The notes: generated by a model not told the origin, from the letters alone. 61,610 nucleotides of DNA, filler included, from Choristocarpus tenellus KU-1152 (GCA_964200185.2; 9 parts of 9 records of this genome joined end to end with filler, not necessarily neighbours in it), one strand, 5' to 3'. Positions 1-61,610 are shown, counted from the first letter of the whole stretch. Numbers and translations: made by a program.

Positions 1-451
1 CCGCGTAGGAAGGGTATCCAAGTGTCTCTGAATACCAGGGTTGCGCTTGCAGTGCTGCACGCCCTCACGATTGTCTCTGATAAGCATAAACTGCCGTGAC
101 ACGTTGGGCTGGCCCTCGCAGCAGAGTTTGGAGTGTCCGAGCATTACATGCAAGGGCTCTGGGAGGACGTCGCCGATCAGCTTGCCCATGGACATACGCT
201 TGACCTAGGTATGTCGGCACGTTGTGGGTGGCCTTCAGAGCTCACACCGACCAAGATGGCCGCAATACATAGTATCAACTACGATAATCGGTCATCCACA
301 GTGCTTCAGGTGACAATGAAGATAGTCACCAAGGGGCTTAACTGTAGCACAAGCACCATAAACAGATGGTTGGGTTATATGAGGGCCATGCCGAATTGCC
401 GCTGGATCAAACCCAAGCTTAAATCGTGGCAAAATGTATGGAGAATGTATG

Positions 452-781
452 CAAAATAGGTCAATAGTGGTGTCTACCTTATTTTGTGTATATGAGATTT
501 TTGTGTTGAATTGAGTCCATGTGATGTAACTTATGAGACAGTACATCCGGATTATGTATGGTTATTTATTCCGCATTCAACTACTTTGACATAACCGTTG
601 ACTTAGATAGGAAGCACAAATAAATAATAAACAAGCAATGAGAACACAACCCACAAAGGTCACTCTTCTAATTTCAATCATCCATTCCTTTTCACATTCA
701 GCAAAAAAAGGGGTCGTGTGAGACTTCATACACCCTCTTATCTTCACTACTGAGAAATAGCATTACCTCCCAAGGTAAATT
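452..781 (-). repeat. Dispersed ~330-bp repeat; reverse-complement homolog of 45992-46300
   Basis: Shared blocks in opposite orientation, e.g. CAACTACTTTGACATAACCGTTGAC and AAATAGCATTACCTCCCAAGG. Confidence 0.85.
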
Positions 782-880
782 GCACAGAATGGACTTTGAT
801 TGTGATCAAGATGATCGGAAACTGTGCAATATAGACTAGTAGTCTATATGATTTATAGTGTAAAAGTGAATGAAGTAATG

Positions 881-946
881 TAACTTGAACTTACAAGCGA
901 CTGACGTAGTGTAACTTGAACTTATAAGTGACTGACGTAGTGTAAC
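881..946. repeat. 31-bp tandem duplication (about 2 copies)
   Basis: GTAACTTGAACTTAYAAGYGACTGACGTAGT twice, plus a partial third copy. Confidence 0.85.
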
Positions 947-2917
947 TGTCACAAACATGCTTAAACATATCTCTGACGTGTTTGATGACGAATGAATTAG
1001 ATAACAAGGGAGAGCACCACCCCCCCACCTTGAGGATAGTGCTCACTCAACTAATAAACAAATCCATACCACATAAAGCAAAATACTCTATCAGAGTAGC
1101 TCTCTTTTGCATAGAAACGTGGTGTGTACGCCTCCATGGCAAACACGATCAATGTGGCTGAAACCTGGTTTTAAGTGATGGCTGATGGGGAAAGGGTTAG
1201 GGTATTTCCTCATGAGGATGATATTGACCTTCCAGAGTCCCCTCTATTGTGCAGCACAAGAGTCATATCCCCAAAACCATGATCATTGCAACCAACGCCC
1301 GCCCAGATTCGGCTCACAGCTTAGATGGAAAGCTTGGTGTTTGGCTAGTGCATGCGCCAAAATCAGCAGACAGGACAAGCAAGAACCATGAAAGGGGGAT
1401 GTGTATGAACAGGACTGTACCTTAGACCATTTGTGGTACAGGAAGTGGTACACGGAGAAGTTACTACCTGCAATCAAGACCAAGATACCTTGGTTACAGG
1501 GGAAGCGTGTTGTCGTTCAGTAAGACGGTGCCACTCCCCACACGGGCAAGGGCAACACAGAAATCTTCTCAGGGGCAGGGAAGACTGAAGGGTGGTCGAT
1601 TATGCTTGTGGCGCAGCCATGTAACTCCCCCAACCTCAATATCATGGACCTGTGCTTCTTCAGGTCTTGGAAATGTGGGGTGATGGAGGAGCGGTTTGGG
1701 TCCGTCGAGGAGATGGTGAAGATCAATAAGAAACAGTATGAGGAGTATGATGAAACCACATTTGAGAGGGCTTCGCAGCTCCTTTTTGTGGCGTACAATC
1801 AAGTACCTAGATACAAAGGGGGGAATGACTTCAGTGTGGAGCACACAGGGGTAAGGAAGGGGCAGTTGTCTGGTGAGCTTGAAAACACACTGAAGGTAGA
1901 CATGGAGCTTTTTCTGTTACAGATAAATTATGAGGGCTGGGGAGTAATAATAACAAAAAGAGCTGAACCTCACCAGAATTTCGTCAAGGATTCCAAATCT
2001 TCTCTCAGAAATTAATTTTACCAACGTCTTCAAAAGCTATGAACAACGCGGCACAGACTTATGGCACGGAGGTAGTACAATTTTATCGAAGTGTCACCAC
2101 ATACATGTATAATCTATTTGCAAGGATTGATAAACCTAGCTAAAACGAGATGCCAAGTCAGAGCTGGTTGTGAACAGGTTATCTGACATCTGTTACGGGT
2201 TGTCAAATCTCTTCACAAAACGATTGGTTATACCCATCTTGGTTACATTGTTACAGCAATCTGTTATATGCAGTTTATGCAAAGGAATATGGCAATAGTA
2301 AATACGGATTATCAAGTCAACATTGTGTGGGACGATATTTTTACTGGTTATCCTACCCATTTGCTGTACGATAGGTTGCAATCATTTTAAGGCATTGTGG
2401 GGTCTGTTTTGTTCTTTGTGAAGATCACAAGAGGGTCCATAGCTACAAAGACGAAGGCGATAGATAACATATGAGGACGAACGACGACCAGGACTAAGTC
2501 TATGTCCAACAATGCTATCAGTAGTGTACTGGCCAATAATTGGTTGAGAGTTTTGATGATCTAAATCTGGCAATGGTAATGGTTTTCCCAGCAACAAATA
2601 ATCCAGTTCATTCAAGTCTGGTGTGGGAGGTTGGACTTGAGGATAGTAATGTTTCACTCTACCCAGATGAACAGAAAAATGGACATGGGTTTCCAGGTAA
2701 TATGGCCCTGTACACGATAGGTGATACCTACAATGTACTTCACATGTACTTTACATGGACCCCTCCATGGGTGAAATAGCTTCAGATTCAGACCATCAGT
2801 ATTCTCATACGACCTGTGTACTAGAAGTTGATCACCAGGTACAAAAATGGGGAAGACGAGACGTTGGTCGGCTCGCTCCTGATTTTTAACGTGTTCATGG
2901 AGGATACAGTGTTCTAT

Positions 2918-3177
2918 GAGTCTAAGCATTTAAGAGGGTAGGGCCATGTCTGTTTGGAGGCATAAATCCAATGTTGCAATTTTGATGTAATTTTGGCTAT
3001 TGTGTTTGTTAGGAAGTGTCAGTATCGTTGACCCAGATACACCTTTCATGGTTGTACACATTTTAGGTAACTGTGTTCACACAGAAAACCGAAAAAGGTA
3101 ATAAAAAAAACCGTGGGAAGCCAAGCACTGAACGGACCGACATTGAAAAACTCCTACCCTCTCAAATGCTTTGTGTC
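2918..3177 (+). mobile_element. MITE family A
   Basis: TIRs GAGTCTAAGCATTTAAGAGGGTAGG ... CCTACCCTCTCAAATGCTTTG; non-coding; multi-copy in the window. No TSD match. Confidence 0.85.
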
Positions 3178-3636
3178 ACAAGCTGTAAATTATCTTTGGT
3201 TTGCTGAGTAAATTCTCCAGTAATGACATCTGAATCAGCACTCGACAAACCACGGATAATATCAACAGTCAAACGAGCTTGTCTTCCAAACAGAAGGAAA
3301 AACAGGTTTTCATGCAACTTTGCCCTGAAAGCTGTGTTACGGGCCAACTGTACGAAAGGCAGTAACGATGCCCAGTTATCCTCAAAACAGAGATTTACGT
3401 TGCTAGTATAGAATGCAACGTAGGACGTGTACTCTCTCTCTAACACAGAATTTTGTGGGAGGTGATACGGTGTGGTTTTGACTTTCTTGTAACCAAGGAC
3501 AGACTGCACCTCTGCAACGATACTGTTTTCAAATTCGATACCCTGATTGAAGTGTAGCAACCCGAGTGTGTCGAAAATTGAAAATGCACGCTCCACCAGC
3601 GTACAAGCAATTATTGCGACCTCATTGCTTGGAACA

Positions 3637-3868
3637 GATTCAAAGCATTTAAGAGGGTAGGGCTTGGTATCCGATGACTTTTTAAAGCCGTTGTTCGGTT
3701 TTCTATGTGAACACAGATACGTAAAATGTATATCGATATGAAAGGTGTGTCCGGAGCAAGGATATTGACACTTGCTAACAAACACAAGAACCAAAATGCA
3801 TCAAAATCGCAACATTGTACTTATGAGCCCAAATGGACACGGCCTTGTCTTCTTAATCACCTTGACAC
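3637..3868 (-). mobile_element. MITE family A, TSD AACA
   Basis: AACA at 3633-3636 and 3869-3872; inserted in the gypsy integrase. Confidence 0.88.
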
Positions 3869-3982
3869 AACAGGGCACAGCACAACAAAACGAGTGAGGT
3901 AATCAATGGCAGGCAACACATACGAGCACATCACACCATTTGCTGCTGGAGAACGTGTTTTGTACTCTACCAAATTAATAGC

Positions 3983-4240
3983 GAGTCAAAGGATCGGAGA
4001 GGGTAGGAGTTTTGCCCTGTTTATCCGTTCAGGGCTTGGTTTCCCACGAGTTTGTTACGTCCTTTTTCAGTTTTCTGTGTGAAAACATTTACCTAAAATG
4101 TATGCGACTATGAAAGGTGTGTCTGGAGCAAGAGTATTAAGATTTCCTAACAAACACCATAGCCAAAATTAATCAAAATCGCAACATTGGATTTATGACC
4201 CCAAATGGACGCGGCCCTGCCTTCTTAGATATTTTGCCTC
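3983..4240 (-). mobile_element. MITE family A, TSD TAGC/TAGT
   Basis: GAGTCAAAG... and ...TTTTGCCTC termini; 4-bp TSD with one mismatch. Confidence 0.85.
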
Positions 4241-4262
4241 TAGTGGTACTAGTAAATAGTTG

Positions 4263-4459
4263 CATGGGTTTTTTATGACATGTTACCTACTCCAAAATGT
4301 TTAGGAGTAGGTAAAATGTGTATGTTATGAAAAGGTTTGTCCGTAACAAGGATATTGACATCCCCTAACAAACATGATAGCCAAAATTCCATCAAAATTG
4401 CAACATTAGATTTTGGTCCCCAAATGGACGCGGATCTACCCTCTAAGATACTTTGACTC
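4263..4459 (-). mobile_element. MITE family B, truncated
   Basis: Internal CCTACTCC...GGAGTAGG hairpin and terminus CTCTAAGATACTTTGACTC. Confidence 0.8.
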
Positions 4460-4608
4460 TTTGGCACATTACGACAGTTGGGTGCCAGCGTTGGAGAAAC
4501 GGGTTTCTTCTGGTCCTCAAGACCTTGAAAATACGAGATAGAGTGTCAGGTATAACATTTAGGTTACCGGGCTTGTGTTTGACAGTGAAGTCGCAACCTT
4601 GAAGTGCA

Positions 4609-4795
4609 GGCTCAAAGTATCTGGGGAGGGGTGACCTCTATCCATTTTGGGGCCCATTTTTCCATGCATGTCGCAATTTTTGGGTGATTTGGTTGCATGT
4701 GCCCGGAAGGATAATTTAAATGCACTTTTCCTGGTCAGGGCCCGAATGGACACCCTGATGTAGACCCCTCCCCCCCTACCCAGATATTTAAAGCC
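4609..4795. mobile_element. MITE family C, TSD TGCA
   Basis: GGCTCAAAGTATCTGGGG ... CCCAGATATTTAAAGCC flanked by TGCA at 4605-4608 and 4796-4799; splits the gypsy WAI-A-LQ codons. Confidence 0.9.
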
Positions 4796-4860
4796 TGCAA
4801 TAGCCCAACAAGTAAGCATGGTATCCCGCATTCTATACAAGTAACACAATGCGGCATGTT

Positions 4861-5112
4861 AACCCAAAGCATTTAAGATAAGTTTGCCCTTTGTGTCTGG
4901 TCGGGGCTTGACTTCCCGCAAGTTTTTATGCTCTTTTTCGGTTTTATTTGTGAACACAGTTAACTAAAATGTATACGACTATGAAAGGTGTGTGTGGAAC
5001 AAGGATATTGATACTTCCTAACAAACATGATAGCCAAAATTACGCCAAAATCGCAACATTGGATATATGACCCCAAACGGATGCGGCCCTACCCTCTTGA
5101 ATGATTCGACTC
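4861..5112 (-). mobile_element. MITE family A, TSD TGTT/TGAT
   Basis: Removing the element and one TSD restores the gypsy RNase H TDHA codons. Confidence 0.85.
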
Positions 5113-8100
5113 TGATCTGTAATGTAGGTAAAGTGTCTACCCCAGAGATACGGTCGCCAATGAGTGATAGCCATAACGACAACAGAACACTCTCTTATTT
5201 ATACCTGAATAGTAATGTTGGGGTCCATTAAATTCTTGCTGATTGAAGTAAGCAACGATACCTAGGTCTTTTGGATTATAGGATCGGTGTTGTGATATAA
5301 AACCTCCAACACCACTCTCATTGCCATCAACATGGACGTCAATCTCTTTGGTAATGTCAGGGAATACGAGAACCAGACTTCGAGTGAGCAATTGTTTTAT
5401 TAAAACAGATTTCAAATCTTATTTAATTTGTTTTTTAAGTATAGAAATATTTTAGTTTTTGTTTTTACTAGTTTCGATCTTTTACTTTTTTATATATTTT
5501 TTGAAACTGTTTTGATTCCTATATTTTTAGTCAACTATTTCTCTTGATTCCTCGAAGTTTTCACCCAAAAGTTCCTGTTCACCACGTGTTCTTGTTCTGC
5601 GTTCGGTATGTTTGGTTAGTGGTTCAACAAAAATATACAACATACATGATTATTTTTTTTTCCACACATATATGCCTCTCAATAATGTTATGTTTTTTTT
5701 GACATTTGTAGATGTGTGTTGGAAAAAGTCAATTCAACATAATATGCCTCTTAACATTCTGATATCAAAAAAGTCCCTTAGAGACTCGAAAGCATGCCGG
5801 AGTTCGAATCTCATTGGTGTCGCCATTATGAATTATGTGATTCTGTACCAGCATGGTTCACTCAGGTAAGGGTGGTGAAGAGAACCACCAGGCAAGACGG
5901 ACCAGACGGAACAAGAAGAACGGTAACCGAGAGGACGAGGTTAGGGTTGGACAAGTGCAAGATTGCTTGTAGAAAAACTGTGAGGACTGACAGACTGAGG
6001 ATCCAGCGAGAAAGGATCATCAGAAAATTCAAGACGTGAGAATGAAGTGAATATTTCATGTTTGATGACTCTGAGTAAAGAGCAATCCCATATCTGTGGA
6101 ACTGGACTTCTTGAAGAGATTCCATGGATTCATTCTCACGGAAGATCCACCACCAGAGTCATCAATCGATATAACGGTATAACGGTATATAACATACAGC
6201 AATATCGGTATAAGTACAGACAAACCTGCTTTTCCACAGAAAGGGTACTGTCTAGATGCACGAATTACTGAAGTGTGACAAAACCTTTGACATGTACACG
6301 TTTTCATCGTGTACTACTACAACACCCAGTAGTAGTGGACATAGTCCCGACATGCCAGAAAAAAGGTAGAATGATTGGTGGCGATGGTCGGGTCATGCGC
6401 AAGAAAAAAAGTAGACTGGCCGGCCTACGGACACGGACTAGTACAATTATCTAGTGGGCGTGATGCAGAAGCTCAAGAGAATGGTAGACCTCGCCAGGTC
6501 AGCAGACATGGACCGGTACAATACCCAGTGGACATGGTTTGGACATTGATTGGTTCAATACCTAGTGGGCCTGGATCAGGACATGTTAAATAATTGTGGG
6601 ACCAGTTGGATCAGTAGACGGGACTATTTTTTTGCAAGCCCAGTGAAAACCCATAGGAAAAGCAAACGGGGTCACCAAGGTTCCTTTTTTGCAATCTCGA
6701 CAAGATCAGGTGCACCTTCTTATTAACAAGAAAACAGACCCTAAAACAATCACCAAACCCATTTTTGGTCGTTAGAGCAGAGAAGGGGTACCTCGAGTGA
6801 CTCTTAATCACATGTTACACCAAAAAAGTATCGAAATGAGTTCCCTTTTGTTAATTCCTATTATATTATTGTCCCCTCTCACATTTTGGAGTGGTGTGAA
6901 GAGAGAAACATATCATACCCATCTTCCAACTAAGGTATACCTTTAGGTGATCTTCGTTGAGAATATGTACTTTTATGGTTCTATATCATATCCATTTCTT
7001 TATTTAACGCATGGAAATTTTCTCGTTATTATGTACTTGTGTAGTGTTTGTGGTGGATAAAGATGTGTCTGCGCATACCATACTTTGGTTCCTAATGGGT
7101 TTGCCCTCTTGGCGTTGTTCTCAATCCTATTATTGGGACTCGTGGGATGGAAACATTGATTCGACGGTCCGGCCTTGTGACGATCGTGGGTCTGCTAACA
7201 TACTTGCTGGTGATTGACATTCGAAAATCTTTGTTGACCGACACGGAGGTAGAGAACTTCTCCACAAAGCTTCCAGAAACGCTATGGTCTCAACCTACGG
7301 TGAGATATGAACTGTCTCTCTCTCTCTCTCTCTCATACACGCATATATATACATATATGTTGTAGGTAACATCCCTTCGTCTTGGACCTTATAATACCAA
7401 TAGGTAAACTTTTTGGAGGTAGTCATGGGATTATCTATTGCCGATTAGGTCTGGTGACCAGATACTCTGGTGACCATACAGGTAGTTGAGCAAGAATTGC
7501 CTAGTATGAAATGGGAGGTAAGGATCAGTGATGACCCCGGGGTGAAAGTTTAGGGCAAATAGTTGGTGATTGCAGTAGCTGCTTGCAAGGGTAAATATGA
7601 TTTCTTTGAATGAGATGATTTGTCCTTGGACCGTTGATTTGTGTCGTTCAGTCGAAGATGAGTAGGGACTTCTGTTCAATTCCAAATGTACTTAATCTCA
7701 TTCTTGAGCAATTCCTGGGTCTACTCTTAACAAGCAATCGAAGTCGGGGATTTGCGAGGACTGGGTGAACAGGAGGGGCTGGCTTACAGGTTGAGTTGTG
7801 AGTGGCAGCTTACACTATGCTACACGCTCTGTCACCTGATCAACACTGCCATTGGGTCGTCCTGACATTCTTGGTGATGATTGATAGTAATTGCGACCAG
7901 GATGGATCATAGTTTCTAAGTACAGGATTCACAGTCTTGATGCGGTAGTCTCGACTCTTTCGATACTAGTGCACTCTCCGGCTTTGTTAATACAGTTTCA
8001 AGACTCGTTTGATGATCAATTGTCGTTAACTCCACCTCGTCTACAACACAACCCTACCCTATTGCGGAACGATCTTCATCTTTTTAAAGGGAAGAGAGTG

Positions 8101-9310
8101 GTGATGACAAGGCTATTTTATTGCCGAAGTTATCTAACTGCATACCCATTTGTCAGAGTTCCACTTGAGTCATGCTACGACGACCACCAATTCGCTGACC
8201 CCAGTCCTACACTCTAGGATGTAGATATCAGAAGTGCTCCCCCATATTTTCCAGGACGCCTTACTCATTCAGCCTCCCGGTACAAGATTGAAGGCAAGAC
8301 TGGAAACGTGTAGTTGTAGTTAGGTCCTTAACATTATGTTTTACTTCTCCTTGTTCAACCCAAGTTGCAAAGTGCGTGCTTTGCACTTACTCATAAACGG
8401 CCCGGACCAAACAAACGAGCATGGAAAGGAGCACTAGTTCTGTGCATTCCCCCTCCTACCTCTTACAGTGTAGAGAAAGAATCAAGAGGTACGATTTTCT
8501 TTTTCTATACAGAACAACAATACGTGCTTCACGATTTTCTTCTGATTTGTTGCATCGAAGTTGAATTTTACGACCCCATAACGGCCACTTTGAATGCAAG
8601 AGCATCACTTGTACCAGTGAGTACCATATGTTCCATGCTCAGCATCTTTCTTGTCCCCTTCTTGCAACAACCACAATCACTCCCAGTTCCACAAATGGTG
8701 AGTCTCCCCTGCCCCTGCTCCACTCCACCCCCCAACCCCACATTCTTTACAAAGTGTAGTGATGTGTTCCCTTTTACTCCGACCCCTCAAGGCCTACCTT
8801 TGTCCTTTGAACAGATATTTATGCCTCTGTTTTCCGTGGGTTAGTATGGAGGGTCTTGTGTTCCCAAGCCTTAGGCCTGTCATATCATACTGTTAACATC
8901 AGTCACTGTCTGCTCCTGTTACATGCCCTAACCCCAATAAACATACATAAGATTTTGAGCCTTCGAGATGGCTTCAACCGTAACATGTAGCCTTGGTGTA
9001 TGCTGTGGTGGGATGGTGGGAGGAATCCTGCACTTGAAATACATGGTGCTGCTTGCGATACAGGCAGAAGCTCTCTCCCTCCTCTTTTTGCACCCTCACC
9101 CCTGGTGCCTTCCAGAACGAAGCATCACTTCTTTTTTGTGGTAGTGTTGGGACTAAGGCAGTCCTTGGAATATCTCAGATCTGATTGTAGCACCTTGTTC
9201 TGGACGTCTGGTTTGGTGGTGGTGGTGGTGGTGGTGGGGGGGGGGGGGTTCGACGGGACGCTGAAGGTCTTACTCATTATCCGGGGAGGGGCTGAAAAAA
9301 CCTGAGAACA

Positions 9311-9410
9311 NNNNNNNNNNNNNNNNNNNNNNNNNNNNNNNNNNNNNNNNNNNNTTAATTAATTAANNNNNNNNNNNNNNNNNNNNNNNNNNNNNNNNNN
9401 NNNNNNNNNN
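9311..9410. other. Artificial contig-joining linker. Others at 17273-17372, 22064-22163, 35423-35522, 41909-42008, 46562-46661, 51160-51259 and 54091-54190
   Basis: Eight 100-nt N runs, each carrying TTAATTAATTAA (stops in all six frames). Confidence 0.97.
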
Positions 9411-12400
9411 ATCTCCCACCCCTCATGTCTACCTCTCTGGCAGCTTTGCTGGCCACCTGGCTGGGATTGTGGGTGGTACGTTACTGGCTAGCGGGGCGCT
9501 GGACTTCACACAACAGCGCTATTGGGGAGTAGGACTCATTGTATGGGCGGGGGCAGTGCTGCTGGGGAGGTGGGCATGTGTTTGGGGGGGAGGGGGAGGG
9601 GGCGGGGCGAAGTGGTTGGTCTGTTCATCGTGTTCCTGCTGTGCTGTTGAAACATGCACCTGCCATGCAAAGGCTTGATGATGGTTTTGTTGGCAGGGAC
9701 ACTGTGATGGTGATGGTTACTGTGCCAGCTTTTTTGCAAATGAAACTGTTATTTTTTTGGCTTTTTTTTTTTGGCTTCTGCTTTGATACAACCAATCAAG
9801 TGTGTTGTTAATGGTGAGAAGGTTTTGGAAGAGCCAGTAGGAAAATAGAGGAACACCTACGAGGTTGAGACTGCCCTCTTGAGTACCCAGTACTTGAGGT
9901 CTTCGATACTCAATATCGATGCGCAGTTTCCACTTTGAAATTCCATTCCAAGAACGTTTTCGGGTTGAATGGGGCTTAGGGTCTCTGTTACTCTCTCAAG
10001 CAGGGATTTCTATATGAAAGGAGGGATACTACTCCAATGCAGAGACATCCTGTGGCTGGCTGGTTTGGCACGTTGGGACTCTCACGAGGATAGGTGTTTT
10101 GTTTCTGATACCATGAGTAAAAATAGAATTACGAACCAGAGTGGTTGATAGCTGGTTGCTTAGGCGCACTGTTGACACCTTCTTGGAAGGCTTGACTAAG
10201 GTGGGGAAAGGTTTTTCACATGAAAAGCTTGAGTTAATTGGAGTTTATATTCATGATCTTTTGTTTGATGCAGGGTTTGACCCTGCAATAACCCAGTACT
10301 TTGTCCGATGATATCACTAACCCTAACCCTGAACACACTCCTTCCCCCCATGCCTACAATTTGCCCCGTTCCCTGCACAGCTTGAAGGTCACAACACGAA
10401 TACCCATTCCTTTCATTGACTATGTGGACTTGAGGGGGTGAGTCGTGACCACAGCGGGTGGGGAAGGGGGAGGCCACACCAGGAATGGGTAAATGGGCAC
10501 ATGTGGATAAGAAATGTTTTTGTATGTTTCAAACTAAATGTGCTTTTTTTTATTTTCAGGTGTTTCCAATCTCAGATAGACAATAATAAATCACTCTAGA
10601 GTACATAACCTGGTTCTTTCGAGACTGGCATGAATAGCCTTCACTAACCCACCCTTTTCTAAGTACCCTTTTCTGTCCCATCCCTTCTGTGCTCCCGTCC
10701 TTTTTATTTATTTATTTTTTGCTGTTTTCACGTTTGTCCTGAGGAGAAATGATGTTCTGGGCTTAGTTGCAGCCCCATTCGACTGGGGTAGTCAGACTGC
10801 CATGGAGGACTTCTTGCTAGGACATGTGTAGTTTTGATGAAAATGTCACAGACACCTGCACACGTTGAAAAACACACTGTCTGCCTCCATACTTGCTCCT
10901 GTCGCTCCCATGACTACAGACAACAGTACAGTAGTAGCCCTGTTACATGGTGATCCCTCAGCAGGCGTCCCCTACATTCTCCTCTGTGGAGTGGTGTATA
11001 TGAATGATACATAATCTTGTGAGGAGGAAAGATGAAAAAAAAAACCTCCAATTGTTTGGGCATGCATCCCCTTTCAGGTTGGGATTATGGTAGAACCTTC
11101 TTGACATGATTGATACAGGGGACATCTGTGACTTGAACCGATTGAAATCAAATCCTTTTGATGAGAAGGCAGAAAAGCTGTTTGCCTACCTCAGCTTCCT
11201 CTCTTACTTACTGTAGTTTGCACCCCTGAGTAGTCATCCACGTGCTGAATGTGTGATTGGTTGGGGGTGTTCCACACACTCTTTTCTTACTACGTAGGAT
11301 TGGTAGATCGTGGCATCAAGGCATATTGTCAACATTACAAGCGAACCTGGGGTGACTTCTTACATGGAAAACATGAATAATCTTGTGCATGTGAAATCTA
11401 GAAATGGTTTTGCTCTTTTGATTTTTATCTATGGTGCTACAGTAGTAGTAGTAGTAGCAAGAATCATAAGAGTGTGTGTAGTTTCGAGATTTAGTGTCAA
11501 GTTTCAGGAGGAATTTTTGTGGGAAGTCACATGCCACTGCCCGTTTCCCTCCCCTCCGCTGCTGGTTTGTGTTTGTGTGTGTGTGATTTGATTCATGTGT
11601 TAATCCTTTCAAGGGTATGGTTGATACGACTTGTTACTCTTGAGTATGTGTTAGTCTTGATGCCTCCTGTTCAAATTGTATGTACCAAGAGTCTGACCTG
11701 AACCTGTGTCATATTGTAGGAGCTCACAATATTATTGATCAGTGGAGCAATAAACTTACAGGGGAAACTATTTTCATCCAAAGTAGACGCCAAGGATTTC
11801 ATTTGATTCCAACTGTAAGCAACACCTATCTATCTTCATTGGAAACAAAAACTACTCCAGAGTAGGTTACACTTTTGTGTAGTATCTGTAGAGGTAATGA
11901 AAGCATGGTGTGACTCATCAGTTCAAATGTATCAAGTCATGCATTTGATAAGTATACCTTAATAAACTTCAAGATAATGTCCATCTCGTGGCATGCTTTT
12001 TGATATGGTGTTGGCCAGAGGGTTTGCCAGAGGGGCACTTGGAGTCCTCAAGGATGGGTGAGTCTGAAAGTCTACCAGAAGGGGTACTGTATGGACTTAC
12101 AAATCGTTCAGATTGTCCCAGTCCTTCAAACTATAAGGTGCTGTGAGGCATTGAGCAGACCGGGAACCGCTATACAGGGTGTCAAAATCCAGGGAATGTT
12201 TTCATCTGGGTACTATTATTCTTATGACTAAATGCAAGCACCTTCCAAAATATAGAGCATATGAAGTACGCACAGGGGTCTCGGGGTGGGGTGCCGGCGT
12301 CCCTTTTTGACCCTACAGTAGACGGGTTTTCTGCAACAAGTGATGTCCAAACAAGAAATATAGGAAGGGATTTCAGTCAAGGGTCCACTAAGTTCAAGAA

Positions 12401-13708
12401 GTGTCACAACAGGCAATATTATATGGGCAAGGTGTGCATAGACATATTTCACCACTTCTGGCTTGAAGATTAATATAAAGTGACTTTGTCACATAGAAGT
12501 GTTTTACTGGATCTGAAGAGCACTATGTTAATTTCAGTTACTGCATTCTCCAGAATCGTAACATTTATTCTAGTTTGAATAGGTCCACCTCAGCTCTTGT
12601 TAGTTTACGGCAGTGGGGACAGGTAAACATCACAACACACACACGTATGTCCCCACAAATATTAAAAAAACAAAAATCCAGAAGCAACAGTTATCCCTCT
12701 TCCCAAACAAAAAAACTATACAAACCCTATCAGACTCTTGGTCTATGACTAATTTCGTTTCTTAAGAACAAAACAACACAGGAGCAGGTACATTGCTGAC
12801 CAACTTGGGGATACCATCAATATAGTAGACGAATTACAAAATTCCTAATACTCGACATATTCCGCGAGATGGAGTGTGTGAATTTGCAAGACTTAAAAAG
12901 TAAATGAAGGTGGTCCCACTTGAGTGAAAAGACATACCGGGCTCATTTCTCTTAAAATACTCACCCAACAATGAAAACTGCCGGTGCTTCTTCTCTTTGG
13001 ACACCTTTGATTGTGAAAATATACTCAAAGAAAAAAATAATTCCATTCCAAAGGCACTCTTGTCACAGCACCAATATCCACACCTTCCACTGATCAATTT
13101 TCTCCACAGCTCTAAAAAAAAAGTGAGAGAGGTCAGCTCCAACAGGCCACTGCCTCCACCTACATGCCCTGTGGCAAACCTGCTCTTTGATAAGAGATAC
13201 ACAAAAAAAAACATGAGATAGACCCACTATTTGTTTGTCGTAGATGTTCTCAAGCCTAATCTAGGAGGCAAGTAGAGGGCACAATCAGCAGAAACCTGGG
13301 GGCGCTTACATCGGCGCTGTTACGTCTACCTCAACATCGGCAACAGATCAACGGAACAATTTCGTACCCAACTGTGGGCGGCCACAAGGGTTCCCTGTAC
13401 AAACAGGGGTATACAAATAAATGCAGCCAAAAAATCCCAAAATGATATCAACCACCTCCTTCACCCTTTCGCTTACTCACCAACAGAAGTGCAAAAGGCT
13501 CTGCATACTAATAGTCATGAAGTATAAAAGAACATCAAGTACACCAATTCACTAGTAACAAATCTATTATGTTTGTGGATTCTTAAGTGGGTCATGACAC
13601 ACAGAAGTATTAGGCCTGGAAGAGACCATTTTGAGCAATATCTGCTACTCTACCATGTCGAGGTCACTTCCTCACTCCGTACTACACTATGTAGAGCTAC
13701 TAGCCTCA

Positions 13709-14377
13709 TCAAGCATGGTAAACCTGATGGGCTCTTGGCTTGCCATGATTGGGTTGTGCCCATTTCTTCTCCCTCGCCTCGTCATCCATATCGGAATCGC
13801 TCTCATCGCTAGAGCTCTCCCCAAAGTCTCGCTTCTTGTGAAATATGCAGCAGCCTACGAGTCCAGACGAAATAACACGAAGGGTGGAGGATTTAGCACT
13901 AAATTGAAGGGCAAGATATATACCGAAAGATCTGGAGCATTTGATGTGTTCAGAGATAGGTACTTGGAGAATGGTACTGGTGTGGAGAGCAAAAAGGTGC
14001 CCGTTAATAGAACGGGGCCAGAGTTGACACAACAGACACGTTCACAGATATAATAGAAGTAGATACGCCAGATATCAAGGTTCATCTATCCAGAACTAAA
14101 TCCACCCCACGTTTCTTCTCTGTAACGTGCATGGGTGAAAAACTCGTGTTGCTGTGTAAGCGGACTCACGTTTTGAGCTCTTCTTCCCCATGTTCTCGTT
14201 ATTTATGACATCCTCACCCCAAGTCACGCTGGGGCGAGCCCGTAGTCGAAGCGTCAATGTGAGGGGTGTCGACGATCCACCAGGTTCCTCGTTTGCCACT
14301 TTCTCCTCCTCCTTACTCTCCACCTCTACAGCAACTACCGAACCCCCTCCCACATCTGGTGCACGTGTCTCGGCCAT
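13709..14377 (-). CDS. PPP1R11: Protein phosphatase 1 inhibitor-3 (YPI1/PPP1R11 family), 2 exons: 14377-14170 and 13854-13709, about 117 aa
   Basis: Spliced product ...[44 protein letters not shown]...; RVxW-type PP1-docking motif and the family KSSKxCCI motif. GTGAGT donor and TAG acceptor, phases match. Confidence 0.95.
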
Positions 14378-14717
14378 TAAAAATAGATATATTTATATAT
14401 AGTGTACAGCTGGACACAACGGAACTAGGGCTGTTCAATAACCAAACAGAGAATTAAGAGAGTGATTTGTAGTGAAGGTGATCTTGGTACTGGTGGGAGA
14501 TCAACATCAAATTGGAAGTTGAGAGGTCCCTTGTCCAACTTTAAGTAAGAATATACAAATTACGACCGATTTATTCCGTATTCCATACTTCATGCCTCCC
14601 AAGACCTTGAATCCATACCGTGATCAACAATTTGATCCATACACAGCAATCAAATTTTCCTATTGACCACCTTCATCAACAAGCTCTTGGACAGTCGCTA
14701 TCATCCTGTCAAGACTT
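14378..14717. promoter_or_regulatory. Compact divergent intergenic region (putative bidirectional promoter) between PPP1R11 and the insulinase gene
   Basis: 340 bp between two head-to-head ATGs; contains a 24-codon in-frame upstream ORF at 14592-14666. Confidence 0.55.
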
Positions 14718-17137
14718 ATGCAACAAGAGACTGTTGCAATTTCTGTGTTGGACAATGGACTCCTCCAAATATCGGAACAGGATGACCGGCAATACAGGCA
14801 TATCACGTTGCCAAATATGATGCAGGCAAGATGTTCCTTGATCGTTCCTCGAACTTCACATCTACGTTCTTACCGTTTGGCATCGTATTAAGGGTTGCAT
14901 GTATTTAAATCGATTAATTAACCCGCTACCTTGCCCAAGGATTTCTCGTAAACATCCTCGCTCCTGGTTCTTACTTCTTCCTTCCATCCAGGTGCTCCTC
15001 ATCCATGATCCTGATACGGATAAGGAAGCGGCTGCGATGGACGTACGAGTAGGTCAGATGTCAGACCCCCCACACATTCAGGGAATTGCTCATTTATGTG
15101 AGCACATGCTGTTTCTGGGAACAGGTAAGGGTACATGTCAGGCCTCCTCGATTCAATAATCGAGCAAGTACCCCTTGCAGGCATCTCCTTACGTCGATCA
15201 TGGCACCCCTCGCTGCAGTCAGAATCTCCCATGACAGCCCTGTATGTATAGATTTGTTAGATTGCCTTATATTGCCCCCTCTTTGCATGTGATTGTCAGT
15301 TGGTCTTGGGATTTGGGTGATCATGGATGGTATCGGTCGGGCAGAAAGAGTACAAGAGTATAGCTGTAAGATATCTTTCATAAGCTAAGGACAAAGTCTA
15401 AGTAGATTCACGTGCTGATATGTCGAGCATCTCTTCTCATCGAATTGACTATTTGGGTGCGATTTTGCAATTGGGGTAGTGCTTCTTCATGCCTACATGC
15501 CCCCTTTCGTTACCAGTCACTGTGATCATTTTCCTGCGAGCTGCAAGGCAGTTAGATGTATCGTTGATGTTCAGGTGGCAACGGCACGAACACCTCACGA
15601 GCACCCGTTTTCCCGGCTTCCTTATGCTCCGTTATCTTGATCTCCTGCCACTCCACAGCGAAGTACCCGAACGAAAATTGCTATAATGCATTCCTCAACA
15701 GCCACGGCGGAAGCTGCAATGCCTTCACTAGTGAAGAGGTATGAGTGGTTTTGCATATATTGCAGCAATAATCAGTGCATTAGTAACTCTTTGTCTATCA
15801 ATATGGCAGGCCTTTGCCTCCTTCTGGACAAGACCTGTCAGCTGTGTTTGGATTGGGCAAAAGACTAACGCACAACACAAGTGCTTCAATTTCAATAGCA
15901 GGATGTGTGTGTGAGGTTTCCACAGACAATGGACTTTGAAGCTTTGCAAGACTAAAGGATTATTCAATAAAAATATTTCCTTTTGAGCTCCATTCCGCCC
16001 TCTAATGTGATTGAAGAGGAGGATGCAGGGTGTTAACCCTGATAGTAATACTGATGTAGCTATGATGTGCAGTGCATAGGTTGGCACTGCAGTTTTCAGG
16101 TTGGTTTCATATGGACCACTTCTTTACATGTTTCCTTACGTGACAATCCGTTTTATAGGATCATTGCCATATATAGTACCAAGTGAATATACTTTGGCGA
16201 CCCCCCCTTTGTTCTTCAGCTATACGCTCACATTGGGCACTTATGAACAATACTCCCTTTGTTCAATCTCTACGCCCAAAGGTTGTTAAGTCGATGATTT
16301 GCTGGTTTACTTCATTTGATCAAAGATTCTAGTCTCGTGGTGAAGTAGTGGAGATTGATGGGACACTAAGGAATGTAGGTTGGACTGTGAGTTACCTGCA
16401 AGAAGAGGTTGCATGAAAACTGGTATGGAGAGATAGCTGTATTGAAATGCGGGGGCCTGGCGTCGTTTAAGCAAGATAGTACAGCAGAGTCGGCCCTTTT
16501 GTGTGTCTTCAGTAAATGCCTTCACACAAACAGGGGATCTCTCCTACATTACGATATATGCCCAGTTTTTTTTTTTTAGTGTCTTAATTTTTTTTATGCA
16601 CTGATCGGTCGATTCCCCAATCACTTTGGCTTCAACCGATTTTCCAATACGGCAGCCAGGTAGTAGAATGTGCAACTACCATGCCATACACCCCATCCAC
16701 TAGAAACTCCTGTAATGTATTCGTGATTTTCCATGCAATGCTGGTACCCAGCAGAATAACCAGTGCAGCACAGAATGTGGGTTGGACTAAGGTGTGCACA
16801 TGCGACAGATGCAAAAAATAAAAGGAATTTTCCTGAGTGTATGTATGTATGTGTGGTGTATGTGTGGTGTATGTGTGTGTGTGTGTGTGTGTGCAGCTGT
16901 TTTTTATTTGAACATGACAACTTTATGTCTTGAATCTTTTTTGTTTATCATGTTAACCTGTAGGATACGAACTACTACTTTGATGTGAGCACGGGACATC
17001 TGGAGGGTGCCTTGGACATATTCAGTAGATTTTTTGTGGATCCTCTGTTCACAGAGTCCGCTGCTGATCGGGAGATCACGGCTGTTGACAATGAGAACTC
17101 CAACAACCTCATGTCGGACACCTGGAGGATTGTGCAG
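14718..17137 (+). CDS. IDE: Insulinase / insulin-degrading enzyme-like M16A metallopeptidase, 5' part. Exons 14718-14825, 14992-15124, 15659-15738, 16964-17137; truncated by the contig end
   Basis: [18 protein letters not shown]|[21 protein letters not shown]...[14 protein letters not shown]|AKYPNEN...[12 protein letters not shown]|DTNYYFDV...[22 protein letters not shown]; inverted zinc motif HxxEH; exon phases consistent. Confidence 0.93.
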
Positions 17138-17372
17138 GCAAGTCGTGGTGGTGACTGCGGAAAGTGTTGGACTGGGCAGTGGGGTGGAGGAGAGGAGATG
17201 AGAACAAAGGGGGCGGGGGGGGGTTCGCTGCAGAGCAGGCGGGGCTTGGTGAAAAAAAAAGTGGAAGATTTTNNNNNNNNNNNNNNNNNNNNNNNNNNNN
17301 NNNNNNNNNNNNNNNNTTAATTAATTAANNNNNNNNNNNNNNNNNNNNNNNNNNNNNNNNNNNNNNNNNNNN

Positions 17373-17394
17373 CCCCTCCCAGATACTTTGGGTC
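17373..17394. mobile_element. MITE family C terminus at contig start
   Basis: CCCCTCCCAGATACTTTGGGTC. Confidence 0.7.
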
Positions 17395-19220
17395 ATCACA
17401 TGAAATTAATCAGAAGGAATTCTGATTTATAATACCATTGTTACAGGCGCCCCTCAGAACTCACCTCCATAGGATATGCAACGACGCTATGAGGGGGGTC
17501 CAACAGGTGATAACCACGTACGGTGTCAGCCTGATGCTCAGCTCAATGTCTCGCTTTTCGTTTTATCAAAAGAGGTAACATCAAAAAGGAACTGAGGGCG
17601 TGGTAGTCCACATCAGCCTTCTATTAACATCATTCACCTTTTTTCTACAACCAAAGAGTCAGATGAAGTCTGCAAACTGGTAAGTAGATACTTCAATCAT
17701 AAATCTTTATTCTGCAACTTCCAGGAATTGACATATATTCTGTAAGATTATGTTTGAATTTCAAATCTTACCCTGCATCTCCTATCAAAAAAACATATAT
17801 TCTGTAACGCTACCTATGTGTTACTAATATCGTACATTGTTCGCACTTCTTAGAACACGAGAAACAATCCTCTCACTGTACGTCTGTCACAAATTTTCGT
17901 GTTTGCTAAAACATGGGAAGAAATGCTCGCGTATTCGCCTGTAACACCATCACCCATTCCTCTGTTGTGCTTTGGCATGTATTTTTCGAGTGAATGGAGG
18001 CCTGGAACGGCTGACCCAGAGAGAGTCCAACAAATTATTATGTGCAATGACCGGAAGGTGGTCAAAAAAATTAACTGCCAATTTTCCCGCTTATAAATAT
18101 TTACGTATATTTTCTCCTGAATATATTTGTGTTCACATACTTCTCATATTTTTAGGAGGGGGTGGGGTTCTCCATGGTATGGCAAACGAAAAGTTTTAGA
18201 CCATATGACAGCACTATACCCAACTGTTGGGATAAATACACACAAAAAATTATATGCTTCACTTGTAGAAAAAATATCTTACCTTCAAATAAAAGATAGG
18301 CAAGATTTGCACACATATCTTTGTCACTTTGGAATGTTTCGTACCAAACGGTTTAGATTGCATAAGGGAGGGTCGTGTTTATGGCAATATCTCGCTCGCC
18401 ATTATGTGAGCAGTGTACTGAAGGAGGAGCAGAATTTCTTCAGACCCTTACATCAGGCACCGATGGATTGAGCAAAAGGATAAAATTGAGCATCCGTAAT
18501 ACTATATAACTTGGAGAAATATTATTGTGAGTCCTATTGGTCGCAGAACAACTGAGAAAGGAGGAGGAAGGCAAGGAGAAGACAACCACACTTCAGGTCT
18601 TGCGTCAACAACACCTGCAATTCAATCTACTACATTGACAATGTGCAGTACGCACTTGCGAAAAAATAAATCCAATTCGGTCCTCATACATTTGCCACAA
18701 AACTCTGCCCAAGTTCTTTGTGGGTTTGTAATGAACACTTTCAAGAAAAGAGGTAGTATGCATAACCCCCCCTAAATCTATTTCCCATTAATAGTACAAC
18801 TTGAACAAAATCGTCGGGGCTCTAATCGTGCTGTAGAGCTATTTCAAAAGCATTCTAGGTCGATATGAAGGCACAGGTGTGGAAACACGGAGTGATATGA
18901 TGTTGCAAACATACAGGAAAATTACAATTACATACATATATTCTGGTGTCACCGACACTACCTCTGCTGGGAATGTTATTCTCTGATATACAGTGAACAC
19001 CAGACTCTCAGAGATATGCACATCAACATATAATATATACCTGGCACATTCTATCCGATCGAATACGAAATTGCAACGGAAACATCATCATATTTTTATT
19101 TGATCGCTTGGCATCAAAATTCAGTCTGTTGTAGTTGTAGGGAAGGAATGGAGCTTGATGATGTACTCATAGACTTAATTGTCTTACCTTGGGGCGTCCG
19201 TGATGTGTCGGCCTGTTTGA

Positions 19221-19581
19221 TCAGGTAGGTGGTTGTTGTGAGACTCTGTTCACCGGATCACCTGTATTTTGCCTCAATCGTGGGCTCAGGAATGTTTTCT
19301 TCCTGGACCTCTTGGCCTGAGACAATTGAAGCAAGGGAAAAGAACGCACACGAAAAAGTCGACATCAGAAATAGTAATAAGCTCAATAAAAAACGCCCCC
19401 TCGAGGAAGTGAGAGTAGGGCATGGATTTAGGGGAAGTGTTGCATCTTTCCAACAAAAAGAGAAGCGACATCCACACACCTCCTCTTCCTCCAGCTCCTT
19501 CTCCCTTCTCTCACGGAGGGCCTTGGCTGCCTCATTCCCCCGCTGCAGCCTCTTCCGTTCCCTCACTCTCTCAACTTCTTG
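19221..19581 (-). CDS. Probable last two coding exons (19581-19480, 19316-19221) of an unidentified coiled-coil/charged protein
   Basis: QEVERVRERKRLQRGNEAAKALRERREKELEEEE|AKRSRKKTFLSPRLRQ...*; CAG acceptors, GT donor, 102-nt phase-0 exon. No family recognised. Confidence 0.45.
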
Positions 19582-19699
19582 CTGAGGCAAGGGCGGCATG
19601 TCCATTCTAGGGTGAAAGAACATGCAAGAGGGGTGAGCGTTGGCTGCATGTTGGTCACATTTCCTTGGCGGAAAATTTGACACAGTGTGCCCTGTACGA

Positions 19700-20200
19700 C
19701 AGGCTTGAACAGGATCGGGAGGCAATGCAAAAAAATAAGCGAGCTTTGCCTCAAGGCGTACGCGAGCCAGAGATACATCCCCTATCCCTCGATGGACGGA
19801 GAAAAGGTGCACAGGGAAGCCCAACATCTAAAGAACGCAAGCTCGTCACTTTGAGCGGCCACTTTCGCCGTGAACAACCGAGGTTAGCCCCTTACAAAGT
19901 ATCTTCCAGGCTCGTGACCGACAGTGGTCTAAGCTGGCGAAAGTTGAGCGACAGGGGGATCTGATTACACTGTCCACTTGGTAGATAGAACAGAGGGCAT
20001 TTGGCGCTTGGGGCATGCCTTTCGACGGACGAAGATGAGTACAGCTTTGCACCACCTTTTTCATGTTGGCATTCATCCTCGGCAACCTCTACTCCAGCCT
20101 GAAATGAAGGAATTTTGATGATCCAACCAGCCGGGTGCTCATCAGGGAATGAGCAAAGAACCAACCTCGCGATCTGACTGCCAATGCGTCGACTAAGAGC
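19700..20200 (-). mobile_element. Decayed Ty3/Gypsy integrase fragment (zinc-binding region)
   Basis: DEHPAG ... PRMNANMKKVVQSCTHLRPSK resembles the HHCC-region WPxMxxxVxxxVxSCxxC motif; frameshifted. Confidence 0.5.
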
Positions 20201-21169
20201 TCCAGGCGAACCTCCAACGGATTCAAAACCTCCCTACTCGAACGCCCATGCCCAACCACATGCCCCCGCACGCACATCCTGGAACCCAAATTATCCTTGT
20301 CATTCCCAGTTCTCACCTGACCTTACTTTGCTTGGTATTCCCGCATCACATGGGATCTCCTTCTCAGTGCTGCAGACGAGCCTCTCCTCTTGAGCAAAAA
20401 ATTGCTCACCTTAGATAACTGAAGATATCTCGTTATTTTTTTAAGATATATGGGTTTGTATTTTATTAAATGAAAATATTTGTTTTATTTTCCTTCTTTT
20501 TTTTTACTTACTCAGACTTCAAAGTTGAAAGATGTGTTGCAATCTGAGCGTGCCTCATATTACCCCCGGTGGTGCACCTGTGTGTTCGCAATGATTTCAA
20601 ATATGGTATCTCTGCTCCTCACACAACATTATCAGCACACCACCTCAATCCCACACACCTGGGAACCAACCCTCTCTTTAGATAAACAACGAACTTCGGA
20701 TTCGTTTTCAAGAGGAATTGAACGATGTATTGATGGAGAGGGCATCCTCAACAACAACAACGAACAGCATTTAAAATAACAAGTGTCGCGGCTGTGGAAG
20801 AATCAGAGACCGTTAGGTTAGGGTCCGCAGCAACTTAGGGCAGCATATAGACTGAATCTTTGCTCTTGATAAACAGGTCACAGCCTGTAAATCATGCCCT
20901 TCATTGAAAAGCGGCTTCCCACTCTGTCCATGTGGGGTCGGAATAGACACTAGCCAGTCCACATTATTATCAGAGGAAGCAAACAAATAAGTTAGGAGGA
21001 GGGCATTGAAAGTGGTCCTGCTATACATGATGATCAAATATTATATTTCTGCTCTGCTAATAATAACTGCAATAATACCAACTCATAACACCACCCCTTT
21101 CATAGGAACAACGATGGTTGGTTACAACTGCATGTAAATCAGTTCAATACCAAAGGTGACAACGTGTAC

Positions 21170-21385
21170 GACCGACAGGACGAATCAGAGTGGAAGATGG
21201 CTGTGATCAGGTTCTTCGTGAAGAGCAGGCCCTGTTGGACATGTCGATACCATCAATACATCAAATACAAACCCTCTCCAGCAGGTCAAAACAGAGAGCC
21301 CTTCCATATTGTAGCTGATAAAATCTGATAGTGGGTTGACACAACTTGCTACGATGTATTGACACCTATGTCTACAACTTGACAT
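21170..21385 (-). repeat. Dispersed repeat, inverted homolog of 39480-39790 and 39950-40320
   Basis: Shared blocks such as TGTAGACATAGGTGTCAA and GACATGTCCAACAGGG. Confidence 0.75.
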
Positions 21386-21936
21386 TTATCCACCCACAAC
21401 GTGGGTATAGGTGAGGTATAGACACGCGCCATTGCTGATAACGCCTGCCTCTAAACTGCGATCTTGTTATTTTTTAGCAAGTCTGAAAATCTATCACATA
21501 CCTTGCTGAAATATTAGTGTCTTAGGGTACGTAGAAAATGTAACCTCCGAGACTGATTGTTATGCCTACTCTATAAATGGTGTTCTGAATGGTATTGATT
21601 TACTAAGGATATACTATCAGTTACAGAAGGGAGGAGGGTGGTAACTTACGACTGTTCCCTAGTGATACGAAAAACCTAGAGACAAGTGGTGGTGGTACCA
21701 TGATAGTTTCAGACTCCCCGGTACCAATATCTAAGGACGACACTTTAAAGATTGGATAGAGCATTTGTGCTCACTTTCTAGATGCATATATATAGTGAAA
21801 CCCACAAAAGTCGTCATGATTCACAACACGACAAGCTGTGCGATATCCTTATTTTTCCAGAGTGGTACACAGAATCAGGTACTTGTGGTGCACTCATGGT
21901 GCACTCGAGCATCCATTCATTATATGTGACTTGATT

Positions 21937-22232
21937 GAGTGAAAGTATCTTAGAGGGTACGAAATTTGCCCTGTTTGTCCGTTTGAGGCTTGGCTTCCCA
22001 TGCGTTTTTTATGACATTTTCCTACTCCGAAATGTTTCGGAGTAGGCAAAACGTACGCGTTATNNNNNNNNNNNNNNNNNNNNNNNNNNNNNNNNNNNNN
22101 NNNNNNNTTAATTAATTAANNNNNNNNNNNNNNNNNNNNNNNNNNNNNNNNNNNNNNNNNNNNATCAAAATCGCAACATTGGATTTTCGCCCCCAGATGG
22201 ACATGACTCTACCCTCTAAGATACTTTGACTC
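21937..22232 (-). mobile_element. MITE family B halves on both sides of a linker (21937-22063 and 22164-22232)
   Basis: GAGTGAAAGTATCTTAGAGGGTAC start and CTCTAAGATACTTTGACTC end; perfect CCTACTCCGAAA-TG-TTTCGGAGTAGG hairpin. The halves may come from different copies. Confidence 0.8.
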
Positions 22233-22706
22233 TGTGATCCATACATGCCCCCAATTCAATCTTGTACTGCAACTCAAGTTCAGCAATGCCGGACCTCAAC
22301 CACAATGGATTCATTTCTGTTCCCAACTCAACAGCCACCAGAGCGAGAGCTATTTGAAGAACTCCAGGGACATGTCTACCGCCAGGCAGAAAATGGATAC
22401 TCACTACCTGTTAGGGACGGGGGGGGGGGTGGAGTGCATAACGAAGGAGAGGAGGAGGACTGGGAAACTGAACAGATCCTCAATGATTTGGATCATGCTA
22501 AGAATTTGAAGAACAACTTGTGGTGAGATAGGCGATGAGATCATTCCAAGATTGAAGGGTAGGGGACATGATCCGAGGACTGATACTTAGAACAACAGGA
22601 TCGCTTTGTATCTACAACCTTCCCTAGAGTTGTGGCAATTTTCCCAGAGAGGACATGATGTGAGTTAGTTCTTAGACTAAATACCATCTCTCAAAGTTTG
22701 CAAGAC

Positions 22707-23227
22707 GAGTCAAAGCATTTGAGAGGGTAGGACTTCGTCAATTTGGGGGCCAAAATCCAATGTCCTGATTTTGATGTACTTTTGGCCATTATGTTTGTTA
22801 AGAAGTGTCAATATCCTTGTTCCAGACACACCTTTCATGGTTATATACATTATAGGTAACTGTGATCACATAGAAACCGAAAAAGGGCATAAAATACCTG
22901 TGGGAAGAGTGAAAGTATCTTAGAGGGTACGAGTTTTGCCCTGTTTGTCCATTTGGGGCTTGGCTTCCCATGGGTTTTTTTTTTTTTTTTTTTTACTCCA
23001 AAACATTTCGGAGTAGGTAAAATGTGTACGTTATGACAAGGTGTGTCCGGAACAAGGGTATTGACACTTCCTAAAAAATACGATAGCCAAAATTTCATTA
23101 AAATCGCAACATTGGATTTTGGGCCCAAAATGGACGCAGATCTATCTTCTAAGATACTTTGGCTTGGAAGTCAAGCCCCGAACAGACAAACAGGGCAAAA
23201 CCCCTACCCTCTTAAATGCTATGGGTG
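22707..23227 (+). mobile_element. MITE family A with a nested family B MITE (22907-23165, TSD GGAA)
   Basis: Family A sequence GTGGGAAGCCAAGC is split; GGAA at 22903-22906 and 23166-23169. Confidence 0.88.
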
Positions 23228-23598
23228 TTGGACTACACAGGTGTGCATACGGCTTGGTACATTCACATACCAGTAATGGTGTACTCTGAAATGACTTGCA
23301 CTGCATTGTCCATGTAGAGGTTTACTGCGTTCATCATCGTGCACTAGCTGTATATCCCCATTGTGGATACTGTTTTTTTTTAGGTTTGTCTCCCTGGTTG
23401 AGGGTGATGCCTCCCCCCCTCCCAGCATATTCTCTGAGTACAAAATAATCTGTTTTCTTTGTGTGTTAGTGTGTGGGGGGGTGGAGACAGGGGGTGGGGT
23501 GCTTGTGTATGTGGAACTCAAATCAATGGACCGATAACAAAAGTGAAGCACCCTAAACACGTTCAAACAAAACTGACTGTTTAATTGTGACTGCTTAT

Positions 23599-23850
23599 GA
23601 GTCAAAGTACCTGAGGGTAGAGCTGCGTCCATTCAGGGGCCAAAAACCAATGTTGCGATTTTGATGTAATTTTGGCTATCGTGTTAGGAAGTGTCAATAT
23701 CCTTGTTCTGGACACAACTTTTCATAACGTATAAGTTGTACCTACTCCGAAATGTTTTGGAGTAGGAAACATGACATAAAACCCCCCGAGGGAAGCCAAG
23801 CCTCAAACAGACAAACAGGGCAAACTCGACCCTCTAAGATACTTTCGCTC
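23599..23850 (+). mobile_element. MITE family B, TSD TTAT
   Basis: GAGTCAAAG ... CTTTCGCTC flanked by TTAT at 23595-23598 and 23851-23854. Confidence 0.9.
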
Positions 23851-24421
23851 TTATCCCCACCTGCAAAAGGGTTAATAACTTACCAACAGAACTAGCATTT
23901 AAATAGAGTGTATGTTTAACTCAGTAGGAATCCTGCCTCCCTTGTATCCCAATCGCCATCTCCTATCAAGACTAAAGAAGACATGTAGACCCAGATTGAG
24001 GTTTTCATACTTAGGGGCATTTGGCATAGGTATTGCCTGCTTTCATGAGCTTGACTGGTCTGAATCGCTCAATCTCGATAAACTGATCTAGCAATCAAAC
24101 ATATACTGCAAGCTCGCTGAGGGGAGAGTTCACTGTTTCTGCAGACTGACTGTGGTTACAGCGACTGTAATTTTTTCTACTTGTCTAGACTTGACCATAG
24201 AATCGAGCAACGAGCGCTACTATTGACCTGAGGGGTGGAGTACAACAGCAAAGAGTTCACTGGACCAGAATTATGCACATCCAGGAGTAGGATACCAGCA
24301 GGACAGTATGTGTGATTGACCAGCATAACATCAGGGAGCATAGCTGGTGAGAGGTGACGAAGGGAAGCCTGCACAAAGGGATGGGTCTACAGGAGGGAAC
24401 CAATGGCCAATGGTTGAAACA

Positions 24422-26134
24422 CTCCCTCTGTCCCATAGGTCTGAGCCGTTAAGTTGTAGCTCTTCAGGATGAGCTCCGATTACAAAACAAACCTTTTTGT
24501 TAGATTCCTTGGAATATTTTACACTAAAAAACTATGTCTCGCCTTTATTCAACACCGTCAAACCACCAATCCAGGCCCGCCGCGGAGGCCGCTCGGTCTA
24601 CTTTGACTGATCTAGCCAACCTGCCCTCCCACTGCCTTTTTTTGGTTTTGGTGTGCTCTACCTCGAAATCGCTTCCCCCCGGCGCCCTTAGCACCTTATT
24701 GTACGTCTTGAACAGACTCTGCCACTCCCTCTCAAGTGTGTCTGTGTTGTACACGTGGAGCGCATGCTTCAAACCCTCTATACAATTTCATCATCGGTGC
24801 CGCAACGCTCTGGCCAAACCCTGCTCTTCAGAGATGCAACAAACCCTAAATCATTGATGTTGAGGTCCGGTGACTATGCTGGCTGCATCACGAGCTTAAT
24901 GTTCCATCCCTCCTCTCTGCTGCATTCAGCTTCTACACCGTGCCCTTGCCTGTATGCGGAGTCACACCTTCCTGGTGTAGGGATGCCCCCCCCGATTCCA
25001 GCCATGGCATTTTTTCCTTGATCACTGGTAACAGCATCTGCTCCATGTACCACTCATCATTGACGATGATGTCGACCTTGTACTCCTCACCCTTCATGTG
25101 CCGCACTGTACTCCATTGCACCTCCTTCGTGACACAAACCTACCAGATCCCGACCTTGCCATTGAAATCATGGGAAGGATCCGGGTGAAAAACGGTGGAG
25201 ATGAACATCGCTTTGGGAATGTGCCTCTTGTGCTGCACCTTGATTGAGCTCACTTTTTCCTCCCCTGGGAACATGTGCACCATCGTGTGGTCACAGACGA
25301 GGTAGAACCACGCCTTGTCAATGTAAATGGTGTTGAGGCCAGTCCTTTAGATTTTACGGTTGCGGGAGATCTAGTCAAGGATGAAGTCCACCCTGTTTTT
25401 CTTGTGAGAAAACGAAAGGCTAGGGGTGACACGCCGCTGAACCCTTGTTGCCCCTATGGCTTCAAGCCAGCGATGAAGCTTTGAGGTACCGACTGTGAGG
25501 CCTGCTTCAAAAAAAAAAACTTGGCGGAAAGTTGGTCGATAGTCAAACTGTGATTGATGGTGTTGATTTCCCGGATCTTCGCTTGTTTTGTTGGCGTAAA
25601 ATCCGACAACGGCTGTCCAGCTCATGCTTGTGATTTCAGGAGACGGTATTCCCCCTGTCTAACTGTTCCTTGACGCGCGCCCACAACTGTCTAGGGTGTC
25701 TCTCTCCTACTCCATACTCTTTCGCCAATTTAGGCCCCACACTCCACAGGAGCCTCCTGTGACCTGGAGGATGAGCCAATGTGTAACGCAGACAAGTGTG
25801 ATCCGACCTTCCTCGGTCAGCTCGTAGTTCTTTCCCGAGATGGTGGACTTCAAGCCGGGGACTACAGGCTGTGGCGGCTCGCCATGGGGATTGTGAGAGT
25901 GTTGTGTGGTTCCACGCTGCAGAAGGAACATTAAAAAAATGATAAGAAAAAGCCCCATTCTGTGTTCCATTCTTTCGGAACTATTTTAGAACATAATTCT
26001 TCATAGAATTTATTTGAAATTTAGTTTTTTGATGTAAAATTTCCAGGGAGCTCAACGCAAAAGTCTGTTTTTGTAATCGGAGATCATCCCGAAGAGCTCC
26101 AACTTTGTGATCCAGACATATGGGACAGAGGGAG
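24422..26134 (-). mobile_element. Full-length (1713 bp) but inactivated plant-type mariner (DD39D/GT, Stowaway-like ends)
   Basis: About 80-bp imperfect TIRs starting CTCCCTCTGTCCCATA; TA on the right, CA on the left. Transposase motifs IDKAWFYL, KVQHKRHIPKAMFI, FNGKVGIW, GVTPHTGKG, SPDLNINDLGF with stops and frameshifts. Confidence 0.92.
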
Positions 26135-27599
26135 TACCATATTGCATGCAATTCTTCACAAACGAGAAGTTGCTAATGCACTTTGAGCAAATGGCGCCTA
26201 CTTACAAGTATTATATGAGGAGATCCTGCACTCATAGAATCTAAGGGGTCACCAGAACTAATATCAAGAATACAACATAAGCAAGCAACTTGAGGATCTT
26301 GGTGCGGGAGATGTTGAAACACCAGTGAAGGCACTGAGGAGCAGATGCTAAATGCTCGAAGATATGATCAAACTTTTCACATGGGGAAGGTTGAAATCCA
26401 ATTGAATACACTGGCCAAGATGGGCAATGCACCAACTGTGTGAGACTGGATGCGTCTTGGGGAAAAGACAGTTGAGAACTACATGAACGGCAGTCACCTG
26501 GACGGAGTTTTCTGTCTCAATCTGGGGAGGTAATTTAAAGCTGTCAACCTGGACAAACATATTATACAAGGTGATCTTTGTTGGATTATGGCCAGCGGAA
26601 TTTCAAGGACCAAGTGCTTGGGGAGGTGAAGTGACGCCCTGAGATTTAAAAAAAAAGGATCCTAATGATGTGTTTGGTACCCTCTCAACCAAGCTGTTAA
26701 TACTGTACTTATTTCTCTTTGAGTGCACCATGGGATTTCGGTATATGTGTAGCAGGTCTGATGTGCCATAAAGGACGAGGCATGTCTTTCAATGGGTGCA
26801 CAAGGATGATAGCATAGTAGGATGGGAGATATCTGGGTATATGATGCAATGATGCCTCGAGGATCCATTTCCCACTTTCATGCAATGCCTGCGAACAGTA
26901 GGGCCACAAAGGTAACTGTGTGTAAATCAAGGATGGTAGCAATACCTCACTGGCAGCACCAGCAGCAACAACAGCAACAGCATTGTGGTGTTCTGGTCAG
27001 GGAAGACAATGCTGGGCATTGTGATAGATCCAAGCTGAGACTATCTTGTGGTGTTTTATCGGGAAAGTTTTGCTGAGAGGGCAGATCAAACCATTAAGAT
27101 GCAATCTAAGGCGTTCGCAGTCATCAAAGGCAGGAGGTTCCTACTCTGAGGGTATTTTGAAAGGGAGGGTGCTTCTGAGCCAAAGTACTTGGAGTTAGGC
27201 AAGGTTCTATATTAAGGATTCCTAGAAATGACCAAAGAGTCCTATTTGCACAACTACGGAAAGGGTCCTTATTGAATTGTGGTGTCATTTTATGATTAGA
27301 AAGAAAGAAACCAACTTTTATTGGACACAACCGTGCACATAGAGGACGAAATAGGTATTAAATGTATCATAATGTTTGAAAGCTCCATCCTCAAATAGAT
27401 TGGGAGGAGTGCAAAGTTTGAGATGGTGGGCTGTGAGGACTGTGGAGGATCACCAGTGCAAAGTTGATCGAGTCAAATTTGACGAGATTCAAAAACCTCA
27501 TGAAATTATCAAAGCAGGTGTTTATTGGGACGTCTAGGACGAAGGCCCCTCATCCCATTATCGCCCGTTAGTCCCATTTCTTCAGTCCAGAAGTCTGTC

Positions 27600-28800
27600 T
27601 GGGGTCCAGGTTCAAGCAGCTCAACGAAGAGCAGCGTGGTGGCATGGTGCCTGGAGGCAAGAGCGCACGAGACTCAGATGCCTTGGGGGACAGCGGAGGC
27701 CATCGCAGAGGACTTCAGAATTTCCGGAATCACTGTGCTCCATAATCTGACAACGTATGACAGCCAGATTGCATGGGGTGAATGCCTGGACCTTTGTTCG
27801 ACATTGCATGGGGTGATGTGACTGCTGTACAGGTATCACGGCATTTGGGATGTCCCATCAATACACCGCACATCATTCTGCAAATGGGCGGCCAAATCTG
27901 GGGTCTCCCTTGCCTCTTTGTGGGATCTGCGTAAGCATGAGAAGGTTAACAAGGGCAAGTGGTGGATTGAAGCCAGTCCTCTTAGACCAGCAGAAAGTAA
28001 ATGCAGTGGGCTTCTTCATCAGCCATACGCACAGGAGGGGGTGAATTGGGGTATTAGTGGACAATCTCTATGACTGTGTGCATGTGGAAAAGAAGTGGTT
28101 TTACATCCTCAGAGATGGGCAAGGTGTGCACCTGCATCCCACTTAGGACCCCCCCAAACCCCCACACGAACACAATTAGTGTTACACTATGAATGTGATG
28201 TTCCTTGCACCTATGGCCTGTCCTAGGAAGCTCTCCAATGGGTTGTGGTTCAATTGAAAAATTGGGATCTGGCCAATCATGAACACTAAGGTCTCTCAGG
28301 GCTCCAGCAAACACCCCAAGGGCACCATGGTGCTTATGCGAGCCACGGTGAATGGGGAGAGGCAAAATAAGTTAATGATCGATGATGTCATCACAGCAAT
28401 CAAGGCCCGTCTGCATGCCTAAGCCGGAAGGACACACCATCTTTGTGTAGCAGGGGGGGGCGAAGCCAAGCACCAAGGGGGGGATCATGGAGGCAATCGA
28501 GGAGGTGACTGGGGATGACATTGTCATAGTTATCCAGCCGGTCAACCCACGTGATCTGGATCATTTCATTCCATCCTGCAACTGAAGGAAGACGTGGGGG
28601 CTACCAACACAGAGGAGCTAGTGGAGGCCACAATGGAGGCGTTTGATATACACCCACCCCTCTGGGAGACACTACAGTACATCTGGTAGAGCCTCTTTGC
28701 AGTCTACGGTGAAGTGCCGGGGTCCAAGGGTGACAGCATCACCACAGATAGGTGTAGGCTGCCCCATTTTGCTTGTGATTTCGATGGGCAACCTTTCAGA
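27600..28800 (+). mobile_element. Third, more diverged mariner-like (DD39D/GT-type) transposase remnant
   Basis: VHVEKKWFYI, VMFLA, KIGIWPI, DDVITAIKARL, VIQPVNPRDLD, SLFAVYGEV...GSKGD across frames. Confidence 0.75.
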
Positions 28801-31036
28801 GTCTACATAAATAACCCATAAAATATGAACACATGAAAATATCTGACTTCTTCATCAAGGCTGCAGAAGTTATACTACATTTATTCCAAGCAGAGGAAGT
28901 AGGACACAAGATACAAGTAGGGTAAATGGTAAATGGTAAATGGTAAATAGGGAGGCATGGTCATGATGCAGCCGCCACAAGCATCCAGAAATTATTACCT
29001 GACTGGCGATAGAAAAAAAGTTCCAACATGGCCAAGTCCAGGGCATTCAATTCTCAACATGACTGGGGCCATCGGCTGGCAATATACAACCAAGTTCGAA
29101 CATGACTGAGTCCATCGTTATCGACAATTTCGATGCGGCCAACAGTGGATATGGTAATTGCCTGACCTGGTGAAAAGCTGATATTTTTTCGCCCCACAAA
29201 CTGTCAAAGTGACGTAAGCAGAGAAATGTGTCAATAATGATGGGCGATGGCCACCCCCACACCATTCAAGAGGTCACAATAACTCCCAAACTAGCCCTCC
29301 ACATGATGCATGAACCTGTGGCGCTTAAGATCCTGACTGTGGCAGTCCTGCCTGGCGCTGATGAAGTATTCAAAGCTGCTATCAAGATCATTCAGGATTT
29401 CCTGAGGCTGGCTTTACAGCACAAGCTTGTCCAGTCTGCCCATAGGTGCTAGCTTCGCCCGCAGTCAGCCTGACTGCATCAGATCAACTTGAGTGTGGCA
29501 AACATGACTGAACATATGAGGTAGCCTCTGGCTGATGTCATTGCTATACCACAGCCCCTATGCTGGACCCAACTCCAGGAGGAGCAGTGTCAGGATAGCG
29601 CCAACTATGAGGCTTCGCCCCAGCAAATACATGTGGCTGGTGTAATTCAGGATGCATGTTTTCATAACAAGCATAAAGACATTTTTACGAGTCCAATAAA
29701 TGAACCTCCAACCATTAAGTAGCATAAAACAGGTGGGGCAATGCCTGTCAAGATCAGGTCACAAAATTACAAACCTGAACGTCAGATCTTCTGGCTGGCT
29801 GGTTCATGGAGTTGCTAGTGATGATGCAGGTGTTGATCTGTTGAGGAGACATACTATCTCGATGAAGGGATGTCCATCCAGTGGCCGTCTGGAGTATGAC
29901 AAATATGTCGAACTGCCATCAACATATAATAATTCAGGGGGTATAACAATTGGGCAGAGTGGCTCTTGTGAGTGGGGTGAAGGAAGATTGCATCCGGCCT
30001 TCTCTGGAGGTAGTTGTGGCAGAGTTTCTGTAGGAGCTGCAAACTGCCCATGGGGAACTTCGTAAGCAGGTGCTGGATTGAGTGGAGCCCGGCAGTACGA
30101 AGCAGAGTATTACAGTAAGCAAGCACATAATCCTACTTTCTATTTTGTAGGTGGTGTTGTAATTGAATCAAGGTTTTGGAAGAGAGATACCGTGCTAAAT
30201 CATGTGAGCAATTTGACTGGGCCCTATTTTGATGGTCACCAAAGAGACCCTATTACATGTATCAGGTAGAACATATTATTTCTGGAGCACTGAGAAAAGT
30301 GTATATTTCGCAACTGTATTCTATTGCAGAGAAATATGACATCGTAATGGACATGGAGGAACAGTTCCCATACATATGTAGAGAATCACGGCAAGTTTGA
30401 ATTGGCTGCCATCATGGATCCGTGTTGGGTAGGTAGGGGAAAGGTATGAGATGTTGGTATACTGGCTTGGTGTTGAGGATAAGAGGACGTAGAAACCATA
30501 CTTTTCATTCTGAAAGGTGCCCCTGTGTGCTCGAGGAAAAGGTTGTAGAGGCTGAAGCTGCAAGAAAGATTGCATCAGGCTATTCAACTTCCTTGTAAGA
30601 CTGATATTTGAGCCGAGTCTTACTTTCCTTGTCAATCCTTTTAGAGAAAATCAAAATTTTAGCAGAGCAAATCTAGCATAATTTATAACCTCTATTAAGT
30701 CTTTTTCTTTTTATCTACTCAACAGTTTGAACTGACATAATTGTAACATCCGATTGTAATAAAAATATAAAACTATTTAATTAGAAGATGAATAAACCAA
30801 GAAAGAACTATAAATCAAAACTAGCCAAACAGTACAAACTGTTTTTGTATTTTCTCTTAAAACTCCTTTATATAATCAAGACCAATACTCAGATAAATTA
30901 TTATGGGTCAAACATGTCCAATCCCAAAACACAATACTGGTACTCCACTTAACTTATAGTAGCTTCTTAATATCTCTTCTAAGAGCAACTAGAAATAAAA
31001 ATGTTACGCCAACTGCGGCCAAATTTTTATACTCAC

Positions 31037-31108
31037 TTGTCAGAAATTTTTTGTTACGTCAATGACTTTTTTAAGGAATTAGATGCTAAGACAAATTCTA
31101 ACAAAAAA
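31037..31108 (+). pseudogene. IS982-family transposase N-terminal fragment (partial second copy at 33855-33888)
   Basis: LSEIFCYVNDFFKELDAK resembles the IS982 EIFCxVDDFxK start. Confidence 0.65.
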
Positions 31109-31712
31109 TTTCTGTAAAATCTATTTTCATAGGTTATTTTAGTATTTTGATAAAATGTCAGGAAAAAATATTGTTGCGTACAAATATAGAGTATTTTTTA
31201 ATAATATATCAAATAATAAGATCCATAATATTTTTACAATGCAATTCTGTGCAACTACAGTTATTTCATCAGCAATAATTTCACTATCAAATTTACTTGT
31301 TAAATAGAGGCTAATTTCACCATTTGCAAGTTTTATGGCGCTGCTAAGTTCATTTTGCCAATCTTGTAATGATTGATTTGGGATGGTATAAAGAAGAAGC
31401 TAGGAGTTTACAGGGTTTGAAAAAAAAATAGTGTTGAGTATCAGTTACTTCAATTACTAATGGATTTTCTTTATTATCTCTTTTTTCAAACCACTCAAGT
31501 GCGGTTTTTTGTCTAAAATCTGCTTTTAACAACATTTATGCAACATAAACGGCTTTTTGAACGTAAAACATTAATAATTAATAAAAATAACAATTTATTT
31601 TAACTTAGATTTTAATTCTTTAACGTTAAAAATTAACTCAATTCTTGCGAAGCAAAAAGCTAAGCAAGTGGCAAAATTACTCAGGATGGAAAGACCTGAT
31701 TATTTTTATCTA

Positions 31713-31787
31713 AATTGAAATATATCCACGATCCCCCAAAATTTTACCAAACATGCCCTTTATCATTAACTTTAATTGTTTCCTATA
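31713..31787 (-). pseudogene. IS982-family transposase fragment (catalytic GDxGYIS motif)
   Basis: YRKQLKLMIKGMFGKILGDRGYIS. Confidence 0.8.
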
Positions 31788-31862
31788 AGGTAGATCAATC
31801 CATAAAGATTCATCAACAAAAGATCAATGGTTAAGCTTTATGTTGCATTGTCATGAACAGAC

Positions 31863-31940
31863 AGGGAGACAGCTGCTATTATTTACACCCTGATTGAAAC
31901 TGCAAAACTCAACAATATCAATCCTGTTAAATATTTGCTA
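31863..31940 (+). pseudogene. IS66-family TnpC C-terminal fragment
   Basis: TAAIIYTLIETAKLNNINPVKYL matches the IS66 YSLIETAKLNGIDPxxYL motif. Confidence 0.88.
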
Positions 31941-32487
31941 TGAACGTTTATTTCTTGTGCTAGCGAAGCTAGTGCGCTTTTTCTTTTTTTATTGATCACT
32001 TTTTTATCTTCTAATTCTAACAAATGATTCTTCATATTTTTTCAATGTTAAATATTTACAAACTATATGTACAAGACTTGATAATTTTGAAAATATTTTA
32101 TCTATTGCAAATCTAAATATATAAAAATTGTCGGAGTTTCGCATAATTACAGCTATAAAAAACTCAGAAAATGTGATTTTATAATTACTCTTTCTGAAGA
32201 TCTCAGAGAAAATTTAATTAATCACAATATTTTTACAAAAGAATATCATAACTCAACACTATTTTTTCTTCAAACATTGGCATCATTGGAACTAGGATGT
32301 GATTTGGTCTCATTAGCAAGAAAGTATAAAGAAATTATTAAAACCTGAATTCAACTCTCCTACGGTTTTTAAGTAATTAGGGATAAATATCACAAAAAAA
32401 TAAAAATTTGCATTATCTTTTAGGGTTTATTGCTTCTATTTTTGCTACAATATTTTTATATTCTTATGTTTTCCTTTAGTAATTTTA

Positions 32488-32731
32488 ATAGCCATAATCT
32501 CTCCTTTGTTATTAATTATTAAATGTAATTTGAATCCTAAAAAATATAAAAATCACTCAGTAACAATATATATATATTTTTTTTACCATATATATTATTA
32601 TATATATTTAAAGCTTTCATATAATGATAAATTTTGAAATCAAATATATCATTAATAATAAGGAAGTATTCAAATTTAGCCATAATCTCTCCTTTGTTAT
32701 TAATTATTAAATGTAATTTGAATCCTAAAAA
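32488..32731 (-). pseudogene. Two direct copies (32488-32543, 32677-32731) of an IS982 transposase fragment
   Basis: About 55-bp repeat encoding FLGFKLHLIINNKGEIMA (IS982 GFKLHLxIN motif). Confidence 0.85.
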
Positions 32732-32790
32732 GAGCAAAATGTAGCAAATTCTGCTAAAAAATATACAAATACAGCGTACCACAAAATTTT

Positions 32791-32877
32791 AAAAGACTTA
32801 CGATTATTTACTGGTATCAGAAAAAATATGAAGAATCATTTGTTAGAATTAGAAGATAAAAAATTATCACGAAAACG
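32791..32877 (+). pseudogene. IS982 transposase fragment. Overlapping copies at 32000-32043(-), 33182-33218(+), 33220-33263(-), 34505-34559(+), 34699-34744(-)
   Basis: KDLRLFTGIRKNMKNHLLELEDKKLSRKR. Confidence 0.88.
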
Positions 32878-33181
32878 TGTAGAATAAAAAAGTAGCTTAT
32901 GAGTTTTAATATAGATTAGCAATAGTTGTTGGATTTTTAATTCTTAATTTATGTGTTGGACTTATACGGGAGGGGGTTATTTAGTGAAACCAAATGTAAA
33001 AAACTTGATTTTACATGTGGAAAAATGTTATTTTACGAAATTTTTCCTCTAAACTAGGAATAATTCCAGCAAATGACTGTTTAATATTTCAGACGGAGAA
33101 ATTACCATAGGGTTGGAACATTCCTTATAATATTTTGAAAAAGAACAATTTAAACTTTCTTCTGTTTCAAAAAATATAAAA

Positions 33182-33263
33182 AATCATTTGTTAGAATTAG
33201 AAGATAAAAAATTATCACTCGTTTTCGTGATAATTTTTTATCTTCTAATTCTAACAAATGATT
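33182..33263. repeat. Perfect 37-bp inverted repeat with an 8-nt loop
   Basis: AATCATTTGTTAGAATTAGAAGATAAAAAATTATCAC, loop TCGTTTTC, then the exact reverse complement. Confidence 0.95.
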
Positions 33264-34347
33264 ATATTTTTTCGCATTTTGAGCAATTTCTTGATCATAA
33301 ATTTTTATCATATACTATTTTCCTATGCAGAAATTACTGAAAATTTCACTGGTTTTATGGTTTAAAATTACACTTGATAATCAATCGCGGAGGGAGGGAT
33401 AGTAAAAGCTTCTTTTAGTCCAGAACAAAATCAACAAAAAAAGATACGCCATGGAGAAGAATAAATTAGAATTAGTCAAAAAGAGCAGGAAACTTAACAT
33501 TATCAGAGCTTTTAGCAATAGTGTTATTTTTTTATTTTATATAAGTCTTAAGTCTTTTATCATATGAAAATTATTCTAATCTTTTTGTTATTTATTTTGA
33601 TGTCTTGTAATTCAACAAAGAGACATAATAAAATTGATGAAAAGTTAGTTTGAAAAAAAAATAGTGTTGAGTTATGATATTCTTTTGTAAAAAATAACAT
33701 AACCCAACATAAAGTGTTTGATGTTATTCAGGATTATAAGGCCAATCATTTACAGGATCTCCTCCCCAAATTCGTCTCCTTGTTTACGTCTTTGCTGTAG
33801 AAGTTTTGAACAATTTATTGGATATAATAAAATCAAAAATAAAGATATTTCAACTTTTTAAAGGAATTAGATGCTAAGACAAATTCTATAACAAATAAAA
33901 ATAATAAACCTGGATGCAAGATAGAGAATAATTTAAAAAGCAACGGTATTTTTGTATTAAGAACAAAAAGAAAAAAATATTATGATTTACTAGTGAATAC
34001 TAATGCTTACTAATAAATATAAGAACATATATTATCATGTTAAAAGTATTTCAGCTTGAAAAATTAATTTTTTAACACGAGTTTCGAATTAGAATCTTAC
34101 AATTCTTGAAACTGTAATAGAGTTTACAGGGTTTGAAAAAAAAATAGTGTTGAGTTATGATATTCTTTTGTAAAAAATAACATAACCCAACATGAAAAAA
34201 TGTATCATAACCTCGCCTTCTGATATTTCATACACTAGATCAGATAGTTTGTGCCATGATCCGTTAGGCAATCCTTGCAGTTGAAAATCGCAGCCCTATA
34301 TCTGATGAACAATCTTCGGCTCAAATTATGGATGATGAAAAAATTGC

Positions 34348-34392
34348 TACGTCTTCCCTTGTTAGATGCTCTGGTAATTTTTTTCTTTTTGC
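34348..34392 (-). pseudogene. IS66-family TnpC fragment upstream of the zinc ribbon
   Basis: AKRKKLPEHLTREDV (RKxLPxHLPRE motif). Confidence 0.75.
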
Positions 34393-34741
34393 CAGTAGAT
34401 ATTCCTTTCAGATAAAGACAAGGTATTACTTCTTTCTCTAGCTGATATTCACTTCTAATTAGGATTTTGCAGATTTTTTCTCTTGATTCAGAATAGTTTT
34501 CATCAAAAGACTTACGATTATTTACTGGTATCAGAAAAAATATGAAGAATCATTTGTTAAAAAACAAACTCAATGGTTGTGGTTTATTGCACTCTGGCTT
34601 GGAGGTTTTATCACTTTTAACCATGGTTAAAAACATAGATTTAATTGCATCTGGAAACCTAAAAAATTATCGAAATTACCTTATTTCCTTGCAAGAACTG
34701 ATAATTTTTTATCTTCTAATTCTAACAAATGATTCTTCATA

Positions 34742-34780
34742 TTTAAATAAGTCATTAAAAACTTCTTTGGAAATATAGCC
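34742..34780 (-). pseudogene. IS982 transposase fragment, second sequence variant
   Basis: GYISKEVFNDLFK. Confidence 0.65.
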
Positions 34781-35075
34781 TTATTGATATCATATATTTT
34801 ATCTATAGGCAAGGAAGATATATTTAAGCGCAGTTTTCTTAATGAGTTCAATTAATTCTTCGTTTATTGAACTAGAAAAACTATTTTCATTACAAATAGT
34901 TTTTAAATTTTTTTTACTATCTTTACAGTAATTTTTTTTTAAATCTTTAAATTGCAGCGTCTTAGAGGAATAATTAATACAAATTTAACTTTTGACTATT
35001 AATTTTTATACCATTATAGGATTTGCTGCATACCAACAAAAGCTCTACTCAAATCTGCTGAGTTATACCAAAAAA

Positions 35076-35142
35076 TGCTTCAGCTTTACCTTCAGCCAAT
35101 CCTTCAGCCAATCCTTCAGCTTTACCTTCAGATTTCAATTTG
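35076..35142 (-). pseudogene. EGKAEG-repeat fragment typical of Rpn / PD-(D/E)XK nuclease-family putative transposase C-termini
   Basis: KLKSEGKAEGLAEGLAEGKAEA (12-bp DNA repeats). Confidence 0.65.
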
Positions 35143-35367
35143 GTCTTTGAGTTTAGTCTGCCTGTGTTTTGTCATATGTCAGTTCGTAGTGGAGTTAGGA
35201 GAGGTGCGCAATCTTCGTTTTGGTCAAGCTTGCACCTTGCTACTATGGATTGGTAGTGCCCTGGGCTCTGGGTGAGTTTCAGTCCCACATAAAGGTTTTC
35301 ATAAATATGCGGTCGAGTTGGCATTTCTTTCTTGCTTTGTTGATCTGATCTGATCTAAGACAACATT

Positions 35368-35855
35368 GACCCAAAGTATCTGGGGGGGGGGGGGGTCTAC
35401 ACCAGAGTGTCCATTTGGGTCANNNNNNNNNNNNNNNNNNNNNNNNNNNNNNNNNNNNNNNNNNNNTTAATTAATTAANNNNNNNNNNNNNNNNNNNNNN
35501 NNNNNNNNNNNNNNNNNNNNNNGATGGATTCTTTAAATACACTTTTCCTTATTTTGGTCCAAATGGACCCCCTGGTGTAGCCCCCCCCCCCCCCTCCCAG
35601 ATACTTTGGGTCAAACCTCTACGAATGAGCCACAACGCAGTGAACGACAAACAGTTCCTCTTTCCCTTTACGGTATGGCTCAAAGTATCTGAGGGGGTAG
35701 GGTTGGCAGCAGTCCACTCAGGGCCCATTTTTCCATGTGGCAATTTTTGGGTGATTTGGTTGCATGCATTCGATGGATAATGCAAGTGCACTTCTCCTGG
35801 TCAGGGCCCAAATGGACACTCTGGTGTAGACCCTCCCTCCCAGATACTTTGAGCT
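35368..35855. mobile_element. MITE family C copies: 35368-35422 (contig end), 35523-35612 (contig start), 35677-35855 (complete)
   Basis: CAAAGTATCT termini and the GTCTACACCAGGGTGTCCATTTGG core. Confidence 0.85.
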
Positions 35856-36928
35856 TAATATAATTTGAGATAGGCAAGAAACTTCGTTAGAAGGGATCTT
35901 GAATGTTCTTTCGCAATACTTAGGGTGACTGGTATGGTGTAATCAAAGTTAATTTGCTTCAATTCATTCACTTCGTATGGGCCAGTAGATTTTGAGGAAT
36001 TGTGTAGTACAAATGTTTAATCATGAACTCAACCTGATCACTCCCACTGATACCTCATGTTACAGACTATAATACACTGTCAAAGATACTGACTAGTTGC
36101 CACTAGCCATATCACATGGCACAACTCTCTGCTTCGTGTAAAATAGTCCCCTTATCGGCTTGAAACAAGAAACACGTGGATAGATCCCTGTATACCCTTT
36201 ACTTCAAACCTAAGAGAGGGGGGGTTGAAAAGGAGTCACAAAGGGTGAGACAGGAGCATGAAGACAAATGTCGAAGAAAATAATACAGATGTACTTGACT
36301 GTTGGGCATCATTATCACCACTTTTTGTCCTCGAGAATCGAGTTCACTACATCATCCCAATTTGGTGAGTGGACTTGGAGCCGAGACATACATACTCTAT
36401 CAGAGCAGGATCAAGGCTTGCAGTGTATGGACAAATTGCACAACCTACATACCTACCTTGGCTATTGTGGTTCAAGATCCCAACAAACGCGCATCTAGGA
36501 GGGTCTGCGCGTCTAGAAAGTACGCGAAATAACGGCAAACAGTGTGTGCTAGCTATTTCAACAACACCTGACCACAACATGGTCGAGGGAGAAGCTGGTC
36601 GAGGTTGCAGGGACGTTGCATCCCATTTGTTCAATATTTTAAATGTTGGCCATGTGCCCTGCCCCTACACCTGCCTCTACACCTGCCCTGCCACAAAATC
36701 ATGGTAGCTACAGAGTGATGAAGACATCGAGGGTGTAATGGATGGAGTTGTCAGTCGAACCATCCTACTGGTTCATGTGAGACTTTTGTGGGCTCTTGGA
36801 ATTATTGGTGTAAGTATCACCTCCAATGTCGCTTTCCCTTTCCCTCGATCTTCACACTATTATTCAAGGCTCCCCTAATGTATACTGATCCCCTCTTGTG
36901 TCACTCCCTCGTTTGGAATTAAGCACTT

Positions 36929-37112
36929 GGCTCAAAGTATTTGGGGGGGTTGACGGCTGTCCATTTGGGACCCATTTTTTTCCCATGTCGTGATTTTTAG
37001 GTCGTTTGGTTGCATTCGTTGGATGGAAAATGTAAGTTAACTTCTCCTGGTCAGGGCCCGAATCAACACCCTGGTGTAGACCCCTCCCCCTAACCTCCAG
37101 ATAGTCTGAGCC
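36929..37112. mobile_element. MITE family C
   Basis: GGCTCAAAGTATTTGGGG ... AGATAGTCTGAGCC; homologous to 4609-4795. Confidence 0.85.
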
Positions 37113-38087
37113 TCTCACACAATTAGAGCTATTATTGCGTCTGCAATGAACGACTGGGGAACAAAAAAATGAGCAGCGAAGAGTCATACCTGGTGCTCAT
37201 CGACGATCCTGTGTGGCTTGACACTTTGTTTTAGACCGTAACTGTATTATATACACACACATCAAATAATCATATACTCCAGAGTAGTATATTGGGGATA
37301 TGAAGTAGTACTCCAATATTCATTAAAACCTGAACATAAGCGAGGAGCGCTGATCAGAAATGAAGAGCCCACTATGAATAAGCAACTTTCTTGTACTGCA
37401 CAACATTGGGGGGCTCCTCTCCTCTCCTCTCCTCTCCTCTCATCTGTAATCTTACCTCTACTGTACCTAGTACCACTGTGCCAAAATGTCACAGTTCCTC
37501 GAGAAGTGTGTTGTGCTTTGTCTTCCAGATAGTCGTTTGGACTGTTTCCCAATGTACGAATGGTTTTCAAGCATCCAAGAGAAAATATTCTATCAACAGA
37601 AGAACATGCAAGTGTTCAAGTGAGTACATACGATGACTGCCAATCAACCATGCTATAGTAGAGACATGCCGCAGTAGAGACCTGTAGTCTTCCCACTAAA
37701 GTAGCGGACACAATTTATAAATCCTCTCCTGCCCACCCTCCAAATCCACATCTCAATTCATGAACCAGGTCATAGGAGGACAGGACATCGATGTACTGGG
37801 AGCATGTATTACAACATGCAACAAATATAGCAACAATCTTTTTTAATGTTTTGACAAAATCACAGCAGTGTCGTCTGAACCAGTTCACATCATGCACAGT
37901 CAAGAATAGGATTCAGGACATTATGCATCCTAAGTACTTGCAATGGAATCAATAAAACCAACAAAAACAAGATATACTTTCGTATGCTATTGCATGGAAT
38001 TCCTCCCCCCCCCTCTCGGCACACAGTTTTTTTTAAAAGACTTCAAAGCAGGAGTATAACCTTACCCTATGTTGCGAGTCCCTCCTA

Positions 38088-38707
38088 TTATAGATTCGAA
38101 AAATTGAGATCAGAATATGATGGGGGATCACCACTACTAGGAGGGATATCAACATTATGCTGGTGATGTCGTGGTGTTGAGACCATCGCCATGTTACTTG
38201 AATGGGAAGTCACTGTTCCCTCTGAAGACTGTGAGGTTGCTTGTCCAGGATGCGAGTCAGAGGCAATGCTGGGTCTATAGTGAGGTGGCTGTGGTAGCTC
38301 CTCCTTGCTCTCGGAATACACACCCAGTCCTACACCTGAATGTTGCTGTGATGATACAACATCTCCAATCCACGAAGCAGAGCCCATGCTGGGACTATAT
38401 TGGGGTGGTGGTAACTCCCCTTTGCTCTTCTTCGTGGTATGTGCAACCAATGTTACTCCTGAAGGTTGTGATGATGTATGTCTAATCCGCGACGCAGAGG
38501 CCATGCTAGGACTATACTGGGGTGGTTGTGAAAGCTCCACCTTGTCCTGCCTGGAATGAGTAACCAATGACACCCCTGAACGCTTTGATGATACATCATC
38601 CCTAATCCGCGATGCAGAGCCCATGCTAGAGCTATTCTGGTATCCAGGCAGTCGTGGAATAACTGTCACTTCTCCAGCCTGTGAAGTCGTCGTTTCAGAG
38701 GGAGAAT
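38088..38707 (-). CDS. Probable terminal exon of an unidentified gene: Ser/Pro-rich tail with ~39-40-aa repeats and five PY motifs
   Basis: About 205 open codons across a 117-120-bp DNA repeat; CAG acceptor at 38710-38708; motifs LPGY, PPQY, PPQY, PPHY, PPSY. Confidence 0.7.
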
Positions 38708-39479
38708 CTGGACATTTGTGGGGGCAGGTGCATATAGGGTGGACAGATAGTATTGTTGGGTAAGTTATCGACACACAGATCCAGAGTACCACAGCACATG
38801 GAAACTTCAGATGTATTGGTGATGGAGGGATGCAACATGAATGCGATCTTGGGGGTTGGGGTTGCAAGCACCGGAAATCTGGAAGGTATGTCATTGCCAC
38901 ACCACGAAATGTATGATGGTGCATTTTTTTGCATTTGTTGCATTCTGTGTATCTGTTTTTTTGTCATGTAGAAATATATATATCATACTTTATTCTGCTC
39001 TCTTTTACGTTGCCTTTCTGACCACAAGTCCGAGGATATTGTATGCTTTTCTCCAAGACAAGACTCCTGCCAAAATGTCTGATGATCATTATTGCATCAT
39101 CCATTAAACAAAATGTCAAGATTTGTGGTTGGATACTTGTGCAATATTAGCCGCATATATATGGGTGTTGTACCTGGATTGTAATTGATGTGAGGCTCTG
39201 AGACAGGATATGAAGGATGGTAGGATGCGAGTCAAAAGTATATTGTTATTATGGGCAGGGTTGACTAAATTTATCTGATGTGGACGGAGAAGAAGAAACG
39301 TCTCAGTAGTCTATCATGCTAGAGCTATTACATATTACTCACTCTCTCCTTACAAATTTTCACCATTCAGAAGACGTTTTAAGTGAGTAAGCGTATCGAT
39401 CTGTCTCAGACGCGAGTTTCCTACATACTCTAAAACGCTCATCATTTTAGCGGTGTGGTATATTTCCCTAAAAAATATT

Positions 39480-40320
39480 GAAAATCATGACTGATTTTAG
39501 AACCGCCGTGACGATGTGTACAGTTGCTAAAAAAGTTACAAAAATTGCAGAGAGATGAAATCGTATCTTAGACATAAGTGTCAACACGTCATAGCAAGTC
39601 GTGTTCGACTGACTGATGGTACAACTATCGAATAGAGCACCTCTCCGTTTTTTCCACCCTAGAGTTGTGCTTGACAGATTGCTGGCATTGACATCTCCAA
39701 CAACACACACGAGGAACATGTTGTTGATGACCACGCCCCACTCTGATTCGATCTGTGCGAATTTATAATTTTATCCACTATGTACATTATGACTGTGTAT
39801 TTTTAGCAAATATACACATCGTTACTACTGTTCTGGAAACAATTCACAACTCAAGATTAATGGGTATGTGTAACCGTCTCTGAACTATATTTCCTACATG
39901 CTCTATTACAATAATCTTAAACGAGTAATAAAGACACAAAATAATCTTGAGAAAGTCATGATTTTGGAACAGTTGTGACGATGTCCACACTCACCCCCCC
40001 AAAACTTGAAAAGTCATGATTCTAGAACAGCCGTGTGAAAATGTCCACATTCACAAAAAAAAGTTACCTAAATTGCCGAGAGATGGAATCATATTGTAGA
40101 CATAGGTGTCAACAAGACTTAGCAAGTGGTGGTCGCCTACCAGATTGTATCAACTACCATATGGGAGGCCCCTTCGTTTGGACCTGCATTAGGGTTGTGG
40201 TTGACGGATTGCTAGGCATTGACATGTCCAACAGGGTCTACTCTTCATGAGGAACCCGTTGGTGACCACCCCCTATCTGATCTGTCCTTTGCGAGGATAT
40301 CATTCTAGCCAGGATACACA
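39480..40320 (+). repeat. Two diverged direct copies (39480-39790, 39950-40320) of a dispersed repeat
   Basis: Shared AAGTCATGATTYTRGAAC...GTG and GAGATGRAATC...AGACATARGTGTCAACA blocks; third, inverted copy at 21170-21385. Confidence 0.75.
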
Positions 40321-41846
40321 CCTCTATCATTGTTCTGATGTTTTTAGGATTCTTCGCTGGGCTATAAACACAACTCCTGTACTGCTTTAATTAGTTTATC
40401 AAGGGCACATCAGTTCAATCCGACATTTTACCTAGCACCCTTCAAATGTGCTGAAGCTAGTGGCATTATTGTCAAGTTTGGGGGGGTTGTCAAATATGCA
40501 CGAAGGCCCAGCCCCTCCTGCTGTGATACCGACGTTTGCGGGGTCGGATACCTACTCCTAGCAGGAGAAAAAGGTGGAGAAGGTAAGGTATACCTCAAAG
40601 AGGGATAGAGGACACCTTCGAAGATTTATCAGGTTATGATTAAGAGGTTCTGTCATTTTGCATCTTCTGCAGTGGAGGATGAAGGTTGCTGCGGCAAACA
40701 GGGAGTGATTGGAGGGTCTCATGTAGAAGCATAAATAAAAGCTCAGAATAGGATTCCTATAATTGGAACAACTCTCACCTGCAGATCCGACAGGTGTGCA
40801 TGGCCGTGTGTGCTTCGCAGCTGAAGATGCGGGGGACTGCGCAACTGTATTTGGAGAACCACACCTCTACAAGCAAGGTGTGGGAGCCAACTAACACTCG
40901 TTTCCCCCCAACAGGATAAGATGAAAGACTGAATTGAGGTCTAGGCTTCGTGGTTAGTCGATGGGGCCTGGGTGAGGCCCAGCGTTGGCGATCCATTGCA
41001 TCAATAGGTTGATGCTGGAGCTGGGGAGCATTGATGGGAGTTTGCTAGAGGAGAGGCGATTGATTGGCCATATGGGGACAGGTGGTTGGGGATTAGTATG
41101 CGGCAACTGATTTGGATAATTAGATGCAGACTATGATATCTGTGTGTGACAATCTGGCTTTCTGTGTCTGTGAGTGTGGTGTTGCTTGGGAGCGCATGTG
41201 TTAGTTGGTGGTTTGGGATGCAGTGGACAGTTAACCTCTGCGGCACAGGGGTTGAGCGTGTTCCCCCCTGTGATTTTGCCCTAAGAACTCAATTTGGTCG
41301 GCAGGACAGTATGACGGTCTATTAAGGCTAATCGATGTCCGAAAAAATAAATACGTACTGGTGCTGCTAGTCAGCAATTCCCGTTTTATTGGTATTATCT
41401 TAACACTTAGGTCCGGGGAACATCGCAACCCATGGTCCGAGACACCCCACACAGCAACACTACTTTTCATTTGGACAAATGGTGTTGCCTCTATTCATGC
41501 CTTGCTTTTTGTGAGTTGAGATCTGCCATCTCGCTGCTCATTGCATCGCTCAGCAATGAGGTCTTGTTATCTCGTTCTTGGTTTGACGATTTTGTGGCAC
41601 AACGACAGGTGTACAACCCGAAGTGCTTGGCATGTGGTCTTTAAATAATCGAACCAGATTTCCATCAAACAAAATCTCCTGTCGATGAGGTTCCAACACG
41701 CAGAAATCTCACGCAAGATTGCACATATGCGCAATGATGGAGTGTAGTGCCTCTGATCATGGGTCAGGATAGTACCAGACTAATAGTGAGTACAAATAAG
41801 TACCAAGCTCTTTCACAAAGAGGAGGAACAATCCAGCTCAAAAAAT

Positions 41847-41908
41847 GACCCAAAGTATCTGAGAGGGGGGGGGGTCTACACCAGGGTGTCCATTTGGACC
41901 AAAATATG
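41847..41908. mobile_element. MITE family C end at contig break
   Basis: GACCCAAAGTATCTGAGAGGG...GTCTACACCAGGGTGTCCATTTGG. Confidence 0.8.
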
Positions 41909-42483
41909 NNNNNNNNNNNNNNNNNNNNNNNNNNNNNNNNNNNNNNNNNNNNTTAATTAATTAANNNNNNNNNNNNNNNNNNNNNNNNNNNNNNNNNNNN
42001 NNNNNNNNCCCATAGCATCGTTTTAAGGTCGTTGGATTTCAGTTGTACATCCTGGAAGGTGAGCATTGAGGGGCGCCTGTAACACTACCTGTACGTAAGA
42101 AGCAGCATGCTTTGTAGTACATGGTAGATGCTTGGCTGTACCTGTAGTAGAGCACGTGACAACACTGATATGAGGGTGGTGGGGATTCCAACTCGAGTAT
42201 AAAATTCTACATTCTAGTAGTATGTTGTTATTGAGCAGTTTCGAGGTAAGAAATATGTATCGCATGGACAAAACAAATCAACCACGAATCCCTGATGTAG
42301 TTGGTAGTGGTGGCGACAAGGATCGATGAAATCTGAAGAGATACGTATACATAGAGAGATGTTTGATTGGCTGTTACAATCACATCAAGAATCAAATTGA
42401 CCGAGAATCCTTGAGTTGGTGTGCTGGTGGGGATGTTGACATCTCGTGAAATTTATTAAAATGTGTGAATTCAATGGGATAGT

Positions 42484-42557
42484 GCTCTGGTGGTTTAGCT
42501 GGCTATAACGTGTGCCTCACACGCACAAGGTCCCGGGTTCGAGCCCCGGCTGGAGTA
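42484..42557 (+). tRNA. tRNA-Val (anticodon CAC)
   Basis: Cloverleaf with acceptor GCTCTGG/CTGGAGT, anticodon arm TGTGC-CTCACAC-GCACA and T arm CCGGG-TTCGAGC-CCCGG; A and B boxes; downstream TTTTT Pol III terminator. Confidence 0.92.
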
Positions 42558-43042
42558 TGATCTTTTTGCGAGACGACGATGACATCAATAAATAGCCTCA
42601 AGTAACGATAAAATTGGTGAGAAATAGGAACCTCTCGGCAGTGGAATGACTACTGGAATGTACGTCTACAATATGCATGTCGATCACTCAAAAGAATGGC
42701 AACGGGACGTGTACACACACACACACACACACACAAAGAGCCAAGGAAATAAATAGCTGTCGGGCGCAACAAAAAATGCAACAATGGCTGCTAGTATTCA
42801 CTCACCTGAGAAGTAAGTGCCCGCCTCAAAACACACACTCTGTTGGCGGGAGGGAGAAGCTGGGCCACCTTTCCCCGTTTGTGGAGTTCCTCGAAGAGGC
42901 CTATGGGGAATATCTTTAGGCGCTCAACAGTTTCTGGCAAGCGACTTGTGGGCCCCGACAAGACCATGAGAATGAGCTTGGGTGAATGAGCAACTTTCAG
43001 GGTCCCCAAGTGGACATCTGGAGAGTTGAAACTTGCAGGAAA

Positions 43043-43304
43043 GAGTAAAAGCATCTTAGAGGGTAGAGCCGCGTCCATTTGGGGGCCAAAATCCAATGTT
43101 GCGATTTCGATGTAATTTTAACAATAGTATTTGTTAGGAAGTGTCAATATCCTTGTTCTGGAAACGCCTTTTCATAATGTATACACTTTACCGACTCCGA
43201 AATCTTTTGGAGAAGAAGGTAAAATATCATAAACACCTCGAGGGAAGCCAAGCCCCAAGTGGACAAGCAGGGCAAAACTCGTATCCTCTGAGATACCTTC
43301 ACTC
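43043..43304 (+). mobile_element. MITE family B
   Basis: GAGTAAAAGCATCTTAGAGGGTAG ... GAGATACCTTCACTC; 4-bp TSD not matched. Confidence 0.85.
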
Positions 43305-44539
43305 AAACACGCCTGTATGGAAGACACAGTTCTCCTCCCTGTGTTACATGTTGGGCGTGGAGACAGAGGGGAGAGAATAGGTGGCGAGCGTTCATGGTGT
43401 GCAAATGCCATTTAAGGGGATGTTGGAAACACACAATAGAAATCACATTATTGGAGTGTTGATGCTGGTGAATTTTTTCCACAACTGGAAACATATGATA
43501 GAAATCACGTTATCGGAGTGTTGACGAAACATTTCTACTACTGTGTGACACCCTGCACTTTTTTCCTTGCAGCCACAATCAGATTTGGGACTCCTGGAAC
43601 CATTCCATTAGAAGGACTAGTCTTATTTTGGTATCACCACCGTCACGATCCATCCTCCTTCTCTCCTCCCTTGCTCGAAGGAGATCTCTTGCGCTCTCCC
43701 TTACATGCAGAGGGTTTCACATTCTCCTTTCTCTTGCCCTTGAGCTTAGGTGCGGGACCCCTGACTGCGTCTGTGGCAGCGCCTGGTGAAATCTTCTCAA
43801 TCTCACACGTACTGCACCATCTGTCTAGTTCCATCTCTTTTCCCTCCTCTGCCTGGGTGACAGCGCATGCTGGGGCTTGTTTCGTGGCAATGAGGGCACT
43901 TACACCCGACAGAGGGATGCGCATTGCAAGTGAGCGCACATCTTTCACTGTACAGATGATGAGATACATCTACATTGTGTGGAACGATTTGCACAAGAGG
44001 CCTACAGAGTGCCTGTTCCTGACATAAATCAGCACTTCTTAGAGAACAAAGATCTCCACAAACTCTTTTGAAACCAAACAATTTCCTCTTTCACGTCACG
44101 TGTGCCTCGAACAGGAAACAGGGCACCCATTGCTTCCAGAAAGGACTTCGACAACCTTCGTTTCCTGAAAGATAAGTCTTGATCGGTGTGCACACAAAAA
44201 GTAACAAGATCCACAGGTCCTGTTAAACGAAAGGTGTCCTGTTTCATATCAGGCATCTACCCCTCACAAGGAACAGTACATTGTTTGTTACAACGGACTG
44301 ATGGATATGCCCTTCCATGTGTGGACGATAACGGCAAGGAAGGTGAAGGATTAGATGACGCAGGACCTACCTTGAATATGGTTGAGCTGGCGGCCGACCG
44401 ATAGAAGAGGAGTGTGTGTAGGAACGGCAAACAATGACGCCCCATGGATGGGTCCAGGGCAGATATCTGGCGCATCTTGAGTGTGCACACGAGCGGGAGA
44501 AAACCCGATGTAGCTGTATGCTCTCCATCTGTGTGAAGG

Positions 44540-46561
44540 ATAACAACTTCTTCAAATGCCGAGATGAAGTTTGGAGTTTTATATCGACCGGCAAAGCTAG
44601 AATCATATGCAGAACTCCAAGCCTGGGCACAGGGAAGCCTTTCGTGAGTTCGAAGGGATCGGGAACGAGATCGAAAGTCCACGTCAGGTGGTCAGCCGCG
44701 GGTGTACTCACATCATTTGGTCAAGGGGCCAGAGTGTGTCACTGTCCCTTACCGCTTAATCATCATGGATTATCACTCACTTTTGGTGAGACGGTCTTAC
44801 ATCCCAGCGTTTCCCATCTTGCCCTACCTACCTTCGCATGGGTATCAATTGCCATTCTTGTTTTTCAAACTTTAAACATGTTGTAATCGATAGGGGTCAG
44901 TTTTCCACGTCCTCTTTGACATACATCAAAATGGACTAATGCCTCGTTAACCATTCCTCAACCTTTGCCTTCCGGCAGCAGGTCATGGAAAGGGTACACG
45001 TCAAGGAAATGATACATGCCTTGAATAGCAGGGTAACCATACCCGGTCCTTGTAGGCTCCTTGATACTACTCTGAGGAAGGTCAGGAAGATCTGCAGATC
45101 AAGGTTGCCGAGGTGCTTTCCTGTTCGGGATGTGTCCATCACGACGGGTGGTTGGATAGGCCCCTACAGTCACACCTTTCACTCTCTCACCGTGTCCTGC
45201 AATGATCATACGTTCGAGGTAATCTCTCTCTCTATATATATATACATGTATATAATGTATATGTATACATGTATATATATGGACTGCGTTGAGCACTCAG
45301 CACGCAGAACGACAGAATAAGACCTTTTGCGGAAAACCTTGTAGAAATGGTAAGAATCAAGGGCTCGCTGCAAGGGTGGAAGCATGTGTGGCAGTCTGTT
45401 AACCATCAATAATGAAGATGGGTCGCTTTCTGGAGAAGGGTTTCATCACATCGTCAACCATCATTGCGCAGATGGCGGCTTGGAGTGCGAGGCGGGTATA
45501 GCCTTCAAAAGCGACAGGATAGAAGACACCATGAGATCAGCCCCTGGACAGCTATTGGCGCCTACTCCAGGTTCAGTCAGCACGAGGAGCGCATAGAGGA
45601 GATGCGGAGAATGTGGAGAATCGAGCCCAAGAGAGTGATACAGGATGTACCGATACATTGGTTGTTCACATCATTCGATGGCGGGGTGCTTCTGTACCTC
45701 GAACTTGCGCCTCTCTTCGAGAGAACATTGGTGATCTCCCCCAAAGCACATCGATATTCAAGGGGGAGGTAAGCGCTTGGTATAGAAATGTGAAACAGAA
45801 ATTGAAAGTTCTTATAGGAGGGCTGAAGTGTAGAAGCCACCTCTCAAATGCCAAGCCTTTCACAATAGTGAAACAACTAACAACTAATGATGCCTTCCAC
45901 ATTTTCCTCTTGCATCTATCACGAACATGTTCCTTCTTTCAGTTTTTGTAGTTGTGTCAAGGTCACCAACTATCAACTATATTATGCTCGAGTAATTTTC
46001 CTTGGGAGGTAATGCTATTTATCAGTAGCGAAGACAAGAAGGTGTGAAGCCTCACACGGTTCCCCATTGCTGAACGTGATTACATGGTTGAAATTAGAAC
46101 AGTGACCTTTGTGGGGTATCTTCTTATTGCTTGTATTATTATTATTTTGTGCTTCCTACATAGGTCAACGGTTATGTCAAAGTAGTTGAATGCAGATAAA
46201 AACCTATACGTAATCCCATTCATAATCCGGATGTACTATCTCATTAGTTACATCTCTCAAACACAAAATAAGGTACACCTCGCTATTGTCCTATTTTCCA
46301 CGATGCTAGTAGACCTTTTTTATTGCTCCTCTGTGTACACCTCGCCGATCTCCTCATCTTTAACCTTTCTTCAACATCTCCCGTCTCGCCTCGTTTTTAC
46401 TCTTTCTTTCAATGTAGTGAGGTGGTGAGTCTGGTAAGAAAGTTGCTGGAGCCCATAATGGAAGCGCGGGCGAGTCTTGAGGGTGACACGCATGTAACGG
46501 TGACCCTGGTCATCCCCATTGTCTATGGTGTACGAGTGGAGTTGGAGAAAGCAGTGCAAGC
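44540..46561 (+). mobile_element. Decayed hAT-superfamily transposase, truncated by the contig end
   Basis: BED-like VWSF...C; VSITTGGW...FHSLTVS (TTDxW); KRVIQDVPIHW (DVxTRW); LLEPIMEARASLEGDTHVTVTLVIP. Frameshifted, with a TA-rich microsatellite at about 45222-45280. Confidence 0.8.
45992..46300 (+). repeat. Dispersed ~310-bp repeat, homolog of 452-781
   Basis: Reverse-complement similarity along its whole length. Confidence 0.85.
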
Positions 46562-49500
46562 NNNNNNNNNNNNNNNNNNNNNNNNNNNNNNNNNNNNNNN
46601 NNNNNTTAATTAATTAANNNNNNNNNNNNNNNNNNNNNNNNNNNNNNNNNNNNNNNNNNNNGGAGGGGCTCGCTTTAGGCCTGGTGGCAGGCCATCAGCC
46701 CCGCCTACCACGAAGGTTAGCCTCGATCCCCCCTCCTCTAGCTTCGAGAAAAGAAAGCTCGAGAATGTCTGGGAGTTCATTTGACTTCCTCCTTCGTCTA
46801 GACAAACCTGGAAAAGTCATAGAATACAAAATAGTAGAAGGTGCGCTGTCTCAGCTTAACGTTTTGATCCATGTCTATTCTCTCGCACAAAGAGTTACAA
46901 ACGTCCCAAAGGCTGGACGCAACATCCAGCGAGGGAAGCAGATAGTGTGCCGCCTGATCAGCTTCAGTTCAACAGTAGCATTCTTTTTTTTTATAAAATA
47001 GGGCGATATGGTGATTTCGGCAATGGGGAGACGGCTCACCACCACTCCAGCGTCTGAGCGAACAGCCGCCTCCATGTCGTCGTCTGTCTTGTGCCATATT
47101 GTTTCCAAGGAAAGAACAGGGCGGAGTCGCTTCGCGTATTCGTTATAGGCCTGTGTACCACGTTGTTCACATTCAACATGAAGCGTCTCTTCAAAGACGC
47201 TGCAGCAGAGATGCCTAACGAAGAATGTTACATACAGGGGTTGTCCGTATCAAGATCGTCATACACTCACTTGTAAAAGGAGATAAATCCTACCTGACTT
47301 GTATAATCCTCCTCTCGGCTTCGTTTGCCTTTGATTCGAACTAGAACCTTCAAACCGCTCGTTATTGTCACACGAGACTTTTGACGACGTTGGGGATGCT
47401 CCTTGTTCAAGGACGGTTGGCGAGACAGGAATGGGGGAGCTACGAAACTATATACTGCTCCATTGCCTACGACAAAAAAAAATGTAAGTGACAGATACAA
47501 GGCATAATAGGAGCAACGACAACTCCATGATTGCGACCGTCTTCTTTCGGGACGCATTTTCACGCAATTACTTGTCTCCCTTCCAACACATGAAGAAAGA
47601 TTGGAGGCTAGTGGTGGTAGGTCAAGTTGTTGCTTACCCACACCCTCCAACGCTCTTTTTCAACCAATAGGATGGACTGGAAGTTACTAAAAAGACATTA
47701 ACTACATGTACACAATAAATAACAAACTGGAACACCAAAAATATCTTACTCCCACACACCATCATCCCCTGGCCCCCACACACAAGAGTTTCCAGCCCAC
47801 AACATGTCTGCTTCTTTTCGAGACAGGAAACTACTGGCGTCTTGGGTGTTAGGCCTCGGCTTTCTCTGCGGCATGTTGCAGGACGTGGAATCCTCCGGGA
47901 ACATCCCAAGCCTCGCAGTGCGTTCGTCTGCTTGTTTCATGTGTGCGTGTTCCCTTGGAAGCGTGTTCCTCAACCTTGACCAACACGGGTCGAAATCCTT
48001 TTCAAACCGAAGAGATTGTGAGATCCTTGCGTATGCACTCTGCAAAAGGATAAGGTATCCTTGCTTCCTCAGAGAATTACTGACGCCAATTTGAATGCGT
48101 AGGGTTCATCGACTCTCCTGATCTGACCCGTACCCTGCTTGTCTTTGATCCACTGCCGAGTTCAGAGCCGATCACCGGGTAATCACGGGGATGGTGGGGG
48201 CGACCCGAGTCTCTTCAAGTGCGAGCTGGATCCCAAACTGACTGAAGAGGATCTTCCATTTTTTGTCAAAGATATAGAACGAGTTTGGGGCTCGGCATGC
48301 GGGCGCAACAGGGGTGTCTTTGTTCTTGACCCTCCTGATGGCCACACCTACGGTAAGGCGGACGATGGTGGTAGAGGTTAATGCATTCTGCAAGTAAATT
48401 CCTGCTTATTTATTTTTGCTTGTGCCACATATGAGGAGTGTGTGTATCGAGGGGGTAATTACTGACGTCGAGGTTTATCATGTTGAAGTTGCAGTACTGA
48501 GGTTTGGGATGATTTCTGGTTTATGATTGACAATTGCAGCAATCCCCACATCATTATCGAATTTACATCAGACGTATTATCAGGCAACGGGCCGTACTGA
48601 TCTTGCCACTCCAAATCCCCCAGTACAAGTTTTTCTTTTTTTGCATTGGGTGTAAGGATTCATATCTAGCGTGTCACATTGTTCAGTTTTGTGGCAAAGA
48701 AGAATTGAAGCGTGAGCCACTCTTTGTGCACCACTTTGAAAACATAGATGGAACGGATCTTTACCAAATTAGAGTAGAGCATGTCGTGGTCGATACAATC
48801 CACTCCACTTTGATATGTGCTGTCGTGCGATGCACTCACTCTCGCTTGCCGTATAGAGGTCAACGTTACACCATGCACCCCTACCCTTCGTTTGCAACTG
48901 GATCCTAAATCCCCCCTGAGACAAGGCCACCTTACTCAGACCCACCATTACGTTGGTCAATTTATGTATCTCACCCTCAACCCATTCCTTCCCCTATTGA
49001 AACCTTCTCTCCTACACCCAACCATTTTAAAAAAGGGTGTGGAAACCTACCCAAGGAATGGGGAGTTGAGCAAGTTGGGGACATCACTGACCTTACCAAG
49101 ACCGGTGCGGATGTGGCCCTCTCAGCCTACGGCAAGCTTATCGACAAGATATACAAGACCACAATTGGGTGTGTCTATGAACTGCATCCCCTTGTACTTG
49201 TGAAGTGTTGGAAAGCAGGCTAGGTGACTTGTTGAATATTTTATGTGAATGAATCAGTTGTGGTTAAGTGCATATCCAGTGCATGATTTGGTCTGATAGA
49301 CATGCGTAAGGACATCAATAGCTACTGCTAGGAGCAAGGTGGTGGGTGTCTTTATCCAATGTCATACTGCTCTTTATCCAATGTCATACTGCCCCCATTC
49401 TCTTCGTCCTGTCGGCATTGCCGTATTGCCCTCATACTTGAAGAGGCCAAGAAGAAAAAACAAGATTATATTTTTTATTTTACAAAAATTATCCCGGTCT

Positions 49501-51259
49501 GAGGATTTGAGAGATCATGCAGCTTGCCACCGTGTGATTTAGAGTGTAATGACGACCCTACCCAGTCAGATGACAGGCAGATGACAGGCAGCCATAGCTA
49601 TGTTGTTTTTGGGGTCCCTATATTATAGATCTAGAAAATGCACACAAATAAAATAATTATGGTAGTAGTGAAAATGACGCTCCATCTCACTCTAAATAAG
49701 AGGTCCTTGTTCAATTTGAAAAACTGTTTCACTCTTTGCATTCTTGCCATTTGACATCGTGCCCAGCATGAGTGAATTCTACCAGTCCAATACAACCCCA
49801 AACCACAGTGAAAGTAATTTACTATGTACCCATCAGTATGTGGGTAGAGGTGTCCATGTGGGTTGTTGGTGGGATATTGTACGATTCTTGGTTCATTGTT
49901 GGGGATTTCACACAACAGATGGCTTCATTCAGGAAAGGTCATGCACATACCATTGTCGCCAACATGATAGTGATGACGAGGTTCGTGCTGGGGGATAGAG
50001 AGTCAAAAGTAATGGAGAGGAGGATGCAATTAAGCCGATTGGAGATTCGACAACGGGCTTTTCGACTTCATTTGGAAGGAAGATGAAGACATTTTTAAGA
50101 ATGGTAGTGCCAATAAGTGAAACTTTCCTGCAAACTGAACGTTTGTGTTCTCAAATCCGTCGAGATGTGCTCCAAAGGGATGACTGTGTACTCCAAAATG
50201 CATGTGTTGCCAGAAAGTATGAGGATCCCTTAGAACTCGGTTGCACCCACAACGCCTCTCAGTTACATTGGCTTGTTTGCTAGATCTCTACTCTACACAC
50301 ATCCAGTTACAGTTACATGAATAGACCTACCGGTAGGCAATGAATGGCTAAACAATTGCCCTATATCATCGACCAGTTTTGCCATACTCTAGAACCTGTA
50401 CCCTTTTCTGTCTCTGACTGATACAGTGCTGCTGTACCTATACTGACGTACATTCATGAGGGCTACCTATGTTTCCAATGAAATAATGCGGCCCACCATC
50501 TGCACATGATGTTGCCTTGCTGCTACCCCATCCTCACCTCCCCACCCCGGTCCACTAAACACACACACCACACACCCCTTTGTCTCCCCAGTAAGACGGC
50601 AGCTGCCTGTGACTTCGATGCCTTGACCATTCTCACCTGTGGTCGTGAGGAGCCTTGGTGAGAGTTTGTAAAATGAAGATTCAAGGGAGGGGAGGGGAGT
50701 GAACATTCGCTTGGTAACTATTAGTTTTCCAGACTTCAGTCTTCTTTTGTGGTAGACAAAGGACATGTTCTTGCTATTTAGATTGCTCGTGGTAAGTACG
50801 CTGTGTGGGATGAGGGGGATTGAGTATTTGGGGGTGATCTCTGATTGGCCAGTTGCTGAGTTGCTGCCACAGTTGTGACAGGTAATGCTTCCTTGCATTG
50901 TATATGATGGTGGTGAAGTTGGAGTGAAATGCTGTGTCTGTATCAACCTTATCTTAGGAAGCACATTGCTCAAGGACCATGCAACCCTGCCAACTCCCCA
51001 CTGAACTATGTATGATGGAAATCAATTCTATTGTACTAAACTATAATATAGTTAGTGTGTAACATATTCTTGACAGTAGTGAGCACCATGTGTTTAAGTG
51101 TATGCACACATACATCCCCCCGCCTCCCCCCCCCCGCGCCCCCCCCCCCTCCCCTCCGCNNNNNNNNNNNNNNNNNNNNNNNNNNNNNNNNNNNNNNNNN
51201 NNNTTAATTAATTAANNNNNNNNNNNNNNNNNNNNNNNNNNNNNNNNNNNNNNNNNNNN

Positions 51260-51283
51260 CCCCCCTCCCGGATACTTTGGGTC
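51260..51283. mobile_element. MITE family C terminus at contig start
   Basis: CCCTCCCGGATACTTTGGGTC. Confidence 0.7.
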
Positions 51284-51396
51284 AATACATTATTCACACT
51301 TACCACAGGCGATAATCATGGATCAGGACAATAAATATCAACGATTACCGTAGATTGTGCTGCAGCAGCATGTATAATTGCCATTTGGTAACATAG

Positions 51397-51492
51397 GAAC
51401 TCCAGTTCCGAATCTGGCAGTTGTTTCCGACATATAGGGACTTCAGTTCCGAATTTGGCAGTTGTTTTCTACAAAGGGACTCCAGCTCCGAG
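51397..51492. repeat. About 40-bp tandem repeat, about 2.4 copies
   Basis: GGRACTYCAGTTCCGAATYTGGCAGTTGTTT unit. Confidence 0.75.
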
Positions 51493-53091
51493 TAATCCTG
51501 TGGATTCCAATAATGATCGACACATCTCCTCGTTTCTTTTGAGAATGGATGCCCAAAAGTCATAAGACACAGTGAAAATCAATATATATATATATATATA
51601 TATATACATTCATAAAAAATATTTAACTCCAACTAGGCCCAAAATAGGTAAATAAGTATATTTGCTGTCCTTGGGAAAATCTGTCTCAAGGGTCACAGAA
51701 TACCATCAGATTGAGTTTGTTGCATCTGACCTACTCTGAGTATATATACACTGCTCCTTCTGAATCACACCTTTAAAACTTACAAAGTATGTATCACTGA
51801 CATGGCCTAAAATCAGTGGGTTCCAAATTCCGATCTTCGCAGTTACAAATGTAAGTGCTATGAAGGCATAGACTTACACTGTTCATGACCTACTCAACTT
51901 CTGATTATCGCCTGTCCTACGCCCCCCAAGCACAAAGTATACCTAAGCTGCCAGTGTGTAAAACAATGACAAAAAGCAAAAAAAAAAAAGATAGTGGGAT
52001 AAGGACGAAGATAAATAATAGAAAAAAGAACAGAAGAGAGAGATATTCTTAAAAAAAAGAATAGAAAATTCAAGATCAGAGAAAGCAGCTACAAATTAGA
52101 AAAGAGGGAAAAAGAAAAAAGTAATGTATTGGTCGTATTTTTTCCCCGAAAGACTACAAGCTATGCAACCCATATATATTAATGTATGCTCTGAGGCAAG
52201 TAGCTTCTTGGTTCCAACTTCTGCTATCCTAGGTTCCTTTCAGTGACTATGACTATCTATGCCTTATTCCCTTGTTCTGGTATGCACCAGCTAATCCTCA
52301 CATTGTCTTTCGGATGTACAGTTGTTACCTGCTAGGATGTTTCCAAGAGAAGCCAGTCAAAACCTGTACCTGTGTACCACCTGTGTCTTCATCTTTCATC
52401 CTTCCAAAACATTTTGACACTGGTACCTGTATGGAAGAAATATAACGTCCTTTTGGGGCAAGAATCTTTCTTGGGCGGGAACAAAAAAGGGAACGTTAGT
52501 TGGGTGTGGTATTGTGTTAGGACTGTAAGGGTCATAGAAGGCATAATGAACATCCACTGTAGTGAGGTAAAGCTGTTCACTGCTGCTATTTTTATTATCC
52601 AGTATGACAATATCCATTTTTCCTTTGTACTACAGTGCTATTCGCTAACGGCTGACAAGGATACATTGGTACTGTAGGATCTGGGTGTTGGAACTTCGAC
52701 AAAAGGAACCCATGGTGACTATGGCGATGGTTGGAAGCCTTGACCTTCTCTAAACGAAAGTTAAAACTCTGGTGTTGTCTACCAAATGCTGCTCCAAAAT
52801 TTTTTCGTAAGGCAGCCCCACCACTATCCTAAATGTCGCATTTCGTGCTTAATCTTCAGTGGGAAACGCTATTGGAAGTTTGCATGACCCCAGAACTTGC
52901 ATTTGTTGAATATTACACCCTCTGGGGTTTGCTGCATGTAAGGTACATTTGCATGCTATGTTGAGATGTGGTAAGCCGTTGTCACCCCCCCAAAGAGCAC
53001 TGCTGCGATAAAAAACGGACGAGACGTAATTCCCCCTCCTACACCTGTGTCAAGAAGTACCTATACTGGCATTCTCGAGCAGAGCAGATAT

Positions 53092-53262
53092 AACTCATAG
53101 TACCTGGGGGGGGGGTCTACGTCAGGGTGTCCATTCGGGTCCTGACTAGGAGAAGTGCACTTACATTATCCACCCAACGCATGCAACCAATCACCAAAAA
53201 ATCGCGACATGGAAAAATGGGGTCCGAATGGACAGACGTTATCCTCCCAGATACTTTGAACC
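53092..53262. mobile_element. MITE family C, TSD ATAT
   Basis: ATAT at 53088-53091 and 53263-53266; terminus CCCAGATACTTTGAACC. Confidence 0.88.
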
Positions 53263-54190
53263 ATATCCATACTTGACTAGTATAATGGGCAGGTGTTATG
53301 GCGAATTTTATCAAGGTGGGGACGGGAGTCTTACTGTCTATAGCTGGAATGATAGGGATCCTGGAGCTTCAGATTCCAGGGCGCACCTTCAAGACAACTC
53401 TGATGCTTCTGAATCGGTCGGGCTTCTCGTGCATAGAGGAGGAATTTCTGAGTCTTGCATCGCTGTGAGGTATTGAAGATGGGTGACTGTTAAGACTACC
53501 ATTATGCGCGACTCTGTAGTGGATTGAGTGATAGGCGTAGGTCTTTGCCCGAATGGTGTCGACTTGTATCGCTTGCCTTGTCTGTGGCTGAAGCAAGTGG
53601 GGATCGAAGCATCGGCTGGGGAATGGATGTCACTGGTCGAACGAGTTTTAATGCATTGCTTTTTGGAATGAACGCCGTCCGTATTTCGAAGGAACCGAAG
53701 CTGGTAGCTTGTTGAAGGCAGCAGAGACAGGGGGCGAGGAGTTCTGGGTTAAAACAGGTTAAAACATTGGTGCGAGGGTTGCCAGAAAGTACACTGTAGA
53801 CAACCTCTTGGTGTTGCAGTGAAGTTTAGCTTGATACCTCATCGTGCATGTATATCCTGGTTTGGTGAGGTAGTCCCAGTTCCTGCCTGACGATGGAGGT
53901 TTTGGCTGAGCCAGCGAAAGGTTGTGACATGCTGGCAAACATAGCACGAGCATCTGCCATAGTAAGAAACCCACCATTGTCATAAAAGAAGTTGTGACAG
54001 GGGTGAGATGTTTAGGTGATTTAATGTTAAGCACTCAATAAAATTGTCAAAGGAAAGGGAGTAGCTGGATGAGTTGACATTGTACCGTAGNNNNNNNNNN
54101 NNNNNNNNNNNNNNNNNNNNNNNNNNNNNNNNNNTTAATTAATTAANNNNNNNNNNNNNNNNNNNNNNNNNNNNNNNNNNNNNNNNNNNN

Positions 54191-54266
54191 AAAAGAACAA
54201 TTCCTGATTTTGGTCCAAATGGACACCCTGGCGTAGAAACCCCCCCCCTCCCAGATACTTTGGGTC
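54191..54266. mobile_element. MITE family C end at contig start
   Basis: CCAAATGGACACCCTGG...CTCCCAGATACTTTGGGTC. Confidence 0.8.
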
Positions 54267-55100
54267 GTCTGTATCAGTCAAAACACTAGCCACGTGCTCT
54301 GGAAAAAAGTAAAAATGTCTTCACTCAACGAACACAATGTCCTAAGTAACAACAAGATGGGGTTATGTATAGCAATACTTGCAATTAGCATGTTTCTGAG
54401 CACAGGTAACATATTTTATCAACGGAATGAGGCGAGTTATCCTAAACCAAAACCGTCAGTAGTATCATCCATTCCGATTGGTCAAGGTAACTCAAGAAAG
54501 GTCATGATTGGTCCATCTTCACAGTGTTAAAGGCGATTCATTCACCGCCCTCTCGGCTCCAATAATATATGGAAAAAACATAAACAAAAACCAATGCAAT
54601 TGCTCTCAACTATTTATTTGGGCTGACCTCAACTTTTTCTATCCCCTTACATCGAACACACTCTGAATTACAGATCACCTATGCTACAATGTTCATAGAC
54701 ACAAAAATGCATAAAACACGACATATATATTAACATAATGCACAATGGCGATATACCTTAGCACACCTTCCCACGAAATGGCATTACATCTCTTGCCCCA
54801 AATAGTCAGTGTAACAAAAGCACATTGCAATATCATATACCTAAACCCACATTTACATTGACTGAAATTGCACCTCTTGCTCTCCCAGTAGTCAGCAATG
54901 CCATTCATGCATATATTTAATACTTCAAACTGAAAACACACCATTAGGAAAATTACCCAATCACCAACTACACATCATGAGTCATCAAACATTTAATTCT
55001 TGAGTATAATTCTTTAAATTATCAGTGCTAGAACTCAAAAAAAAAAATGAATAAAGAAATAGCACTCAAAACAGTCGGAATGACCCCTAATGCTGGTCAC

Positions 55101-55171
55101 TTGTCCATAACTATCAATTAATTTGTCCATAACTATCAATTAATTTGTCCATAACTATCAATTAATTTGTC
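55101..55171. repeat. Perfect 22-bp tandem repeat, three copies
   Basis: TTGTCCATAACTATCAATTAAT x3 plus TTGTC. Confidence 0.92.
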
Positions 55172-56064
55172 GGTAACTGTCAATAAAAACAAATACATCA
55201 TATAAAATGCAGGAGTCCTGCTGTCCAGCACAATGAAACCCTCCTCGTGTCTTTTTCGAAACATAAAATAACATCTAACTGCCATATCATTCCTCAAACT
55301 ATTAATATCAACACAAAACAAATACACTATGATCTACCCAAATTAAAACAAAAAAAAGCTGGAATATTCCACAACATCAGCCCTAATCACTGGTATCTCT
55401 ACACAACTCCAATCAACTTTGTTTCCGCAAGCACTTTACAGTATTTGCTATTGATATTCCTGGAGAATTTGGCACGAACATATTCTTGTAATACAAACTA
55501 CCAAAATCTCATACGTGTATTGAAAGGAGCAAAATGTACTCTACACTAAGTAGTTGGTTTTATTGAAGCAATTTGACATCAGCAGAATTTAAAAAATCAG
55601 AACATTTTAGAGTGATGATTGTGATGTGGGGGGGTGGGGGGTAGGTTACTGTTCCGATCAACAAATGAAATATTACAGAAACTTAGAATTGTATGGAGTG
55701 GAAGACTCTTCAAGGTCATTTTGAAAGCAGTACTTTCATATTCTTAGTGCCGATTTAACAAAAACGAGCAGGCACCAAAACCTCTTGTGTAGTGCGCGAA
55801 CACCGTGATAGCAAAAAAAAAAAACAGAAAACCGAACGACCTAACCTTTACCTTGACACTAAGTATGAAAATGTCAGTATCTGTATAAAATCAATTACTA
55901 TATTTTGCACCAGAAATGAGGGCTAGTTCTGAGTAGATAGAATTCAAGATCAATACTTCCACTACACTCCAACCCCTATACCACCACACAGTTGCTTATT
56001 TGTAATACTATATATAGTATTGATACTTTTAGAGTGTTTGGGAAATAGGCAGAATTATTAGTTC

Positions 56065-58270
56065 AATCTTAACATTTCCCAAACCCGCTGAGCAAAATTA
56101 CTCTTTTAATCTCAATTTGTTCCCAGACCCACATCCCAAAATTATTGTCAAAATCTCAACTTATACCCAGGCCCACTCGGCAAAATGATAGTTTTGAATC
56201 TCAACATATCCCAAAGTCTGGTCAGCAAAAAAATCATTTTGATGTCAACTCATCTCCATATCCCCGCAGCAAGACACTCATTTTCAATTTTAAGTTAATC
56301 TTCATGTCCGGTTGATAAAATCAATACTTTAATCCCAACATATCCTTACCTACTCTCGGTAAAAAATAATAATTTCAACTTATGCCGTCCTCTTGGCAAA
56401 ATGATTTCCAATCTCAACTAATGCCCATCCACTTCGCAAAAAAAAACATTTTCAATCTCAACTTATCACCAACGGTCCCAGTGACAAAAATATTATTTCA
56501 ATCTCAAAACATAATACAGGTCCCCTCCACCAAAAAAAAATCTCGGTTTTTACTCAGACCCGCTCGGCAAATAATATTTACACTCTCGACTCATGCCAAC
56601 GTCACCTCGGCAAATAGTATTTTCAACATTAACTTATCCTCACTGCGTCACAAAATTACTATTTTAACTTCGCCTTATCCTCAGGTCCCTCGACGAAATA
56701 TTCTTTTGAGCAGGTCTCCTCGGGAAAACGATTCCAATCTGGACTAAGGTTTAGATCCACTCGGCAAAAATATGTTCTCAAAATATGTCCAGGTCCCCTC
56801 GGTAAATGATATTTTCGGATATCAGTGTTAATCAGATCCGCTCGGCAAAAAAAAGTGATCTCAACATATCTCTCGGCAAAATAACAATATTCAACCAGTG
56901 CATGTCCATGTCCGCTCGCCAAAAGATTTAATCCAATTTTAATTTATCTTTAGGTCAGCTCGGCAAAAAAATAATAATCTCAACCTATCTCCTGGTCCTT
57001 TCTACAAAATTATTCTTCAAAATTATTCTCTCAATCTCAACTTTAAACAACTATTTCAAACTTGATTTTTGTTCAAGTTCCCTTGACAAAAGAAATATGT
57101 TAATCTCAACTAATGCCCATGTCCACTCGGCAAAAAAAAACATTTCCAATCTCAACTTATCACTAACGGTCCCAGTGATAAAATGTTTATTTCAATCTCA
57201 GTACACATATACAGGTCCCTCCACCAAAAACAAATCTCGGTTTTTACTCAGATCCGCTCGGCAAATAATATTTACACTCTCAACTTATGCCAACGTTACC
57301 TTCGCAAAATAATATTTTCAACCTTAACTTATCCTGTCAGCTTTGCCAAAATTACTATTGTAACTTCGCCTTATCCTCAGGTCCCCTCGACAAAATATTC
57401 ATTAGTCACTTTTGAGCAGGTTTCCTCGGGAAAAACGAGAATCCAATTTGGACAAAGGTTCAGATCCACTCGGCAAAAAATATTTTCTCAACATATGTTC
57501 AGGTCTCCTCGGTAAAATGATATTTTCGGATCTCAGTATAAATCAGATCCGCTCGGCAAACAAAAGTAGTCTCAACATATCTCTCGGCAAATAACTATAT
57601 TCAACCTCAACCTGTGTATGTCTGTCCATGTCCGCTCCCCAAACATTTCATTCAATTGATCTTTAGGTCAGCTCTGCAAAAAAAAATAATCTCAACCTAT
57701 CTCCTGCTCCTTTCTGTAAAGTTATTCTCCAAAATTATTCCCTCAATCTCAACATATCCTCAGGTCCGCTCGGCAAAACAAATATATAAAATCTCAACTT
57801 ATGCCCACCTCCCCTCCACAAAACAATTATTTCGAACCTCAAAATATCCTCAGGTCCACTCACCAAAATATATTTAAAGGTTGATTTTTTGTACAGGTTC
57901 CCTTGGCAAAACAAATATGTTGATCTCATCGTTCGGTCCACTCGGCAATATGATTTTAATCTCAACTTATGCCCAGATCCCCTCGGCATGATATATTTTT
58001 CAGTCTCAACTTATCTCCAGGTCCATTTTCCACACCATTTTTCTCACTGCGCTTTACACCCGTTAACACAGATTTCACTTGGACTGAGGTGATATTTAGA
58101 GTTGAGTTTGGTACAATTATTTAAATTTCAACATACCTTCGATTTCCCCTGGGCAAATGTTCTTCGATCTCCACTTCCGCTCAGGTTCCCTCCGAAAAAT
58201 AATTATTTTGAATATTACCTATCCCAACTTCCTCTCCACAAATCTATTCCTTCAGTCTCAGCTTATCCCC
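56065..58270. repeat. Diverged ~44-bp satellite (roughly 50 monomers) with a ~690-bp higher-order duplication
   Basis: Approximate consensus AATCTCAACTTATCCTCAGGTCCGCTCGGCAAAATAATATTTTC; block 56410-57030 repeats at about 57102-57750. Confidence 0.9.
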
Positions 58271-58323
58271 AATCATGATCCTTCCCACACCCTCTCTATT
58301 AATAGTGCCGTTTGTTATCTCAC

Positions 58324-61027
58324 GCAGGGGTGGAGTAGTGTGTCCCATACAAAAACGCAGGAGGCAAACCCTGTCCAGGATGCAATTCAGGGTCAGGCAT
58401 ATTCCGGAATCTTTCACGGAAGTATTCCAAGCGTTCTGGGTCCAGTGCACCCATTGGGCGGGAGAGGTCCCTGAACGGTGAGGGGGCGTATTTCAATGTA
58501 GGAGGCAACAAAACAGTCAATAATGCAAAATCATGCACGAATATATGTTGTGATACGAAAGTTGACAAAAAACAAGCTTGAGTAGAATCTAATAAACCAA
58601 AACCAAAATAACCGATCTTTAAACGGTGAAGGCTTTTTTGGGGGGGGAGGTGTAAAATGACCAGAGGTTGGTACTATTAGTAAGACATTACTGCTGATTG
58701 ACAGGAAAGGTGGGTATATGGAGGATAGAAATGTGTGCAACAAGGTCAAGAGTATTAACAGAAAAGATCACGAGGTAATCAACCTTGACTGGAATAAATT
58801 TTCTTCCATTAGAACATTAGGTCATTTCATGGAATGGATTTGCTCGGGCAAAATGCGCAAGAAAAAGGTATACTATTCAATGATAAAAAGGTCAGAAGAT
58901 TCTTTTTCTTATTGTTTATATATAAAATTATCTTGGTATCTGTTCCCCCCCCAGACACATCTGCAAACTGTCAAAGGGCATCATCATGTATAAAAAGATA
59001 CCACAGTTTTACATTGTCCTATACAATACAGTGTGGTACGGCAGAGTGTGTATAGTGTGGTATAGTACAGTTGTGTAGATTGCGGAACGGTACAGTATAA
59101 TACAACATAGTAGGTCACACTAATATATATATATATATATATAACCACCATAACTCACTGTTGACAACTACAACTGTTACATGTATTTTATATTATTATG
59201 CCCTCTGACATTTTGCAGACAGGTATTCATGGATTTATAGTCAGTACTACCCCCTCACACATCTGGAAATTATTAGAGGGTGTAATAAATAATATACATA
59301 CACCACAGTATGATCCAGTACAGCGTAGTACTGTAAAGTAGTGGAGTATGAGATTGATGCAGTATGGTTGAGTAGGTTCAGAATAAGAAAACAAAGAGGT
59401 GAAGAAGGTGTACTCAGTCCAGTACAACTGAAAATATGCCCTTTACCTCTGTGCATAAGTTAGAATTAGGTTTAGGGAAAGGGCTGGTATTTTAAGGTGG
59501 GGAATCCAGACACCAAGGGGTGTTTTTTTCTTGCAAGTATTTTTAGCATATACATTGATGTATATATAGAACATGATTTTGGACAGAGAATCGCTATTTG
59601 CACAAGATGTAACACAGGTATGCCAGACATGCTGCAACACATGTTCAGTCAGTCCACACAATCAAGCCACAATCATTCTATATAGAGAAGGAAGCAAAGT
59701 GTCCCAATATTGTTATCAGTGACTGAGGTGGCTGGAACATGTTTGACCAGAGGAGTCAGGAGGGCGACATGAAGATATCGCTTTTTTTTTCTTTCTATCC
59801 TAGCACTTGTTGATCCACAGCTTTTGTTGTCATTACCAACAATTAGTAAGGTACATCCAGTTTACAGCTAGATACACATAGGTACATAAAGTGTCCAACC
59901 ACAAGATAAATTCAACGACATTGAAAAACTATTATCCCCTTCTCACTCAAAAAAAGACATCCATCTATACATCTCCCTGCTACAAGTCTGCAACTAGTAC
60001 TATATATCAAAGAACACTAGAAAAAATAACTCATCCATACTCATAAATCAGGTATACACTTGGGGAAAAAATTCAAATAATACATCAGAAATACCCCTTA
60101 CAAACATGCTCCTCTGGACATTGCAGCAATCTGCTCCCTGCTTTACCTCTTGGTTACCACCGTATAATACAAACTATATAGGAACTACCAAGCATTTTTT
60201 TGCACTACCATCACTACCACTTCTATACCAAAGTTCCCCCGTCACCACATATTGTCGCTCCCCCTCCTTTCTCAAATTTTGTCCTTTAACCTCCTATTGA
60301 CTTCACTCAGCAATAAAGCCTTACCACCACACTGCACCTACTCCTGCAAATAGTATTACAGTGTCAGACTGTAGACCATAGTACCAAACGTAGTCGAAAA
60401 ATCGTCGGACTGACGATTTTCAGGCCAAATGTAGAATTGCACCAATCAGATATTGGGGGCATTAGCAAAACAACAGTACCGCTGTGGCATATATTGAATA
60501 CTTCACACCATCACATTCTTTCACAATAGTCAGTCATTTCATTCCGCTGATGTTGACAACTATATATATTTGGTACCATGCTACTGGCAGTCCTTTGCAG
60601 TGCTCAAGACAAGCACCATCAAAACCACATTTCCCTGAGAAGAAGATCGGGCAATGACGAGTCCAATCCTTACACGCCTTCGAAGGAATTCTGGATGTCA
60701 ACCATCAACCCACTACATCACTCAGAGGGGCACACGTACACGAAGCCTGCATAGGATATACCCAGACGTAATCAAATCAACTTATTGAGATAGCTGCTAC
60801 CACAGCATACCCATAATTTACCTACATACACACACACACACACACATACACATATACACAAAAAAATATGCACAAAACACAAACCTGTAGCTTGCAGAGT
60901 CATCAAGATCCAGTGTGGGAGAGGTGAAGTCCTTGATCACCCAGGGGAACACAGGGTACTGCGTCAGATCGTTCACCGTGCGCCCTGCAACCGTGTTCAG
61001 GAAAACCAAGTATTCATAGTTTGACAC
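58324..61027 (-). CDS. BEACH-domain protein, two internal exons: 61027-60885 and 58470-58324 (partial gene)
   Basis: [48 protein letters not shown]|[14 protein letters not shown]...[10 protein letters not shown]; canonical BEACH motifs, GT-AG sites, matching phase 2. Confidence 0.95.
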
Positions 61028-61610
61028 CTTCAGAGGCGTTAGCAGCAACAAAAGCACAGCAGAGCATTGTGGTTACCGAAAGAGGGGTCACATCGTGATG
61101 GTTCAAGACAACAACAACAACAACAACAACAAAAAACGATATTTGCTTCAAGTATCGCATTAGGAACATGTAAATCTATACACAGGACACATCTGTACTA
61201 CGTGGATGGAGTAGAGACACCATTACTCTTAACTAGTCCTAGCCCTAGCCCTAGCCCTAGCCCTAAACCTAGCCTCAAGTCACCTACAAATGCTACGTCA
61301 ATAAATAGGGCTAGGGCATTTCTCACAGCAGTTACCAGTCCGATTGCCTTCCTCATTTTTCTTCAAAATATTACAGTGTCTCACTCACTGGTCCAGTGAT
61401 ACAGAAAACCCATAGCACAAAACCATGTAAATGTAATATTCAGATTGACATCCAACTGATAACACCATTCTTTGAAGCACCCTCAATAGACAACATGCAT
61501 TGGAGCATTGGGGCAATGTACTTTCAAGGTAGATCTTATCACTCCCCCCCCCCCACCGTCCCCTCACCCCCCTCCCCCCCCACATACACATACACACAAG
61601 TACACACCAC

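Follow-up and report, generated by a model that had tools for sequence, protein, structure and literature searches.

At 30636-35142 of the window (the whole 61,610-nt stretch of DNA analysed, filler included) lies an AT-rich block of about 4.5 kb in which the GC content falls to 0.19-0.32, as against 0.39-0.54 outside; the low GC starts at about 30600 and recovers beyond 35150. The block is a jumble of scraps of 40 to 150 nt lying on both strands (Table 1), and a scan of its ORFs found no intact gene, the longest being at most 81 aa. A sequence-only reading had described a stretch of in-frame IS982 and IS66 scraps in both orientations with every gene broken, and the GC profile, the HMM matches, the stop-free segments and the ORF lengths all agree with it. 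IS982 accounts for about 18% of the block and for about half of the bases assigned, and about 60% of the block carries no assignment. As an independent check on the joins we used 31-mer contigs of two samples (S1 and S2), in contig sets X1 and X2.

Table 1. Features of the block and its surroundings, in window coordinates (strand: +, - or. for none)
Feature	Coordinates	Strand	Evidence or remark
TIR-bounded 1.7-kb element, degenerate ORFs	24421..26135	.	114-nt inverted repeats at ends
Left host/insert junction	30200..30835	.	X1 record 1 (2090 nt, depth 16.7), 0 differences
AT-rich block, Rickettsiaceae-derived mosaic of short pieces	30636..35142	.	GC 0.19-0.32 vs 0.41-0.54 in flanks; piece assignments
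Possible RecJ piece, weak	30966..31049	-	TIGR00644 E 0.011, profile 162-189
IS982 transposase N-terminal piece	31037..31107	+	Megaira IS982 aa 10-20; 36 nt 97% identical to 33853-33888
Conserved 286-aa Rickettsiaceae chromosomal gene, aa ~229-264, in frame	31143..31244	+	Nucleotide identity, sharp ends
HemW/HemN-type radical-SAM piece, ~32 aa	31304..31399	-	NF005133 E 2.4e-5, profile 167-198 of 390
Family 2 repeat, truncated copy	31404..31439	+	100% identical to 34120-34155
IS982 DDE-domain piece, weak	31719..31823	-	PF13612 E 0.011; Megaira IS982 aa 191-200
IS66 TnpC C-terminal piece, first half	31857..31937	+	PF13817, NF033517; 87% to Megaira plasmid p2
IS982 piece aa ~221-235, copy 1 of re-used region	32000..32043	-	100% identical to 32820-32863
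Family 2 repeat, truncated inverted copy	32230..32275	-	98% identical to 34131-34176
IS982 piece aa 150-174	32472..32546	-	Score 99 vs Megaira IS982; 79% by blastn, Aquicella IS982 gene
584-aa Rickettsiaceae chromosomal gene piece	32624..32681	+	92.7% to L016 4176-4230, sharp ends
IS982 piece aa 151-168	32677..32731	-	Exact 55-nt duplicate of 32489-32543
Longest IS982 piece, aa ~205-240, reference for re-used region	32770..32880	+	tblastx, alignment score 71
Head-to-head palindrome, two IS982 pieces	33169..33263	.	33169-33218 (+), 33220-33263 (-)
Diverged IS982 piece aa 150-164	33350..33394	+	Score 58 vs Megaira IS982
Lipoprotein-type signal peptide ORF piece	33530..33647	+	LvhB7 E 0.05, weak
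Family 2 repeat copy, end coincides with IS66 break	33648..33710	+	100% identical to 34131-34193
IS66 TnpC C-terminal piece, second half	33708..33782	+	Contiguous with 31937 in other copies
IS982 N-terminal piece	33853..33916	+	64 nt common to high-depth contig diverging on both sides
Family 2 repeat, full 74 nt, imperfect hairpin, sharp 3' end	34120..34193	+	Self-comparison
IS982 piece aa 211-228	34505..34559	+	100% identical to 32791-32845
IS982 piece aa 198-238, internal deletion	34684..34780	-	Alignment and self-comparison
Right insert/host junction	34805..35389	.	X1 record 8 (585 nt, depth 24.5)
12-nt repeat encoding EGKAEG-type tail	35074..35131	-	Translation, low-complexity repeat

The most frequent component is IS982, with at least 12 pieces of 44 to 111 nt each. 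Its identity was established on stop-free segments with NCBIfam NF033520 (E 1.7e-7) and Pfam DDE_Tnp_1_3 (PF13612, E 1.2e-9); the pieces align to a Megaira IS982 protein, one of them has a blastn match to an annotated IS982 gene, and the longest matches the Megaira IS982 at 7862-7948 of sequence L005. Neither a full IS982 transposase ORF nor terminal inverted repeats bounding one were found in the block. One 87-nt region of the element has been used again and again, as six overlapping pieces of 44-55 nt with differing end points, in both orientations and mostly 100% identical. Two of these pieces meet head to head in a 46-bp palindrome (fold -53.4 kcal/mol, z -15) with an overlap of 2-3 nt at the central join; Rfam matches to MIR2275 at this position were below threshold and were rejected as a by-product of the palindrome itself. 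The k-mer contigs have loose ends at both limits of the N-terminal piece that begins at 33853.

Of IS66 TnpC the block holds the last ~50 aa only (PF13817, E 1.8e-6; NF033517, E 3e-5), in two parts that are 84-87% identical at the nucleotide level to a plasmid of Ca. Megaira polyxenophila. These halves are uninterrupted in Megaira p2 (L003, 3375-3262), and the joint from 31937 to 33708 is present in high-depth contigs of both samples, while in the block they are separated by exactly 1770 nt with no base lost, gained or duplicated. A cut of this kind is not predicted by random ligation of fragments. The hairpin fold of the family 2 repeat, one copy of which ends at the IS66 break, is not significant (z -1.4). 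The join at 33647/33648, where this copy begins, recurs elsewhere in the sample in a different context (k-mer contig record 6, which is identical over 148 nt around 33530-33647 and differs in its remainder), and some joins probably existed in the donor beforehand, for example this one of a family 2 repeat beside a gene start.

The remaining well-supported assignments are three pieces of chromosomal housekeeping genes. The piece of the 286-aa gene is 91% identical (over 31155-31244) to the Rickettsiaceae MAG sequences L008 and L017 and 90% identical to L016 and L009, and in three relatives this gene is intact and syntenic with ftsZ and SURF1 as neighbours; the HemW piece has 65% amino acid identity to a MAG hemW region. 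For the pieces of the 286-aa and 584-aa genes the homology to relatives breaks off sharply at both ends, the former adjoining the HemW piece and the latter being flanked by IS982 pieces. About 40 kb of the relatives' genome around the 286-aa gene piece holds one further block piece only, and the block is not colinear with any relative compared (these being at 84-91% identity). Sharp homology ends and non-adjacent donor sources uphold the proposal that very short pieces form a patchwork without colinearity, and the proposed Rickettsiales origin is upheld by chromosomal genes of Rickettsiaceae that match at 91-93% nucleotide identity. Judged by these identities the donor is a Rickettsiaceae bacterium; the closest relatives of the chromosomal pieces are Rickettsiaceae MAGs, a Megaira plasmid is the nearest match for the IS66-type piece alone, and Ca. 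Megaira is no more than a candidate donor genus. The suggestion that mobile elements dominate the recognisable content is true of IS982 with its share of the assigned bases, but the presence of HemW and the two conserved chromosomal gene pieces means that the content is not solely mobile elements, and most of the block is unassigned.

Several assignments were weak or had to be given up. The RecJ match is not significant after allowing for the 73 segments tested. A tail of EGKAEG type, earlier taken as Rpn-like, is indeed encoded near the right end of the block and is like the low-complexity stretch that precedes the C-terminal helix in Megaira Rpn proteins, but the repeat matched no Rpn model and has no PD-(D/E)XK nuclease domain; on this resemblance an Rpn origin is plausible. 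A DUF2474-like peptide suggested at 34571 found no Pfam match at E<=0.05 in the segment 34487-34627, and we have dropped it.

The surrounding contig appears from its sequence to be repeat-rich and eukaryote-like. To the left lie the element with 114-nt inverted ends, whose ORFs had no Pfam match, and short diverged repeats in a cluster; across 8.5 kb of flanking DNA the ORFs do not exceed 137 aa, and no host gene was recognised. The right flank is only 280 nt long within its piece, half of that length being occupied by a repeat of very high copy number. The host-like flanks include a repeat with a k-mer depth of ~1e5 vs ~17 for the flank (roughly 6000-fold). The bacterial block had been claimed to be joined to host-like DNA, and both host junctions are crossed with 0 differences by 31-mer contigs from S1 and S2 (in X2, record 10 spans 30556-30835 and record 16 spans 35067-35388). 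Internal stretches of 218-364 nt spanning several joins were likewise recovered at a depth near that of the host flank. The bridging contigs are unbranched, 218-2090 nt long, and have depths of 16.7-24.5 in X1 and 4-12 in X2, matching the host flank. The independent recovery of both junctions and several internal joins in 31-mer contigs of S1 and S2 shows that the assembler did not create the block.

We consider it probable that the block arose when Rickettsiaceae DNA was genuinely inserted into a repeat-rich, eukaryote-like genome, as many pieces of ~40-150 nt, by end joining or template switching together with re-copying. Degraded symbiont DNA would have been captured at a nuclear double-strand break, its pieces coming from sources dispersed in the donor, among them housekeeping genes of the chromosome and above all the multi-copy elements IS982 and IS66. 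The pieces may have been joined with 0-3 nt overlap via end joining, short-range template switching or both, and some would have been re-copied during or after joining, a step that would explain the recurrence of IS982 pieces, the palindrome with its fold-back arrangement and the exact duplication of 55 nt. The three joins inspected have an overlap of 0-3 nt, the majority of joins having no donor reference. The single chaotic end-joining event put forward in the sequence-only reading is too simple, since the re-use of the 87-nt region, the fold-back palindrome and the bisected IS66 tail suggest re-copying or several steps. The block is most likely inert, functionless junk.

Much of this pattern would also be produced if the scrambling took place by replication, as in microhomology-mediated break-induced replication or a chromoanasynthesis-like process, with a polymerase switching between symbiont templates and strands, sometimes re-copying a template and sometimes returning to its departure point. 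The six uses of the 87-nt region with shifted end points (midpoint clustering P ~0.001 in a post-hoc simulation), the short overlap at the palindrome centre, a 55-nt duplicate that has one end point in common with its twin, the IS66 tail departed from and resumed at the same base, and joins that are blunt or of 1-3 nt all fit such a process, but few joins are open to inspection, donor sequence being lacking for most pieces, and ligation followed by local duplication is expected to give similar products; we regard replication-based scrambling as a minority possibility. Somewhat less likely again is that the mosaic was pre-formed in the donor, as a decayed graveyard of IS elements, MITEs and pseudogenes on the symbiont chromosome or a plasmid, and moved colinearly. 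The exact IS66 interruption, which ends at the sharp family 2 terminus as a precise mobile-element insertion would, the gene start/family 2 join common to another locus in the sample, and the packing of Megaira plasmids with IS remnants speak for it. On the other side, in-frame chromosomal pieces of 58-102 nt lie among the IS pieces while every relative examined has the source genes whole and in syntenic order, and six overlapping pieces of one IS982 region are unlike IS decay; neither 185,579 species genomes nor the JGI metagenomes contained an exact 28-29-mer of the repeat unit, and the palindrome ORF had no homologue among 5.8 billion proteins.

That the block is instead an amplification or library chimera, or that host and symbiont contigs were wrongly joined, seems very unlikely. 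Displacement-amplification chimeras typically show fold-back inversions, the contig piece stops soon after the block within a high-copy repeat, and S1 and S2, the two sequencing runs that carry the block, come from one study and are possibly the contig's own source data, so that the two could share a library-level artefact; random chimeras, however, would not recur with the same junctions and internal joins in two samples at host-flank depth. We give hardly any credence to a functional archive of foreign DNA, in which scraps of symbiont and mobile-element DNA would be transcribed to small RNAs in the manner of a piRNA cluster or a hairpin RNA. Mobile-element pieces are over-represented and occur in both orientations, and the palindrome, if transcribed, would give a perfect hairpin, but no RNA run was found to carry the stretch, housekeeping pieces are also present, the sequence suggests no promoter or processing signal, and repair junk accounts for all features. 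Equally improbable is a hot spot that would repeatedly capture scraps of the resident symbiont, especially of active insertion sequences, and transcribe them to small RNAs including the 46-bp hairpin; if true, it would amount to an archive of foreign bacterial DNA in a eukaryote, comparable to the piRNA clusters in which viral fragments are kept.

Under the preferred reading of a genuine, piecemeal insertion, the block is an unusually finely scrambled case of a known process, the transfer of symbiont DNA to a host. Short disabled nuclear fragments of Wolbachia (nuwts) are described from Dictyocaulus (PMC4046930), and a rickettsial region of ~9 kb from the Volvox carteri nuclear genome (PMC4324946). 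As in both, an intracellular alphaproteobacterium has contributed DNA that is joined to the host, is non-functional and co-assembles with host repeats. In Volvox, however, four genes keep a recognisable order, whereas the block is scrambled in order and strand, and nuwts are usually scored at >=100 nt, whereas the unit here is 40-150 nt, with repeated use of single pieces. In mosaic numts and nupts one nuclear site receives several donor fragments that were not adjacent, strung together with signatures of end joining (PMC6215612). The block likewise combines fragments from non-adjacent donor positions, but its donor is a bacterial symbiont, its pieces are far more numerous and far shorter, and one template region was apparently copied time and again, a fold-back palindrome being present as well. 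The transposase families matched by HMM are like the IS982 and IS66 of Rickettsiales, but unlike intact elements they are present as scraps only, with no intact transposase, terminal inverted repeats or target duplications in the block. Shattered transgene arrays, which follow biolistic or other DNA delivery, and chromoanasynthesis also show tens of tiny foreign pieces whose order and orientation are random, joined at microhomologies and accompanied by templated duplications; those are experimental or pathological, whereas the block is natural and its donor a symbiont.

We consider it reasonably probable that the AT-rich block at 30636-35142 derives from Rickettsiaceae DNA that entered the host DNA in pieces, some of them re-copied locally, and that the product is inert. 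A break in a host chromosome would have taken up shredded Rickettsiaceae DNA, the pieces would have been stitched via end joining and/or short template switches, and some would have been copied again nearby, leaving an end product that does nothing. The composition profile gives a GC content of 0.19-0.32 over ~30600-35150 against 0.41-0.54 in the 8.5-kb left flank; over the final 280 nt, which are all of the right flank that lies within the contig piece, GC goes up again. The sharp AT-rich block described in the sequence-only reading is therefore real, and so is its statement that no gene in it is intact, the ORFs being all at most 81 aa long. Short repeat families occur in the block in both orientations.

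The flanks look eukaryotic in their sequence features: long ORFs are missing, and there are a 1.7-kb element whose 114-nt ends are inverted repeats, diverged short repeats in clusters and an abundant terminal repeat; ten flank ORFs compared with Pfam gave no match. The 1.7-kb element is probably what had been called a mariner. A 55-130-nt host repeat is present at 22164-23824 in at least five copies that have diverged to 78-86% identity and lie in both orientations; this cluster looks MITE-like. The terminal stretch at 35275-35422, with a run of 13 G and a summed k-mer depth of ~1e5 in sample X1 against ~17 in unique flank, is an extremely abundant host repeat inside which the contig piece ends.

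We compared 30200-35422 with Logan 31-mer contigs from two samples (X1 and X2) of the same organism in one study. Both host junctions and several internal joins are reproduced in these contigs (see the table); the assembly may have been built from these runs, and the support for the joins is that of 31-mer contigs. Two samples contain the joins in their reads, at a depth close to that of the host, so neither wrong assembler paths nor one-off chimeras account for them. Unique internal contigs at 30806-31421 have ~2x the host-flank depth in both samples (33-34 vs 16.7; 8-9 vs 4-5) and another part of the block, 32848-33211, has ~1x, so part of the block may be present twice in the sample.

Features of the block and its flanks (positions along the window)
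Feature	Position	Strand	Details
1.7-kb flank element	24421-26135		114-nt inverted repeats, 75% complementary; degenerate ORFs only, without Pfam match
Left junction, X1	30200-30835		2090-nt contig, depth 16.7, 0 differences
Left junction, X2	30556-30835		contig spans
Right junction, X1	34805-35389		585-nt contig, depth 24.5
Right junction, X2	35067-35388		contig spans
Internal stretches with several joins, X1	e.g. 31122-31421		unbranched 218-364-nt contigs, depths 20-34
Internal stretch, X2	31122-31421		depth 3-9
44-58-nt unit		both, among the short families	6 copies in block (repeat analysis)
74-nt unit (family 2)	34120-34193 (full copy)	+	4 copies in block (repeat analysis)
Exact 55-nt direct duplicate	32489 and 32677		repeat analysis
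36-43-nt pair	31065 and 33853		repeat analysis
Piece of 286-aa protein gene of Rickettsiaceae MAGs	31155-31244		91% nucleotide identity to CBDBTV010000016.1
HemW/HemN-type piece	31304-31399	-	E 2.4e-5
584-aa gene piece	32624-32681		92.7% identity, one relative

To assign the pieces, 83 stop-free segments (at least 28 aa) were translated and scanned against NCBIfam and Pfam. The coding pieces of IS982 and IS66 TnpC recognized by eye were recovered, IS982 with NF033520 (E 1.7e-7) and, in three segments, with PF13612 (E 1.2e-9), and the TnpC C-terminus with PF13817 (E 1.8e-6) and NF033517 (E 3e-5). A blastn search of PLSDB returned two records only; in it the IS66-type piece had 85% identity to a Ca. 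Megaira polyxenophila plasmid (Cryptomonas SAG 25.80), and an Aquicella IS982 gene was matched at 79% identity. IS982 is represented by 12 or more pieces, each 44-111 nt long, which cover aa 10-35, 41-58, 150-174, 191-210 and 205-240, and the longest had no PLSDB tblastn match at E<=0.01. By tblastx and pairwise alignment with the IS982 protein of the Megaira plasmids, the commonest repeat unit comes from inside the IS982 coding sequence (aa ~211-240) and not from an IS end. The assigned share of the block is ~1.7 kb (38%), of which IS982 makes up ~0.8 kb. The EGKAEG-type repeat at 35074-35131, once read as an Rpn-like tail, does resemble a low-complexity region of Megaira Rpn proteins, and no Rpn model matched it; the possible DUF2474-like peptide found no support when the stop-free segments were compared with Pfam.

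The chromosomal pieces carry the assignment of the donor, whose family, judged from sequence similarity, is Rickettsiaceae. The piece at 31155-31244 also has 90% identity to two other relatives and 84% to a 1.48-Mb genome, and in three relatives the conserved 286-aa gene from which it comes is intact, with ftsZ on one side and SURF1/hda on the other. When the FtsZ of the closest MAG was searched, the best 120 matches were Rickettsiaceae/Rickettsiales MAG proteins, none with a genus name; the link to Ca. Megaira as a putative donor rests on one mobile-element piece. Alignments with the donor flanks show that homology breaks off abruptly at both piece ends, with at most 1-3 nt common to the neighbouring piece. 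Some 40 kb of sequence surrounding the first chromosomal piece in the relatives contained one further piece only, so there is no evidence that the pieces share a single donor neighbourhood. Two matches, one to lipoamide dehydrogenase (E 0.0012) and the other to RecJ (E 0.011), were set aside as too weak given the 73 segments tested. A conserved 284-289-aa protein lies between ftsZ and SURF1 in all Rickettsiaceae relatives fetched (L008, 2931-3791 (-); L016, 10001-10861; L015, 2001-2870); it belongs to no Pfam or NCBIfam family, and its 49 homologues are mostly from metagenomes and Logan assemblies.

Four structural features of the block are more than would be expected if random fragments had simply been ligated. 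One 87-nt region of IS982 (reference copy 32791-32877) is sampled by six pieces of 44-55 nt with varied end points and in both orientations, five of them 100% identical to the reference copy; when 14 pieces were placed at random on a 1-kb element in a post hoc simulation, six midpoints fell within 40 nt with P ~0.001. Two pieces of this region form a head-to-head palindrome at 33169-33263 with a join overlap of 2-3 nt, the opposite-strand copy beginning 13 nt further along the template, which is a fold-back signature. The exact 55-nt duplicates have one end point in common. The break in the IS66 tail, between 31937 and 33708, neither removed nor added a base, and the Megaira plasmid (four copies) and higher-depth contigs of the two samples (depth 104 and 16) carry the two halves as one uninterrupted sequence; an IS200/IS605-type element is one candidate idea for this 1770-nt interruption. 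Pieces also recur in other contexts: another contig of the sample contains 33853-33916 with different sequence on either side, 33530-33677 has a different left continuation in another, and a 94% copy of 30729-30835 lies elsewhere in the sample. Intact or differently arranged copies of these sequences therefore exist in the sample, and may belong to a resident bacterium or to another part of the host genome. The join at 33647/33648, between a gene start and the family-2 repeat, is common to another contig and was thus probably inherited from the donor.

A purely replicative origin, a close relative of our main reading, is possible, and we give it a minor share of the probability. We think it unlikely that the donor itself held such a graveyard, which then moved colinearly, because in-frame pieces of 58-102 nt come from housekeeping genes that are intact and syntenic in the relatives, the repeat unit is missing from 185,579 species genomes (exact 29-mer) and JGI metagenomes (exact 28-mer) with 0 matches each, and a search of 5.8 billion proteins gave no homologue of the palindrome ORF. 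An artefact is very unlikely, since the joins turn up in both samples with a depth like that of the host, and a locus that archives foreign DNA for small RNAs, which draws on piece orientation and the hairpin only, is hardly credible. There is no sign of function, and the biological consequence of a captured and re-copied block is probably nil.

Host nuclei are well known to receive Rickettsiales DNA. Among the known cases are Wolbachia insertions, some of them short disabled fragments that co-assembled with DNA of nematodes (PMC4046930), and a ~9-kb rickettsial region in the nuclear genome of Volvox carteri (PMC4324946). Organelle DNA forms concatenated mosaic insertions with end-joining signatures (PMC6215612). 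The block belongs with these symbiont and organelle insertions and is not a new kind of system, but it is more finely shredded than they are and has evidence of template re-use. It would represent a transfer from Rickettsiaceae to host-like DNA in dozens of sub-150-nt pieces, a granularity rarely resolved. Since such mosaics fall below the usual >=100 nt cut-off of lateral-transfer screens, symbiont transfers may be under-counted, and fine mosaics can pass for contamination. Recovery of the donor genome would make the locus a clean natural record of eukaryotic break repair with foreign DNA.

Several smaller observations concern single elements. A tRNA search found none, and Rfam matches to MIR2275 and MIR1507 at 33181-33264 were rejected as a by-product of the perfect palindrome, being below the gathering threshold and on both strands. 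The family-2 hairpin is no better than shuffled sequence (z -1.4), and no tie of this repeat to any IS end was found. An IS256-like guess for the 104-aa stop-free stretch at 34238-34549 (-) was dropped because it had no match in Pfam, NCBIfam or 1.8 billion representatives; exact-protein look-ups of three window ORFs returned no record. In the Ca. Megaira polyxenophila plasmid p2 (L003), a 114-nt unit like the IS66 C-terminus is present in four copies (3262-3375, 7944-8056, 30070-30183 and 34751-34864), none annotated. Each adjoins a cluster of tyrosine-recombinase genes, as if the units marked the ends of a recombinase-carrying element.
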